From assembly GCA_964609035.1 (NCBI GenBank), contig CAZSQL010000003.1, positions 4,058 to 68,057 on the forward strand: a stretch of 64,000 nucleotides of DNA, written 5' to 3'. Position 1 is the first letter of the stretch, and the number at the start of each line of letters is the position of its first letter. Shown here piece by piece: positions 1 through 64,000 of this stretch. The stretch is from an uncultured Candidatus Peribacteria bacterium (GTDB taxonomy: Bacteria > Patescibacteriota > Gracilibacteria > Absconditabacterales > Absconditicoccaceae). The notes under the pieces were generated by a model that did no database searches, was not told the DNA's origin, and saw nothing but the letters and a program-made list of their open reading frames with translations. Made by a program: the position numbers and the translations under genes.

Positions 1-739
1 TATTGCGCAAAATATAATCTGAAGTTTGTTCATCGTCATTTGTATGATCATCAAGAACATGCAGTAAAAAATATGTGGTTCATCCTTTTATTCTATTTAT
101 ACGCTCTATACAATGATTGTTATAGGAATTTTTTCATTTATATAAAGAATCTGAATCAAAATTGTCTATAATCTTAAATCAACTATTCAACGCATCATCA
201 ATAAATTGATCACAGTCATAAAACCAATTTCATAAAGTATCTGTTATTTTTGGTTTTACTATAAACGGCTGAAGTCAGAATATTTTTGCAATATCAATAT
301 ATATATGAAATAATTTTTTATGTAATAATACTCCCATATGAGAATCAATATGAGATACTTCAATTCAAGCATTTTTTGCAATTAATATCTGATTTATTAA
401 TTCTTTCTTAATTTCTTCATGTTTTGATTTGTATAATATATCATCAATATTTGATAAAAAATATCAATCTTTATCAATTAAGGAAGAAACTTCTTCTTTT
501 GGTAAAGTTGGTTTCCGCTTCAATGTTTCTAATAATCGTTCTGATGTTAATGTAAGATGTACTCAAATATCATATTTATTAAAAGCATCTTTTTTCATTC
601 TTATATCTTCGAATCATTGTCATGGCACAATAATACTTCCAGAAGTTGCCCTTCATTTTTGCAAAAGATTCAATGCCGATCTATTAGCACTTTTAGATAT
701 CCCAATATCATCTATATGTAATATAACCTCTTTTCTCAA
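1..739 (-). CDS. YdjC/ChbG-family carbohydrate deacetylase (C-terminus cut by window edge)
   Basis: Table-25 translation from TTG at 739: LRKEVILHIDDIGISKSANRSALNLLQKG...VGVHLTLTSE...SHIDSHMGV. Many in-frame TGA read as Gly. An in-frame TAA lies just upstream of the TTG. Confidence 0.6.
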
Positions 740-762
740 AATATATTAATAAATTATAAATT

Positions 763-1614
763 TTATTTTTGTGTTATTTGATTGTAATACATTTTATATT
801 TTTCTAAAAAATCATCATTACCCCATAAATTTAATAATTTTTTCATACAACTTGGTCTGTAATTTGAATCTACTCAATTAAAATGTATTATTGAGGCATC
901 TTTTATTAATTCTATATTTTCTTCTTTCATTAATATACGATGTTGAAAATTATATTTAAATTCTTTCTGTATTGGTATATTATTTTTGTATGCCCAAATA
1001 TTTAATATTGATTGATCAGCCCATTTAATATATTCTTTATATGATGATAGTAAGTATATTAAATAATCATAATTTAATTGGGTTCTATATTTTTTTGGTA
1101 ATAAAAATATTCATGCATTACTTGCTTCTCAGTTAATAAGAATTTTATCCTCCTCAAGTTTTTTGATTAGATTCTCATCATGATGATTCTTGAAAATCTT
1201 ATCATCTCATTGATAGGCTTCTTGTACAGTATAAAATTCATCAAAATTCATTAAGTTATCTAAATTATTCATAACTAAAGTATCTGCATCTAAATGCAAT
1301 ATATTATTATATTCTTTAAATACATCAGAAGTTCGCATAAGAAATCTAGCATAAAATACTCTAGGATCTATTTTCTTTGAAAGATGTCACATTATTGGTC
1401 AAACATTGTCTTTATTTAAATTATTTTCTATAATTCTTATTTTCTCTGAAATTCACAATAAATCTTGTATTTGTTTTTTAGTGAGGTCTGTGTGACATAT
1501 TATTATATCTGAATGTTCTGGATAGTTTTTTAAAATACTAAAAAGAGATATTTTGATCGTATCAAAAAAAGATTGATTCGTAGACATAAATATACAATTA
1601 TTGTTATTCTCCAT
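763..1614 (-). CDS. Glycosyltransferase family 8
   Basis: 852 nt, ATG to TAA. Motifs LHLDADTLV (DxD), NAGIFLL, ADQSILNIW. Start overlaps the stop of the upstream GT2 by 11 nt. Confidence 0.7.
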
Positions 1615-2479
1615 TTGGATTTGATATTTTTATAGGATAATTTCAATATTTATTCTGAATTTTATTAATTATATTTTTTTTAATATTATTATCTATTATT
1701 ATACAGTTGTGATAACTAATATATTTATTCTCTATATCTTTTTCTATCAAACGTATTTCAACCTTATTTTTTATATTTCGTTTTCATAAAAAATTTTTCA
1801 AACACTTATCAGCCTTTTCTCAACCATGATACTTTTCATATAAATAATGATCAACACAAATAGAAGGATCATAAATTATTTTTTTTCATTTATCTTTTAA
1901 ATTCAAAAAAAAATCATCATGTTCTCTAGCATATTTCAGATTATTGTCCCATCATCAGATTTTTTTTATATCATCAGTTTTTCATACAAAAAAATTAAAT
2001 ATGGTTTCATAATTATCAGATAGTGGATTTTTCTTATCCACAAAATGGAATAATATATTATCGATTATTTCATAATATCCATGAAAATAATATTTCTCAT
2101 GTCCAATATTATTTACATTTCATCACGACAAAACAATATCATCATTATATATAATATTATCTGCTAATTTTATTATATCAGTTTTAGGTGTACATATATA
2201 ATCATCATCTAATAAAATCACTAAATCAGTTTTTACATTTTTTATAGCTATATTCCTGTTCTTAGATATTCAAGAATCTCAATTAGTTAAAATATGAACA
2301 ATATCATTTCTAATTTTAGGATTTCTAGATGAGTCTGCAACAATTATTTCTAATTTTGGATAGTATTCACGAAATGAGGTTATCATTTTATTTAATGATA
2401 AACTCCTTTCATGTGTAGCCACTATAGCAGTAATGTCTGAAGTATCCATATTATCTCTATTAAAAAGATTTAAATTCAT
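1604..2479 (-). CDS. Glycosyltransferase family 2
   Basis: Translated codon by codon, 291 aa, no TAA/TAG. ITAIVATHERSLSLNKMITSF...IIVADSS...VILLDDD. Extends ORF-track fragment 2279..2479 through TGA codons. Confidence 0.7.
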
Positions 2480-2506
2480 ATATAAAAATTATTATACATT
2501 AAAAAA

Positions 2507-3415
2507 TTAGTATGCAAATTCATAAGGCAACAAATCAGCTCCTGCATTTGCTATTAATGTATTTTGTGAATCCTCAAACCATTTCTTTAATCTAAAATTA
2601 ACCTTTACCTCAAAATCATTTTTTACTTCTTCATAATATTCTAATCATAAAGATATATATTGATATGCTTTAATTGAATTTCAAATTGATTGATTTATAC
2701 AAGCCAATATCATTATAGAATTTAATATTTCCACTGGAAATCTAATATTTCTATATTTTAAAACATATTCAAAATACTCCAAAGATTTTTTTATATCATT
2801 ATTTTTAAAATAAAAATAACCAATAAATCGATAAAATCTTAAACATCAAGGATTCTCTTTGATTCAATTTTCTAGCTGTTCTATATATTTTGATCTATAT
2901 TTCTTATTTTCTGGATAATGGTGTAGCTCTATTCAGTTTAATCGATCTCATTTTCATCAATTATCTCTTATGTATATCTGAGGACAAGCATGTACAGAAA
3001 ATAAAAATCTAACATAATTTTTGTTTATTAAACACATTTTATAATCTTCAAATGGTTCTTTATATCTATGATCAATCCATTTAATAAAATATCACGATAC
3101 TCAATCCACATTCTCCATTTTTTTTATTTTTTTAATATCTTCTCTAGAGATATTTTCATCTCAATCTAAAATTAAAACCATTTCACAAGAATTGTTTTCT
3201 ATTGATAAATTTCTAACATCTATCAACCTTTTATCTTTATGTTGTATATCATATTTTTTTGCTTTTATTCAAAAATCACTTAATATCTTAATAGAATTAT
3301 CTGTAGATCATGTATCAAAAATAACAATATCATCAAACAAGTCATATATATTTCATAAATTTTTTTTAATATTATTCTCTTCATTTTTAATGATCATACT
3401 TAGTCATAATTTCAT
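2507..3415 (-). CDS. Glycosyltransferase family 2 with TPR-like C-terminal region
   Basis: 909 nt. LSMIIKNEENNIKKNL...DIVIFDTGSTDNS...MVLILDGDE. C-terminal helical-repeat region. Confidence 0.65.
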
Positions 3416-3443
3416 TTATATTTTAATAAAAGAAATAAAGAAA

Positions 3444-5057
3444 CTATTTTTCGCTTAATGTTCATCATTCAAAAAAAATCTTTTTATTAAATTTGATTTC
3501 ATTAATAAAACTTTTATCATGTGATACAACTATAACCATTCAATTAAAGTTATTTATAGCAGATCTTAATGCTTCTTTGATATCTACATCAACATGATTT
3601 GTTGGTTCATCAAACAATAAACAATTATCTTTCTTCAATGAAATTAAAGCAAACGTTAATCTTAATTTCATTCCCGGACTTAATAATTCAATATTTTTTT
3701 TCTTATCTTCATCTTGAAATCACATAGCTCAAAGTACTGAATGAACATCTGTTAATGAATAATTATTCTTCTCAATTAAAAAATCTATAGCTGATATACC
3801 TGATGGTAAATTATCTTGTTCTTGAGAAAAATATCATATTTTAAAAGACTTATTAATATTTATATATCAATTTGTAGGATTTAAATCTCATTTAATTAAC
3901 TTTAAGAAAGTACTTTTACCACTTCAATTCTCTCAATATATAATGATTTTATCTTTAGATGAGAAATTTATATTTTTTATATTTAATTCAAAATCATCAT
4001 TATCTTCATATTTAAATTTAACTGAATTCACATCTATTCATCAGACTATTTCTTCAGAAGGATTAAACATTATTTGTGTAGGCTTTTTTATTTTAGGTTT
4101 TTCTATTTGTTCCATTCTATCTATTCTATTTTGCATATTTTTTGCACTTTTAGCAAGTTTCTTTTCTACTTTTGATGCTCAATCTCACTTATCATTATCT
4201 CTCAAATTTCACTTATTACCTATACTCTGTGCTTTTTGTTTTAATTCTTGAGTAACTTTTTTTATACGAAGCTCTTCTTCTTGTTGTCTTTCATAAGCTT
4301 CAATATTCTTTTCATACTCCATTTTTTTTTGTCTTTCATAAAAATCATAATTTCAAGAATACTGAATTATTTTATTATTATTTATTTCAAATATTTTTTT
4401 TGTAACATTATTAAGAAATTCTTTATCATGTGAGACTATAAGACAAGATGTTAGAGATTCTTTAAGAAGTGTCGTCAATCACTCTATAGAAGAAGTATCA
4501 AGATCATTAGTTGGTTCATCTAACAATAACAAATCTCATCATTTAAGTAATGTTGAAGATAATAATAATTTTCTTTTTTCTCATCAACTTAATTGTTTTA
4601 CATTTGTATTAAGCGAATATTTTCATAATCATAGTTGATTCAATATTTTTTCAGATTTATATTCAAAATCATATCATCACAATCTATCAAAAACATCGTA
4701 TACTTCTGTATATTCTTCCATTTTTTTTTGATCTTCAAGTTGCGTAATTAGATCATCAATTTTATTTTCTAATTCACCAATGCCCGTATAATTTTTCATA
4801 AATTCTAAAATAGAACATTCTATATTTTCTATAGACATTTGTTGTTTCATATATCATATTAATGGTGTTTTTGAAGAATAGACAACAGATCACTCATATT
4901 CATCATCCTCTCAAGACAATATCTTAAATAATGTTGTTTTCCCTACTCCATTTATTCAAACTAATCATGCATTAATATTGTCACCAAGATTTAATTCTGC
5001 ATCTTCAAAAATTGTATTAGATCAAAAAGATTTTTTAAGTTTCTCTACTTTTAACAT
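3444..5057 (-). CDS. ABC-F family ATPase (two ABC domains)
   Basis: 1614 nt. Walker A GINGVGKTT and GENGSGKST (Gly encoded by TGA), signatures LSGGEKRK and LSPGMKLR, Walker B LLLLDEPTNDLD and LLFDEPTNHVD. Confidence 0.8.
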
Positions 5058-5197
5058 AATACCTAACATTAAATATATAAATTATAACAATTTTAAATAA
5101 TACTATACATAAATATACACAAAAATCAATTTAAAATTGTTTTTTTTTAAAATAAGTAAATATTATTTTAACTAAACCCTATTTAAAGTATAAATCC

Positions 5198-5839
5198 TTA
5201 ATCATAAAATTCTGTGAATAATTTGATATGATCTTTTAAGTATTCAGGATGCCATTGAACACAAAGTATTGTTCATTCTTTATTTTCTATAGCTTCTATA
5301 AATCATTTATCATTATGTGCAGATATATAAAGTCATTTTCAAACTCTTTTTACACATTGACTATGTATTGAGTTTATCTTTAATGATTCTTTTTTGTATA
5401 TTTTAAATAATTTAGATTCTTTATTAATACTTACATTCTCAACATAATCAAAACTATATTTAACATCTGGTATATTTTGTATCAAAGAACCTCACAATGA
5501 AACATTTATGAGTTGCATTCATTTACATATTCACAACATAGGTTTTTTATATTTTATTATTTTTTTAATAACAGCTATAATAGATTTATCACTATTTAAA
5601 TTTGTTGAATTTTTTCATTTATACTGTTCTCAATACAATGTTGAATTAACATCTGAATCTCATCAAGGTATTAAAAATCAATCTAATTTTAAAATATAAT
5701 CATCAATATTTCTAGAAATAGATGGAATCAAATAACATAAAAACTTATTGTTTTCTTCAAGAGCTTTTATATAAGATAATGGCAATTGATCCAAAACATT
5801 ATCTTGATTATAACCAACTATAATTCATATTTTTTTCAT
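5198..5839 (-). CDS. Class I glutamine amidotransferase / gamma-glutamyl hydrolase-like (peptidase C26)
   Basis: 642 nt. PGGDSDV, nucleophile elbow GICKGMQLIN, VQWHPE near the C-terminus. Confidence 0.7.
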
Positions 5840-5990
5840 AATTAAACTTACAATAAAATGTTTTTTATAAAATTATTGTATATAACTTATATTATAATTC
5901 AATTAAAATAATCTATATATTAAATTTAAACTAATATAATTAGCGAAAGCTTAATCTAATAATTATTTTATCTTTTTTTAATTTAATTTA

Positions 5991-6188
5991 GGGGCTTCTT
6001 CATCTTTAAAAATAAGAAAAATCCAAATTGGGATACATATCCTCACCCCGCAATTCTGCGGGGTTCAGTCATCTAACAGCCACTATCCGACATCTTCGTT
6101 ACACTCAGACATCGGACCATCGGCAAACGTTATACGTCATAGTCCCATCTATAAAAAAAACATAAAGAGACAGGAAGAGCTCTTTTTT
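5991..6188 (+). ncRNA. Candidate structured RNA / repeat element, family member A
   Basis: 5' GCUuCUUC pairs with 3' GAAGAGC. Internal TAAC..GCC..GGC-AAAC-GTTA helix covaries with members B and D. Carries the CCCCGCAATTCTGCGGGG hairpin (6046-6063). Ends in the palindrome AAGAGCTCTT plus a T-run. Confidence 0.35.
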
Positions 6189-6196
6189 ATTTTAAC

Positions 6197-6547
6197 TTAA
6201 TTTTTTTTAGAAAATGACTTCTCTCGCCCGACTAACTGCTTACTAATAGACTCAATCATCTGATTGATAACAACAAAATCTTTCAAATCAATTTCTCTCA
6301 AATCCTTGCACAATCTTATCAACAATCTCACTACTTCGATATATCCTCTCGCCTGTTCTAGATAATTCTGTTTTTCTATGTGTGAATTAGCACGATAGAT
6401 AGCAATAATCAAGTCAATAGCTTCTTTCTTGATCGTTTCTCACAGCGTGTATTTGTAATCTCTTTTGAAATTACGTACGACCAAAAATAACTTTTGCAAC
6501 AAATCGTAGGAAACTTTGTAAACAGGTAAATTATCGTATATTGCCAT
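6197..6547 (-). CDS. avd: DGR accessory variability determinant (Avd; four-helix-bundle / 23S rRNA IVS protein family)
   Basis: MAIYDNLPVYKVSYDLLQKLF...IAIYRANS...VRLLIRLCKDL. Start overlaps the RT 3' end by 17 nt. Joins ORF-track pieces 6440..6673 and 6197..6412 through a TGA. Confidence 0.75.
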
Positions 6548-7748
6548 GGCAATATCATTGAGGATAAAGATTTTTAATTTCAGAAGATTTGAGTTTTCTG
6601 ATATTGGGAATGGCTTTTGCATATGATTTTGTGAAATGGAATTGTGACCAAAACTTATTGGAGAATTTATCAATCACTTTCTTTCTGATGTTGTACGTTC
6701 TATAATGATTGAGAATTCATAGGTAGGAATTAACTATCGATTGCGTAAGCTCTTTATCAAAATTTTTGCTTTTATTCACTTCCTGCACTTTTTTGTAAAA
6801 ATTCCCAATCGTTCTTTTGCGTATATAGGTACGATACGGCTTGATATATGCTCAAAGAAATTGTGCTCACTTGGTATAATGTTGAAAATAGATTTTCTTG
6901 GGATGAAGCGTAAGATGTAATTTTTTAGTCAGAAAATCTCTAATTTTGGAAATCGCAGAAAGTAATTTTTCCTTGTCAGTATCGATGATAACAAAATCAT
7001 CTACATATCTGCCATAATACGAAAATCCTAGTTCATACTTAATATATTTATCCAAACTATCCAAGTAAATATTGGCAAATAACTGACTTGTTAAATTTCA
7101 AATTGCAAGTCCTGTGTCCTTCGGAGAGTGAAACAGACTTTTGTCGTTTGGTAATCAATTTCAGTCAGATTTGGATCATTTGATAATGCAATTCTGAGTA
7201 GAATCATGAAATATGACCTGACGAATAAGTTTGATGAGAAAATCGTAATCAATAGTCAATCTTTCCCTTTTTTCGAACAAAAATGTTTCAATTTTTTCAA
7301 ACAATATCTGTTTGTCAATGTGCATAAAAAATCACTTGATATCGAGCTTGAGAATATAAACATCGCGACTATAATTTTGCGAGCAAGAACGAAGAAAATG
7401 TTCTACTCTTTTGATGCCAAAATGTGTTCACTTTTCTAATCTGCAGCTATAACTATCATAGATAAAATGACGATCAAATAGTTCGTAAATATAATTGTAA
7501 ATCAAGTGATGAATTATTCTATCACGAAAATCCGCGGCGAAAACTTCCCTTTGGACGGGATCTTTGATGATAAAGCAGATACTGGGACTGATAGCATAAG
7601 TTTCGTTCACTAAATCATTTCGCAATTCAATAATTTTTGATTCATAATTCATTTCAAAAGCAACAGCAGAATTTGTATTTCTTTTATGCTGACGAGTATC
7701 GTAGTATGCTTGGAATAAATCATAAAGTAGCTTGTCTGTATCTAACAT
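6531..7748 (-). CDS. Diversity-generating retroelement reverse transcriptase
   Basis: 405 aa joined from three ORF-track pieces in one frame. DGR-specific motif LAIGNLTSQLFANIYL (Gly is TGA) and catalytic YGRYVDDFVII. Confidence 0.9.
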
Positions 7749-7767
7749 TTTTCATAATCATATAAAA

Positions 7768-7806
7768 GCTGACCGAACCCCGCAGAATTGCGGAGAAATG
7801 ATCAGC
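7768..7806 (-). promoter_or_regulatory. Stem-loop in the TR-to-RT spacer of the DGR RNA
   Basis: Outer stem GCTGACC/GATCAGC (with a G-T pair) encloses CCGCAGAATTGCGG (7778-7793). Lies between the TR end (7814) and the RT start (7748). Confidence 0.5.
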
Positions 7807-7813
7807 TTATTCC

Positions 7814-7977
7814 AGTTCTTGAGCAGACGACCGCTGAAACCATAATTTCTATTATTATTGTTTCGATTCCATTTATTCTGATTGAAGTTTGCATTGTTTC
7901 CACCAGCCAACCAAACGTTGGATCGTTCTCCGATATTGTTGAATTTATTATTATTCGGATTCCAGTAGCCCGCAAGG
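7814..7977 (-). repeat. DGR template repeat (TR)
   Basis: 164 nt, aligns gap-free with 8241..8404. 20 mismatches, 18 of them at TR adenines on the coding strand. Rich in AAT/AAC codons. The 3' 28 nt (GGTTTCAGCGGTCGTCTGCTCAAGAACT) is identical to VR. Confidence 0.85.
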
Positions 7978-8133
7978 AATAAAGATAGCCACTAACTTTG
8001 TCATACTATCCTAGCGAATAATATGATCTTTTACTACCATACAGTTTTATATGGTGGGCTATTGAACTAGACATACACGCTCCTTGTTCCCGTAAGAACA
8101 AAGACTCTGGCAAAAAATCTTATAGAGAAAAAT

Positions 8134-8158
8134 GGACAAAATGCAAAGCATTTTGTCC
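8134..8158 (-). terminator. Hairpin terminator downstream of the DGR target gene
   Basis: Perfect 11-bp stem GGACAAAATGC-AAA-GCATTTTGTCC, followed on the minus strand by ATTTTT. Confidence 0.5.
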
Positions 8159-8223
8159 ACCGATATTTTGTTGAATTAGATTTTTTGCTTGAAATAGTCA
8201 ACATAGACAAATAGTCGGATGTT

Positions 8224-8236
8224 TCGGCTACGCCGA
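8224..8236 (-). promoter_or_regulatory. Short GC hairpin immediately 3' of VR (candidate DGR target-recognition hairpin)
   Basis: TCGGC-TAC-GCCGA begins 3 nt past the target stop codon and VR end. Position matches the hairpin/cruciform described downstream of VRs. Confidence 0.45.
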
Positions 8237-8238
8237 GT

Positions 8239-8997
8239 CTAGTTCTTGAGCAGACGACCGCTGAAACCATAATTCCTGTTAAAATTGTATCAACTCCATT
8301 CATACTGATCGAAGTCTGCACCGTCCCCACCAGCCAACCAAACGTGGGATCGTTCTCCGATATTGCTGAAAATATCATTATTCGGATTCCAGTAGCCCGC
8401 AAGGTGACCCTTGACTTCTTTATTAAAGAATTTCTTGTATTCGTCAGAACGATCTGGTTTATCTTTCATTTTCTCTTTAAGTTCATCAACCGTCATCAGA
8501 TATTTCTGTTCAACTTCTTCCTTGCTGCAATTCTTAGCTTTCATCACTTCTCTGATAAATGCATCATAAGTAATGAATATTTGTTCTCATTTTGCTGGTC
8601 ATTCAAGATATTCTACCACGTCTCACGTAGCATTTACTTTTACTTTCATCTCTCCTTTATTATAAACATTCCTTTTTTCTTCTTTCCATCCTTTGCTATC
8701 GATTTTGAACGTATCTTCCTCGAATTCTAATGATTTAGTAAGTGTTTCTTTGGATTCTTTTTTGCTAGAAACTTTCTTTTTAAGTTCATCGCCTCCATGA
8801 AGCATATTGTAGGCTTCTTCAAAAGAAACGCCCATTTTTTCAGCGACTTTTTTGATAAGTGCTATATCTTCTTTACGAATTTTTATTGTCTGTTGAAATC
8901 ATTCTGTTTGTTTTCGTCCATCTCTAGTTTGCTTAATAGTTTCTTGTGTCTTTTTCTTTTTTTGAGAAACATATTCTGCAACTTCATCATCAGACAT
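8239..8997 (-). CDS. DGR target (variable) protein, C-type-lectin/FISUMP-like C-terminus carrying VR
   Basis: 252 aa, ATG 8997 to TAG 8239. C-terminus ...LAGYWNPNNDIFSNIGE(CGA)SHVWLAGGDGADFDQYEWSGYNFNRNYGFSGRLLKN. Three ORF-track fragments in one frame joined by TGA. Confidence 0.8.
8241..8404 (-). repeat. DGR variable repeat (VR)
   Basis: Last 164 nt of the target CDS. Counterpart of TR 7814..7977 with adenine-specific differences. Confidence 0.85.
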
Positions 8998-9342
8998 AAC
9001 TTCTGCAAGTTTCTTTTGCTGTTCTTAAGTAATAGCACCTTGTTTCTTAATATTCTTGAGTATCGCTCAATTTTCTCTGATAATGTCTTGTGTTTTTTTG
9101 ATTTGATTGTTCATAGGAATAAAAGTAATGAAGTAAAGTTATGTAGTAATTATAATCAGAATTTTTTATTTTGCAAATTTTTGAAAGAGAAAATTTTACT
9201 GGTAAAATCTATCTGTTTTAGTTAGGTTTTAACACTTGAATCTTTTAAAGATTTTCAATAATTTACACTTGATTCTATTTTGCGAATTCTTATATTTTTA
9301 TCGGAAAAGACAAACTAAATATTTACGTATAATCGCTAATAA

Positions 9343-9936
9343 ATGGCTAATTTAAAAGACAAATTACTTAACTTAAACAAAGAAATACTAAAAAAAGATT
9401 TTTTAGAGAAATTAGTAAAGAGATTTTGATATACCTACGAAATGGACGATTTATCCAATCTGGGGTATATCTCCGTGATAAAAAATGGTAAACGATATTA
9501 TAATAATCAGATCAAAACCATCAAAAATCCGTATATCATCTGAGCTGCGTATATGGACTTCAAAGACTATATGTTCTGATGACCAAATTTCTTCAATAGA
9601 TACGGCTTTACGACTCAAGTTTCCAATATTTTCACCGTATATAATCTTCATTATTCCAAAGAGATCGAAATACTCGGAATCAAATATAATTTCAAGAAAG
9701 TAAAAAAAGAGTTTCTCTATGGGAAAGACACAAAAATGATCAATTATCACAATCTGTATTTTATGAATAAAGAAAGATGCTTTCTTGAATTTGTAAGGAC
9801 ATATAGCTCGTATGACGATACATTCTTCATAGATAGCTATAAGCTTTTAGATAAAGAGAATTTAGCCAAAATGATAAAAAAGTATCCTATCAAATCCGTT
9901 TTAGATAAAGTAAAAAATATAGAAAAATGTATATAA
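9343..9936 (+). CDS. AbiEi-like antitoxin / transcriptional regulator
   Basis: 197 aa. ...LSNLGYISVIKNGK.YY... resembles the AbiEi wHTH region. Stop overlaps the start of the downstream AbiEii gene by 10 nt. Confidence 0.55.
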
Positions 9937-10784
9937 ACAATATCAAAAAGTTTATTTGAGTAGATTTTGATTATTCCAAAAAAGATTTTCTTGAAATATT
10001 GGAATTATCCAATAGTTATGGATTCGACGCATATAAACTCGAAAAAGACTTTCTTCTGACGGTTATCTTGATTTTCATCTGAAGAAATTATAAGGAACTG
10101 ATTTTCAAAGGATGAACTTGTCTCAACAAAATTTATCTTGATTATTTCAGATTGAGCGAAGATTTAGATTTTGTAGTGATCAATACATGAAATAGAACAG
10201 AAAGAAAAGCGATATTAGAAGACTACAAACAGAGATTGACCAAAGATTTGGCTACACTCGGACTGGAAATCACCGATCAAAGAACGAAATATAACGAAGA
10301 TAGACAATGAATCTTCAATTTTTCGTATATTTCGCTCATAGACAATTCCCCACAAAATATTCAGATAGATATCACCATGAAAGAAAGATTAGAAATTGAG
10401 CCTGTAAGCAAACACATAAAATCGATTTTTATCAGCAAGACTATGGAAGAAAGCATTTTCATTGAAAACACAATAACCTGTATGGAATTTGATGAAATAG
10501 TTGCAGAAAAGACAAGAGCGAGTCTTACAAGAATACAACCGGCAATTAGGGATTTTTTTGATGTCTGGTATATCAAGAATTTTGCAAAATTCGACTTTGA
10601 AAGAATTATGGATTTGATAGAGACAAAACTGGAAGAATCGAATCATGAATATACTATTAATGAAAGCTTCGATTTGCTCGAAAAACAGATTGAAACAGAT
10701 TTGAAGCCCGTATTGAAAAAGAATTTCGAATTTGACCTGAAAGAGATATTCGAATTCATCAAACAACTGAAAACAAAAAAATAA
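9927..10784 (+). CDS. AbiEii/AbiGii-family nucleotidyltransferase toxin (DUF1814)
   Basis: 285 aa. LEKDFLLTVILIFI...LIFKGGTCLNKIYLDYFRLSEDLDFV is the family hallmark. Extends ORF-track 10377..10784 upstream through TGA codons. Confidence 0.8.
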
Positions 10785-10845
10785 TGAGCTGAATGTGAGC
10801 CACAAATGAGCCAAATAAATTTTAACTTTTTTTTAATTTAATTTA

Positions 10846-11037
10846 GAAGAGCCCTTCCTTTTAGTGATTGTGGGTTTAATTACGGACTACGAACCTACAA
10901 CACGCACTATCCGATATCCCCGACCTAATGGACTTCAACGGTTCGTCGGAGCATCGGACTAGTGCGAAACGTTGTCTGTCATATCCCTATAAGCAACTAA
11001 GTCCTTTCAGAAAGAAATTTAGAGGGGATTTTTTTTA
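10846..11037 (+). ncRNA. Candidate structured RNA / repeat element, family member B
   Basis: Closing pairing CCCTTC/GAGGGG. Nested helices ACAAC/GTTGT, CGCAC/GTGCG, TCCGAT/ATCGGA, CCGAC/GTCGG with a conserved unpaired AAAC. Ends GGGGA plus T8. Flanked on both sides by TTTTTTTTAATTTAATTT. Confidence 0.4.
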
Positions 11038-11176
11038 ATTTAATTTTTTTAGAAAAAGAAAACCCGCCACCACGAAGGTAAACGGGAAATGCTTTTTTAA
11101 CAACTCGAAATGAAAAATGTTTAAGTTATCACTATTTTTCTAAAGCATAACTAATTAAGATTCATTGTAACTAATG

Positions 11177-11201
11177 AAGCTCGGATGTGCCGAGCTTTTT
11201 C
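11177..11201 (+). terminator. Rho-independent terminator
   Basis: AAGCTCGG-ATGTG-CCGAGCTT followed by TTTC. Closes a roughly 150-nt unit that starts after the third TTAATTTAATTT..TAG motif. Confidence 0.6.
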
Positions 11202-11347
11202 TAATTATTAAAATATATATCATAATAAGTGCTTATTTCATTAATTAAGTATTTCTATTTAAAATAAGAAAAAATATAAAATACCGTATTATCCTAAAAA
11301 CAATACAAAAAATTTAAAGCAATTATACCAATACAATTAAGTCTAAT

Positions 11348-11968
11348 CTAAATAGTCCAAGACCCACGAATAACTCAAACTAAATAATAATATCATTGAT
11401 ATTCTTCAAAAACCAATGTAAGACTCATTCGATCCAATCATTCATATTGTGGATCAAATCAATCAAAATAATATTCTATCGATTCAGCACCAGGAAAAAC
11501 ATCATCAATATTATTTAAGTTATTTCATCTAGCAATTTTTTGATTTATCAAAATTTGGTCCGCATATAAGAATCCTGTAGAATAAACCCATTTTTTAAAA
11601 TAATTATATTTGGTCTCAATCAACTCAAAACCAGCTCCATCTGTATATCCCCACAAGAAAGTACCACTATTCAAATCACCTTGAAAATCATCTGGATACA
11701 AAACCATAGAATGATCTAGATCAACATAAGTATATGGAGAAAACCTAACTCATTTAACAGGATGTGCAAAATCAGACATTTCACTCCACTTGTCTCATTG
11801 CATCAAAGTCAATATATCTCTAGAATAATCAACAATATCAAAGTTTTTATTTATACTTTCTCAACTACCTAAAGATTGATTCTCTCAATCAAAAATATCT
11901 GTTTTTAAAGAACATCAAAACAAAAATAATGATATAATAACAAACAACATTAAAAGAACTTTTTTCAT
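11348..11968 (-). CDS. Hypothetical lipoprotein
   Basis: MKKVLLMLFVIISLFLFGCS: signal peptide plus lipobox whose Gly is TGA. 206 aa, ATG to TAG. Confidence 0.6.
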
Positions 11969-12023
11969 TTTAAATTTTAAAAAATAAAATCTATCTAAAA
12001 AGTCTTAAACCAAAATTACATAA

Positions 12024-12125
12024 AAGGTTTCAAAGGGCGCAACAGGTTTCAATAGGCTGAAAAGAGCATGACTTTTGTAACCCTTGCAACTTTGTAACCT
12101 TTGTAACTTTGTGGCCATTGAAACT
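12024..12125. repeat. Dyad array of GGTTTCAAT / TTGTAAC words (family 1)
   Basis: Left arm GGTTTCAAAGGGCGCAACAGGTTTCAATAGG, centre AAAGAGCATGAC, right arm CCTTGCAACTTTGTAACCTTTGTAAC. Same layout at 30944, 38755 and 43925. Confidence 0.7.
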
Positions 12126-12133
12126 TGATAACC

Positions 12134-12598
12134 TTATACTTTTAACTTGATAACTGTCTTTATATCTTCCAACCTATAACCTTTTCTCATAAGTTTTTGA
12201 ATAATATCAAATCAATCAACTCATCTTTTTTTGTAAGAATCTATTTCTTTTCTAATTTTCTGAAAAACACCAACAGATATATCTTCTTGATAGTCTTTTA
12301 TCACTTCATTTATCAATTTTTTGTCTACTCATTTTTGATATAATTTGTTAGTCACGGCAATTACTGGCTTTCATTTATTTACCAATTCGCTCCTAATATA
12401 ACTTTCTGCAAAAACTCTATCATCAGCAAATTTTTTTGATTTGAGATAATCCATCGTATATCTTATTTCATCACTATTATATCATTTTTGTTGCAATTTA
12501 ATTCTCAATTCTTTTTCAGTTTTTGGATAAACAGAAATGTATTTTAAAGCATACTGACAACAATCAGAATATAATGTTTTCTCTTCTTGTGTTGCCAT
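12134..12598 (-). CDS. recX: RecX family regulatory protein
   Basis: 154 aa. ...CCQYALKYISVYPKTEKELRIKLQQKGYNSDEIRYTMDYLKSKKFADDRVFAESYIRS... three-repeat helical RecX pattern. Confidence 0.7.
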
Positions 12599-12600
12599 AA

Positions 12601-13227
12601 TTATTTTTTTAAACTAAAAGTAACAGTTTTTTCATCAATATTGAATATAGAAATAATATCTCATTCTTGTTTTGAGCTTTCAATAGACTCCAAAAGCGCT
12701 TCTGTAGACAAAAATTCTGAAAACTTTGTGATAACAGAAACCATGTATTCATCATTTGTATGGTAAAACATCTTTACTTTGTCATCTACATTGTAATCCA
12801 CATCTTTTCTCATTTGATTTAAAAATCTAGAAACTTCTCTAGCCATTCATTCCATTTCAAGCTCTGGAGTGAGCTGTAAATCTAATTTTGCTATAACTCC
12901 ACCATCGATAGCCACATCATCTCCATCCAAACCTTGATAAGCTATTTCATAATCTTCTTTTTCCAAAATCCATTCATTTCCATTTTCATCAAAAACTTTT
13001 ACTTTTCATTCTCAAAGTTCTGTGATATTTCACATTTTTCCATATTTAATAATATTACCAGTATCTTTTGCAAATTTAGCAGACAATGCAGATCATAAAG
13101 GTTTAAATACTTTTGTAATTTTTATATCATCACCAAAAGATTGAATATCTTTTACATTAATTTCTTCCTTAATAATATTTCAATACTTGTCCAAAACATA
13201 ATCTACAGAAAAATCTCACATAATCAT
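12601..13227 (-). CDS. Stand-alone ORF equal to the C-terminal region of type-2 isoleucyl-tRNA synthetase
   Basis: 208 aa. FKPLGSALSAKFAKDTGNIIKY...AKLDLQLTPELEMEGMAREVSRFLNQMRKDVDYNVDDKV matches the IleRS C-terminal pattern (LD..IT.EL..EG.ARE..R.IQ..RK). No catalytic domain lies upstream. Confidence 0.5.
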
Positions 13228-13484
13228 AATTTTAAATTATAAAAATAATAATACTCTATATCATCAAACATCTTTTATTTATTTAAGTTTGATTTTCAAT
13301 TCAATAATTTAAGAAAAGTTTATTAAAGTACTTTTTACTAAAACAAAGTTAAATACTAAGAAACAGAATCAATTCTTGCATTTGAGGAAGAAATATTTAA
13401 TAATCAAGTATACACTGAAAAACTTGTTTTTTATACAAATCATGTTCCTATTTGTTACATAAGTAAGTAGCAAATGAAACATTA

Positions 13485-13560
13485 GTACAACTACTAGTTG
13501 TCTGTCATATCCCTAGAAGTAAATAAGTCCTTTCTGAAAGAAATTTGGAGGAGATTTTTT
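13485..13560 (+). repeat. Structured element family, reduced member C
   Basis: GTACAAC-TACTA-GTTGTCTGTCATATCCCTAGAAGTAAATAAGTCCTTTCTGAAAGAAATTTGGAGGAGA plus T-run. The 3' module is near-identical to that of B. Confidence 0.35.
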
Positions 13561-13578
13561 ATTTTAATTTAGATTTTT

Positions 13579-14358
13579 TTATATTCTAACACGTGTGTTC
13601 ATATGCTTTTCAAAAACATCCTTTAATTTTGTAATATATGTACCTACTTCTTTTAGTTCTTCTTTAGTTTTTTTATCTTTAGTATTATTAAACAGATAAC
13701 CATATAATTTTATCATATCATCAAGTATTTTTTTATTCATCATAAACCCATTCATTTTTTTATTGGTTTGTTGTATCTGATAAACACACTCATGTAAAAA
13801 CTTTTTTCCCAAAGGATAAAGTTCTTCTTCATTTTTTGCATCATTAAATTGATGTAAAATTTCATTAAATGTTCAATCAGGATCCCAATTATTGGTTTTT
13901 TTTATTCATGATAAATACAAATTTCAAATTTCATTTCTTAAACCATCAAACGAACCAATAAATCCTTTTTTTAATTTAATCAACTCCTCATTTTCACCAA
14001 CATTTTCTTTATTTTCTATTATTTCCTCTTTTTTTTCAGAATTTGTATTATCTTTTTCATCATTCAATTGTCACATCAAATCATCCATTTTACTATTTTT
14101 TTCTTCATCTGCTTTCATTTTCATATTATCCATCTCTTTTTTATGTTCTTCAGTATTGGCTTCTATTTGATCAACTTTTTCAGAAATGTCAGATTCTGAC
14201 GCTTCTGTTGTTTCTTTAGATTTAAGTTCTTTTATCTGATCTCTTATTTTTATAGCTTCCTCAAAATTATCTGATTCTACAGCTTCAGCTTTTTTTGCTT
14301 CAAGGTCTTTAATAAGCTCCTCATTAGTCTTTTCTGAAATATTAATTGAATTAATCAT
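13579..14358 (-). CDS. Hypothetical acidic protein with UVR-like motif
   Basis: 259 aa from two same-frame ORF-track pieces. ESDNFEEAIKIRDQIKELK resembles a UvrB/C (UVR) motif. Confidence 0.5.
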
Positions 14359-14465
14359 GATGACAATATTTTATGAAGTAAATTACACTTATAAAGTGTA
14401 ATCAGAATCAAAAAAAATGCAAATTTTACGCTTGATTTATCTTATTTTTATCTTAATTTAATTTA

Positions 14466-14563
14466 GAAAAAATCCCCTCCAAGTAACTAAGTAAGGGATA
14501 CGAACAGACAACAGCCGATACATGACATAACAAGTACGTCACAAAATCGGCAAACGTTGTCGG
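14466..14563 (+). ncRNA. Candidate structured RNA / repeat element, family member D
   Basis: GACAAC-A-GCCGAT...ATCGGC-AAAC-GTTGTC helix covaries with A and B. Preceded by TTAATTTAATTTAG. Confidence 0.35.
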
Positions 14564-14628
14564 AAAAGTTCAAAATAAACAAAAAAAGTGACATTACTGC
14601 TACTTAATATTTCTAAAACAAACAAAAA

Positions 14629-14844
14629 CTATTTTTTCATCAATTTCTGCAAGATAAACACATACGCTGCTACCCAAATAATAGCATAAATCCACCACTT
14701 AACAGTTACCAATGCTGGTATCAATACTGCCAACATCAGTGTAAATGCTACCAAACATAATTTAAAAACAGCAAATTCCCAGATAGACAATTTTGCTAAA
14801 TTTTTGATAGCTTTCTTTTTCATTCCCATAATTTTTTTAATCAT
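14629..14844 (-). CDS. Small membrane protein
   Basis: 71 aa intact ORF ending in TAG. Two hydrophobic helices (FKLCLVAFTLMLAVLIPALV, WIYAIIWVAAYVFIL). Confidence 0.5.
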   Translation of the reverse strand: MIKKIMGMKKKAIKNLAKLSIWEFAVFKLCLVAFTLMLAVLIPALVTVKWWIYAIIWVAAYVFILQKLMKK

Positions 14845-14874
14845 TTTGTTTTATTTAAATATGTAAATAATTAT

Positions 14875-14956
14875 TAAGTTATCAAGTTTTCAAGTTATCA
14901 GGTTTTCAAGTTTATAATTTTAACTTGATAACTTTTAACTTTATACTTTTTAACTT
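14875..14956. repeat. Dyad array of GTTATCAAGTT / AACTTGATAAC words (family 2)
   Basis: AAGTTATCAAGTTTTCAAGTTATCAGGTTTTCAAGTTTATAA faces TTTTAACTTGATAACTTTTAACTTTATAC. Related arrays at 25921, 31211, 38060 and 57845. Confidence 0.7.
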
Positions 14957-15962
14957 ATATGTATTTCTTGGACTCTGCAATAATTTTATTCATCACTTTT
15001 ACACAAGTAATAGGATATTTTCATATAGAAGTCTCACCAGACAACATCAAATAATCAGCTCACTGCAATCCAGCATAAAATACATCAGATATTTCAGCCC
15101 TTGTCGGTACACGACTAGTCATCATAGTCTCCAACATCTGTGTGGCTACAATCACCTTTTTAGATTTTCTTTTTGCTTTACCAATGATATTCATCTGATG
15201 TGATGGGATTGTCTCAATAGGAACTTCTGCACCAAGATCTCATCTAGCTATCATGATTGCATCAGAAACTCTGATTATATCAGATATATTGTCTATTCAT
15301 TCTTGATTTTCTATTTTAGCTATAATCTTTACATGAGCAGCATTGTTTTTGTACAAAAATTCTCTTAATTCTAGTATATCTTCAGCATTTCTCACAAAAC
15401 TCAAAGATACATAAGCAATATTTCTTTTTATTCAAAATAGAATATCTTCCTTATCTTTTTCTGTAAAGCCAGGTAATTTTATTTTCAATCAAGGTATATT
15501 TACATGCCTTGTAGAACCAATAGTAGCTTTATTTATTGCCTGTCAAACAACATAATCTTTGTATTTTTTTACAACTTTAATATCAAACAATCATGAATCA
15601 ATTTTAATGATAGATTTCATTTGAATATCTTTTACTAAAAATGGATAATCTACAAACATAGTTTTGGGATCATCTACTAAGTTTTGATCTACAACTATCT
15701 TAAATTTTTCATCCTTTTCATATGTTACTGGCTCCAACAATTCTCAAGTTCTAATACCAGGACCTTTAATATCCAAGAAAAATGCGAATGTATTACTAAT
15801 ATCTTTTTCCACTTTTCTTGCAGTAGTAAAAAGATTGTCCATCCATTCAGGAGTAGCATGAGAACAGTTTATTCTCAATATTCTAACTCAATTATCATAC
15901 AACGCTATAAGCTTTTCTCTTGTTTGTGTTGCAGGTCATATAGTAGCTATTATTCCAGCCAT
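14955..15962 (-). CDS. pyk: Pyruvate kinase (short form, no C-terminal regulatory domain)
   Basis: 335 aa. IIATIGPA, FLDIKGPGIRTG, IMIARGDLGAEV, VATQMLETMM. Confidence 0.85.
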
Positions 15963-15981
15963 TTTAATTTATTTTTAATAG

Positions 15982-17844
15982 TTAAATTTTATTACCATAT
16001 CAATCAATTTTGATTTTAGAAAACAATCAATTAGATAAATCATAACCACTTCACTTCCTATCCATTTTAGAATAAGTTTTATTAATCTTCAAATCACCAT
16101 TTTCATCTAAATCATTAACAATATTAACATAATAATATACAAGATCACCACTCTTATTCTTCAATTGTATTATTATATTGGATGAAATTTTATCAGAACG
16201 GAAAACATACACATCTTCTATATTGTAGTTTGCATTATCTTTCAAAGACAAAACATTACTTTTATCAACATTTACCAATCTTTGGAAATTATGTCATCAT
16301 TTATTAAATGAAACTAAAACAAAACTAGTACCTGGTATAATATCAGAAGAAACTTTTCACATACAATCTACTACTTTTTTTGTTTTTTTATTTAAAATAA
16401 GATTGTTTCAATCAACTTTTGTAACAACACAATAATTGTCATAATTTTTTATTGAGTATCTAGTATTACAAAAATCAGAAGATAAATCTTTTTGTTCTTT
16501 TAGGTCAAAAATAATTCAATCGTTTGAATTTTCCATATATTTTAAGGCAACCATAGAACCATCCTCCATCTGCACAGCATCACTTTTGGTAGCAAAGTCA
16601 CCAATTTTTTCTAAAGTATTAGAATCTAATACAGAAATAGAATCAACTCCATATCAATTATCTATAAAAAACACATTACCCACGCCAAAAACTTTTTTTA
16701 TAAAATCACGTTTATCGCCATCAGAAACTGGATTTTGTGAAAGTTCATCCAAATCAAACACAATTCTATCTCCTATATATCCAGTTTTAGATCAAATCTC
16801 ATCTCAATTTTCTTTAGCATAAAAATGTATTCTAGTTTTATTACCAAAATATGTACGAGTATATACTATCTCTTTATCTCATATTTTTTTTATTCACCAA
16901 GGATTACCTTTAATCTTTTTATCAAAGATTTTTTCTCATGTTTTTAAATCAAAAATACTATATTCATTATCAGCAGCAAAAGTATTAACATCTCTTAAAC
17001 CCACATATTTATTTCAGCCATTTTCAAAAACATTTACGTTATGATCTACTTGTCACAAAATTTTCATATTTTTTAAATCATATATATAATGAGAATCATT
17101 TGAGACAATATCAATAAATCTATCGTCCAATTTTCTAACAAAATAAGATCCATGCCTATTTATATCTAATCATAAATTTTCTATACGCTCAATATTATCT
17201 CATTTTTCATCTACAAAAACATTACGATATCCATCAATATTTTTTAATTCATATTTATGCAACGCAAAATCTTTTTCTAGAAGCTTCTTTCATCAGATAC
17301 TTTCAATTTTTGTTGACAATGTTTTTGAAAGTAATTCAGAAGTTTCCTTTTCTTTTAATTCTTTTTCTTTAACCGACATCTCATCAGAAAGTTTTTTCAT
17401 CTCAGTTTGAATATTTTCCTGTATTTTAGGAAAAGAAACCATCGCATCATAATTTTCTTTTAATCTTTTTGATTCTAATTTTAAAGTCTCAATATCTCAT
17501 TTTAGTTTTTCTATAGATTCATCTCTATTTTTTGTTTGTCCTTCTAATCTGATATCCAATTTTTTTATTTGTGATTTTTTAATATCCAAATAATCAATCA
17601 AATCTTTTTTACTAGATCTAATTTTTTTTATATTAGATTTTCTATCTTCAATTTCTTTTGATATTGAATCTGATATAGACTTATTATCTTTTAAGGAATC
17701 AAGAGTTTGTGATAATTTTTCAATTTCTTGCTGATTTTTAGAAATCTCCTCATCATATTTGAATAATAAATCATCCCAATTTCATCAAGATTCTGTGAGT
17801 TCATTTAATACTTGTAATTTTTTGTCTTTTGACAATGAATTCAT
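15982..17844 (-). CDS. Hypothetical coiled-coil protein with beta-rich C-terminal domain
   Basis: 620 aa. About 230 aa of N-terminal heptad-like K/E-rich sequence. Same frame as ORF-track 16051..16278. ATG to TAA. Confidence 0.55.
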
Positions 17845-17850
17845 TTTAAT

Positions 17851-19371
<1,521 letters not shown>

Positions 19372-19394
19372 GTTTTTTTATAATTTATTTAAAA

Positions 19395-19856
19395 CTACCA
19401 AGTAAGAACATCTTTAATCTCAGTATTAGTTTGATTTAACTTTCTTGCATCAACACTCTTATTTGTAAATCAATTTTGATTATTAAAGTTTCTTGCCAAA
19501 TCTTGACCAGTTTTTGTATTTTGTTTATAAAACTTCTCATTATTTGCTACTTTTACATCTTCAAAAAATTCTGGATGATTAAATTCCACATATTCCATCA
19601 CTTTATCAATCATATTTTGATTAATACTTCACAAATAATTATCAAATTCCATATAATCTTCATCCAAAACTATTTGGTCTATATATTCTGTAGGGATTTC
19701 AATAGATTCTGGATCTTTAGTTAAATTTTCAATCAAAGAATCGACATATTCTCAACCATCTCAAACATCTCATTTTGGCTCAATATTATAAACATCATCA
19801 TTTAAATAATCATCATAAGTAATTTCATCAAAATTAACTTTAATATTATTGTTCAT
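19395..19856 (-). CDS. Hypothetical acidic protein
   Basis: 153 aa, ATG to TAG, open only with TGA as sense. No family recognised. Confidence 0.45.
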
Positions 19857-19942
19857 TTTTTTATAGTAAATTATATTTTAAAAGAGTCCACTACCCGCGT
19901 TTATAAGCCCATCTCCTTTGATGAGATGGGTTGGGGGTGAGA

Positions 19943-21403
19943 TTAAATCATCTCACTTTCTTCTGCCGCTTCTACTTCTTTAGTTTTCTTTTTTTCAAAG
20001 AATTCTATAGCCTCAGCCAATTCTACATGATCTTTTGCATATTCGTGAATATCTATTCATTTTTTAAACGCCTCACATGCTTGTACCAATGCTGTTGCTC
20101 ACACTTTTGTTCATCTTGGATGAGCATGACAACCAGCTCCCATAGTGGTAATAAAATCCATATTTCACATAACATCAATAAATGGTTTTAAAAGTGTGGG
20201 ATTTAGACCACCAGAAATAATAGGACAACATTTTTTCATAGTTCTCCAACTGTCATCCTCTGTAGTCAGAGCATGTTGAGTATCCATTTGTATTTTATTT
20301 ATCAAATCTTCATCATTTTCTGGTATCAATCACCAGTTTTGATCAAATATATGTCCAGCACCATGATAAGAATAAATATTGTTTGCTGCTGTCACATCTT
20401 CTTGTGGAGTACCTGCCATTTTTCCTACTCATGCAGTACCAGTATGAATTCATGAAGTACCAGCCAATCTAGCAAATTTAGAAAGAACTAATACTGAATA
20501 TCCAATAGGATTTTCTGGTCTAGTGAATGCTCCATGTCCAGCTCTATGAAAATGAATAAATACATCAGGATATTTTCTTCTAAGAGTTTGTACAGCCATC
20601 CATCCAGCAGTAGTTCAGTCAATAAGGAAAGCATAAGATCATTTTTCCATACCAGAATTTATAATCATCTCACATCTTGATATCATAGTATCATAATCTG
20701 CAGCAGAAACATTAAAAGAATGAACTTTTTTTTGTCATGTTTCTTTTACAGCCTTATCCATAGCTTCTTTTACATGAGCAACCATTTTTTCAAATGGACA
20801 AAAATCTTGATCTGCTTGAGGTTCGTCATTCTTTACAAAATCTCATCCTCATCTCCAAAAATCATAAGCCACTTCAGCATATTCAGCAGAAGTAAGACCC
20901 ATTTTTGGTTTCACAATAGTACCAAGAATTGGTCTATCATATACATTTAAGTATTTTCTCATATCATCCAAAGTATAACTAGGACCATCATATTGTTCCA
21001 ACATAGATGGTGGAAACCAAACATCAAGTAATTTTAATGCTTGAACTTCTTTCATTCCAAATATATTTCATGCAATATAAGTCAAAATGTTTTGCACATT
21101 TCCTCCTCTATCCCAAAGTCTCCATGGATAAGCAATCCACAATAAATTTTTCTCCAAATCAACCTTATAAACCAATGCGTTCATTTGACGAGAAAAAGGT
21201 GTTTCTGTATTCACCAAAAAGTTTGTCCCTGTACTAGACTCTGCTGCCACCTCACATGCTGCTTGCAAAAAGTTTAAGTTTTTATCAGGTACCATATGAA
21301 AACATGTCAACATGTACTCCCCATTTTTTGGATTTGGCATATTCATATTGATATAAGCCTCTTGATGAGGATTTAAAGTTTGTACTAATTCATTAATTGT
21401 CAT
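19943..21403 (-). CDS. rbcL: RuBisCO large subunit, form II/III-like
   Basis: 486 aa. GTIVKPKMGL, FWRGGGDFVKNDEPQ, HFHRAGHGA. ORF-track pieces 21068..21403 and 20849..21055 are in the same frame. Confidence 0.9.
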
Positions 21404-21433
21404 TTTGTTTTTGTATAATAATTTAAAAGATTT

Positions 21434-21712
21434 TTATTTTGTTAATTCACTCAAATTCTTGTCATCTATCAAAAGAAAAAATAAACCAATCAAAATAGGT
21501 ATAAAAGCGCTTAGAAAAGGAAACTTAGGCATAAAGAAAACATCCAACAAATTCCACACACCTCTCCAAACCATTATTACAGCAATAGATGTAAATAAGA
21601 TTTTTAGATTACTTTTTCCACCCCTCCAATCTAAAAACAACCTTCTTGTTTTTTGAACCTTTTTCTTAATCTTCTTTCTCATAATAAATGTTTTAAATGA
21701 ATAAACATACAC
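21434..21712 (-). CDS. Small membrane protein
   Basis: 92 aa intact ORF (possibly starting at MRKKIKKK). Two predicted TM helices. Confidence 0.4.
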   Translation of the reverse strand: MYVYSFKTFIMRKKIKKKVQKTRRLFLDWRGGKSNLKILFTSIAVIMVWRGVWNLLDVFFMPKFPFLSAFIPILIGLFFLLIDDKNLSELTK

Positions 21713-21810
21713 TCATAATTATATCCAAAAATCAAAAATAAATCAAAAAAATCGTCTTTTGAAAACGATTTCAGTATACATTTTATCTTTTTTCTATGTA
21801 ATATTTGTTT

Positions 21811-21946
21811 GACAGTTTACAGTGTACAGTTTACGGTGTACAGTGCACAGTTTACAGTGTACAATTACCAATTACCAATTCCCAATAAACCACTTCCCAC
21901 TTCCTAATTCCCATTTCCCAATTAACCAATTACTAATAAACCAATT
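21811..21946 (-). repeat. Tripartite word-repeat element (copy 1)
   Basis: (CAGTTTACAGTGTA)n, then (AATTACCAATT)n, then AATAAACC and CTTCCCA/TTCCCAATT. Homologous copies at 49823 and 55372. Confidence 0.7.
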
Positions 21947-21989
21947 CTATTCAAAAAAAATTATTTTTACAATATTTTTGCAATTTTAT

Positions 21990-24260
21990 CTAATTTGTAA
22001 TTATGACAAAACTTCCAATAGGAATAGTTTCAGCCAAATGATTAATTAACTTTTGTTTAGATATGTCCGATTTTCAATTTAACTCATCTTCATCAAGAAC
22101 TCTTACACAAGCGCTTGAACTAGGTCATATTTTTTGTTCTATAGTTCAATGAATAGCAATATAAGGTGTTCGTGGTCATATAAGTGTCAACATTCATCAT
22201 TTTTCTCATCAATAATATCATTTTTCATCAATATCACTTTTATCAAAATGATCATACAACTGTTCTCACATAACCTTATTTATAACCATATAATATCAAA
22301 CTGGCGTTTTATTATCTCAAAAAACTTTTCTATCATTTTTATATTCCAAACTATCTGTTCATTTACCAACTCATACCTTATACTTCTCAAGTAAATCTTT
22401 TCAATCTATAGAATAAACAAACATAGTATATTCAGATTTATCAACAATTATTAGTTTCTTTCAACTTTTCAAAGCATTCTCATATGTTTCTTCAGATCTT
22501 ATGTATTTGTATATTGCATTAGGTAGATTATGAGCAACAGTAGACCACAAATTTTTTATTTTTTTTTCTATAATCATTTTTTTTCAATCTCATTCTTTTT
22601 TGTAATCTTCAACTCAGCTTCAAGAAATCAATCATTGGTTTGATAACCGACTATCCCTAAAGACTTTACTTAAATTTGGATCAAAATATGTAGCATCTTT
22701 TAATTGATATTTTCAATTTCATATATTGGTCAATTTTCAATTTTTTACCATCAAATCCATTTGTTTTTTAGCTTTTTCTTTAATATCCTTCTTTGTTACA
22801 TCTGGCCTTCAGTCTTTATCTAAATCTATTCATTCATCAATCATCTTTGCAACTTCATCCAGTATATCATCGATATCTTTACCAAACAATGATCATTCTA
22901 AAAATAAAACCACATCATGTCATGCTTTCAGTGCCATTATTATTCTATTTGCTTCACTATCTTCTATTCACAAAGTTTTTATTCATTCTATAGCTCATTT
23001 CATTCATAAATCGTCAGAAAAAATAATTCAATTTTTTAATGGATTTTTTTGACCAATTTTAGTTTTTAATATTTCTAATATTTTTTCATCATATGTAATA
23101 ACTCATCCGCTTCAAAGAACTCTTTTATTTCAAGATATATGGGTAGTCATAAGTCATCCAACCTTATCTCAACTTGAGAGTTTAATACCATTTTCATTTA
23201 GAAAATTAATAAATTCAATATTTTTTTGTAAAATATTTATATATTCTTCATTTCAAGTTGATTTCTTAGCTACTGTAATACAATGCTTTACATATTTTTC
23301 ATCTAAGAACGGATTCTCTCAGTTTATTATGTTTTTAAACACAGCAATAGATCAATCATCTTTATTCATATTTGATGAGTCTGTTTTTTCGTGTGGATTA
23401 CCTGTTTTACCTGTTCATACAAAATGTTTTGGCACCAAAAGTGTCTTGTTTTCATACGATTGGTATCAGTCAATAAATGCTGAAATTATATCTTGTCATA
23501 TAATAAAATTATCTCAAAAAGATCTATCATCTTTTGCCATATAGTCTTTATCTCACTTTCAATCAAAATCATCAACAATATCTACATTTGGTCAATATAC
23601 TACATCAACTCATATATATTCCATAATTTTTCTAATAGATTTTCAATACTGTTGCATCATTAAAATAAAATCTAATCTTTCTTGATTTGTTCAATTCCAA
23701 AATAAATACTTATATTTTTTGCCAAGAAATTCAGCAGATGGAAATGCAGATAGATTTCATCAACTTTGTTTTTTTTCTTCTTCTCTTAAATAAATTATTT
23801 CTTTAGGAACTCAAAAACGTAAGATTTCTTCTTCTGATATAGACATTATATTTTGTACATATCATCACTCAAAATCAGTATGAATAAGTGTTGGTCATGT
23901 GGCTTCTCATCTTATTCTTTCAACAGCTTGTTTTTTTTCTTCAATCGTTGGGTAATTTTTTGCCCATAAAAAAATATTTTTAGTATTAGGCAATCAATCT
24001 ATAATATCTGGATTTATTCCAAGATTTTCATGTGCCTTTCTATAATATTTATTATCAAATTCTCAAGCTACAACAATATAGTCTAAAAGTTGTCTTGTAT
24101 GTAAATCATCAATATTTCGAGCAAAATCCATACTCTGATGTTGTTGATTTACAAGTCTTTGCTTATAGTTTTTTAGTCAAACAACTATCGCTAAAATTAT
24201 AAGTGGTCTAGTCCACTTATTCCAAGTACATTTTCTTATCGTATTTAAAACGTTTTTCAT
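21990..24260 (-). CDS. Fusion protein: GH3 beta-N-acetylhexosaminidase-like domain plus L,D-transpeptidase (YkuD) domain
   Basis: 756 aa. N-terminal TM, IHTDFEGGYV, YGPNVDIV, KHFVGTGKTGNPHE. C-terminus ...YIAIHGT...SSACVRV. The end was fixed by a coordinate-based frame check. Confidence 0.65.
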
Positions 24261-24356
24261 CGTTTATATTTAATAGAATTAAAGTTTTTACTATTCAATT
24301 TTCACAGCGAAAAGAAATAAAAATTTTTTAATTAAATCTCACTTCTAATTTCTCAC

Positions 24357-25919
24357 TTATCACTTATCAATTAAATAAAGTTCTCTCTTGTCCAATATTT
24401 TCATCCCTCTTTTCAAATCATTTTTGTCATTTGCATAAAGTTGGCACAAAACGTCTCATTTTTTTACTAATTCTCAAACCTGCTTATTTAAATAAAATCA
24501 AGCTTGCTTATCCAATGGTGCTCCAAAAATTCTACATATTTTTTTCAACAATTCTACATCCATACTTTTGAGTTTACCAGATTTCTTGGCTATTAGTTTC
24601 TGAGAAAATTTAGCCAATGGTAGTTCTTCGGAGTCCAAAACTCATAAATATGAAGTATTTTTATAATCTGGTTTTACATTATGAATACTATTTTGAGACT
24701 GAATTAACTTTTGCATATATTCCCATGCCAATCAAGACTCTAATTGTTTTTTAGCTAATCAAATAGCCTTATCTCATCTTGCCAATCAAACTAACTCTAT
24801 CAATTTAGCAGACAAACTAATCGCTTTTTTCTTTATATCTTTTGAAAAAATTTTTTTGTTTTGTAATACTCTAAGAGCTTCCCTCGTTTGTAAAACTGCT
24901 CCAATTCACTTACCAATAGGATTATCTGCATTTGTTATATCCACAAAAACCTTCATTCCAAGCTTTTTTCAAATATATTCAAAATGTCACGCGATTCTTT
25001 TTGCTGTCTTTTTGTCAGGTATCTTTCAATTCTTTCAGACAGGTAAATCAATAAGACAATATTTTGTTCATCCAGCATAAATTTTAGCCATTATACTAAT
25101 TGCAACCTTGGCATAAGCTTCCATATACAATGGATATGAAACTTTTATAATTCTATCATTTGCAGGAGCAAATTTCAAAGATTTTCAATTTGCCAAACAA
25201 GATCAAGTCTTATCCACCAAATGCTTCATCTCTTGGACAGAAAATTCAGTATCCATAAGTACTTCCACACACTCACCCGTTGCAGCAGGCGAAGTAATAG
25301 CTTTTGAAAAAGTTTTTGGACTAGAAATACCAAGTGAACCAAGTATTGGAACTATAATCATAGTTGTTTCATTTCATGGCACACCACCAATACAATATTT
25401 TACAGCAGTATCATGTTTAAATTTTATCATATCTCACATCTCAGCAGAATACTTAGCAGTCAAATAAAGTTCTTCTTCATCACTAGGATAAGCAAAACTA
25501 CAAGCTGCATAATATGCAGTAAGTAAATCACTAATTTTGCCATCTGTCATATCTCTCATCAAAGCTTTTATTTCCTCCTCATTTAATTTTTTGCCCAAAA
25601 GCTTTTTCTTTATAGCTTGCAAAGACAATGGATTTGTCTCAAGAGTAGATATAGAAACAATATCTCATTTTTTTATTTCATATTTATCAAAAATATCTTG
25701 CGTAATTCAAACTTCTCAAATATCCACTAAATCATTGGTCAAATCAACATTTACAACTATATTCTCCCACTTATTGTTTTTTTTATAAGACAAAATAACA
25801 TCATCAATCGCTGTTATGCCAAATTTAAAAGCTTCAGCCTCATTCAACAAAATCTGCAAGCTATTTCCTGCTCTTATATCTATTTGTTTTACTTTTACAG
25901 GGAAGGTTTTATGTTTCAT
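24357..25919 (-). CDS. AMP phosphorylase (thymidine phosphorylase family), paralog 2
   Basis: 520 aa. KYCIGGVPGNETTMIIVP. Same architecture as 17851..19371. ORF-track pieces 25716..25919 and 25434..25628 are in frame. Confidence 0.8.
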
Positions 25920-25959
25920 GAACTAAGTTATCAAGTTAAAAGTTTGCAAGTTATCAAGT

Positions 25960-26694
25960 TTAATGTTTTTTTGTATCAATAAGTTTTCAATCTAAAAGTT
26001 CCAACAATTCTTTTGTGTCAGATACCTCATAATTAGATCTTATTCATTTATTCTCTTTATTAAATCTATTAAGCCAAACTCACTTAATTCACAATGCTTG
26101 AGCTCAATCAATATCTCTTTCTATATTATCTCAAACCATTACACAATCTTTTGCCAAAACTCAAAGTTTATGTGCAGCCAAAAGAAATGTACTTGGATGT
26201 GGTTTTTCTATTCAAGCTTCTTCTGATGTTACCAAAACATCTATATATTGAGATATTCACAACAATTCCATTTTCTTTAATTGAGAATACGTTTGAGAAT
26301 CAGTTATAATTCAAGTTTTAATTCAATTTGATTTCAAAAATTTCAATACTTTTATTGCATATTTATCCTTTTTGATATTTTTAAAAAAAGTATCCCAATA
26401 TAATCTAAAAAGTTCAACTATATATTTGGCTTCTATTTTATGCTTTATTTTAGAATTTAATAACTCAAACAATTTCTGAAAATATAAATCTCTATTGTGT
26501 GATGCAGCAGTACCAATCAATTGTTTTTTAACTTCTTTTTGAGCTAATTCAAAAGCTATCTTAACCATTTCAATAGGCATATTTATAATCTCACTAATTC
26601 TATCAAACAACTTAACCAAAGTTTTGTCATGTACTGTCTGATAATCAAACAATGTATCATCCAAATCAAACAATACTGCTTTTATTTTACCCAT
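25960..26694 (-). CDS. HAD-IA family hydrolase
   Basis: MGKIKAVLFDLDDTL (DxDxT), ...GIITDS..., VMVGDNIERDIDGAQALG. Confidence 0.7.
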
Positions 26695-26795
26695 TTTTTT
26701 ATAACCCAAACTAAAACAATTTTCACAACTTTTAAGTTGCCTAACCTACCTATCGAAGGTAGACTTGATAACTCTAAAACTTGACAAACTTTTAA

Positions 26796-27716
26796 CTACT
26801 CCAGCATCCAAGGATATCTTTTTTCTATCTCTTTCACTAAATTTTCAGGTCTAATAACTCCAAACTCAGTAATAATTCACGTAATACACTTAGCAGGAAC
26901 TAGATCAAAAGCATAGTTGAGTATGTCCAATCCTTCTGGTGCTTCTGGCCAAAGTTCTTTGCCAGATCTAGTCTCTATTCATATAGTATTTGTCATGTCG
27001 ACTTTAAGCAAACTTCAAACTATATACAAAGGTATACCAGAATGCCAAGCAGACAAGGCTATAGAATAGCTTCCCACCTTATTTATTGTATCTCCATTTG
27101 TTCTAATACAATCTGATCACAAAAATACTTTGTGTATATCTAAATCATTTTCATATATATTATCTACAAAAAATGGAGCAGAACTATCTGTAATCATGGT
27201 ATTTGGCACACCAGCAGATACCAAATCTTTTGAAGTTTTTCTTCATTGATACAATGGTCTTGTTTCAGTATTGTAAACATGTATTTTTTTTCAATTATCC
27301 CATGCTGTTTTCAAAATTTTAGTAACCGAACCTGAATGACAATGTGTCACAATATTTTCACCACTATCAATCAACTCAGCACCAAGCCCTGTCCTAATCT
27401 TTTCTTCTTCATTTATCCAAGTTAAGTACTCTGCAAAAGCATCTGCAATTTCAATAGCACTTGCTCCATGATTTAATTTAAATCTAGCATATTTCATACC
27501 ATTACGAAGCATTGGCTCAGTTTCTCTAGCCTCTATAAGAAGTCTTGTTGATTTATCAAAAAATATTTTCAATTCTTTTTTACTAGAAAATTTTTTGCTA
27601 CGAAGCTGTTTTTCCATTACTTTACAGGCCTCTCTAGCAATATTAGTAGCTCATTGTATTGTAATAGTACCAATATCATCAGCTATTTTTAATATAATAT
27701 CATCAATTTTTACCAT
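26796..27716 (-). CDS. Ribose-1,5-bisphosphate isomerase (eIF-2B alpha/beta/delta family)
   Basis: 306 aa. ...IVTHCHSGSV...ETRPLYQGRKT...FLGSDCIRTNGDTINKVGSY. Confidence 0.8.
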
Positions 27717-27904
27717 GTTTTATTTTAGAATTTTAAAACATCATTTAATTATATATTATTTCATATTTTTTTGCAAATTTTTGAGGATTTTGTAAATGTA
27801 CTTGTTTTATTAATCACCCCCTATCCCCCGGGAATATAATTTACTTGCAAAACCATATTTTTTCAAATAGATCTCGGTAGTCGGGTTTGTTTAATAAAAC
27901 AGAT

Positions 27905-28250
27905 GGAAATTATTTTCTGTCTCCCCATCTTGCAGGCGCGTTGTCATTGCGAGGTTTACTCGGCAGTATTGCCGAGAAATCGAAGCAATCTGCACTCGCG
28001 CCTACATTGATTGTGAGTTTTATTTTCTGTCTCCCTCCTCTTGCAGGCGCGAATTCGAATTCGCGCCTACATTGATTGGAGATTTTGTTTTCTATCTCCC
28101 TTTGTCCTAAATCACCCACTATGCCCCTCTTTGATAAAGAGGGGGAATATTATCTGAATAAGCACCTCTTTGCCTGCCCCGCAGAACTGCGGTTGGTCAA
28201 AGAGGACCACCCTCTCCTCAGAGGAGAGGGGTTGGGGGAGAGGTCTGACT
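27905..28250. repeat. Cluster of GC-rich REP-like hairpins (locus 1)
   Basis: TGCAGGCGCG...CGCGCCTACA units (28041-28070 contains the perfect 24-nt palindrome AGGCGCGAATTCGAATTCGCGCCT). Also CTCGGCAGTATTGCCGAG, CCCCTCTTTGATAAAGAGGGG, CCGCAGAACTGCGG, CCCTCTCCTCAGAGGAGAGGG. Homologous to part of 61090-61250. Confidence 0.75.
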
Positions 28251-28254
28251 ATCA

Positions 28255-30921
28255 TTAACTTCTTCACTTCTTAATCCTATTTACCACAAACGCCAACACA
28301 AACAAAACCAACAATATTATTGCTATTTGCAACCACATCATAGATGATAATGGTTTTGTCTGAAATATTTCTGCCAAAAATGGAACATAAACCACCAAAA
28401 ACACTAATCCAACAGACAATAATACTGCACCAAAAAGCCATTTGTTTGACCAAAATGGTAAATTATATTCATCTCTAATCATCCATATTCTAAGCATCTC
28501 CAACAAAGTCAAAAGCACAAAAACTCAAGTCCTAGCTTCCACAAGATCTATTGAGTAGTTTTCCATAAACAAAAACAAACATCAAGCAGTCATAGCAATA
28601 GATAGGATTATTATATTTATTATCATATTTCTATCTACAATCTTAGATCACAATCTTCTAGGTTTGTGCGACATAATATCTGGACTAGCTGGATCTACTC
28701 ACAAAGCAAGAGCTGGCAATCCATCGCTCACAAGATTGATCCACAAAATTTGTATTGCTATCAAAGGCAAAGGTAACCCAATCAACACACTTATAAAAAT
28801 AATCAGTATCTCAGCAAAATTGGTAGAAAGAAGATAATTTACAAATTTTTTGATATTATCATAAATTCATCTTCACTCATATATGGCGTTTACTATCGTA
28901 GCAAAATTATCATCCAAAAGTATCATATCACTTGCTTCTTTAGTCACATCTGTGCCAGTAATTCACATCGCCAGACCAATATCAGCATACTTCAAAGCTG
29001 GAGCATCATTGACCCCATCTCCAGTCATAGCTACTATATTTCATTTTTTCTTCAAAAGTTTGACTATTCTCTGTTTGTGAGCAGGACTAACTCTAGCAAA
29101 TACTCAAATATCATCTATCATTTTTCATAATTTTTTGTCATCTATCTTGTCCAATTCCAGCCCATCCATAGCCATTCACTTAATTCAAAGTTCATGAGCT
29201 ATAGCTTTGGCTGTAATCACATTGTCTCCAGTAATCATAACTACTCTAATCCCGGCTCTTTCACAAATAGCTATCGAATCCCTTACTTCTATTCTAGGCG
29301 GATCTATCATCGCCTGCAACCCCACAAACACCAATCATGATTCTAATTGATAATTGATAGTTGATAGTTGATAATTATCAATTTTCAATTTTCAATTATC
29401 AACTGATTTATATGCAAACCCAAGCACTCTCAAAGCAGATTCTGCAAATTTTTTATTTTGATCTAATATTTGTTTCTTATCTTTTTCTGTCATCTTTTTT
29501 ATCTCACCATTTATCAACACATGACTACACTTCTCCAATAAAATTTCAGGCGCCCCCTTACTAAACATAATTCACTCTTCACTTTTCACTCTTCACTCTT
29601 CACTATATATCGTCGTCATCAACTTCCTCTCAGAATCAAAAGGAATTTCATCCAACAATTTATATTGTTTTTCCAAATCTTTTCTTACAAGTCATCATTT
29701 GATAGCACTGACAAGCAAAGCCACCTCAGTAGGATCTCAAACAATATTTTCTCAATTTATAGCAGAATTGTTGCACAAAACTCAAATTTTTAATATCTGT
29801 TCTAGTGAATTTATATTTTCTTTATTTTTGGACAGAAAATCTTTTTTTCCAAAATCTTGATAACCTACTCCATCCAAATCAAAAACCTTATCGTCTACAA
29901 AAATATGTTTTACTGTCATTTCATTTTTGGTCAAAGTTCATGTTTTGTCTGTACAGATAATATTTACAGATCACAATGTCTCTACACTAGAAAGTTTTCT
30001 CATCAAGGCATTTTTTTTGACCAATCTTTTTACTCACAATCACAAAGCAATAGTCACTACAGCAGGAAGTCACTCTGGTATCGCTGCTACAGATAAAGCT
30101 ATAGCTACCAAAAATGCTTGCTGCCAAGTATTTCAGACAAAAAATATAGCACTCACAAAAATAACTGCACATATCACAATCACTACAGCACCAAGCCATT
30201 TACTCAATTTATCTAAATCTTTTTGTAAATTAGTTTGTTTTTCTGGAGCTTCTTGTATCATACCAGCAATTTTACCAATCTCAGTCTGCATACCAATAGC
30301 TACCACAATAGCTCTACCATGTCATTTGGTCACTACAGTACCAGCAAAAAGCATATTTTTTTGGTCTCACAAAGCCGAATCTTTGTTTATAGTTTCTATA
30401 TTTTTGGCAACCGGCATAGACTCACCTGTCAGTACAGCTTCGGCCACTTCAGCACTCATAGATTGTATTATACGAGCATCAGCTCAGATTTTATCTCCTG
30501 CATCAAAAATCAAAATATCTCATACAGTCAAATACTGTGAATCTATCAATATCTCTTTTCCATTTCTGATTACTCTAGATTTCAAACTAGCCATCTTTTT
30601 CAAAGATTCTATAGACTTCTCAGCCTTGTATTCTTGTACAAAACCAAGTATTGAATTTAAAATTACTATCAAAATAATCACCACACTATCTACGGCTTCT
30701 CATACAAATATGGAAACTACAGCAGCAATAATCAATATCAAAATAAGAAAACTTTTGAACTGATTCAAGAAAACTTTCCAAGCACTGATTTTCTTTTCAT
30801 TGGTCAAAATATTTAATCCATATTTTTCTTGCTTATCTTGGACTTGTTTGTCAGTCAATCAAATTTCCACATCTACAGCCAATTCTTTGGCTACATTTTC
30901 TATAGGTTTTTGGTAATACAT
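28255..30921 (-). CDS. P-type cation-transporting ATPase (P2, Ca2+/SERCA-like)
   Basis: 888 aa. ICTDKTGTLT (Gly is TGA), [28 protein letters not shown]. The ORF-track C-terminal piece 28264..28518 ends at a TGA, so the gene continues 3 codons to TAA. Confidence 0.9.
29347..29402. repeat. Imperfect 56-nt palindrome of TTGATAATT words lying in frame inside the ATPase CDS
   Basis: TTGATAATTGATAGTTGATAGTTGATAATT|ATCAATTTTCAATTTTCAATTATCAA. Translates without stops as ...[21 protein letters not shown]... just before [10 protein letters not shown]. Confidence 0.8.
29571..29603. repeat. Tandem TTCACTC/TTCACTT words in frame inside the ATPase CDS
   Basis: TTCACTCTTCACTTTTCACTCTTCACTCTTCAC encodes SEEGRVKSEEG immediately before the conserved KGAPE. 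Confidence 0.75.
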
Positions 30922-30943
30922 AAACGACAGTTAAAAATAAAAA

Positions 30944-31080
30944 AGTTGCAAAGGTTACAATGTCTTAAAGGTTACAATGTTTCAAAGGCTATAAAGTTGC
31001 AAGAATTGCAAAGTCCATACTCTTTGAAACCTATTGCAACATATTGAAACCCGTTGCAACCTTTGATACCTTTGGAACCT
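30944..31080. repeat. Dyad array of TTGCAA/TTACAA/TTGAAAC words (family 1, inverted copy)
   Basis: GTTGCAAAGGTTACAATG...centre AGTCCATACTCTTT (reverse complement of the AAAGAGCATGG centre)...GAAACCTATTGCAACATATTGAAACCCGTTGCAACC. Confidence 0.7.
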
Positions 31081-31291
31081 TTTAATAATTATACCCACCA
31101 TACCCAAAAATAGCAAAAACAAACAAAAGCTAAGCGAAGATTTGTTTGACAAATAAAGAAAATATTAGATTGAAAAAAAATAACCAATCATTATACTAAG
31201 CACTAGTAATAAAGTTATCAAGTTCATCAAGTTTATAAAGTCTTATACTTTTAACTTGAAAACTTTTAACTTTATAACTTTACACTAACTT

Positions 31292-31682
31292 GGGGATGTA
31301 CAGGCTTCGATGAAAGATTCTCATATCTAATAACTGCCACTACTCGATGAGCGTACCGAGTATACTAATCGCTCAGCATCTAAAAATGCAAACTCAAAAA
31401 ACTTGTTAGCGAGAGCTAACGCCTTCGTTTTGAACTACGCTTAGTTCTACGATTGTATCAACCGGTTCTGCTAGACACCTACTAGGTAGACGGAGACATA
31501 AGTAGGTACCGCTACCTCTGGTAGCAAATGTCGATATGACAAAAAATCCATTGCCTGTTTGTTGGCTTTTGGATTTGCCAGTCATAAGGACACTAAATCT
31601 ACGGCTTAATAAACAAACTATTGTGGTAAGCGTTATTATTTATGTCTTTTAGACGCGAGTTCGACTCTCGCCATCTCCACCA
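31292..31682 (+). ncRNA. ssrA: tmRNA (transfer-messenger RNA)
   Basis: 5' GGGGATGTACAGGCTTCGATG..., 3' ...GGACGCGAGTTCGACTCTCGCCATCTCCACCA (T-arm plus acceptor). Candidate tag frame GCA AAC TCA...TAC GCT TAG gives ANSKNLLARANAFVLNYA. Confidence 0.9.
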
Positions 31683-31716
31683 AAAAAGATGAATCATAAA
31701 GACAAAATACCAAAAT

Positions 31717-31745
31717 CTCAGAGAGCAATCTTTGAGGTTTTTTTA
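31717..31745 (+). terminator. Terminator after tmRNA
   Basis: CTCAGAG-AGCAAT-CTTTGAG (one G-T pair) followed by GTTTTTTT. Confidence 0.55.
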
Positions 31746-31819
31746 GTTTGAAAATGATTTGAAAAAGAATATATGAGAGATAAGAATTTATTTTTTTAGT
31801 ATAAAATATTTTTAATAAA

Positions 31820-32161
31820 ATGAAAATAAAAGAACTGCAAAAATTAGTTACAGATTTTAGAGATAAAAGAGACCGAAAACAATTTCATAATCCAAAAGAT
31901 TTAGTAGAGGCTATTTCTATAGAATGTTGAGAACTAATGGAGCATTTCCTTTGGAAATCACAACAAGAATCACAAAAAATTGCGGAAAATAATAATGATA
32001 TTGCAGAAGAATTTGCTGATATAATGAACTATTTATTATTATTCGCGGATATTTGTAATATAGATATAGAAGAATCCATTATCAAAAAGATCAAAAAAAA
32101 CAATTTAAAATACCCTGTAGAAAAATCTAAATGAAAAAGTGATAAATACAATAAACTTTAA
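31820..32161 (+). CDS. MazG-like nucleotide pyrophosphohydrolase
   Basis: 113 aa. FRDKRD(CGA)KQFHNPKDLVEAISIECGELMEHFLW...EEFADIMNYLLLFA, the all-alpha NTP-PPase pattern. Confidence 0.75.
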
Positions 32162-32184
32162 AATTTTTAATCAAAAAATATAAT

Positions 32185-33795
32185 ATGTGAGCTACTATAA
32201 TAGATATTCCATTCAATAAAAAAGAAATAGACTGATTTATGTATTATCATCGAGATTATGATAGTCGACCAGTAGTTTATCTTATAAAAGGAGAAAAACA
32301 TATCTATATTGGAGAAACAACGAATGCTTATAAAAGGATGAAAGATCATCTAAAGAATACAGAAAGAACAGATTTATTAAATGAAGTATTAATTTTATAT
32401 GATCCAGAATATAATAAATCAGCCACATTAGATATAGAATCTAAATTAATAGAATATATTTCTGGAGAAGATTCCTTTATTTTACAAAACAGAAACGATG
32501 GAATAAGGAATCATCAGTATTATGATCGTGAAAAATATCTTGCCAAATTTGAAGACGTGTGGAAAGACTTACAGAACAAAAGAATAGTATATAAAGATTT
32601 GAATGAAATAAGAAATAGTGATTTATTTAAATATTCTCCATATAAATCACTAAATAACGATCAATATAATGTTGTTACAGAAATATACGAAGATATTAAA
32701 AACAAAAGAAATTGAACATATATTGTTAATTGAGAACCAGGTACATGAAAAAGTGTTGTAGCAAGCTATTTAGTAAAATATTTAAAAGATAAAAACGATA
32801 CAAAGAATTTGAAAGTTGGTCTTGTTGTCCCTATGGCATGATTAAGAAATACTTTTAAAAAAATCTTTAAAAATATAGATTGATTGAAATCTAGTATGGT
32901 TATTTGACCAAATGAGATTGCAAAAGATTATTCAAACACAAACAAAACCCCATATGATATATTAATTGTAGATGAAGCTCACAGACTACAAAAAAGAAAA
33001 AATATAATGTGATATGGTGCTTATGATGATGTTAATAGAAAACTATGATTATCAAAAGAATCAACTCAATTAGATCGATTAATTAATTTATCAAAAACAC
33101 AAATATTATTTTATGATAAAAACCAATCAATAAAACCATCAGACGTGAATTCAGAAGATTTTGAAAAAATTAAACAAACAAAACATTATGTTTTAAAAAG
33201 TCAGATGAGAGTTAATTGATGAAATGAATATTTGAATTTTATAAATAATTTTTTCGATTGATTAAATCCAGATTTTATTAAAGTAAAAAATTATGATTTT
33301 AAATTATTTGATAATTTTAAAGATTTTAGAAATAATATCTTAGAAAAAGATAAAGAGTTCTGATTGTCTAGAATAGTCGCTTGATATGCACGATCACGAA
33401 CTTCTAAAAATAACCCCAATCAACATGATATAGAAATAGATTGAGTAAAAATGTTTTGGAATACTACAAATAAAGATTGGGTAAACTCTGAAAACGCTTT
33501 ACATGAAATATGATGTATTCATACTGTACAATGATATGACCTAAACTATGTATGAGTAATTTTATGAAATGAGCTATCTTACAATAAAGAAACTGGGGAA
33601 TTTATTATTAATAAAGATAATTATTATGATAAAAATTGAAAGAATTGAATTACAGATATGTATGAATTAAAAAGATATATAATAAATATATATAAAACCT
33701 TAATGACACGCGGGATTAAATGAACTTATATATATGTGGTAGATGATAATTTAAGAGAATATCTAAAAAGTAAAATAAAGTGATTTTTTTACTAG
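32185..33795 (+). CDS. GIY-YIG nuclease domain fused to DUF2075 (Schlafen-like) P-loop ATPase/helicase
   Basis: 536 aa. VVYLIKGEKHIYIGETTNAYKRMKDH (GIY-YIG), NGEPGTGKS (both Gly TGA), ILIVDEAHRL, SQMRVNGG, AGYA(CGA)S(CGA)TS, IHTVQGYDLNYVGVILG. The start may instead be 32239. Confidence 0.75.
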
Positions 33796-33816
33796 ACCCC
33801 AGGGTCTAACAAAAAT

Positions 33817-33984
33817 CTATCTTCCCCTTCCCCTAGCTCCTCTACTATTCTGAGACCTATTCAAATCGCCATCAGTCCTTCTAGGTTTTTTGTGAATTCT
33901 TTTTGGACCATATCACTCCTGTGACTGAGAATCTCTCCTTGGTGGATATTTTTTTGGTCATTCTGATTTATAATGAGACGCCAT
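33817..33984 (-). CDS. Basic RG-rich ORF, in frame with and probably once part of the helicase C-terminal tail
   Basis: MASHYKSEGPKKYPPRRDSQSQEGYGPKRIHKKPRRTDGDLNRSQNSRGARGRGR. Same frame as 34081..35385 with only one TAA (34081-34083) between them. Confidence 0.3.
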
Positions 33985-34017
33985 GAAAAATTGAATAATT
34001 GAAATTTTTCAAACGTC

Positions 34018-34113
34018 GAATTTATACCGACAGATATTAGAAACTTTTAGATCAACCCCGCAGTATTGCGGGGGAAGAGATTAAAAATTTCTAATGCGCT
34101 TCGGTATAAATTC
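34018..34113. repeat. 96-nt imperfect palindromic element overlapping the helicase stop codon
   Basis: GAATTTATACCG/CGGTATAAATTC (12 bp), ATTAGAAA/TTTCTAAT (8 bp), apical CCCCGCA-GTAT-TGCGGGG (34056-34073). Length is a multiple of 3. Confidence 0.75.
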
Positions 34114-35385
34114 ATCTTTTTTGTCTCCACTTCTACGATCATTTCTATTGTTGGGACGAAAATCTTTTTTTTTGTCTACAGAAGGAGTAGCATTACGAGT
34201 ACTTTTACCTCATTTTTTATCAGTAGATCTATTTAGACGAATATTATCAAATCTTCATTCCTTGTCATGTACTACTATATGCTCAGAAGGTTTTATGCTA
34301 ATCTTGTGCATTTTCTCTATCTCCTTTACCAATGGTCATTCCAATGGAGAAACAAGCATGATAGCTTTTCCATAAGCACCAGCTCTTCATGTCCTACCAA
34401 TTCTGTGGATATAACTTTTGGCATCTATAGGCACATCAAAATTGATTACAAGTCATACATTTTCCATGTTAAGTCATCTTGCAGCTACATCAGTAGTCAC
34501 AAGCACCTTCAGTTTCCCTTGCTTAAAATCATTTAATGTTCATTGTCTTTTATTCTGCGACATGTTACCATTTAACATACCAACATTAAATTGATTTTTC
34601 ACCAAAATATCCTGAATAGTCTTGGTGTTTCTTTTTGTATGAGTAAAAACAATCACCTTTTCCCTGGAATGAGTCTGGATTAGTTGAATCAAATTAGATA
34701 ATTTATGCTCATGATCTACAGCTAGATATCTATGATGTATCTTGTCTACTGTCACAGTCTCCCCTATTTTGATAAATTCATAGTCTGTGATATGCTCTTT
34801 TATAATTTCTTTCATATCATTGTTCATAGTAGCAGAAAATGTGAAAGTTTGTTTGATATTTTTCATTTGAGCCCAAATTTTTCTGATATCACGGACAAAT
34901 CCCATGTCCAACATCATGTCTACCTCATCCAAAACAAAATATTTTACACTACTTAGACTTACTTCTCATTGACCGATAAAATCCATTAGCCTACCTGTAG
35001 TAGAAACAATAATAGATGGCTTCCTTTTTAAATTTTGCTTTTGAACATTGATACTAGCTCATCCATAAAGACAAGTAGAAGTCACCCCATAGAATTTAGT
35101 CAATCACCTAATTTCATCTCATATTTGAGCTACCAATTCTCTAGTTGGAGCCAATATCAAAACCTGTAAAGACCTGTCATTGGTATCTACTTTGTTCAAT
35201 ATCGGTATAAGAAACGCCGCAGTTTTACCTGTTCACGTCTGAGATTGTCATACAATATTTTTTCAAGCAAGTGCTACAGAAATAACTTTCTCTTGGATTG
35301 GCGTAGCATGTACATATCACATATTAAATATAGACCTCAATAATCCATTCTTCAATCAAAATTCACTAAACAACATAGAAAACAT
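34081..35385 (-). CDS. DEAD-box ATP-dependent RNA helicase
   Basis: 434 aa. [46 protein letters not shown], then a basic tail. Confidence 0.85.
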
Positions 35386-35536
35386 TTTTTATAAATAAAA
35401 TTTATAACTCAGGACAGTATAATAGTTAAGACCACAATAGCAATAGAGATTGAATTATATTTTTAAATATAATAGTAATAAGAAATTAAATAAAAAAGAT
35501 TATTCTTTTAATAAACAAAAAAATAATTAAAAATTC

Positions 35537-35668
35537 TTGGTCACATTCGTCAGGATTATTGTAATTAATAAACATACATTTCAAATTGAAACTTAAGGAA
35601 GCGAGCCTATGCGAGATTCCTTCGTATTCATTATTTCATTTTCAATTCAAATGTATGACTGTGACCAA
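35537..35668. other. Long (about 130 nt) imperfect hairpin, candidate sRNA or palindromic element
   Basis: CTTGGTCACA (35537-35546) pairs perfectly with TGTGACCAAG (35659-35668). Inner CATACATTTCAAATTGAAA pairs with TTTCAATTCAAATGTATG. Apex AAGGAAGCGAGCCTATGCGAGATTCCTT. Confidence 0.5.
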
Positions 35669-35776
35669 GCTAAGTAAAAAGACTTTTTTTGGTGACTTTT
35701 GTAAGTCTACAAAAGTTACCCGCCGGAGGCATATAAAATTATCATTAGACCTTCTGAATAATAATAGGAGAATAAT

Positions 35777-36367
35777 TTAATCTACCTTTTTTCTCAAAAT
35801 TTTAGATAAATAGAAATATAATTTTTTGATTCACCATAAAATTAGAATTCCACCGATTACATATATCATAACTTGTTTTCGACCATCTACAAAACTTGAT
35901 AATTGCCTTAAACTCACACTTCACACATATCACAGAAATAAATATACAGCTTTTACAATTATTGAAGTACAAAAAGAATAAAAGAAAAAATATCTAAATT
36001 TCATTTTTTTCATTCACATATATATCAATGATGGGGTAGCTATATATGGCGTTATTTTTATCAGAAGAAAATATATAAATGGAGCTTTTTTGGATATTTT
36101 TGTCAAAAAACCTTTCTGATTTTCAAAATCATGAAATCTTTTTAAAAACTTTATTTTTTTGATCAATGCACCAAAAAATCTACCAAAAAAATAAGCAAAA
36201 ACATCTCATATAATATCTCAAACAAATGCTATTAATACAACATACCACAAATTCAATATTCATTGTGCAGCAAATCCAGCAGCCACAAAAGATGTGATTG
36301 GTCATTCAGTTGTAGTCAAAAAAAGCAATAACAGATATATATGACTTTTGAGAAACTCAATTAACAT
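35777..36367 (-). CDS. DedA/SNARE-associated family membrane protein
   Basis: 196 aa. ...EGPITSFVAAGFAAQGILNLWYVVLIAFVGDIIGDVFAYFFGR... Confidence 0.75.
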
Positions 36368-36388
36368 ACTACAGAAAAATTATAAAAA

Positions 36389-37115
36389 TTATTTTCTATT
36401 CCTAATTTTATTATACTGCTCTACACTATAAGGATTGAAAGAAAATGTATGTTTTATATAGAAAAACATACCTTGATATCTAAATATATCTCTAAACATG
36501 GCAAAATCTTTTTTCCAACCACCCCAAAATCATCGTTTTTGAGATTTAAAAGTATTTTCAGCAGAGAAAGGATATCGTACCACAATTTTTTTATTTTTGT
36601 GCATATAGGTATTTATAGCTATTTCCAATTGATATCTGTCAAATTTATCTTCAAAAACCCTGCGAAGATCTTCTGTTCTCATCATCCTTTGCCCAGACAA
36701 TATTAATTCCCTATAAAATAATTTAATATACCATTTAGACAAAACACGTCTAAGTATTCACATATCAATTTTCTCATCTTGATACAGCCCATCTATAACA
36801 CATATAACTTCATCAATATTTACTTTTTTAAGATCTGAGTCAAAAAGAAAAACATAATCAGTATCGACTATTTTCAATCATTCTTTTATAGCATCAGATT
36901 TTCATTTGTTGTTTTTGTAAGAAACTATCTCAATATTTTCAAATTTACTATTTTTTACAAACTTTCTAGCTATATCAAAACTATTGTCAGTAGATCAATC
37001 ATCAACCAAAACAATTCTATCAAATTTAGATATTTGGGTAATCTTCTCCAAAAACTTCTACAATTCAGTCCTTTTCATTGTAAAAAGGTATTATACACGT
37101 GCAAGATTTTAGCAT
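36389..37115 (-). pseudogene. GT2 glycosyltransferase (dolichol-phosphate sugar transferase-like) with a +1 frameshift at a T5 run
   Basis: Frame A: MLKSCTCIIPFYNEKDGIVEV.. Frame B from about 37060: (L)EKITQISKFDRIVLVDDGSTDNS...FLFDSDL...KIVV(CGA)YPFSAEN. The frames switch within GAAGTTTTTGGAG. Confidence 0.6.
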
Positions 37116-37263
37116 ATTCACAAAAAATATATCTAAAAATACTTTTAAAAGATAAGTATATATAATCTTTAGTAATAAAATTTCAAGATAATAAAAATCA
37201 TTTGAAAATAGAGTATAAAAACTTAACCTTAAATTGATAATTTTATTGTATATCAAAAAACAA

Positions 37264-37464
37264 ATGGAGACAAAAGATTGTAATGGGAATATCTTACAAA
37301 CATGAGATACTGTCCAAACCATAAAAGATCTACCAGTAAAATGAAGCTCACAAATTTTCAAAAAATGAGAAGCTATCAAAAAAATACGCTTAACAGACGA
37401 TCCAGCTTATGTAGAAGTAAAATGAGTGTATTTAAAGACAGAGTTTTTGAAGAAAAGAAAATAA
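37264..37464 (+). CDS. PhnA C-terminal domain protein
   Basis: 66 aa. DCNGNILQTGDTVQTIKDLPVKGSSQIFKKGEAIKKIRL...YLKTEFLKK closely follows the PhnA C-terminal pattern. Confidence 0.7.
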
Positions 37465-37491
37465 TATTTTAACCAAAAGAAACAAAAAAAA

Positions 37492-37962
37492 ATGACAATA
37501 CCAAAAAATTGCCCACTAACAGAAACAGAGATCAAAAAAATGATAAAAGTAGCAAGAGACACACGTAAAAATGCATTTTCTCATCGCTCTATGCACAAAA
37601 TATGAGCTAGTGTTTTGACAATGGATGGTAAAATATTTGGATGATGTAATATAGAAAGTGCAATTAGTGGACTTGGAACTTGTGCAGAACGCTGTGCAGT
37701 AGACAATGCTGTTTCAAACTGAAAATATGATTTTAAAGCCGTATGTGCAATAGATTCGCATCTCACACCAGTTTGTGGAGCTTGTTTACAATACATACTA
37801 CTCTTTTCACAAGTCTCTGACCAAGAAGTATGGATAATAAACGCTGATATAAAATGAAATTATGAAATTAGATCACTTACAGAATTACTACCAGAATGAT
37901 ACAGGACAAAAAGTAATTTAGAATCAATCAGATCATACAGTAAAATAAAGAAAAAGAAATAG
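37492..37962 (+). CDS. cdd: Cytidine deaminase
   Basis: 156 aa. zinc-binding motifs GTCAERCA (Arg is CGC) and PVCGACLQY. Confidence 0.85.
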
Positions 37963-38100
37963 TCATTAGTCATTAGTCATTAGTCGTTAATCGTTAGTTC
38001 CCATATAAATTAAATAACAAATTGGGGCTATTGACTAATAGCTAAAGACTACAGAGACTATTATTAACTTGAAAACTTGATAACTTTTAACTTGATAACT
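37961..38100. repeat. Word-repeat dyad (AGTCATT x3 / TTGACTAAT) followed by AACTTGATAAC words
   Basis: AGTCATTAGTCATTAGTCATTAGTCGTTAATCGTTAGTT...ATTGACTAATAGC, then AACTTGAAAACTTGATAACTTTTAACTTGATAAC about 35 nt upstream of the LemA ATG. Confidence 0.65.
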
Positions 38101-38132
38101 AAGTTATTTTACCCACTTATATACACAAAAAA

Positions 38133-38753
38133 ATGACAGGAGAAGAAATTACAACAGTAGAAAATGTTGTTGCAACATGAGATGCAATGGCAAAAAGCAT
38201 CAACACAAACACAGTATTACTTATAGTTTGATGATTTATAGTTTTGTATATTATAGTAAGATACAATGCTCTAGTTAGACTCAAAAATCATATCAAAAAC
38301 TCATTTGCAGACATCGATGTACAAATGAAACTTAGATTTGATCTTATAGAAAACTTAGTAAACACAGTAAAATGATATGCAACACATGAAAAAGAAACAT
38401 TAGAAAACGTTACAAAAGCAAGAACTAGTTTTTTGAATGCATGATCTCCAAACGAAAAATTGGCTGCAGATAACATGCTTAGTGGAGCATTGAAAAGTCT
38501 TTTTGCTGTATCAGAAAACTACCCTGATCTAAAAGCAAATCAAAACTTCTTACAACTACAGACAGAATTGTCTGATATAGAAAACAAAATCGCTGCTGCT
38601 AGAAGATTTTTCAACTCTAGCATCAATGAATACAATTCTACAATACAATCATTCCCTACAAATATTGTAGCTAAATTATTTGGATTTAAATACGAAGAAT
38701 TTTTTGCTATCAAAAATGAAGCAGAAAAACAAGCACCTAAAGTACAATTCTAA
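38133..38753 (+). CDS. lemA: LemA family protein
   Basis: 206 aa. N-terminal TM, RYNALVRLKNHIKNSFADIDVQMKLRFDLIENLV...ENYPDLKANQNFLQLQTEL...ARRFFN. Confidence 0.85.
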
Positions 38754-38754
38754 A

Positions 38755-38880
38755 ACACAAAGGTCTCAACAGGTTGCAAAAAGTTTCAATAGGTTGCAAT
38801 GGGTTTCAAGGGCTTCAAAGAGCATGGCCCTTGCAACCTTTGCAACTTTTGTAACGCTTGTAACTTTGCAATATTTTTAT
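38755..38880. repeat. Dyad array of TTGCAAC/TTGTAAC words (family 1)
   Basis: Right arm CCTTGCAACCTTTGCAACTTTTGTAACGCTTGTAACTTTGCAAT has a 9-nt period. Centre CAAAGAGCATGGCC. Left arm holds the inverted words. Confidence 0.7.
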
Positions 38881-38910
38881 AACATTTAAATTACTTTAAC
38901 CAAAAAAACT

Positions 38911-39849
38911 ATGTACAAAGGTATTTATGATTCTATGCGACAAAATAGATTTAGGAGTTTTTCTCTTATAATACTTTTTCCAATATTCTTGTATCTAGTT
39001 GTAGCTATTATAATGACAATTTTAGGCGTAAATAGTGGTGAATGAATTACTCTATCTCAATCACGAAATTATGCATTATATGAGACAAACAACATTTTCA
39101 TATTACTTGGACCAGTAATATTGATACGATGAATTATATCCTTTTTATTTTATAGACAAATGATATTCAAATTTGCAGGAGCTAGACCAATTACTAGAAA
39201 AGAAAATCCAGAAATTTACAATATAGTAGAAAATCTATGTATATCCAGATGATTACAAACCCCCAAAATATGAATCATAGAAGATGATAGTTTAAATGCT
39301 TTTGCTACATGATGGAATACCAAAAATTGACGAATAGTATTTTCTAGATGACTATTAAATAAATTAAACAAAGCTGAAATAGAAGCTGTAGCAGCACACG
39401 AATTAACACACATCATAAACAAAGATTCACTTATGATGATTATTATAGTAGTTTTTGTTTGAGTTGTTTGAACATTATGACAAATATTGATCAGAGTTTC
39501 ATGAAATTCTAAAAATGAAAAATGAGGAAATATTTTGCCACTTATAGGGCTATGACTTCTAATACTTTGATATTTGATATATCCTTTAATCAGACTTGCA
39601 CTTTCTCGCAAAAGAGAATATTTAGCAGATGCCTGAAGCGTTTACCTAACAAAAGATAAATATGCAATGATCTCTGCTTTACAAAAAATTAGCCAAGATT
39701 CAACTATTGAATCAATACAAAAAGATACTGTAGCAGCTATGTGTATAGAAACACCTTTCTCCAAAAAGAAAAATAATTGATTTTTTAGTAATATGCTTTC
39801 TACACATCCACGCATACAAGACAGAATAGCAGCATTAGAAAAATACTAA
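38911..39849 (+). CDS. htpX: M48 family zinc metalloprotease HtpX
   Basis: 312 aa. NAFATG, AHELTHIINKD (HExxH), multiple TM segments, C-terminal STHPRIQDRIAAL. Confidence 0.85.
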
Positions 39850-39851
39850 TA

Positions 39852-40000
39852 AACGATGAGGCGTTCAAACGATAAAACGATCAAACGTTGAAATGGTAAA
39901 GCGGTGAAACGTTGAACAGTTGCAAAGTTTTGCCGTTTTCCCGTTCTATCGTTTTATTGTTCTATCGTTCTATCATTTTCTCGTTCTATCGTTTTCTTAT
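39852..40000. repeat. Dyad array of AAACGAT / ATCGTTT words
   Basis: AAACGATGAGGCGTTCAAACGATAAAACGATCAAACGTTGAAA...faces...CCGTTCTATCGTTTTATTGTTCTATCGTTCTATCATTTTCTCGTTCTATCGTTTTC. Confidence 0.65.
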
Positions 40001-40144
40001 AAAATCATTTGACTTTCCATTCTTGTTTCTTAACATACAAATGTTACTATTTCAAAACAAACATGATAAATCCAAATTTCTATGTTATTTTAAATTAGTA
40101 ATGCCTATTTAAAGGCTATTTTTATTATTTTGTATAATTATTAA

Positions 40145-40420
40145 ATGACAAAAGTTGACAACACCAACCTATTCGTTGGAAATTTCTCATGGAACATGGG
40201 AGAACAAGACATGAGAGATCTTTTTGCTCCATACGGAGAACTTGAAGATGTAAAATTAATCATCGACAGAATGACAGGTAGAAGTAAAGGATTTGGTTTC
40301 GTAAAATTCGTAAACGAAGATGATGCAGCTAGAGCTTTAGCTGAATTAAATGACAAAGAAGTTGACGGAAGAGAAATCAAAATTACAGTTGCTAGACCTA
40401 GAGAAGAAAGAACTTATTAG
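40145..40420 (+). CDS. RRM-type RNA-binding protein
   Basis: Intact 91-aa ORF. RNP-2 LFVGNF and RNP-1 KGFGFVKF. Confidence 0.85.
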   Translation: MTKVDNTNLFVGNFSWNMGEQDMRDLFAPYGELEDVKLIIDRMTGRSKGFGFVKFVNEDDAARALAELNDKEVDGREIKITVARPREERTY

Positions 40421-40444
40421 TATTACTCAAATACTGTTAACAAA

Positions 40445-40474
40445 AAAAAAGCTCGAATTAATTCGAGCTTTTTT
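40445..40474. terminator. Bidirectional rho-independent terminator
   Basis: A-run, AAGCTCGAATT|AATTCGAGCTT perfect palindrome, T-run. Lies between convergent genes. Confidence 0.7.
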
Positions 40475-40481
40475 ATAATTT

Positions 40482-40655
40482 TTAATTTTCTTTTTTTATA
40501 AACACTCGTCTATTCCCCTCTCATTTTCTTGAACCACAACCTTTGTTTCATTTTCATTCACTAAAAGATACATGTTTTCATCATTCACATTTTCACATCT
40601 TATGTCATGTCATAGGTCATTTACCTTGTGGTCATGTTCAATCTCTTTTTGGCAT
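40482..40655 (-). CDS. DUF5320-like small Gly-rich protein
   Basis: 57 aa. MPKRDGTGPQGKGPMTGHKMGKCEGGKH... About 10 of its Gly codons are TGA. Adjacent to a DUF134 gene, as is common. Confidence 0.6.
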
Positions 40656-40680
40656 CTTTATATAAGTTATTTATAAAATT

Positions 40681-40983
40681 TTATTTATCTATTTTTATAG
40701 ATTTAACATTAATTATTGCATCAGTAATTTTATCTACAGCTTGATTATAAATTCTAGCAAATGTAGATTTAGAAATTCACATTTTTTCTGCTCATTGAAT
40801 AACATCAAGTTTATCAATGTTTTTTAATCTCAATGCTTCTATTTCATCATGAAATAGAATTACTTCCTCTAATTTAGAATTTGGAATTCATGCTGGCTTA
40901 AAATATGCTACATCAACAAAAAAATCAATATTTCTCATCTTTCTATTTCTACCTCTTCCTCTACCACATCAAAATCAATTCAT
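40681..40983 (-). CDS. DUF134 (UPF0251) putative DNA-binding protein
   Basis: 100 aa. GRGRGRNRKMR...YFKPAGIP...EEVILFHDEIEALRLKNIDKLDVIQGAEKMGISKSTFARIYNQA. Confidence 0.7.
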
Positions 40984-41081
40984 AGGAACAATACGATAAA
41001 TAAAAATTAATTATGGGAATATTCCCATAATTAATTTAAACTTTTTTGTATTAAATGCAAGAGAAAGTATATTTATAATAT

Positions 41082-41963
41082 TTAGTATCAAAGTAAACTT
41101 TTTCTTATATATTCCACCTCTTTATGATCATACCAGGACTGTTTAAATTTTGATAATTTATAAACATACTCTATAGCAGAATGATTGTAATATTGATCTT
41201 CATTATACACAAAAATATCTGGATAATTGATTTTTAAATACTTTATAAACCCAGCCATAAAAGAAATTTCATTCAAAGAAGTATCATCACATCACTCCAT
41301 ATTTATCATAATATTATCTCTCAAAATCTTCAATCACTCCATATACAAAGGTCAGAAAAAACCTTGCTCAAAATCTATTACACCAACGACATTTTCTCAA
41401 TCACACAATATATTTTTTACCCAAAAATCATAATGTATCAATCAAATATTCTCAGTATCCAACGAATTAAAAGTTTTAACAATGTTTTTATTCAATAATT
41501 CCATCTCTCATTTTTTTAAGAAAGGATTGTTTCTGGCCTTTTTATACAAATATCTATATCTATTTTTATAATGTTTTAAAAAATCAAAATCAGTGAACGG
41601 CTTTATGGAATTAATCTTCTTTAAAATTTCTGTCAATTGTGCAAAAATATTTTCTTTATTATCAATATTGTGCCATATATCATCCAACAAATAACCACTC
41701 AACCTACTCATAATAATTATTTTTTGATCATCATAAGATGATAAAATTTTGGGGAAATATTTTTTATTAAGTAACTGTAATCTATTTAATATATCTAATT
41801 CATGTATATAATTATCTTTTCTCTTATATTTTTTAATAATAATTTCATTATTTCACCAAATATAATTATTATCAGAATTTTTTATTCTTTGTACTGCTAT
41901 ATTTTTATCATCGCATAATTTCTGTACAAAAGTAGGAAGTTTTTGCATTTTAATATTTCTCAT
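41082..41963 (-). CDS. Aminoglycoside phosphotransferase / choline-kinase-like kinase
   Basis: 293 aa. LIHYDFWVKNIL...VVGVIDFEQ (Brenner and DFE motifs). Two ORF-track pieces in frame. Confidence 0.65.
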
Positions 41964-42702
41964 CTAAAAAAACTACTTCTATACCAAAATCCTTTTTCAA
42001 CTTTTCTGCCAATGTTTGTACTCCAAAAACCTCTGTTTCATAATGTCATCACAACAAAACACTCTGCCCCATTTCTTTAGCCGAAATTATTTCATAATGA
42101 GCTCATTCTCCAGTAATCAATAAATCATATTTTTTTTCTTTTGTTGCTTTAGCACTATAAAGTCCTCCACCACTACTAAAATAAACAGAATTAATTTTTT
42201 CTTTATTTCAGAAATTATATATTTCTGGCACTATTCATATGCTTTTACAATAAATTTCAATAACATCTTTCAAAAAAACTCAGTCTATAAATTTTAATCA
42301 AAAAGCATGTCAATTTTGTTCAATATCAAAATTACTTATATTCATGATTTCTACAAATTTGTTTAACATCACAATATTGTTACCAACTTCCTCATGACCA
42401 TCCAGAGGAAGATGGCACGCATACAAAGATATGTCATTTTTTATCAATTTACTTAATTTCTGATAATGAACTCATGTCACTATAGGATCAAATCACCAAA
42501 ACAATCCATGATGACAAATCACCATATCTACATTTTCTTTTACAGCTTTATCAAAAATATAAGTACTTGCATCTACCGCATATCATATTTTTTTAATATC
42601 ATTTTTTGTGGTATCTACTTGCAATCCATTTTTACTAGTATCCTCATACTGACCAATTTTTAAATATTCATTTAAAAATTTAATTAAATCTAATTTTTTC
42701 AT
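41950..42702 (-). CDS. Nif3-like dinuclear metal-centre protein
   Basis: 250 aa. NGLQVD, MVICHHGLFW, ACHLPLDGH, GGHYETE. Confidence 0.8.
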
Positions 42703-42834
42703 TTTTAGATATTTAAGTATAAAACAGAATTATGTTAAATATAAAAACATTGTTTTCAATAAATTATGATAATTTATTAATTGCAATAAACTGTTTTTTT
42801 AGTATTTTATCATCATTTATATAATTATATCAAT

Positions 42835-43005
42835 ATGTTTTGAGACACAATCATAGCAAAAATAATAGCCATAATCTTTATGACAATCAGCACCTTCTCT
42901 ATTTTTATTTTAACCACACGAAGTTTAAGTAATTTTTTTAAATACAATATATGATTCAAAAAAATATTAATTTTTTCAATGATTATTTTTCTTTTATTTG
43001 GATAA
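42835..43005 (+). CDS. Two-TM ORF in frame with the downstream metallophosphoesterase (separated by one TAA)
   Basis: MFGDTIIAKIIAIIFMTISTFSIFILT...ILIFSMIIFLLFG then TAA (43003-43005), ATT, ATG of the next ORF. Confidence 0.35.
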
Positions 43006-43008
43006 ATT

Positions 43009-43911
43009 ATGTTTACCAAACAATTAAGCTGAATATTTGTTGATATTGTATCCACTTCAGTAGTACGAATTTTTTATGCTATTTGGGTTGTTCTACCAGT
43101 TATCATAATATTAAATATTATAAATTTAAAATATAAAGTACCATTTTATATAAGCATAATTATCTGTTTATTGCGAATTATTTTTTGAGTTTATAGTGGA
43201 ACACAAAAAAAGATTGTAACTTTGGAAATTGTAAATGAAAAAATACAAGAAGATATGGATATAGTTTTTATAAGTGACTTGCATATAAATATATTTCAAA
43301 ACAAAAATTATATTAAAAATATAGTCAAAAAAATATCCACAATCAACCCTGATCTTATATTAATATGATGAGATATCGTAGACTCACCAGAAAAACATTA
43401 CAAGAAAGCTTTTTTAGAGTTTAACAATATAGATATTCCCATTTTTGCTACACTAGGAAATCACGACAATTTTTGAGAAAAGGATATAATATTAGATTTA
43501 TTAAAAAACATAAAAATCACAACATTGAGAAATGAACAAATAAATTTCAAAAATATTTGAATTATTGGGATTGATGATAAAAGTTATCGATTATGAAAAA
43601 ATCTAGATGATATATTGGGCGAAATAGAAATTAAAAATAATTGAAAATTTAATATATTGATATCTCATCAACCACAGCATTTAACAAAGATAAAAGACTA
43701 TTATATCGATTTACAACTTGCAGGACATACACACAAAGGACAGTTTGTGCCAATATCCTGGATAGTTTGAATATTCAATGACTATAAATATGGTAAGTAT
43801 ATACTAGAAAATCAAACTGCATTCGTATCTCAATGAGTATGAAATCGATGAGCTCCAATAAGAGTATGAACCAGTAGCGAAATAGTATTAATCAAACTTA
43901 GAAAAGAATAA
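43009..43911 (+). CDS. Membrane-anchored metallophosphoesterase (YkuE/YaeI-like)
   Basis: 300 aa. FISDLH, LIGGD, TLGNHD, LAGHTHKGQ. Two N-terminal TM helices. Confidence 0.75.
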
Positions 43912-43924
43912 TAAAATTGACTGC

Positions 43925-44095
43925 TACAAAAGATTACAAAGGTTTCAATAGGTTTGCAATAGGTTTCAATAGGTTTCAAAGGGTTACAATAGGTTTCAAA
44001 AAACATGGTATTTGCAACCCTTGAAACTTTGTAGCCTTTGAAACATTGCAGCCTTTGAAACTTGTAACTTGTAACTTTTAACTTTCTAACTATTA
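43925..44095. repeat. Dyad array of AGGTTTCAAT / CTTTGAAAC words (family 1)
   Basis: Five to six phased AGGTTTCAAT units, centre AAAAACATGG, then TTGCAACCCTTGAAACTTTGTAGCCTTTGAAAC...TTGTAACTTGTAAC running to 5 nt before the ATG at 44099. Confidence 0.7.
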
Positions 44096-44098
44096 CCC

Positions 44099-45403
44099 AT
44101 GCCAGAATTATCAAAACATTTTCAATCTAGGAAACCATCTGCAATCAGGACTGCACAAATCGAATTTATGAAAAGAGCTGATGACACGATAGCAATAAAC
44201 ACAGCTATATGAAACGTATCTTTGTCAATGCATCCAGCTATGCAAAAAAGAATGTTTAATTTGAAAAACGAAAACAGTCCATTTAAAAATTGAGTAGTAA
44301 AATATACTGCAACAGTATGAGAAAAAGAGACAAATGATGCATTTTTAAATATTATTGCATCTAGTGGCTTTGATACAAAATGATTGTATTCTCAGATCAC
44401 AGATGGATGAAGCCAAGCTATGGAATTGATCATATTATGAGTTTGTGGTGAAGCTGGAAAAGATGAAAAACCATTACTTCTCATAGATGCTGCATACACA
44501 AACTATGTCGCTATGGCAGAAAGAGTTGGCAGAAAGACCATATCTGTAAGTAGAAAATTACAAGACGATGGACAATTTACATTGCCAGATATGTCTGAAA
44601 TAGAAAAAGTGATTGAAACACAAAAACCATGAGCTATAGTAGTAATACCTTACGACAATCCTACATGACAGTACTTTAATCTAGAAAAAATGAAACAAAT
44701 AGCTCAACTTTGCGTAAAACATGATTTATGGATGATAAGCGATGAAGCATACAGAGAATTTTTTTATACATGAGAAGATGTATCTAGTATCCGATGAATC
44801 ACAAACAATGAAGTACCATGAATACAGTGAAGAAGAATTAGTATAGAAACATCTTCAAAAGTTTGGAATGCTTGTGGACTTAGAATAGGCGCAATCATAA
44901 CAGACAACCAAGATTTTCATACAAGATCGGTTGCCGAAAATACAGCATGATTGTGTTCAAATGCTATAGGACAATATATTTTCTGATCCTTGGCACATGA
45001 ATCCAAAGAAGATTTAAACAAACGGTATCAAGATCAAAGAAAATATTATTTTGATATGATGAACAAACTTACAATTGAATTCAAAGATAAATTACCATGA
45101 ATTATAGTATCATCTCCAGATGCATCTATATATTCTGTAGTAGATGTAAAAAACATAGCAAAACCTTGATTTGATGCTATGGAATTTGTACTATACTGTG
45201 CTCAAAAAGGATCAATAGATATTAATTGAAAAAATCACACACTACTAGTATCTCCCATGACATGATTTTACAAAACAAAAAATGGAGAAACAAATCCATG
45301 ACTTACTCAAATGAGAATCGCATACGTAGATACACCAGAAAAAATGGCTATAGTGCCAGAACTCTTTGCTAAATTATTCCAAGAATTTGAAAATCTAAGA
45401 TAA
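44099..45403 (+). CDS. PLP-dependent aminotransferase, class I/II
   Basis: 434 aa. ...YDNPTGQY..., ETSSKVWNACGLRIG (PLP-Lys context). Confidence 0.8.
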
Positions 45404-45566
45404 AATATAAAATTAACACAATCAAGGTATTCTTCCCCTAAAAGGAAAACCTGTACTACAATATTGCGGCATCATTTTATTATAATTATAAGTATTATAA
45501 TTTCTAAAAACAAAAACAAACCAACTTAGCAAACTACCAAATACTATTTCAAAAAGTTTTTGTATC

Positions 45567-46322
45567 TTAAATTTTCTTAACTACATAAAAACCATAACTT
45601 ATATAATCTTTGTATTTTTTATAAAGGTAAATTTCCTTCTTTTCACCTTCAACTATATTCCTAGCTATTTTTGAATTATTATGCCTTTTTAAAAAATCAT
45701 TTAAATTATTTTCTATAGGTTGGTAATAATTATCAAACCAATTACTTTGAGGTAAATAAAAATAACCAACCAACGAAAATCAATTTTCTTCTAAGATTTT
45801 TATTTTATTTGATGCAGTATTAATTTCAGGATATTCATTATTCCAATGTTCTTGAATTTCTCTGGTTCTTTTTGTGGTTAGCCATGTAATTTCACTTAAA
45901 GCCATATATCAACCTTTTTTAATAAATTGCTTCCAATTTTTTATTCCAGACTCAAAGCCCATATTATAAATTGCTCCCTCAGACCAAATAATATCAAATT
46001 GTTCTTTTTCAAAAGGAAGTTTATCCATAGATGCCTCTAATGTTTTTATCTTATTTTCAAATCCTTCTAATTTAGCATCTTGTTTCAACTTATTCAAAAA
46101 ATCAGGAAATAAATCAACTGCTGTTATTTGACTATTAATTGCCTTAGCAAGTGAAATTGTTTGGGAACCAGAACCACAACCAATATCTGCAATTTTATAT
46201 GTTTTACCTTCTTGTATATCAATAAAACTTAAAGCCTTCAAAGTAGTCCCATTACTACCAGGTCCTTGTCTTTTATTATTTTTATGTAGATCTATTAGTA
46301 ATTCCATATATAAATCATTCAT
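45567..46322 (-). CDS. Class I SAM-dependent methyltransferase
   Basis: 251 aa. IADIGCGSGSQT motif I. ORF-track pieces 45909..46322 and 45567..45773 are in frame. Confidence 0.75.
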
Positions 46323-46415
46323 AATTTATATCCTTATTAAAAATTAAATTTCGTAACCAACGTATATCATAAATTTTCCTCAATATAAATATTTTTATAT
46401 ACCTTAAATTATTTA

Positions 46416-47366
46416 TTACTCATCCAATAAATCATGAACCTCTTTCAAATATTTATCATCTACATGAGTATATATCTGTGTAGTAGTTATACTAGAATGA
46501 CCCAATAAAGTTTGCACAGCCCTAATATCTGCTCATTTTTTCAAAAGTGTAGTAGCAAAACTATGACGAAGTGTATGTGGTGTCACTTTCTTTTTTATTC
46601 ACGCTAGATCTTTATATTTTCTAACTATATCTTCTATTGAATTTCTACTCAGTGGCTTTCACATACTATTTCCAGATAAACTTACAAATAAATAGTCTGA
46701 ATCATCGTATCTAGCTTTTAAATACTCTAACAAAGCTTCTCTAGCATGTTTTGTCATAAATATAGCTCTAATTTTTGATCATTTTCATACTACAGAAAAT
46801 TGTTTGCTATCAGCATTTATTTGAGATCTTTTTATACTCACAAGCTCTCAAACACGAAGCCCAGTCCCATATAACATCCAAAGTATAGCAATATCTCTTT
46901 TAATCTTTAAACTATTTTCTACATTCTGAATTCATCATTTTACACTCTTCATAGGTGCTTCCATTATTTTTTGCACCTCATCCTCCAACAAATAATTTAC
47001 TTCTCTGTTTGGTATTTTAGATAACTCTAATTTTTCTGGAGACATGCAATCTATATCATTTTTCAAACAAAACTTAAAAAACGATCTTATCGCCACTATA
47101 TGGTAATTTATCGTTTTTTTTGATAGACCAAGACCATTTAAATACATTCTATAATCAAGCACATGCATTGATTTAATCTCAGTTACATTTATATCTCAGA
47201 TATAATTTACAAATCTATTTAGCCACAGACTATAATTTTCCAAAGTTTTAGGACTATTATTTTTTTCATATTCCAAATAATAAAGAAATTTTTCTATAAG
47301 AGATTCTATAGATAAGCTAAATCTAGAATTCTGTTCCTGTTGAAACTTCTTGTTGTTCAATACCAT
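46416..47366 (-). CDS. Tyrosine recombinase, XerC/XerD family
   Basis: 316 aa. ...GLRVGELVS...[39 protein letters not shown]. Confidence 0.8.
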
Positions 47367-49740
47367 TATCTAATATACCATTTTGTAAAGTACTTTCAGC
47401 AGAGCTTAAAGTATTACCAGTAGAATCTGAATCATTATCTGTATAAGTTGAATTATTATCAGAAGAATCTACAACATTTTGCTCATTACGTAAATTATTT
47501 AATCTTTCTATATAATTATCAAATCTAACTATATATCAATCAATTTTAGATTTATCTATTTCATTACCACTTTCAATATCATTTATAAATTGTTCCGCAT
47601 AATTAGCAATATATAATCAATATTTCATTGCAGTAGAATTATTATTTTGCCTTCACCAAGTATTAAATTCATTTCATTTTGCCAAATATCATTTAAGACT
47701 TTCTAATAAGTCTATATTTAAAGAAGATGTTTCATTATTTTCCAAAACATTATCCAAATCCTCAAAAGCATTGAAGTCTGCTGCGCCATGACCTGTTTGT
47801 CACTCTACAAAACCTGTTTCTTCTAATGGGATTTCAAAATCACCAGATCATATATTTTCCATCTCAAGTTGTCATGCCAAACTGTTAGGGTCTACTTCAT
47901 CTTCTTCATACAAATCACCAGTTAAGACATTTCAGGTCTCATCCAAAGCTACAGAAACATCAGAATTATCAGAATATTCTATAGATGCCTGATTATCATT
48001 TTTTATAGCATTCATTATCTCTTTTATTTCTTCTGGATACATCTTACTGATAATCATAAATCATCCTACCAAAAGTAACACAATCAAAACAAAAATTTTT
48101 ATTCCTGAATGACTATTTTTCTTATTCAAAAATTCAGAAGATGAAACGACTTGAACATTATTTGGTATATTTTGCAAATTAATATCCAAACCACTATTCT
48201 GAGTTGCATCCACAACTTGTGTTGTCGTGTTGCTATTTTGCGATTCTACTACATTATTTTTCATTTGTTCTGCTGGCATTACAACATCACTTGTTTGGAT
48301 AGAAGAACTAGTAGCATCTATTGTTTTGTTGTTTTCATTCTCTATTTTTATTGGTTCAATTTGAGTAGATTGTATAATATCTTCTATATTAATACCATTA
48401 CTTGATCAAGCAATAATTTCATCAACATTTATTCAATTATTTTGACTGTTTTCAGAAACATTTTGTGCAGCTTCTCATAAGTCTAATTTATTAGAATTTT
48501 CAGGATTTCCCAAAGAAGATATATCTATTGCTCATTTCTGATCAGAATTTAAGATATTTTGAACTTGCACAAAATCACTTTCATTTGGAATATAATTAGA
48601 ATTACCCACAACCATATCTCAAGTGTCAGAGACCAATTCTCATTGATTATTTTGTACCACAGGCTCATTTGTATTTTTAATAATTTCCATATTATTACTT
48701 CATTCAGTTAGATTATTTCCTTGAAAATTACTTTCTTCAATCCTATTTTCTTGAACATCTACATTTAAAACATTTATATTTTGATTTACTTCTTCTACAG
48801 GAATTTCGATTTTAGACTCATTTCCTTGAACACTTTCTTCTTCAGAAAATAAATCTGACAAATCATCAACTTTTGTAGCAGCTTCAACATTTTGATCAAG
48901 CAAATTTTCTTTATCTTTTGATTCATCTGATACAAAAGGTAAGTCTAAAGAAGACAATTTGTTTTCATCTAACAACAAAGAACCATCTTTTGGTAAAACA
49001 TTTTCCTCAACTACATTTTCTGGTTTTGGTAAAATTTCTTCTACTTTTTTATCTTCTTCCAACAACCAATCATTCTCTTTTTCTACATTATCATTTTCTA
49101 CTACAACTTGGTCAGGAATAAATTCATTATTTTGATTTTCTAAATTGATATCAGAAAAATCAATCTGTTGAGAATCCCTAGAGAAATTGTCTTGATTTAT
49201 TGAAGACAAGTCTACTCAATCTCAATTTAAATTATCATCACTTTTATTTAAATCATTTAATGAATCATCCTGCATATTAACATCTTCTGTGACATTTTCA
49301 TCTTCAACAGGATTAGTTTCATCTTCCACTAAATTATTTTCTGTAAAATCTGATTTTACTTCATTTTCAGATATGTCTTTATTTTCAATAAAATCAGGTT
49401 CACTTTGAATTTCATCAACCTTATCTTCATTTACATTTAGCTCACCTTGCTGTGCATCTATATTATCAGATGAACCAACATTTATATTTCATAAATCCAA
49501 AGTATCTATTTTTTGAGAATCATCTCAAGAATCAGATACAATTAAATCTTGATTTTTTTCTACTGGCAAATCCAATCAATCCAAATTTAAATCTATATCC
49601 AAAGTATCTATTTTTTGATTTTCTCAAGAAATATTTTGGTTTGTAGATTGATCATCCGATTGAGTTCAAGCAGGATTAGACGGACTAAAACCTGATGAAT
49701 TAGCTGGATTTAAAGTTGTTTGATTTTCTTCTGTAGGCAT
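47323..49740 (-). CDS. Large acidic low-complexity protein with a single central TM helix
   Basis: 805 aa. D/E/N-rich N-terminal about 560 aa, TM IKIFVLIVLLLVGGFMII, C-terminal domain. 3' end overlaps the recombinase start by 44 nt. Confidence 0.55.
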
Positions 49741-49822
49741 ATCAAAAAAATTAATTTATAAAATTCAATCAATTATACTTATAAACAAAAAAAAATGCAA
49801 ATTTTTAAGCACTTTTTTTATA

Positions 49823-49930
49823 TAGTGTACAGTTTACAGTTTACAGTTCAGAGTTTGTAGTTCAGAGTTCAAAGTTCACCAATTACTAATTACCAATTAC
49901 TAATAAACCAATAAACCGCTTCCCAATTAA
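49823..49930 (-). repeat. Tripartite word-repeat element (copy 2)
   Basis: GTGTACAGTTTACAGTTTACAGTTCAGAGTTTGTAGTTCAGAGTTCAAAGTTCACCAATTACTAATTACCAATTACTAATAAACCAATAAACCGCTTCCCAATTAA. Confidence 0.7.
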
Positions 49931-50634
49931 CTATCCTTTCTCCCCAAAACAATTCACCAAACAGAAATTTTTGGATATTTGAATTTTATCAATTTCGCTA
50001 CTTCATTCATTGTACTACCAGTAGTAGTTATATCATCGACTAAAATTATAGTTTTTACATTTTCCAAAAAAGAAATATCTCATTTAAAATCAAAAACATT
50101 TTTCAAGTTTTTCAATCTTCACTCTCTATCCAAACTAGCTTGTGATTTAGTATTTTTTCTTTTTTTCAAAAATTTTTTGTATTCCAATCATAATTTCTTA
50201 GCCAGATTTCATGCCAACAAATATGATTGATTGTATCATTTCACAAAATAGTTTCTGTACCAATGCGATGGAATTCAAGAAACAACAACATTTCATTTAC
50301 CAATCTTAGCACTTAAAGAACTATTAGCATAAATAGCCAATACTGCCCTATCTATCAAAAAATCAACAAGATCTCTTTTGTGATAATATTTTAGTTTTAA
50401 AATAATTTTTTTTAGAAAACCAGTATAAGAAAAAGGCACCAAAATTCAGTCTAAAACAAATTCTCTAGCCGATTTACAGTCTAAACAAGTTTGATAATCT
50501 TTGGAATATTTGTGACAAGAAGGACAAATCTCCATATGAGGTTTTAGTTGTCTTTTACAGTCCTTACAGAGATACTCTCATATCTTGGAACATCAAATAC
50601 ATTGTTTTGGAAAGATCAAATCTAATATTTTCAT
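49927..50634 (-). CDS. ComF family protein (phosphoribosyltransferase domain)
   Basis: 235 aa. N-terminal Cys clusters CIGC...CKDC...CPSC, C-terminal ILVDDITTTGSTM. Confidence 0.75.
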
Positions 50635-50720
50635 TGAAAATTATGATTAATAAATACCAAATGAATACAGATTTGATAAAAAATTTCAAACTAGAAAAAA
50701 GCTACAAACAAGAAATAAGT

Positions 50721-50966
50721 TTATTTGTAGCTTTCAATAAGATTGTATAAGATTCACCTAACATCAGGATCATCCAGAAAATGTTTAAAGTGTTTTTTAC
50801 CAATTAGCCAACCAATCACACAAAGTAATAGACCGACCAACATAGATTCCCATGTAGGATTTAAAATACTAGGGTCTATTGGATCTGGTTTTCCACCAGA
50901 GAACACTACGAAACCCAAACAAATCAAAAACACTCCTAATAAGGAATAAAATTTTTCTTTTTTCAT
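50721..50966 (-). CDS. Small membrane protein
   Basis: 81 aa. Two TM helices. The ORF-track piece ends at a TGA and continues 10 codons to TAA. Confidence 0.4.
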
Positions 50967-51085
50967 TTTTTTTATTTTTTTGTTAATGAATAATTAATAA
51001 ATATTTCATTCTTTTTGTCAATCAAAAAAAGCATCCAAAATCAAACAAAATATTTGTTTAATAAAAGATGCTTCAAATAAAAGTA

Positions 51086-51376
51086 TTAACAAACTCTGAA
51101 TTCTTGCCTCAAATCAGGCAAAAATTCATGTCCGTTTTTAATTAATTCAATAGCCACATTTGGATCAAAACAATAAATTGCTTTATGATCACCGGAAAAT
51201 ATCGGTCTTACCCGATCATCGGTTTTGTCCAATAATCCTTCAATTTGTTCCAAAGACATGTTGCCTTTGTAACTAATTGGAATAGGTGAGCTAAACAAGC
51301 ATCCACCTTTTTCTTGAGATTCAAAATCCCAAGCTTTAATAAGAGCTACAGCTCTTTGTTGTTCATTTTTTGCCAT
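51086..51376 (-). CDS. Hypothetical protein
   Basis: 96 aa from ATG (MAKNEQQRAVALIKAWDFESQEKGG...). No TGA codons. No family recognised. Confidence 0.4.
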   Translation of the reverse strand: MAKNEQQRAVALIKAWDFESQEKGGCLFSSPIPISYKGNMSLEQIEGLLDKTDDRVRPIFSGDHKAIYCFDPNVAIELIKNGHEFLPDLRQEFRVC

Positions 51377-51568
51377 TTTATTATTTTTTTTAAGTTTACA
51401 GTTAAATATTCTAATAAAACAAAAACAATATTCAAGATCAATTTGACATTTAAACAAAAATACTAAATATCTGTGTTTCTTCAAAAACATTAACTTGAAA
51501 TAAAGCTAGTAATCTATATCAATAATCCTATTGATTAAGTCCATTTTAGATTTAAATAAAGAAAATTA

Positions 51569-53992
51569 ATGAATAAGTACAATCCAAAAGAATCAGAAAA
51601 AAAACGACAAGATTTTCGAGAACAAAACAGAATAAATAATTTTGATTTAAATTCCGACAAAGAAATTTTTAGTATTGACACTCCTCCACCTACAGTGAGT
51701 GGAAAACTACATATCTGACATATCTCATCATATACCCAAGCTGAAATTATTGCTAGATACAAAAGGATGAAAGGCTTTAATGTATATTATCCTATGGGTT
51801 TTGATAACAATGGAATTCCTACAGAACAACTAGTAGAAAGAGACCTAAAAATCAACATAAAAGAGATGGAAAGAAAAGATTTCATCCAAAAGTGTCTTGA
51901 AGTAAACGAGAAATATGTTCAAATATATGAAAACTTATGGAGAACTATGTGACTTTCCATAGATTGGACAAAAACATATAGTACCATAGAACTCAAAACC
52001 CAACAAATAGTACAACAAGAGTTTGTAAAATTGTACAACAAATGACATATAGTTTCCAAAGAATTTCCTGCTTTACGATGTACAAAACTTCAAGCTACTA
52101 TAGCACAAGCAGAGACAGAAGATCAAGAATTTGAAGAGTATTTCAATGATATAGAATTTACTTTAGAAGATGGTACAAAACTTAATATCGCTACTACTAG
52201 ACCAGAGCTATTGCCTGCATGTAAAGCTGTCTTTGCTCATCCAGATGATACTAGATATCAAAAATATTTTCATCAAAACATCACAACTCCATTGTGAGAA
52301 ACTGTTCCTTTATTACCAGATGACAAAGCAAAAATAGACAAATGAACATGACTTGTAATGTGCTGCAGTTACTGAGATGAAACAGATGTTTTTTGGTTTC
52401 AAAAACACAATTTACAACCAAGAATCTGCATCGACAAATACGGTAAAATGCAAAATACTTGATTATCAGAAATTGATTGACTAAAAATATCAGAAGCTAG
52501 AGAAAAAATGATGGAAATTTTAGAACAAAAAGGAGTGGTAAAAAATAGGACAAAAATAACTCAATCTAAATCTATTTCAGAAAGATGAAAAGTACCAGTA
52601 GAAATTATCCCAGTTCACCAACGATTTGTAAATATATTGGACAAAAAAGAAATATTGTTAAAACAAAATGACAAAATGAATCGATTTCCAGAATTTATGA
52701 AAAAAAGATCCAACGACTGGATCGAAAATCTTCATCGAGACTGGAATATATCTAGAAATAGAAAATTTGGGATACCTATTCCTGTATGGCACAATATTGA
52801 AACTGGAGAAATTATATTACCAAGCTCAGAACAATTAGAAAAATGACCAATAGATCCTTCTTCAGATTTACCAGATTGATACACAAAGGACCAAGTAAGA
52901 TGAGAAACATTGGTTCTAGATACATGGTTCACATCTTGATTATCACCACTTATAAATAAAAATCTACTTGAAAAAGATAATTTTGATACAAGTAAATTTT
53001 TTCCTATGAGCTTAAGACCTCAAGCTCATGATATTATCAGAACTCGGCTACTTTATACTACATTACATTCTTATTTTAGAGATTGAGAAATACCTTTCCA
53101 AAATATTATGATGTCATGATTTGTGTTGGCAGAAAAATGACAAAAATTTAGTAAATCAAAATGAAATGCTAAATTTGATCCAGAAAGTTTAATAGAACAA
53201 CGATGAGCTGATGCGATAAGATATTGGGCTGCATGATGACAGTTATGAAAAGATATGTTGTTTGAAGAAAACGAAATAAAAAATTGACAAAAACTTGTAA
53301 CCAAACTACGAAATGCATCCAATTTTGTACAGATGCTAAATCAATGATTTGATCCAAATCAAGAATTTGATACTAATACTTTATTATCCACAGACAAGCG
53401 AATTATATCTAGAGCAAACGAAACTATACAAAAAATGACAAAATATCTAGATAAATATGAGTATGGTTTGGCAAAGATAGCTTTTGAAGAATTTTTCTGG
53501 GCAGATTTTTGTGATAACTACTTGGAAATGGTAAAAGTTAGATTATACAAACCAGAAATATTTGAAAATGGAGAACAAAAAAAATTAGCAGGACAATGGA
53601 CATTATACCACGTATTATTTAACATATTAAAATTGACTGCATCTTATCTTCCACACGTAAGTGAAGAAGTATATCAAAACTATTTCAAACAATACGAAAA
53701 AGAAATATCAATACACAAAAGTTCATTTCCCACACAAATATTGGATATAGCAGGACCAGAAAAGATAATAAAGGATTTTGAACAAATCAAAGAAATTATA
53801 GAATCAGTAAGAAAATTTAAAACAGAAAAACAAATATCTATGTGAGCAGAATTAAAAACACTAATAATTTCTGGTCCAAAAGATTATTTAGAATTGGTTA
53901 AACAATACTGAGATGACATTATTGGTGTTACAAAATCTCAAAAAATAGAATTATTAGAAAAGGATGGTATAGCTTGTTTGTGTGAAATATAA
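51569..53992 (+). CDS. valS: Valyl-tRNA synthetase (archaeal-like type)
   Basis: 807 aa. IDTPPPTVSGKLHIGH, ...DWNISRNRKFGIPIPVW, LRPQAHDIIRT(CGG), KFSKSKGN. Confidence 0.9.
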
Positions 53993-54032
53993 AAATTTCA
54001 TCATATATATATTTTAAATATCAAAAAATAAA

Positions 54033-54617
54033 ATGAAAAAAATTTTCTTACCTATACTAATTGCAACCATATTACTATCTGCTTGTAGCACACAAAAACC
54101 TTTACAAAACAATCAAGAAATAGATTTTAATATAGATGAATATAGTGAAAATTTCGAACTAGAATTTGAAGATATAAACACAAATAAAATAGAAAATGAA
54201 GTACTAGACACTAAACCCAAAAAATTTGGAAAATTTGAAGATAAAAACATATGATTTTCTTTCTTATATCCAGATAATGAAAAAATCACAAAAAATGAAA
54301 ACTCATCCAACATTAGAATACAAAACTACAAATACGAGGAATTATATGATAGTGTTTTAAATGCATGAGATTTTTATATAGAAATCTTTTATTTAGATAA
54401 TAATTGAAATTGTGATCAAGAAATGTGAGAAATAACATCAATATATGAAAATAAATGAACCACAATATATAGATGATTTGGACAAGAATGATGAGATTCA
54501 TGATGAACAAGATATGCTATGTGTTTTCAAAAGTGAGATAAATTAATCTATATATGATACACAGAAAATTGAGATATAAATGTAAATACTATATTTAATT
54601 CACTACAAATATATTAA
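54033..54617 (+). CDS. Hypothetical lipoprotein
   Basis: MKKIFLPILIATILLSACS lipobox. 194 aa after reading 12 or more TGA as Gly. Confidence 0.6.
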
Positions 54618-54626
54618 ATATAACAT

Positions 54627-54656
54627 AAAAACTCCCTCAGCCCAAGGGAGTTTTTG
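54627..54656. terminator. Bidirectional terminator
   Basis: AAAAACTCCCT-CAGCCCA-AGGGAGTTTTT between convergent genes. Confidence 0.65.
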
Positions 54657-54689
54657 TATAAGAAATTTACCATAACATTAAACTTTATA

Positions 54690-55124
54690 CTACCTAAGCA
54701 CCATTTCTCCAACATTGATCTCCTCTAAAACATTTTCAATCATATTTTGGATTTCAATAATAGCCATACTATAAACATTATTAAAATTATTATCACTGAT
54801 CAACAAAGAATTTAATCTATCTCCAGTCTCTCTTAATCCAGAAATAATATTTTCCAAATCTAAAGTATCAGAAATTATAGTACTATTTATACCATCTTTT
54901 AATTCAGAAAGGTGTGTTTTCATAGAAATTATGTTTTTTGTAACTAAGTCTATAAATTCTGAGTTCATGTTCATCCTATCTACAATAGTCATATTGTAAC
55001 TAGAAACTTTTTCAGAATTTACTTCAAGAGCAGATATCAATGCATCACAAGTAGCATTAATTTTATCAATCAAAACATTAATCTTATTAATTGATTGAGA
55101 AGAAAGAGAGTTTAGGTTGTTCAT
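54690..55124 (-). CDS. Hypothetical helical protein
   Basis: Intact 144-aa ORF ending in TAG. No family recognised. Confidence 0.45.
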   Translation of the reverse strand: MNNLNSLSSQSINKINVLIDKINATCDALISALEVNSEKVSSYNMTIVDRMNMNSEFIDLVTKNIISMKTHLSELKDGINSTIISDTLDLENIISGLRETGDRLNSLLISDNNFNNVYSMAIIEIQNMIENVLEEINVGEMVLR

Positions 55125-55371
55125 TTTTTATAGGGCTATAAGTTAAAATAAGTTTAAAGTTAAATGTTTTAAAGTTAATAAAGTTAAATAATTTTATAAC
55201 TTGATGAACTTTCCAACTTTTTTACTAACTCAATTATAACCCTAAAATTTATTTTTACTAAAAAAATAACAAATTTTGACAAATCAAATACAGACTAAAC
55301 AACAATAATATCATAAAAATATTTACATATTATCTTTTTTATCTATTTTTGAAAACAATTAGTTATCAGAA

Positions 55372-55492
55372 ATGGGGGAAAATTAGGAAGTAGTGTATTA
55401 ATAATCGGTTTATTTGTAATTAGTAAACTCTGAATTATAAACCCTGAACTCTAAACTGTAAATTGTTCACTTTACACTGTAAACTGTATCTT
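55372..55492 (+). repeat. Tripartite word-repeat element (copy 3, opposite strand)
   Basis: Reverse complement reads CAGTTTACAGTGTAAAGTG...TTCAGGGTT..TTCAGAGTT..AATTAC..AATAAACC..CTTCCTAATT. Ends 58 nt before the ATG at 55550. Confidence 0.7.
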
Positions 55493-55549
55493 GTCTTGAT
55501 TTAAAACTTAAAAGGATTAGATTAAAAATGTTTTACAAACCACAAAAAG

Positions 55550-56095
55550 ATGTTTAAAATAATATTAAGCCTTACAATTCTTTTGATAACAATTGTATTA
55601 GTTGGGATTTTTTTAACATTTATGTTTAAATCACTTTTTATGCCATCAAAAACAGCCCCATACGTTGGGACATTCAAAAGACACCTAGAGTTGATGAAAA
55701 AATTAAAAATAAAAAAATGAGCAACAATATTGGATTTGTGATGTGGAGATGGTAAAGCACTTAGATTTTTTTATAAAAACTTTGATACAAAATATTGCAC
55801 AGGCTATGATATAAATCCATATGCCATAATAATATGAAAAATAATAAATAAACTATTTTGATACAAAAACATAAAATTACATCAAAACAATTTCTTAAAC
55901 GCAAGCCTAAAATGATATGACTATATATATGTGTACCTACGACCTAGCCAATTAGCAAAAATAGAAGATCGATTACGAAAAAACAAAGATAAAAATAGTA
56001 TCATAATATCAAACTCATTCCAATTCACAAAACACAAAGAATTTGATTACGTAAAAAATACTAAAAACAAAAAAAGTATATTTCTGTATAAATAA
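55550..56095 (+). CDS. SAM-dependent methyltransferase with N-terminal TM helix
   Basis: 181 aa. ILDLGCGDGKAL motif I. Confidence 0.6.
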
Positions 56096-56096
56096 A

Positions 56097-56582
56097 CTAC
56101 TCTATTATATCACTATTAAAATTTCTATTCTTTTTTTTCTCAGAATGAAATTTTTTATTTTTTAATCTTTTTTTTTGTGCTTTCTTTATATTTTTCTCCA
56201 TTTTCTCCGGAATTTCTTTACTTATTCTTTCTGTTTCCTCTTCTAAAACTTCACGTAATAGTGATTTTAAATGACTCAAGACTTTCTCTTTATTTTTTTG
56301 AGCATGTCTTGTTTCCTGATTTTCCAAGATAACCATAGAATTATCGTGATGTATTTTACTAGGACCAAAGACTTCCACAAATTTATCCCATTTACTATCA
56401 TGTATTTCAAATGTCTCAAAAAATTTATTAATATCAAAAGTTAATTGAGCTTTTGAATTCCCATGATTAATATTTTGTCATCCATGTCCACTAGCATGCA
56501 CTAATTTTATTTCCCAAAATTTTTCATTATTTTTATCTAGTTTATGAATAATTTCGTCTATATTATGATTAATTGAATCCAT
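56097..56582 (-). CDS. arfB: ArfB-like peptidyl-tRNA hydrolase (class I release-factor GGQ domain) with basic tail
   Basis: 161 aa. HASGHGGQNINH (second Gly of GGQ is TGA at 56478-56480). Lys-rich C-terminal tail. Confidence 0.7.
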
Positions 56583-56700
56583 TAATTTAATTGTAAAAAA
56601 ATAAAACTACATAAAACATTATAAAAATATTTTTTTTTCTGTCAAAAAAAAGACACCATAAAGTGCCTTTATTATTTATGAACATTTTTTTATTGCATAT

Positions 56701-57636
56701 TTAGGCTTTTCTTCTAACAATTTTGTAAGCCAAATATAATATAATAGTTCATACAAGTATAGCTATCACATTTTCTTTTGGTCAAACAACAACTGGAGTC
56801 ACAGTAGTAGAGGTGGCTGTAGATGTTGATGTTGGATCTACAGCATCTGTTATTCAAACAGCATTAAATGTATAATTTATTTCTTTTCATTCATTATTTG
56901 GTATAAATTTAACAATGTGTTCACCATTTCTAGTCAAAGCAAAAGAATAAGATTCTGCTGACATATTTACAGTAGCTAGTTTACTAAAATTTCACAAGCT
57001 TTCATTCCACAAAAATATATCAATAGAATTACTACCATTTAAAGAAATCCATCTCAATGTCACATTGTTTCAATTTAAAGTATGTGATATATTTGCTAAA
57101 CTCATATCAGCTCAAGCAGAATGAAGATTTACTCAATTAACACAATCATCTCATTCTCAATGTAATTGATCACTCAATCTAAAACATAATTCGTTTGACA
57201 CTTCTCACAAAGTTCAAACAGAATCTTTGGGAATAGACATAACATAATATATTGTATTAGGATTTAACGTATCAGTAGTAGTTAGATTCATTGTAAAATT
57301 AGTCTGTCCAGCTAGATTAAGATTTGAAAAAACTTTTTCTTTTGTATTTGAAATCAATGTAGGATCAGCAACAATTTGAGATAAGGTATTTGGACCATAC
57401 ATCAATGTATAATGCCTTATTGTATCATTAAATTCATCTTTCAATACCGGAGATTTTATTGTAATAGATGTACTAGTAATAGAATCTACAGATATCTTGT
57501 CAGTAGCTGGCTTGTAACCAAACAAAATATTTTGTCATATATTATTTATATAATCTAATACACTATCAGAAAAAGAAAACCCAAATATACTAAGAGCAAA
57601 AAACGCTCACAAAACAAAGCTAATTAGTTTTTTCAT
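56701..57636 (-). CDS. Hypothetical surface protein (signal peptide, C-terminal TM anchor)
   Basis: 311 aa. MKKLISFVLGAFFALSIFGFS..., C-terminus ...VIAILVGTIILYLAYKIVRRKA. Confidence 0.55.
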
Positions 57637-57844
57637 AACAAAATTTGTTTTATAAATAAATAATTTACAAGACTATAACAAAATGTATGCATTTTTTAAT
57701 AGCTTTTTCAACATTAAATCAACAAAAATCTTGAAAAAATGTTAAAAAGTTTGACAAAAATGATTTTTCTGATATACAATGGTTATCACATTTTTATAAA
57801 AATATTAAATAATATGGATTTTTGGATTTAGTTTATTATAAATA

Positions 57845-57945
57845 TATAGTGTAAAGTTAGAAAGTATAAAGTTATCAAGTTTTATGTTGCAACTTTTAAC
57901 TTTAAAACTTTATTACTTGAAAACTTTTTAACTTGTAACTAAAAT
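57845..57945. repeat. Dyad array of AAGTTATCAAGTT / AACTTGAAAAC words (family 2)
   Basis: AAAGTTAGAAAGTATAAAGTTATCAAGTTTTATGTTGCAACTTTTAACTTTAAAACTTTATTACTTGAAAACTTTTTAACTTGTAAC ends 12 nt before the thyA ATG. Confidence 0.65.
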
Positions 57946-57948
57946 ATT

Positions 57949-58878
<930 letters not shown>

Positions 58879-58911
58879 AGTAATGGACAATTGAAAGTGG
58901 ATAATTGATAA

Positions 58912-59253
58912 TTATATTCCATTGTTTTTGGTATTTTTTACTATAACAACCAAAATCTTGATAATTTCCTGACAATCATTTTGCAAATCAAAAACATTTT
59001 CTTTAAATCATTTATCTAAAATCTCCAACCAATATTCTGTTTCTTGTGCCTCTTTCAGGGAGATTCATATTTTATTTAAAAAATCTTTTCTACTTACTGC
59101 TTGTTGTGCCTCTGAAATGTTAGCTCAAACACTTGTACCACTTCTAAACAACTGAGATGCTATTTCAAAATATTTTTTATCTTTTAAATTTAAATAAAAT
59201 TTACTAATCTTTATTCAAAATTCTAAAGACTTTTCCTTAATTATATTCCCCAT
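58912..59253 (-). CDS. Four-helix-bundle protein (23S rRNA IVS / Avd-like family), orphan
   Basis: 113 aa. QLFRSGTSVGANISEAQQAVSRKDFLNKIGISLKEAQETEYWLEIL. Confidence 0.7.
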
Positions 59254-59280
59254 CAAAAATTCAACTAAAATATATAAAAG

Positions 59281-59345
59281 TTATCAACTATCAATTATCA
59301 ATTATCAATTATCAATTATCAACTATCAATTATCAATTAATTATC
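59281..59345. repeat. Tandem ATTATCAA(T/C)T words overlapping the comM-like stop codon
   Basis: TTATCAACTATCAATTATCAATTATCAATTATCAATTATCAACTATCAATTATCAATTAATTATCAAC. Same words as the in-CDS palindrome at 29347. Confidence 0.7.
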
Positions 59346-60896
59346 AACAAACATACTCTTACTTCTATACTGCATAGCTTCAGCCAAATGTTTGATTTCT
59401 AAATTTTCTACTCACTCCATATCAGCTATAGTCCTAGCAAGCTTTATAATTCTATGAACCACTCTTGGTGACAAAACTAATTTTTCAGAAGCATTGGTAA
59501 GGAATTCTTTGATTTCATCTGACAAGGGGATATATTTATCTATATCATTGCTACCCATATCAGAATTAGAAACAATATTTGTACCAGCAAACCTTTGTTT
59601 TTGTATATGCCAAGCTTTGATAATCTTGTCTCTAATGGACTGACTGCTCTCTCATTTTATATTGTCCAAAAGTTTGTCTATATTTTCTCTAGGTATTTCC
59701 AATATCATATCTATCCTATCCATCAAAGGGCCAGAAATTTTACTTTGATAATTTTTTACATCATTTATGCTACAAGTACAAGCTCTTTCTGGATCTTTGT
59801 AATAACCACATTTACAAGGATTCATACTAGCTACAAACATAAAATTAGCCGGATAATTTACACTACCAGATACTCTAGAAATACTAATATTTTTGTCCTC
59901 AAGTGGCTGCCTGAGGACTTCCAATGTCTCTCTAGGAAATTCTGTAATTTCATCAAAAAACAAAACTCACTTGTGTGCCATACTCACCTCTCATGGAGTA
60001 AGATTGGATCATCATCAGACTATAGAAATTTTGGATGCTGTATGATGTACTTGCCTAAAAGGTCTTTGTACAATCAATGGATGTTCTTTGTTTAGTTTAC
60101 CTACTACAGAATAAATTTGAGACACTTCCAAAATTTCTTGAAATCACAATGGTGGCAAAACACTCTTAAGTGCTTTACTAAGCATAGTCTTTCCACTCCC
60201 TGGAGCTCATACCATCAGTAAGTTATGCAAACCAGCAGCAGCGATGGAGAGTGCTCTCTTTGCTAAAATATGTCATTTGATATGTTCAAAATCTACATCA
60301 AAATCAAATTTGATATCATATAATTTCTCTACATCTTTGGATTCTGAAATACAATTTAAATCTAATCAATCAATAAAATATCATACCAATTGATCAAAAC
60401 TATCCAATGGATATATATTTATCCCCGATATGTACTCTAATTCATAAAGATTTTCACTAGGTACAAAGAAATCTTTGTATCATTTTTTGATAGCAGAAAT
60501 CACGGATGGAAGAAGTCAGTTTACTCTTTTGATCTTACCATCCAGTCACAATTCTCCAAAAAATAAATATTTTTGTAAATCTTTTTTATGATTTATACTT
60601 CATTCATGTAGCAACACCAATATAGCTACAGCCATAGAAAGATCGAATGATGTGCCTACTTTTCTAATATCTGATGGCGCTAAATTTAAAACAAACCTTT
60701 TGTTTGGCAATAGTATGCCAACATTGCGAAAAGTCGCTCTAAGTCTTTCTTTAGATTCTTTGATAGCAGCATCTGGGAGTCAAATAATCTCTATACCAGG
60801 CAAAGATCTATTGCAATCCGCTTCTACCAAAATTTCGTAACCATCCAATCATACATTTGTAAATGTTTTTGTCATTCGTACCATCTTGTTATTCAT
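59337..60896 (-). CDS. YifB/ComM family Mg-chelatase-like AAA+ ATPase
   Basis: 519 aa. Lon-like N-domain, MVGAPGSGKTM (Gly is TGA), VLFFDEITEF, MNPCKCGYY. Confidence 0.85.
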
Positions 60897-60989
60897 TTAA
60901 GTATAAAATATCAAAGTTCATTGTCAAAAATATTTTTTACAAAACAAAAATCAAGACTTTTTTTGACAAAAAAATAATTTTTTATAAAT

Positions 60990-61497
60990 TGTAAGGGCGA
61001 TTAGTAATCGCCCCTATTTTATGGCTTTCCGATTTGACGAACTGCATACACCAGCAAAGAAAGATTTTATTTAGTCCACCTCCTATTGCATACACGTTGT
61101 CATTGCGCGAACGTAAGGAGTTCACGACACTTTGGGAAACCTGCGAAACAATCTGAACTAACGCCTACATTTTATCGACTATTTTTACTCTTGTCTTGCA
61201 GGCACGAATTTTTACCAATCCTTTGGTTGGCGAATTCGCGCCCACATCATTTTTTTATATTAAAAACATCTTGATTTGTAGGGAACGCTCGCGCCTGCCT
61301 GCCGGCAAAGGCAGGAGCGTTCCCTACATAAAAAAAACTTTTTGTCGTAAGGGCGATTAATAATCGCCCCTACCTCGTTTTATTTTATTAAATTATACTC
61401 TTTGGAAAAAAATATAATAAAAATGTAAGGAACGGTCGCGACCGTTCCCTACAAAATACATTATTTGTTGTAAGGGCGATTACTAATCGCCCCTACA
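60990..61497. repeat. Cluster of GC-rich REP-like hairpins (locus 2)
   Basis: Five hairpins of the form TGTA(A/G)GG-[GC palindrome]-CC(C)CTACA at 60990, 61277, 61347, 61424 and 61469. Also a degenerate copy (61090-61250) of the 27940-28075 unit. Confidence 0.75.
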
Positions 61498-61533
61498 ACA
61501 AACCTTATAACTTTCAACTTGATAACTTTAGTA

Positions 61534-62670
61534 CTATTTCTTATGGTCCACAGACAACCACCTAAATATCAATATAAAAGACATCAAACCAAACAACAAC
61601 CATCCTAAAACAGCAAAAACAGAAAATCACACTTTTTCTTCAACTTTTTTTTCAACAACAGTATCATCCAATCAAGCTAAATCGCTACAACTAAGTCTTT
61701 TATTTATAGACAATATAATATTTTTTACATCTTGCTCAGCCAATAGATAATTTTCTTTGAGCCAATCACATTCAGCTTTAGATCATTGATAATATTTTTC
61801 CTTATTTACAAGTTTTCTAAATTGAACCGGATCTATTTCATTCAAAAGATTTAACCCAGTAGATGTATAAAAAACAAAATCTTTGTTTGTTATATTTGAC
61901 TTTCCATAAACTTGTTTGTCATGCACCTCAATATTTAATAATATCTCAGAACCCAATGGCAATCGGTTATCTGGATATATTGTCAAATTATTTCCACTCC
62001 ATTCATGCTCTATATTTGATAAATCGTATTTTATATCATCTATAGTAAAATAAATTTTGTCTTTATTGATTCATTTTCATAAATCATAAATATCAAAAAT
62101 AAAGTGAGAATCCAAAGCTACATACTCTCCAGTTTTTAAAATTGGGAACAATAATTCAACAGTAGGGGCTATAATATCTGGTTCACATTCAGGTACTTTT
62201 GCAAACATAAAATCATAAGATTTATTTAACTCTACCATATTACTTTTTGTATCCAAAACATAGCTTCCAGTAGAAAATCTAAGACTAGTAGATATCAAGC
62301 TAGACTCAACCTTAAAAAACAATTTAAAAACAACTTTTTGTAAACCAGAGTCTTGAGTTTTTAGTTTATTGAAAATAATTTTATTTTCCTCAACAACATA
62401 AGTTAAGTTATTTTCTTTTTCTCATTCTGGCAAAACTTTTAATATTTCAACTTCATTTCAATTGTATTCCAATATTGCATTTACTCAAACCACATTTGAA
62501 TAATTTAAAGAAAAAACGACATCCAATTGATTTTCACATCATGCATGAAATTTGTCTGATGGTTGGAATCTCTCAGAACTATAGATAGGATTTAAATTAA
62601 CTTGTGCAATAGTATAAGAAAAAAACAATACACAAGCAAACAAAGACAAAAATATATTAAATTTTTTCAT
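61534..62670 (-). CDS. Hypothetical secreted protein with C-terminal TM anchor
   Basis: 378 aa. Signal peptide MKKFNIFLSLFACVLFF, C-terminal FSVFAVLGWLLFGLMSFILIF. Three same-frame pieces. Confidence 0.55.
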
Positions 62671-62787
62671 TTTTTAAAAATCAATATAAAACAACTAATT
62701 TGTATTTAATATTTATCAAAAAATTATCAAGAGAAAAATAAAAGAAAAATAAAAGATAGTCAATAAAATTGACTACCTTTTAAGAAA

Positions 62788-63048
62788 TTATCTTATTAAA
62801 ATTGTTTTTTCTTGCTGTTTAAAAGTTACAACAATACCTTCTTGTCTCAACATTGCCCTCACATCTCTCCTAATGTTATGTTGAGAATTTTTCCCTGGAT
62901 CTACTAGCAGTCTTTTACTACAGCAATCTAAACACATCTTATTTCCACCCAAAAATAAACTTTCAGGCATTTGTACGATAATTTTTCCATCTTTTTTATC
63001 AACCACTTCAACATAAAATGGTTGCACACCCTTTAATTGTTCGTTCAT
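62788..63048 (-). CDS. Hypothetical small protein
   Basis: Intact 86-aa ORF (ATG to TAA) with a CxxCC cluster. No family recognised. Confidence 0.4.
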   Translation of the reverse strand: MNEQLKGVQPFYVEVVDKKDGKIIVQMPESLFLGGNKMCLDCCSKRLLVDPGKNSQHNIRRDVRAMLRQEGIVVTFKQQEKTILIR

Positions 63049-63377
63049 TTTTTAATTTTTTTTGTTAGACTTTTTTTAGCAAGTACAAATTATACAAAAC
63101 AAACAAAAAAAATCAAGATAAACTTGACTTTAATAAATACTTTTATTATAAGCTAAGTAATACATTTAAATACAAAAAAATCAAAAATGAACCAAGACAA
63201 ACAACAAGAAATAAAAAAAACTATAGACAATCCTATCACACAAAACATGAAACCATGACAAGCAGCACTGACTTCTGCAATTTCCAAACCATGACAAAAA
63301 AAAGTAGATTCAAATCAAATCACTACATGACTGGATAAATGGGAAAGTAAGTTAGCAGAAAAAAGAAAGCCAGAAAA

Positions 63378-63872
63378 TTAGTATTTCACATAGTATATTC
63401 ACACTACAAACAATATTATAACCAACATTATTATAACTTTTAAAAGTTTTGCCAAAAAGGAGCAAAGCTTTATTTTTTTTGCAAATTTTTTGATCTTCAA
63501 CCAATTTTCACTTGGTATTATTTTTTTTCAAAAATCTATCTCAATTTCTTTTATAGCATTTACTATTAGCTTATGATTTGATATATAAGATGGATTTTTG
63601 TTTTCAAAAATTTTATTGATAATTTTCAAAGAATCACTTGTTCAAGTCTGATAATTGTATCATGAAACAATATAAAAAATATTATCATACTCATAAATTA
63701 ATTTTTGTTTATTTTTTAGTAGTTTTCACTTCAATAATTTGATAAATATTGATCCAAAAATCAAAACAAAGACTAAAACAAGTATCATTATCAAAATCAA
63801 TTGAGAATTAATCAATCACAATCAAAAAATATTATCAATATATCAAACTAAATTATTCCAAAACTCATACAT
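63378..63872 (-). CDS. Hypothetical membrane protein
   Basis: 164 aa with TGA as Gly. TM helices LILIMILVLVFVLIFGSIF and VIIMLVIILFVV. Confidence 0.35.
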
Positions 63873-64000
63873 TTGTAATCTATCAAAAATAAAAGTGCTT
63901 CAAAATATTTTTTCAATCTACAATTACTGGCACAAAATTTCTCCAAAAAATAGGGATTTTATTGTTGATACAATATTTACTCCAAGACTTAGAGCTAATT

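Follow-up and report, generated by a model that had tools for sequence, protein, structure and literature searches.

In the window, by which we mean the whole 64,000-nucleotide stretch of contig CAZSQL010000003.1 analysed here, the gene for a P-type Ca2+-ATPase carries two short repeats that are translated as part of the enzyme, and the two segments are best read as in-frame heptanucleotide simple-sequence DNA of the same hairpin-prone kind as the local intergenic arrays. They occupy two exposed, length-tolerant loops of the nucleotide-binding (N) domain, where the polar, 7-aa-periodic peptides that they encode most likely just lengthen the loops passively and serve no function themselves, neutrality being an assumption of this reading. 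An earlier note on this DNA had reported repeats in frame within the ATPase gene, and that observation is confirmed; its overall interpretation, as in-frame insertions reminiscent of Rickettsia palindromic elements (RPEs), is supported in part.

Results

The host gene is a Ca2+-ATPase that is open under genetic code 25

The coding sequence (28255-30921, minus strand) specifies 888 residues of a type IIA, LMCA1/SERCA-like pump and contains 34 in-frame TGA codons, which account for 34 of its 63 glycine codons. It is stop-free under table 25, in which TGA is read as glycine, and breaks into fragments with more than seven ORFs under table 11, so the earlier statement that the repeats leave the frame unbroken holds with the correction that only the reading of TGA as Gly keeps the frame open. 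With code 25 all P-type motifs are found, including the DKTGT phosphorylation motif, together with a ten-helix membrane domain, and glycine at TGA restores the motifs DKT-TGA-T, PE-TGA-LP and M-TGA-ITG. Residues G395, G579 and G653 fall in invariant glycine columns of 25 homologs, and this invariance is lost if TGA is taken as tryptophan. TGA at conserved glycines, in a frame open only if TGA is a sense codon, is what code 25 of the SR1/Gracilibacteria (UGA = Gly) predicts; the nearest named relatives of the host are Candidatus Absconditabacterales, and the host is an Absconditabacterales (SR1) bacterium. LMCA1 (6zhf) matches the protein end to end (residues 18-875, E = 1.3e-190), and the predicted structure reaches a TM-score of up to 0.89 against SERCA in a model made from a database copy with Trp at TGA, which lowered its confidence at the glycine motifs. 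Motifs, full-length similarity and fold thus all place the enzyme in the type IIA Ca2+ pump class (LMCA1/SERCA/SPCA-like).

Two heptamer repeats are translated in N-domain loops

Repeat 1 (29347-29402) is a 56-nt imperfect palindrome of heptamer words, in which a left arm of (TTGATAA/TTGATAG)x4 on the plus strand (29347-29374) meets a right arm of (TTATCAA/TTTTCAA)x4 (29375-29402) with zero spacer. The arms, 28 nt each, are complementary at 24 of 28 positions (86%), a match that none of 100 dinucleotide-preserving shuffles of the gene reached, the best shuffle giving 20. The sense-strand RNA is predicted to fold at -18 kcal/mol (z = -3.85), equalled in 0 of 200 shuffles, and a few extra paired bases outside the words extend the stem to 29338-29410 (minus strand; the fold of 29335-29410 is -23.1 kcal/mol). 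The palindrome proposed earlier is therefore borne out, but its unit is not the 9-mer then given, since TRF finds about 4.5 copies of a 7-nt unit (TTGATAA/TTGATAG) in each arm. The repeat is flanked by Ser codons (K-S-V, E-S-G), compared with K-I/N-V and E-E-x in the seven closest relatives, those sequenced first.

Repeat 2 (29571-29604, minus strand) is a one-armed tandem array of TTCACTC, GAAGAGT on the coding strand, with 4.9 copies by TRF in 34 nt, 92% matches and two in-frame TGA codons. It holds 4 overlapping 14-mer matches where 0.7 would be expected, and it is among the five cleanest lag-7 segments of the window, in which lag 7 alone yields clean segments. An inverted partner is lacking for repeat 2, and its RNA shows no fold either (0.6 kcal/mol, z = +1.7).

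The peptides are exactly those given earlier: repeat 2 encodes SEEGRVKSEEG (residues 440-450, loop 1), the turn of a beta-hairpin directly before the KGAPE motif, and repeat 1 encodes residues ~507-527 (loop 2). In the predicted model both lie between N-domain beta-strands (434-441/449-456 and 497-508/530-539), in segments of low confidence (pLDDT <50 at residues 511-522), and the LMCA1 alignment is gapped at both positions, so the loop location suggested at the outset also stands.

Similar word arrays fill the intergenic DNA of the window

That DNA of an intergenic type lies inside the coding sequence is likewise upheld. The window, which is 85% coding, has 17 intergenic arrays and 4 at gene edges versus 3 within coding sequence, these last all in the ATPase gene; strong word arrays are some 30-40 times denser in intergenic than in coding DNA. 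Words of the TTGATAA family are found at three loci: repeat 1, a degenerate intergenic TAATTGA array (58881-58913) between the convergent thyA and 23S-rRNA-IVP-family genes, and a one-armed array of TTATCAA x8.4 (59281-59345) that overlaps the 3' end of a comM-like gene and supplies its final codons and stop (GTT GAT AAT TAA = VDN*). The comM-like assignment is sound, as the ORF (59337-60896) contains Mg_chelatase/ChlI domains. The words of both repeats had been said to recur, which is correct for TTGATAA; TTCACTC has no second array within the window. The TTGATAA-type copies align at the heptamer level only. Exact (TTGATAA)x3 arrays also occur widely among cyanobacteria and Bacteroidota.

Immediately upstream of the ATPase start, outside the gene, an intergenic word hairpin of the GGTTTCAA/GGTTGCAA family (30925-31100) folds at -39.5 kcal/mol. 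This family has four dispersed copies with the common core AAAGAG(C/T)ATGG, and the core is absent from the 185,579 species genomes searched (GTDB). Small CCCYTT..AAGGGG hairpins lie in the intergenic DNA just downstream of the ATPase gene. An Rfam search returned tmRNA as its sole match, and assigned the repeats and the G+C-rich hairpin cluster to no known RNA family. Words of the TGATAAT type resemble Fur-box repeats, for which the motif is 7-1-7; the spacing here is unlike that motif and the copies lie in coding sequence or at gene 3' ends, and this assignment was set aside on these grounds.

The same two loops are expanded with different repeats in close relatives

Loop 2 has 25 residues here against 8-16 in about 25 distant orthologs, in LMCA1 and in the Absconditabacterales lineages L164-L166, and loop 1 is about 5-7 residues shorter in the same set than here. 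The segments are thus lineage-specific, as had been suspected, and the homologous residues that would have told against this were not found at these positions in distant lineages. Expanded loops at both sites occur in nearly every member of one Absconditabacterales subclade, where they contain either unrelated palindromes of heptamers or G+C-rich hairpins of small size. The words at the same two sites are TTGATAA in the window and L003, GTGCAGA/TCTGAAC in L002, L004 and L005, AAGTT in L001 and GTTGAAA in L007, and loop 1 of L003-L005 and L007 carries CCCCCTT..AAGGGGG hairpins. Loop 1 of L002 resembles the array of the window with another arm added. Six of eight loop-2 alleles have a significant fold, with none significant in L001 and L006, and the loop peptides are wholly different between alleles and between loci.

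The distribution of repeat types does not match the gene tree: the ATPase genes of L001 and L004 are 93.6% identical and those of L003 and L005 92.6%, yet repeat types differ within each pair. The gene is a recombination mosaic, and identity between L002 and L004 peaks at loop 2, where the otherwise near-identical alleles differ by a single 21-nt block of three heptamers, the one example of such a change. In each array the first unit overlaps sequence that is also found in relatives without the array, as though it were a seed word. As an empty-site comparison L164-L166 gave no clean insertion boundaries, these lineages being too diverged, and no clean within-species empty-site allele was found; a single metagenome scan recovered the L006/L007 lineages only and no strain-level variants of the window allele.

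The ATPase orthologs are intact in 11 of 11 genes from independent assemblies, and in these genes the alleles of both loops are always a multiple of 3 nt long and free of TAA and TAG. The byp elements of yeast mitochondria are untranslated inserts that are passed by translational bypass. A bypass of this kind was rejected here on the length and stop content of the alleles, for which we roughly estimate a chance of about 8% per allele. Relatives carry in-frame arrays or hairpins in two neighbouring genes as well, an IF-2B-family gene and PYNP, the latter with an in-frame CCCYTT..AAGGGG hairpin in L007. At the clade B loci strong intergenic arrays are almost absent and the in-CDS ones are kept. 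A small number of word families turns up again and again, at loci that are not linked and in species whose proteins are only ~70% identical.

Discussion

Origin of the loop repeats

The explanation that we favor, with a confidence that is moderate and no higher, is that heptamer simple-sequence DNA, itself neutral, arose by growth within two permissive loops of the N domain, or by copying into them, and was filtered for frame and stop codons. Replication slippage would have expanded a heptamer that the loop already contained, such as GTTGAAA in the ancestral K-I-V-E codons or AGTGAAG in S-E-E, and in coding sequence only steps of three units at a time (21 nt, 7 aa) would survive. Slippage by itself cannot account for the inverted second arm, which is beyond its reach, and we infer fold-back synthesis, in which a template switch would make an inverted copy of the array and so a palindrome. 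Homologous recombination between strains may then have shuffled the loop alleles, with selection acting only as a filter for frame, stop codons and a harmless peptide. The reading of TGA as glycine takes away one of the three stops and may have eased the survival of the repeats, because neither has any open sense frame under the standard code (code 11). The retention of in-CDS arrays in clade B, despite almost no strong intergenic ones, counts against this explanation, as does the failure to find a clean within-species empty-site allele.

The earlier note had described the segments as inserted, which is not upheld as such: given the overlap with seed words and the pair that differs by a three-unit slip, the arrays are no less likely to have grown where they are than to have been inserted as pre-formed elements. 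A less probable alternative to our favored explanation is that pre-formed dispersed palindromic elements, selfish DNA of the RPE, MITE or REP kind, insert mostly into intergenic DNA and persist in coding sequence only when a permissive loop receives them in frame, the ATPase loops having been hit repeatedly. Where ATPase genes are 93% identical apart from the loops, unrelated repeat types at a single site look like replacement, and the TTGATAA family at its three loci, the CCCYTT..AAGGGG hairpins shared by ATPase loop 1, PYNP and the DNA downstream of the window's ATPase, and the four GGTTTCAA copies with a core conserved beyond word periodicity all suggest dispersal; the change of both codons flanking repeat 1, which lengthened its stem here, also speaks for this alternative. 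Set against these are the lack of terminal inverted repeats, target-site duplication or constant length, the word-level alignment of the TTGATAA-type copies, the absence of the GGTTTCAA core from the species genomes searched, the 21-nt slip as a sign that evolution in place occurs too, and the fact that no transposase or RAYT-like gene was found among the 16 ORFs scanned, a minority of those in the window. However, word families that recur at unlinked loci and in species ~70% identical, together with the conserved-core family, fit pre-formed copying better than purely local growth. A further, less likely reading is that Absconditabacterales carry an undescribed class of hairpin word-array elements, built from families of 7-10-nt words in inverted arrays, some with conserved cores. 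Such elements would propagate or be copied from locus to locus, would take up most of the intergenic DNA and would settle time and again in the same permissive loops of core enzymes (Ca2+-ATPase, IF-2B-family and PYNP-family), and UGA-to-Gly would make G/A/T-rich words translatable and so give this DNA access to protein loops.

Other readings seem less probable than growth or copying of simple-sequence DNA. A functional role is unlikely, whether for the extended loops, as a regulatory or interacting part of the N domain peculiar to this lineage, or for the mRNA hairpin, as a translation pause that aids domain folding: both sites are expanded in nearly all subclade members, clade B with its few intergenic arrays included, and six of eight loop-2 alleles form significant hairpins, but peptide sequence, length and hairpin potential are unconserved, with no significant fold in L001, L006 or loop 1 of the window, alleles turn over between genes 93% identical outside the loops, and the loops are short in three Absconditabacterales lineages (L164-L166). 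A phase-variation contingency locus, in which the calcium pump would be toggled by frameshifts whenever a single 7-nt unit came or went, is very improbable. Seven is not a multiple of 3, so a single-unit slip would be a frameshift, and the TTCACTC tract is clean (92% perfect); yet copies are few (4-5) and imperfect, relatives' arrays differ in sequence and not in copy number, a housekeeping ion pump is not a usual target, and among the 11 orthologous genes, all intact, we found no frame-switching single-unit length polymorphism, the sole unit-level difference being one of three units with the frame kept. Least credible of all is a mis-assembly across the repeats or a decaying pseudogene, which the low complexity of the repeats and the shattered appearance of the gene under the standard code might suggest; repeats of 34-56 nt are probably below typical read length, the ORF is complete under code 25 with all P-type motifs and an end-to-end LMCA1 alignment, and ten independent assemblies of relatives have similar in-frame repeats at the same loops, or short intact loops.

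Relation to known repeat systems

The nearest known kind is, on the best reading, the heptanucleotide long simple-sequence repeat (LSSR), working in an RPE-like manner outside the RPE family. Heptamers are the commonest LSSR unit and are attributed to polymerase slippage (Mrazek et al. 2007, as summarized in PMC4679880). Examples are the TAACTGA repeats of Beggiatoaceae, Cyanobacteria and Bacteroidetes, which occasionally lie within ORFs at the protein periphery (PMC4679880), and the GGGAATC repeats of Xanthomonas and Nostoc (PMC4692102). LSSRs, including the cyanobacterial STRR heptamers, share with the present arrays head-to-tail 7-nt units in 2 to tens of copies, strong intergenic enrichment, often right beside a stop or start codon, the occasional pairing of inverted copies, and rare in-ORF copies that yield 7-aa-periodic peptides, the LSVISYQ of TAACTGA being close to NYQLSTI here. 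Consistent with this class, which comprises head-to-tail units of 5-11 nt, the arrays exceed chance (TRF period 7, 4.3-4.9 copies, 91-92% matches, counts above all shuffles), they are over-represented in non-coding DNA (17 intergenic and 4 gene-edge versus 3 in-CDS arrays), and a whole-unit copy-number change separates relatives in one example (L004/L002, 21 nt). In contrast to LSSRs, there are many word families here and not one, and their arrays usually come in inverted pairs that make long hairpins; the copies within ORFs interrupt the central part of a conserved enzyme and are not at the periphery as for TAACTGA; the same two loops are hit across species; and the host uses code 25.

The likeness to RPEs proposed earlier holds for the manner of occurrence. 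As characterized in the account of Ogata et al. 2000 given in PMC10969869, RPEs are palindromic, selfish-looking DNA of ~150 bp, in ten families with a consensus and a conserved peptide, found in intergenic DNA and in frame in housekeeping genes, where they are translated at fold-compatible positions. The present repeats likewise lie in frame at fold-compatible sites of an intact, conserved gene. In anatomy, they differ from that account in size (56 and 34 nt against a multi-copy consensus element of ~100-150 bp), in being made of 7-nt words whose only consensus is the word, in peptides that vary by allele with none conserved among copies, and in host phylum; a hairpin palindrome is present in one of the two (29347-29402) and absent in the other (29571-29604).

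The in-gene repeat units of Borg extrachromosomal elements are reportedly multiples of 3 nt and direct only, in contrast to the 7-nt unit here, with which 3-unit steps alone keep the frame, and to arrays that are often inverted. In the Borg report (bioRxiv 10.1101/2022.05.18.492195), the tandem repeats are otherwise similar in being fast-evolving, arising locally between and within genes and adding disordered segments. REP/BIME elements and MITEs (PMC3733652, PMC10969869) are also short dispersed intergenic hairpins, often just past stop codons, and the GGTTTCAA family with its conserved core recalls them; here, however, we identified neither a GTAG/CGTC-type tag nor terminal inverted repeats, a target-site duplication or an associated transposase, each arm is an array in which the number of words varies, and the loop boundaries show no constant termini or duplications, with lengths of 17-41 codons. 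A literature search for palindromes or repeats in Absconditabacteria, Vampirococcus and Absconditicoccus found no description of such elements.

Implications

The loops amount to a natural experiment in which hairpin-prone non-coding simple-sequence DNA becomes protein, within an essential-type ion pump whose same two loops have been refilled repeatedly with different repeats in close uncultured relatives. The case joins three topics that are usually separate, namely heptamer repeats and their origin, selfish DNA that lies in frame as in Rickettsia, and the reassignment of stop codons. It is also a warning for annotation, as translated low-complexity palindromes in genes of SR1/Gracilibacteria can mimic frameshifts, assembly errors and intergenic DNA, especially when the wrong code is applied.

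The ATPase Gene and Its Two Heptamer Repeats

Under the standard bacterial code (table 11) the minus strand at the ATPase locus splits into many short ORFs with a TGA at every break, and reading TGA as Gly restores the P-type ATPase motifs and a single open frame of 888 amino acids (window positions 28255–30921). Three Gly columns are invariant among 25 homologs, an invariance that is lost with TGA read as Trp, and TGA supplies 34 of the 63 Gly codons of the gene. From this evidence, and since the closest named relatives of the source organism are Candidatus Absconditabacterales (SR1), it follows that the organism uses code 25. Across the whole window G+C is ~27%, and most genes look fragmented under table 11. 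The protein can be aligned over its full length to LMCA1, the Ca2+-ATPase of Listeria (6zhf; E = 1e-190), and an AlphaFold model, made from the database copy with Trp in place of Gly at TGA positions, has a mean pLDDT of 74.9 and TM-scores of up to 0.89 against SERCA, SPCA, and LMCA1 structures.

The two repeats that the earlier note had described in this gene exist as observed, as confirmed by direct reading of positions 29200–29750, arm match, and unit copy counts. The inverted repeat at 29347–29402 has two 28-nt arms with 86% complementarity and no spacer, each built from a 7-nt word repeated ~4.5 times (TTGATAA/TTGATAG in the left arm and TTATCAA/TTTTCAA in the right). Its 24/28 pairing at zero spacing is reached by none of 100 dinucleotide-preserving whole-gene shuffles, the best giving 20, and its sense-strand RNA is predicted to fold at −18 kcal/mol (z = −3.85). 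The array at 29571–29604 repeats TTCACTC 4.9 times at 92% matches (0.7 such 14-mers are expected by chance), and it has neither an inverted partner nor an RNA fold. A strict lag-autocorrelation filter leaves five clean periodic segments across the 64 kb, all at lag 7, and two of them are the ATPase repeats. The encoded peptides had been given correctly, the palindrome specifying residues 507–527 and the array SEEGRVKSEEG, residues 440–450.

Compared with LMCA1, the ATPase carries 8 additional residues in loop 2, which holds the palindrome, and 5 in loop 1, which holds the array. Loop 2, measured from FAYK to the downstream conserved motif beginning with L, is 25 residues long versus 8–14 in 28 database orthologs and ~25 further genomic orthologs from DPANN archaea, other Patescibacteria, and SR1 RAAC1; loop 1 is ~5–7 residues shorter in these same proteins than in the window. 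Short loops (13–16 codons) are also found in three Absconditabacterales lineages (L164, L165, and L166), and the alignments thus identify both segments as lineage-specific loop expansions. In the predicted model, loop 1 is the turn joining strands 434–441 and 449–456, directly before KGAPE, and loop 2 lies between strands 497–508 and 530–539 with pLDDT <50 at residues 511–522, in keeping with the expectation that the segments would occupy loops. The SERCA equivalent of loop 1 bears the T1 site, an exposed point of tryptic cleavage at Arg505, shortly before Lys515 of KGAPE, the residue labelled by FITC.

The sense strand of both repeats contains TGA in each frame. With the standard code, none of the six frames of the palindrome and no sense-strand frame of the TTCACTC array is open; with code 25, two and six frames are open, respectively. 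The four palindrome mismatches all lie in the coding-strand left arm, which has TTGAAAA versus the TTGATAG needed for perfect pairing, and direct reading indicates that a fully paired left arm would introduce an in-frame TAG.

Loop Alleles in Related Loci

The DNA of ten orthologous genes besides that of the window was compared, all intact under code 25, with the gene order ATPase to IF-2B-family gene kept in every contig reaching beyond the ATPase. At loop 2, the TTGATAA palindrome of the window corresponds to a GGATAAT/TGATAAT palindrome in L003, to GTGCAGA...TCTGAAC palindromes in L002, L004, and L005, to decayed words of the AAGTT family (frequent in window intergenic DNA) in L001, to four GTTGAAA words in L007, and to no recognizable repeat in L006. 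At loop 1, the window and L001 share a one-armed GAAGAGT array, to which L002 adds an inverted ACTCTGA arm, L004 has a CCCCCTT..AAGGGGG hairpin, and L003, L005, and L007 (clade B) have a pair of small G+C-rich hairpins. For six of the eight alleles at loop 2, the predicted fold outdoes 194 or more of the 200 shuffles made of each.

The loop-masked tree groups ((L001,L004),(window,L002)), then L006, then ((L003,L005),L007). Repeat type is incongruent with this tree: L001 and L004 (93.6% identity) and L003 and L005 (92.6%) differ in loop-2 type, and the window and L003 share a type at only 74% identity. In sliding windows over the window allele, L001, L002, and L004, the nucleotide identity of the same genome pair swings between ~70% and 97–99% along the gene, which shows that in the clade of the window the gene is a mosaic produced by recombination. 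The L002–L004 maximum (90–94%) coincides exactly with loop 2, and because of this peak and the mosaic identity, part of the incongruence is allele shuffling by homologous recombination.

Word Arrays Elsewhere

On a code-25 ORF map, by which 85% of the window is coding, 24 strong arrays of 6–10-nt units were counted, 17 intergenic, 4 abutting gene ends, and 3 within CDS, all three in the ATPase; array density is ~30–40-fold higher in non-coding than in coding DNA. Many intergenic arrays are inverted pairs forming long hairpins (−40 to −48 kcal/mol), and word families are common to several loci and several species. An indel scan of 278 ortholog pairs limited lag-7-periodic inserts to ATPase loops 1 and 2 and one loop of the clade B IF-2B-family protein (L003 13844–13875; L005 6245–6268; L007 ~6045–6125), where AAGTTGA/AAATTGA words add 11 residues (SGKLKVEKGK/SGKGKVKSGD). 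The same scan found in the L007 PYNP gene (~7060–7100) an in-frame CCCTCTTCTAAGGGGG hairpin encoding KNPLNPSSKGD, and in-frame repeat inserts are thus not confined to the ATPase.

Heptamer arrays also begin within the final codons of upstream genes, often supplying the stop codon (window 24353–24373, 37960–37998, and 59281–59345; L001 16566–16642; L004 6452–6484), the gene ends so supplied being those of PYNP (...DKG*), the cytidine deaminase gene, the comM-like gene (...VDN*), and the L004 ATPase. Gene C-termini in this lineage are therefore partly repeat-derived.

A cluster of 43–49% G+C (genome, 27%) at 27900–28250 separates the ATPase stop from the IF-2B-family gene; in it, a ~70–100-nt unit in two direct copies with a GCAGGCGCG...CGCGCCTAC hairpin is followed by CCCCTCTTTGATAAAGAGGGG and CCCTCTCCTCAGAGGAGAGGG hairpins. 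The cluster has no Rfam match, and its small CCCC..GGGG hairpin is similar to the in-frame loop-1 inserts of relatives.

Other Features of the Window

A complete diversity-generating retroelement occupies 6197–8997 on the minus strand, with a four-helix-bundle "23S rRNA intervening sequence protein"/bAvd-type gene (6197–6622), a reverse transcriptase (6531–7748), a template repeat (7811–7977), and a variable repeat (8238–8404) at the 3' end of the target gene (8239–8997). The two repeats, each of 167 nt, share 87% identity; of their 21 mismatches, 18 fall at plus-strand template T, that is, coding-strand A, which is the adenine-specific signature. A second, solitary gene of the bAvd type (58912–59253, minus strand) lies between two TTGATAA-family arrays. 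The tmRNA gene (31292–31682, plus strand; Rfam 89 bits; ARAGORN tag peptide ANSKNLLARANAFVLNYA) has word arrays flanking it and is located upstream of the ATPase, in the divergent region. In thyA (57949–58878, plus strand), an imperfect in-frame 39-nt (13-codon) tandem duplication at 58426–58502 directly precedes the catalytic PPCH motif of thymidylate synthase. Likely defence genes are an AbiEii-family toxin gene (9927–10784) with a partner ORF upstream (region 9343–10784) and a Schlafen-group-3-helicase protein (32185–33795), which has a weak sub-threshold GIY-YIG match and adjoins a MazG-like gene.

Origin of the Loop Repeats

The explanation we favor, at about an even chance of being correct, is that heptamer arrays would grow in place at the ATPase loops, that fold-back may invert an array into a palindrome, that reading frame and stop codons would filter the resulting versions, and that recombination would shuffle the loop alleles among lineages. 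The loop-2 alleles of L002 and L004 differ by one 21-nt block of three heptamers and are otherwise near-identical, which we read from the alignment as direct evidence of frame-preserving slippage, and each array begins with a unit that overlaps sequence present in array-free relatives (GTTGAA(A) in K-I-V-E codons and AGTGAA in S-E), compatible with array growth from local sequence. The main rival, to which we give a distinctly lower probability, is that pre-formed dispersed hairpin elements were copied into the loops. The four window copies of the GGTTTCAA family share a conserved non-repetitive core, and some word-array DNA therefore behaves as a dispersed element would; these intergenic GGTTTCAA/GGTTGCAA hairpins (12040–12140, 30925–31100, 38750–38885, and 43915–44100) carry 9–10-nt words in variable number around AAAGAG(C/T)ATGG, the three full-length copies fold at −40 to −47 kcal/mol, and L002 also retains the copy that lies upstream of the ATPase. 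The core has no match in GTDB species genomes.

In all eleven genes the loop-1 and loop-2 alleles have lengths that are multiples of three and lack TAA and TAG, which shows that the repeats undergo translation and selective filtering; bypass of the repeats was rejected on the same observations. Phase variation is considered unlikely, as are a functional loop or hairpin and an artefact.

Rickettsia palindromic elements (RPEs) are ~150 bp elements in consensus families with a conserved encoded peptide (PMC10969869). The resemblance that the earlier note had proposed holds for behavior, as the window repeats lie in frame in loops of a housekeeping protein and the first of them is palindromic, but not for membership, which size, family consensus, and conserved peptide all speak against. 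Its reading of in-frame insertion is partly supported: the loop expansions are real, lineage-specific, and in frame, and they consist of repeat DNA of the intergenic type, but they need not have arisen by insertion. Of the repeat kinds already described, heptanucleotide long simple-sequence repeats come closest. In many bacteria, heptamers outnumber all other long-unit repeats, and they have been ascribed to polymerase slippage (PMC4679880). TAACTGA arrays occur between genes, overlap stop codons, and now and then lie within ORFs, mostly at the protein periphery as LSVISYQ peptides (PMC4679880); GGGAATC arrays include inverted pairs (PMC4692102). Exact (TTGATAA)x3 arrays are widespread in cyanobacteria and Bacteroidota, and a search of the Absconditabacteria literature found no paper on such repeats. 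What is new is the inverted-array architecture within a CDS, the position of repeats midway in a conserved enzyme, the way in which the same two loops are filled again and again in different species, with turnover, and the need for UGA to be read as Gly. The alternating identity along the ATPase further indicates that homologous recombination is frequent among these Absconditabacterales lineages.

Follow-up and report, generated by a model that had tools for sequence, protein, structure and literature searches.

The window analysed here, a 64,000-nucleotide stretch of DNA, comes from an Absconditabacteria (SR1) bacterium in which TGA encodes glycine (assembly of 1.16 Mb in 83 contigs, 95% complete). 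On its complementary strand, at 34081–35385, it carries a gene for a DEAD-box RNA helicase, which in its present form encodes 434 amino acids under genetic code 25 and matches Pfam DEAD (6.2e-48) and Helicase_C (5.3e-33); the boundary of its native part is set by the empty-site alignments described below. The region can be read solely with code 25, because the motifs GTGKT (within SQT-G-TGKT) and HRIGRTGRAG (HRIGRT-G-RAG) both span TGA codons. The two RecA domains contain the complete DEAD-box (SF2) motif set, i.e., Q, I (GTGKT), Ia (PTRELV), II (DExD), III (SAT), V, and VI (HRIGRTGRAG). Motif II (34915–34926) reads DEVD rather than DEAD, as it does in all close orthologs (P0001–P0005, G016, and G018), and the close homologs carry the source names Absconditabacteria or candidate division SR1. 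The start of the gene has no obvious Shine–Dalgarno sequence. On the complementary strand, the frame now ends at a TAA (34081–34083) that lies inside a strong palindrome; past this stop the same frame stays open for 87 codons to a TAG at 33817–33819 and finishes with the RG-rich sequence ...NSRGARGRGR. The first-pass annotation of the window had described this arrangement, and it is upheld by code-25 translation.

On the 3′ side of the helicase gene, the window contains a tmRNA gene (31292–31682), then a MazG-like ORF, and then a gene for a 536-amino-acid GIY-YIG and Schlafen-group-3 helicase protein (32185–33795), convergent on the helicase gene. A native hairpin just 3′ of the original TAG (TTAGACCC..GGGTCTA, 33786–33815) is common to all three of the intact metagenomic loci introduced below, and synteny with them stops beyond it: in place of 31292–33795, they carry RhuM/Bro-N/NYN (L057), DUF2202/HTH_38 (L033), and Bro-N (L036) genes. 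Because synteny with the intact loci breaks exactly there, the interval between ssrA and the helicase gene appears to be a variable site for accessory or defence genes.

The palindrome around the TAA has arms at 34011–34049 and 34082–34120, with the apex CCCCGCA-GTAT-TGCGGGG at 34056–34073, and its predicted RNA fold (−45.1 kcal/mol, z = −7.2) was equalled by none of 200 shuffled sequences. It had been proposed that a 96-nt palindrome was the inserted unit. The palindrome is real, but the true insert is a 136-nt element at 33971–34106 (complementary strand) that forms two hairpins and is accompanied by a duplicated TA; the GAA/TTC at the outer edge of the 96-nt palindrome lies outside the repeat family to which the element belongs. 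These borders were defined with three metagenomic loci (L033, L036, and L057) from which the element is absent and whose identity to the window within the gene is 93% for two of them and 85% for the other. All three align to the window as far as 34107, where homology stops, and resume at 33970 (L036 and L057) or 33963 (L033). The two alignment pieces of L036 and L057 share exactly two nucleotides (TA) in the empty site, with which L033 is consistent. The empty site thus reads GATGAATT-TA-AATCAG and the window GATGAATT-TA-[136 nt]-TA-AATCAG, so that on the complementary strand the left and right copies of the TA target-site duplication occupy 34107–34108 and 33969–33970, respectively. The net insertion, i.e., the element together with the duplicated TA, is 138 nt or 46 codons, a multiple of three. 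Upstream, L057 and the window remain collinear over 6.3 kb (93.2% identity).

The orthologs of the helicase were collected by searching a protein database with the two flanks of the window joined as the query. The proteins P0001, P0002, and P0126, encoded at L033, L036, and L057, carry the helicase and the tail as one protein, and they run on into the tail rather than ending at the stop of the window. The last 45 residues of P0001 (490 amino acids) are identical to the downstream frame of the window; P0002 (473 amino acids) reads ...DKKDE-FK-SEG... across the junction; and P0126 and P0123 (476 and 455 amino acids, the latter without the first 21 residues) read ...DKKDEFRSEG...RGARGRGR. Joining the window's flanks yields a protein of 476 amino acids with no gaps relative to its closest relative. 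Its 94-residue tail aligns without gaps to those of P0126, P0123, and P0002, indicating that the ancestral protein was 476 amino acids long. Among the seven proteins that cluster at 90% identity, the window's is the sole truncated one. These element-free, intact orthologs and the base-exact empty sites support the earlier suggestion that a hairpin element inserted in frame has truncated an RG-rich tail. The C-terminal ends of the closest orthologs (RGARGRGR, RGSRGRVR, RRAARGR, and RRRCRKR) keep the Arg/Gly-rich type, and the more distant P0005 and G018 have no such terminus. In P0001, P0122, and P0125, the tail contains a 19-codon tandem duplication (SEGPRKYPPRRDGQSQEGNG / SKKYPPRRDSQSQEGYG; 4271–4327 of L033) that the window, P0002, and P0126 lack; the length of the tail varies through repeats.

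The insertion was also recovered in a second assembly. A 1641-nt contig in the Logan assembly of SRR5581382 is 100% identical to positions 35620–33980 of the window; it runs through the helicase and across the left junction into the element, of which it covers 127 nt before breaking, as expected, inside the repeat. The right junction is seen in the MAG contig alone, but there the helicase tail resumes precisely at the TA, a continuity that no chimera would produce. Judged from these sequences, the insertion is not an assembly artefact.

On the gene strand, the element begins with TACCGAAGCGC at its 5′ end and finishes with GGCGTCTCATTA at its 3′ end, and its single-stranded DNA is predicted to fold into two hairpins (−32.3 kcal/mol, z = −8.3). 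Hairpin 1, a 90-nt palindrome (TTTATACCGA...TCGGTATAAA; 34021–34110, complementary strand), is the core of the 96-nt palindrome and consists of the 5′ terminal repeat paired with an internal third copy of that repeat (GTCGGTATA), which closes the hairpin. A motif scan of the window showed that hairpins like its GC-rich apical stem–loop (34056–34073) also occur at 6046–6063 and 7778–7795 (CCCCGCA-nnnn-TGCGGGG at three unrelated sites; chance expectation, 0), and this stem–loop seems to be a small module common to different hairpin families. Hairpin 2 (TTCGACGTTTGAAAAATTTC...AATTTTTCATGGCGTCTCA; 33974–34020, complementary strand) corresponds to one of two alternative 3′ modules of the family, the beta module, and has an ATG (33982–33984) in its 3′ arm. 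Its pairing is held across genera, with 93.8% of cells paired and four pairs showing compensatory changes, and its covariation score was reached by none of 500 shuffles, with slid controls scoring far lower. Each of the three frames on the gene strand of the element contains at least one stop, and no Pfam match was found in it. An Rfam search of positions 33500–34500 (E ≤ 10) returned chance-level matches only, so the element does not correspond to any known RNA family, and because a promoter and terminator scan within the element found nothing, an outward promoter or canonical terminator is unsupported.

The element belongs to a family of approximately 15–20 copies in the 1.16-Mb genome, which share inverted termini and differ in their internal modules. 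Our search of the assembly identified copies with 83–92% identity on contigs C1 (three), C10, C2, C18, C33, and C39, together with partial copies, and alignment of the long copies showed that the common unit runs past the palindrome through TTCGACGTTTGAAAAATTTC...TTTTTCATGGCGTCTCA(K)TATA. The family's 5′ end is TATACCGAACCGC(W)TTAGAAA, and its terminal inverted repeats are TATACCGAACCGC at the 5′ end and GCGGTCGAGTATA or GGCGTCTCAGTATA at the 3′ end, an inverted match with one indel; individual copies end in GGCGGTCGAGTATA or GGCGTCTCAGTATA, which is the 5′ end inverted and complemented, again with one indel. In the window's own copy, the 3′ terminus matches the inverted 5′ end less well than it does in the family consensus. 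The 3′ module is either alpha (CTCTCTCATCCATCCCGAAATTTCGGGATTGGCGGTCGAGTATA) or beta, the version in the window. Some copies contain nested mini-palindromes, and three C1 copies carry an extra one, 19 nt long and GC-rich (CCTGCCTGCCGCAGGCAAG), between the two hairpins. In compound copies (G000 C1:53005–53221 and L076 4292–4485), hairpin 1 encloses either an alpha-type module or a different small hairpin, and in a second subfamily (C6, C7, C13, C16, C25, and C30) the interior is filled by units resembling CCTGCCTGCCGCAGGCAAG, CCTGCC..GGCAGG.

The copy in the helicase gene is the sole one inside a real coding sequence; the remaining copies in the genome are all intergenic, and several start 2–10 nt past a stop codon (G000 C1:7911–7921, C18:14369–14372, and C5:40010–40012). 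This distribution suggests that the family prefers an AT-rich TTTA/TAAA context at gene ends, a target that the insertion into the helicase may have narrowly missed. The 5′-terminal 21-mer occurs 15 times genome-wide, compared with no occurrences of the reversed control, and one to three copies were found in each of four other genera. In a collection of species representatives, six of seven matches were short two-hairpin elements, from SR1, Absconditabacterales, and Patescibacteria MAGs; the seventh, in an unclassified bacterium (L073), had no element structure. The copies in the other genera and these six matches are 115–195 nt long, and all copies found fall within 115–220 nt. In a full-text literature search, no paper was found that connects MITEs to Absconditabacteria or Gracilibacteria, and the family has therefore probably not been described before.

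Downstream of the element, on the complementary strand at 33817–33969, lies the orphaned tail of the helicase, 50 codons (KSEGPKKYPP...NSRGARGRGR) followed by the original TAG, in frame and intact. Its nucleotide identity to L057 and L033 (93.3–94.8%) equals that of the helicase core, indicating that it has undergone no extra decay. The present protein consists of native residues 1–426 and eight element-encoded residues (IPKRIRNF), after which the element's TAA follows. What it has lost are 50 residues (16 K/R and 5 D/E), including the Arg/Gly-rich terminus, and approximately 40 residues of the basic linker are kept. The remnant now appears as an intact ORF of 55 codons (33817–33984), the ATG of which belongs to the repeat, given that the common unit of the family extends beyond the palindrome. 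At the corresponding position, the copies of the element read CATGG, CACGG, CATTG, CATAG, and others.

We consider it very probable that a non-autonomous, 136-nt MITE-like insertion with a TA duplication truncated the helicase and, as part of this reading as a whole, that the 55-amino-acid ORF is an artefact of the ATG within hairpin 2. The sequences show the insertion itself, its borders, the TA duplication, the multi-copy family, and the intact orthologs. The element entered the gene near its 3′ end, at a site resembling TTTAAA, and would have been moved by a cut-and-paste enzyme of the DDE (IS630/Tc1-like) type that was supplied in trans. Because the net gain was 138 nt, the downstream tail stayed in frame, a one-in-three coincidence, and translation would end at the element's TAA after the eight element-encoded residues, giving 434 amino acids instead of the ancestral 476. 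The downstream 50 codons would then be a young remnant that has not yet decayed. The basic C-terminal extensions of the bacterial DEAD-box proteins RhlE, DeaD, and CshA help RNA binding, and by analogy the truncated helicase may be a hypomorph with weaker non-specific RNA tethering. The event is an ordinary MITE-type insertion by a family that is apparently undescribed.

The undecayed state of the remnant could also be taken to mean that one gene has been split in two, the 434-amino-acid helicase and a basic RG peptide of 55 amino acids translated separately from the element-borne ATG (33984). This ORF is intact, its ATG lies 96 nt beyond the helicase stop, and the helicase start, having no obvious Shine–Dalgarno sequence, implies that initiation here may not need one. 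However, the hairpin that holds the ATG in its 3′ arm is conserved, whereas the ATG itself varies among the copies of the element and in the other copies opens unrelated ORFs with no common product; no promoter-like site was found within the element; and the ORF has neither a Pfam match nor a stand-alone homolog in the protein collection. A young insertion explains the undecayed remnant equally well, and we regard a split gene as very unlikely. The first-pass annotation had also allowed that the element truncates the tail conditionally, in which case some tail would still be made by readthrough of the TAA, by ribosomes bypassing the hairpin (compare T4 gene 60 and the mitochondrial byp elements), or by precise excision in some cells. 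The preserved frame (138 nt), the single stop among the 46 inserted codons, the position of that stop within the 5′ arm of a highly stable hairpin, and the in-frame Phe codons just before the TAA and again downstream would fit such a device. Yet when the seven cluster members and three sequenced loci are compared, the insertion is found in this genome alone, and hence there is no sign of selection for it; the presence of at least one stop in every gene-strand frame indicates that the element is not built for readthrough; a preserved frame has a prior of one in three; and matching Phe codons mean little at 28% GC. Programmed bypass involves a conserved gap with matched take-off and landing codons and a joined product; here, matching Phe codons exist, and the insert is not conserved in relatives. 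Conditional truncation found no support and is scarcely credible, leaving plain truncation as the supported reading. A separate peptide, a readthrough product, or a bypass product would be marked by the peptide stretch KSEGPKKYPPRR....

Plain truncation by a MITE-like element leaves the question of how the element moves. It is short and non-coding, and has inverted termini, a TA duplication, dispersed copies, and a presence/absence polymorphism, the helicase site being filled here and empty in relatives; these are the operational features of a MITE. IS630/Tc1-mariner-type DDE transposases leave a TA duplication, and of the two marks of a MITE derived from them, the TA target duplication is present and the DDE_3 transposase was not found: DDE_3 (PF13358) had no matches in the 95%-complete genome. 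The matches to rve, DDE_Tnp_1, Y1_Tnp, and TnpB in this genome were few and all on contigs without element termini, and no autonomous IS with the same termini was found in the genome, around the copies from the four related genera, or in the species-representative collection. The element might instead be a site for structure-specific recombination or single-stranded DNA transposition (similar to attC, REPIN/RAYT, or IS200/IS605 PATE), with the TA as a crossover core or a coincidence. Consistent with this, it has two hairpins, the second of which covaries across genera as in structure-recognised sites, and the genome contains one Y1_Tnp-like and two TnpB-like ORFs in addition to having no detected DDE_3 transposase. 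Against it stand the clean 2-nt duplication relative to two independent empty sites, with which the third is consistent, and the clear terminal inverted repeats at the family level. An integron attC site bounds a gene cassette, with R″/R′ core sites and a linked integrase; the insert carries no gene, and what it has in common with candidate attC-like sites elsewhere in the window is the small GC apex, without the termini or modules. The Y1_Tnp (C20) and TnpB (C55 and C71) contigs lack the element termini expected of a REP/REPIN–RAYT or PATE system, and such systems make no target duplication. We keep a structure-specific mechanism as a minority possibility because hairpin 2 covaries, although it is unlikely. 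The most far-reaching variant, in which the copy inside the gene acts as a switch that is reversible or leaky (through precise excision at the TA, bypass, or reinitiation) instead of being a dead-end mutation, and the family is moved by a new structure-reading enzyme of Absconditabacteria, strikes us as highly improbable; if it were true, part of the population or of the ribosomes would still make the tail-bearing helicase.

The TnpB-, Y1_Tnp-, and DDE_Tnp_1-like frames of this genome (G000 C55:1526–1726, C71:1747–1950, C20:4766–5005, and C62:180–596; 314–479 amino acids) contain no in-frame TGA, unlike the typical genes of this genome, and may have been acquired recently or belong to short contigs that contaminate the bin.

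In itself, an insertional truncation of this kind is routine. Its value is that the base-pair-exact empty sites document the mobility of a small two-hairpin repeat family in Absconditabacteria/SR1, a candidate-phylum group with tiny recoded genomes for which our literature search found no description of MITEs. It is also a warning for annotation, as what look like a short helicase and a separate 55-amino-acid RG-rich ORF are a single gene cut in two. The 434- and 476-amino-acid forms constitute a natural allele pair with which the contribution of the Arg/Gly-rich tail to a DEAD-box helicase can be tested. Helicases of the RhlE, DeaD, and CshA type have a two-RecA core followed by a disordered Lys/Arg/Gly-rich tail. 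The window's helicase shares this core, with all the motifs, and its orthologs end in RGARGRGR, RGSRGRVR, or RRAARGR; it differs in its DEVD motif II and in a tail cut to approximately half its length.

Among known palindromic repeats, the ERIC insertions at the 3′ ends of Yersinia genes (PMC10969869, section 4.1) resemble the present family in placing a hairpin repeat at or just past the 3′ end of a gene, where by analogy it could alter the structure and stability of the mRNA 3′ end; the window's copy, however, lies inside the coding sequence. The Rickettsia palindromic elements (RPEs), which insert in frame into protein-coding genes (PMC10969869, section 4.2), are closer in this respect, as here too a palindromic element of approximately 140 nt entered, in frame, a conserved housekeeping gene in a host with a reduced genome, its net length (138 nt) being a multiple of three. 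Nevertheless, the RPEs have no stop in the host frame and are translated as part of the protein, whereas the window's element brings a TAA (34081–34083) that truncates the product, and its other copies are intergenic. Further precedents are prokaryotic MITEs such as the Correia elements of Neisseria and the pneumococcal RUP, which are small, non-coding, multi-copy sequences with inverted termini (PMC10969869). Like these, the family described here is approximately 100–200 nt long, forms hairpins when transcribed, is mostly intergenic with an occasional strain-specific disruption of a coding sequence, and duplicates TA at its target. It is unrelated to them in sequence and is distinguished by its layout of three terminal repeats and two hairpins, its interchangeable alpha and beta 3′ modules, and its nested mini-palindromes. 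It also differs in that no parent IS or DDE_3 was found, in having no evident promoter or IHF site, and in its host, a CPR bacterium that uses code 25. The insertion into the helicase gene is an event of the same kind as the strain-specific Correia insertions in Neisseria coding sequences.

Follow-up and report, generated by a model that had tools for sequence, protein, structure and literature searches.

The 637-nt spacer at 60897-61533, between the start of a comM-like gene and the stop of a gene for a 378-aa protein, is very probably an array of seven REPs from three related families, all facing the same way and representing non-autonomous DNA multiplied by REP-associated tyrosine transposases (RAYTs). 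REPs are defined by a GT[AG]G head beside a GC-rich palindrome (Nunvar 2010, PMC2817692; Di Nocera 2013, PMC3733652). An earlier note on this DNA had read the site as a REP-like cluster whose conserved hairpin feet fit recognition by a protein at the hairpin base, as for REP/RAYT, and that reading gains support from the dispersal of the elements, from RAYT homologues with adjoining or internal class A copies, and from the GT[AG]G head. The evidence consists of directly observed family structure, dispersal, lineage-specific copy numbers, presence or absence in orthologous spacers, and linkage to RAYT genes, including copies in frame within them.

The window analysed here is a stretch of 64,000 nt (G000:C3:4058-68057) from an assembly of 1,155,794 bp in 83 contigs, with 28% GC. 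TGA encodes glycine (code 25) in this REP-bearing genome, and code 25 was applied to all gene calls. Gene calls with table 11 were rejected, as they left only short open reading frames near the spacer, and so were those with table 4, which gave long frames but placed tryptophan where glycine is needed (VWAPGSGKT in an AAA+ Walker A motif); code 25 was chosen because the Walker A motif reads GAPGSGKT only with TGA as glycine. Under this code the array does lie, as had been proposed, between the comM-like start and the stop of the next gene, and the minus strand is the sense strand for both flanking genes. The features of the spacer and its borders are as follows.

59337-60896, minus strand: gene for a YifB/ComM-family Mg-chelatase-like AAA ATPase, 519 aa under code 25 (TIGR00368, 543 bits)
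60991-61017, minus strand: class A REP with a degenerate head, ATAGGGGCGATTACTAATCGCCCTTAC
about 61079-61175, minus strand: dispersed unit of ~95 nt with class C feet, TGTAGGCG...TGCA
61197-61246, minus strand: class C-type unit, TGTGGGCGCGAATTC...AATTCGTGCCTGCA, with a loop insert of ~20 nt
61278-61327, no strand given: class B REP with a nested hairpin, -39.5 kcal/mol
61347-61373, minus strand: class A REP, GTAGGGGCGATTATTAATCGCCCTTAC
61425-61452, minus strand: class B REP, GTAGGGAACGGTCGCGACCGTTCCTTAC, then TTTTTATTAT on the minus strand; terminator-like
61470-61496, minus strand: class A REP, GTAGGGGCGATTAGTAATCGCCCTTAC, 37 nt past the stop of the 378-aa gene; -28.2 kcal/mol, z -9.7
61500-61530, no strand given: AT-rich short motif, AACCTTATAACTTTCAACTTGATAACTTTAG, directly past the stop of the 378-aa gene
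61534-62670, minus strand: gene for a 378-aa protein, its 3' end adjoining the array; present in all nine genomes of the genus

The five GC-rich hairpins of the earlier note were all found, with coordinates correct to within 1-2 nt, and so was its degenerate copy of the locus-1 unit, a class C palindrome that carries the loop insert at 61197-61246; the spacer total, however, is seven units, in every one of which the head stands at the 5' side on the minus strand. The feet are conserved, as had been claimed, but they are not identical on both sides, reading GTAG at one and GTAA at the other (one transition). Spacing is indeed irregular and not CRISPR-like, with class A start-to-start distances of 356 and 123 nt and units of mixed classes in between. 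The class A REP nearest the 378-aa gene has its stem lengthened to 19-20 bp by flanking bases and looks terminator-like in a terminator scan, while the class A REP with the degenerate head lies ~65-95 nt upstream of the comM-like promoter and start. In the nested class B unit the feet pair perfectly (GTAGGG...CCCTAC), making a true double foot, and the hairpin in its loop, at about 61290-61319, is GC-rich and belongs to the CCTGCCGGCAAAGGCAGG family.

Nearly the whole spacer is repeated elsewhere in the genome, as judged by a BLAST comparison of the two. Copies 88-98% alike to the class C-type unit at 61197-61246 are present on contigs C12, C66, C15 and C25; the ~95-nt unit has at least 12 genome copies, including one immediately upstream of the C20 RAYT gene; and the AT-rich motif recurs ~20 times in the genome beside gene ends and supplies many class A copies with a conserved flank on the 5' side (AAAGTTATCAA). 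The hairpins fold as RNA at -16 to -40 kcal/mol (z = -4 to -9.7 against shuffled controls). In the window, the class A pattern was matched at 3 sites (6 strand-hits), compared with 0.00 expected from 100 dinucleotide shuffles, and a control pattern, class A read backwards, had 0 matches across 41 genomes. A search of the spacer against Rfam and for tRNAs found no known RNA family or tRNA that accounts for it, the Rfam matches being sub-threshold miRNA and sRNA hairpin look-alikes only. An RNA gene initially suspected at 61020-61270 was rejected, as this stretch consists of two dispersed repeat units.

A promoter-like site of the comM-like gene, TTGACA-16-TATACT, lies at 60927-60900, and both this site and an upstream TTGTCAAAAAA...CTTGATTTTTGT block are kept in relatives that lack the REP array. 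By ComM, the closest named relatives are Candidatus Absconditabacterales MAGs (87-88% identity). The 378-aa protein has a signal-peptide-like N-terminus and a membrane anchor at its C-terminus, and found no family match in a family-model search.

Repeat families across the genome and among relatives

Class A has the form GTAGGGGCGATTA-N-TAATCGCCCTTAC (plus-strand form GTAAGGGCGATTA-N-TAATCGCCCCTAC) and class B the form GTAGGGAACGSTCGCGASCGTTCCTTAC, also written GTAAGGAACGGTCGCGACCGTTCCCTAC; the two are separate families with a common foot. Class C is a perfect palindrome, TGTAGGCGCGAATTCGAATTCGCGCCTGCA, and corresponds to the locus-1 unit of the window (28043-28070). Fuzzy matching with up to 4 mismatches gave genome totals of 31 class A, 13 class B, 19 class C and 7 class C' copies. 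The elements are thus not restricted to the two loci of the earlier note, classes A, B and C together contributing 70 or more copies on 30 or more contigs, totals that are lower bounds given that the assembly is fragmented and REPs are enriched near contig ends. A de novo search for GC-rich hairpins recovered 155 in the genome, in about ten families. Class A and B copies often recur together as an A-B-A composite of ~170 nt with conserved flanks, for example on C43 (92% over 164 nt) and C9 (90% over 172 nt).

Each element is a GC-rich palindrome of 27-28 nt, with a stem of 13-14 bp (-16 to -28 kcal/mol), set in DNA of 28% GC. GTAG stands at exactly one foot in 52 of 60 copies (those with at most 2 mismatches), and the opposite foot is GTAA (classes A and B) or GCAG (class C), one transition off. 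The consequence is that the GTAG strand forms a G.T or G.U pair where the other strand has an A.C mismatch, an asymmetry by which an orientation can be assigned to otherwise palindromic units. The GTAG head is therefore base-paired within the stem, through G.T, unlike an unpaired 5' tag. Both feet of the double-foot type, 5' GT[AG]G and 3' C[TC]AC, were found only in the nested class B unit at 61278-61327; typical copies read GTAG...TTAC or GTAG...CTGC, one transition short of a second head, and the C' palindromes around the C20 RAYT gene have GTAG at neither foot. Nesting recurs elsewhere, with a CCTGCC...GGCAGG hairpin in class B loops on C3, C37, C22 and C5, and CCCCGCTATTCAGCGGG in class A loops on C5 and C41.

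Folded recombination sites, whether integron-like (attC-like) or those of another site-specific recombinase, would also form hairpins and act as single strands, and to this extent the two models predict the same thing. It is nevertheless hard to see these elements as such sites, and we regard the idea as barely credible: the units are near-perfect palindromes of 27-28 nt without extrahelical bases or an R/L box layout, they bound no genes, comparison of orthologous spacers shows repeats added between the same gene pair, and the GTAG head goes with linkage to Y1 HUH transposase genes and not to a tyrosine recombinase.

Abundance differs sharply among relatives, in comparisons of copy number and of spacers that are at the species level (shared proteins are 43-73% identical). 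Class A has ~26 copies here, ~7, ~3 and ~2 in three congeners and 0 in the other five, with 0 copies in 32 other genera sampled; class C has ~24 copies here, ~7 in one congener and 0 elsewhere among the genomes compared. The pair formed by the 378-aa gene and comM, in that order, is kept in the relatives G002 and G004 and less tightly in G003. The orthologous spacer of G004 is ~205 nt long and holds no GC hairpin, and that of G002 is ~165 nt long and holds a single class B hairpin 30 nt past the stop, so that orthologous spacers hold 0, 1 or 7 units in G004, G002 and the present genome. Two closer relatives (87-88% ComM identity) have another gene upstream of comM and a spacer of ~190 nt without a GC hairpin. 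Because the orthologous spacers are empty or hold one unit, and because the comM promoter block is conserved in all relatives compared, the array was assembled in this lineage through the addition of repeat units.

Orientation and terminator-like features

With the asymmetric foot as guide, class A/B clusters are internally uniform in orientation in 25 of 25 cases. REPIN-like inverted doublets, which the earlier note had suggested looking for, were not found: because all clusters are uniform, none of the 25 contains two inverted REPs with a spacer, and neighbouring hairpins all run head-to-tail. Nor is the array laid out like a BIME, which is regular and alternating, as it has seven same-way units at irregular spacing.

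Among the 29 class A/B copies with two called neighbours, 18 lie between tandem genes, 11 between convergent genes and 0 in divergent spacers, although the latter account for 25% of intergenic DNA. Sense orientation downstream of a gene is found for 26 of 33 class A/B copies, and when counted by cluster for 15 of 22 (15:7, p = 0.13, not significant), the other 7 clusters being antisense to the upstream gene. Orientation relative to the G-rich strand (by GC skew) is 19:7 for class A, 5:6 for class B and 12:11 for class C, a measure that is confounded, with 600 of 936 genes on the G-rich strand. A T-rich tail (at least 6 T in 10 nt) follows the stem on the GTAG strand in 8 of 11 class B copies and in only 1 of 26 class A and 1 of 22 class C copies.

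It might be argued from such features that the hairpins are plain factor-independent terminators or mRNA 3' stabilisers, a design selected repeatedly with no transposase involved. On the sense strand, the terminator scan picks out the two hairpins closest to the stop of the 378-aa gene; the class B tail is confined to the GTAG strand (8/11, against 0/11 on the other); the sense bias of class A/B copies and their absence from divergent spacers are what terminators would show; sense RNA would form a G.U pair where antisense RNA would have an A.C mismatch; and no Rho gene was found in the genome, the top match reaching 30.6 bits against a cut-off of 509. Yet classes A and C lack the tail (on average 2.2 and 1.3 T in the 10 nt past the stem on the GTAG strand), 7 of 22 clusters run against the direction of the gene upstream, seven units far exceed the needs of termination where the comM spacers of close relatives have none or one, and copies lie in frame within RAYT genes. 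Near-identical 27-28-mers with conserved flanks at 30 or more sites, absent in most congeners, point to copying and not to convergence. Ordinary terminators alone, an outcome that the earlier note had set against its own reading, are thus a very unlikely account of these hairpins.

A terminator role is plausible for class B only, and not for the hairpin set as a whole. Judged by its sequence and placement, past gene ends, in sense orientation and with a T-rich tail, class B probably doubles as a terminator or transcript stabiliser alongside multiplication by RAYTs. The sense bias and the class B tail could then reflect selection for termination instead of a bias of transposition.

RAYT genes and their internal repeats

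RAYT-like sequences are represented in this genome by four HMM matches at three loci, on C8, C20 and C1, and throughout the genus by 1-3 loci per genome (1-5 HMM matches). The C8 locus is as follows.

C8:11870-12396: RAYT gene for an intact 175-aa protein, with HUH motif PNHLHGIL and Tyr motif EYIELNPY

The C8 protein matches NF047646, 'REP-associated tyrosine transposase', at E = 3e-13 and 49.9 bits, below the 80-bit cut-off, and has no match to Pfam Y1_Tnp (PF01797). Its top PDB match is the E. coli TnpA-REP 4ER8, weak (E = 0.037) and with both motifs aligned. A class A REP lies 22 nt past its stop, and class-A-derived sequence also lies in frame inside the gene, between the two motifs, where it reads ...AINNRPY. 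The syntenic orthologue on C14 of G002 scores 57.6 bits on NF047646, has a class A REP 20 nt downstream and shares with C8 the neighbouring genes for a UvrD/PcrA-like protein, a CoA-binding protein and SodA. An orthologue on C15 of G001 contains an exact class A REP that is read in frame as GAITNRPY, and a paralogue on C6 of G007 carries class B in frame.

The C20 RAYT has the motifs DHFHILL and KYIQFNY, both aligned to 4ER8, and scores 70.1 bits on NF047646 (below 80) and 31.4 bits on PF01797 (above the cut-off of 23). Class C and C' units flank it, and the gene is interrupted in frame by ~330 nt of C' palindromes and one class-C-footed unit. Across the C8, C20 and G002 proteins, E-values on NF047646 range from 3e-13 to 2e-19, significant yet divergent, with the insert splitting the profile. 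The third RAYT-like gene, on C1, lacks the HUH motif; full-length matches of this type (profile positions 1-145) are present in most of the eight congeners. A class-B-type RAYT was not found in this genome.

Cognate REPs thus stand beside or inside RAYT genes, as in a REPtron, at C8 and C20 and in G002 and G001, with class B inside the G007 gene, and the RAYTs themselves are low in copy number, fixed in position and vertically inherited. The internal repeats are not peculiar to this genus: an internal palindrome is present in 55 of 87 homologous RAYT loci from many phyla, mostly as GTAG...CTAC at +240 to +310 nt, and is often identical to palindromes that flank the same gene. Intragenic REPs in RAYT genes have been described previously (Quentin et al. 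2018, PMC6006769).

We propose that REP-associated transposases (HUH/Tyr) encoded by this genome both multiply the REPs and maintain them, in single-stranded form; these enzymes would be of the TnpA-REP subclass 2.4 (Quentin et al. 2018, PMC6006769), equivalent to RAYT group 4 (Bertels et al. 2017, PMC5581495). These transposases would read the hairpin foot together with the GTAG guide, and recognition of this kind would let the stems vary while the feet stay conserved. Both the catalysis and mobilisation by RAYT and the single-stranded DNA route are here inferred from the family to which the enzymes are assigned.

It may be instead that the hairpins are immobile relics of a past REP expansion, left to drift or host use, and that the RAYTs have been domesticated or inactivated. 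The ~330 nt of repeats that interrupt the C20 gene, the loss of GTAG from its flanking C' copies, the missing HUH motif of the C1 gene, the low scores of the C8 protein on family models and the degenerate head (ATAG) of one copy in the spacer would all suit such a history. On the other hand, an exact match to the class consensus is seen in 20 of 31 class A copies and in most class C copies, which argues for recent copying, the intact C8 RAYT retains both catalytic motifs, and copy numbers differ several-fold among congeners. We therefore consider a purely relict array unlikely, and prefer multiplication by resident RAYTs.

A more ambitious version of the preferred reading, to which we give somewhat more weight while still thinking it improbable, is that the REPs are still transposing via single-stranded DNA into extruded hairpin loops, that class B has been co-opted for termination, and that the altered foot is adaptive. 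Insertion into extruded loops would yield both the nesting of REP in REP and the recurrent in-frame copies in RAYT genes. Class B might serve as a main source of intrinsic terminators in a Rho-less genome, and the 'spoiling' of one foot by a single transition would leave one cleavable GTAG per element and so set strand polarity.

Relation to known systems

This is a known kind of system in an unusual host. Like the double-foot REPs of subclass 2.4, the elements have a long GC-rich palindrome with a GT[AG]G foot and a complementary motif at the other end; such a REP is possibly an inverted REP dimer that has lost its middle (Quentin et al. 2018, PMC6006769). The transposases likewise share with subclass 2.4 an enlarged HuH-to-Y distance (about 80 aa here) and homologues across many phyla, including Cyanobacteria, Bacteroidota and Chloroflexota. 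Unlike in subclass 2.4, however, the host is a code-25 member of the Absconditabacterales (CPR) with a genome of 1.16 Mb and 28% GC, the second foot is altered by one transition so that there is one GTAG per element, the units run head-to-tail, and the proteins score below curated family cut-offs.

GTAG REPs in general lie past open reading frames, between tandem or convergent genes, come in several families per genome and are also found inside genes (PMC2817692; PMC3733652). The elements described here resemble the GTAG REPs and BIMEs of Enterobacteria, Pseudomonas and Stenotrophomonas in their GT[AG]G head, GC-rich stem and several families per genome, in their placement past gene ends in tandem or convergent settings, in their species-specific abundance and clustering in mosaics, and in their linkage to a low-copy HUH/Tyr transposase (Messing 2012, PDB 4ER8). 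Classical REPs differ in being one-footed hairpins with an unpaired 5' tag, whereas the head here is paired through G.T; classical BIME units alternate in orientation, whereas the units here are direct; and classical REPs usually number hundreds of copies, compared with tens in this genome, which is four to six times smaller. With REPINs (Bertels and Rainey 2011, PMC3116915) the elements have in common that they are non-autonomous, built of REPs and tied to vertically inherited RAYTs, but they form no inverted REP doublets. With intrinsic terminators they share a GC-rich stem soon past a stop codon and, in class B, a T-rich sense tail, but classes A and C have no such tail, and the units, which are nearly identical, occur in many copies, in arrays, nested and within genes. 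What is peculiar locally is the single GTAG per double-foot element, the head-to-tail arrays, the nesting in loops and the terminator-like class B.

Work on REP/RAYT systems has dealt almost wholly with Proteobacteria, and to some extent with Cyanobacteria and Bacteroidota. A literature search of incomplete coverage found no paper linking RAYT or REP to CPR, Patescibacteria, Gracilibacteria or Absconditabacteria. The repeats of a Gracilibacteria genome preprint (10.1101/595074) were set aside, as they form a coding array of PTD tripeptides and are unrelated.

The current understanding of REPs is left unchanged by these results, which add a complete-looking REP/RAYT system in a 1.16-Mb, episymbiont-type CPR genome with an alternative code. 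REP arrays triple the length of a spacer here, and strongly streamlined genomes, too, tolerate and expand REP elements. A small genome with few families and a one-GTAG asymmetry could suit the study of how RAYTs choose strand and target. On a practical note, 9 of the 70 REPs lie within 300 nt of a contig end, against 4.3% of the sequence, and REP repeats are likely to be behind assembly breaks in MAGs of Absconditabacterales.

RAYT-like genes on contigs C20 and C1

The second gene for a REP-associated tyrosine transposase (RAYT) in the Candidatus Peribacteria assembly, on contig C20, has a reading frame of 359 codons that is uninterrupted despite ~330 nt of in-frame repeat units, all placed between the catalytic HUH and Tyr motifs. 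This insert is composed of four C' palindromes (GTAAGCGCGAATTCGAATTCGCGCTTGC), a variant of REP class C in which GTAG, the REP head, is absent from both feet, together with one class-C-footed unit; further C and C' copies occur on the flanks of the gene. The RAYT-like protein encoded on C1 lacks both the HUH motif (PDRFYFVL instead) and the Tyr motif, and full-length matches of its type (profile positions 1-145) are present in most of eight same-genus genomes. The C1 gene may be a domesticated, non-catalytic paralogue.

RAYT and RAYT-like genes (local coordinates of the extracted loci in brackets)
C20:4259-5338 (L001 994-2073), minus strand, second RAYT gene
C1:66445-67005 (L002 1408-1968), plus strand, RAYT-like gene, 186 aa

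REP nesting, flanks and contig ends

In several class A or class B hairpins the loop holds a second small GC palindrome, positioned exactly within it. Such an arrangement suggests either that extruded loops serve as targets for insertion or that copying acts on the nested composites themselves.

REP-in-REP nested sites
window 61278-61327
C37:883-932
C22:8233-8284
C5:43997-44065
C5:26072-26121
C41:8040-8089

Many class A REPs have as their 5' flank an AT-rich motif, CTAAAGTTATCAAGTTGAAAGTTATAAGG, which lies immediately 3' of stop codons at the window site listed below and at ~20 other sites in the genome.

AT-rich motif in the window
61500-61530, reads on the minus strand, CTAAAGTTATCAAGTTGAAAGTTATAAGG

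Both the ends of contigs and small contigs are rich in REP clusters (for example C9:29-55, C66, C64, C43, C45 and C50), with 9 of the 70 class A, B, C and C' copies lying within 300 nt of an end. The clusters probably cause breaks in the assembly, and the real REP copy number therefore exceeds our count.

Other genome features

Additional GC-rich palindrome families without the GTAG head are found genome-wide, among them CCCCTCTTTGAAAAAGAGGGG, frequently paired ~40 nt apart; AACCCCGGGGTC...GACCCCGGGGTT; CCACCCGGGTG...CACCCGGGTGG; CCATCCCGAAATTTCGGGATTG; and GGGTTRCAAAG...CTTTGWAACCC.

Example sites of GC-rich palindromes without GTAG
C2:47904-47968
C4:52832-52893
C26:2511-2575
C45:5917-5986

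A genome-wide search found no Rho homologue (best match 30.6 bits versus a cut-off of 509; assembly estimated 95% complete). The window also carries a tmRNA gene (Rfam, 89.4 bits), with tag peptide ANSKNLLARANAFVLNYA.

tmRNA gene
window 31292-31682, plus strand
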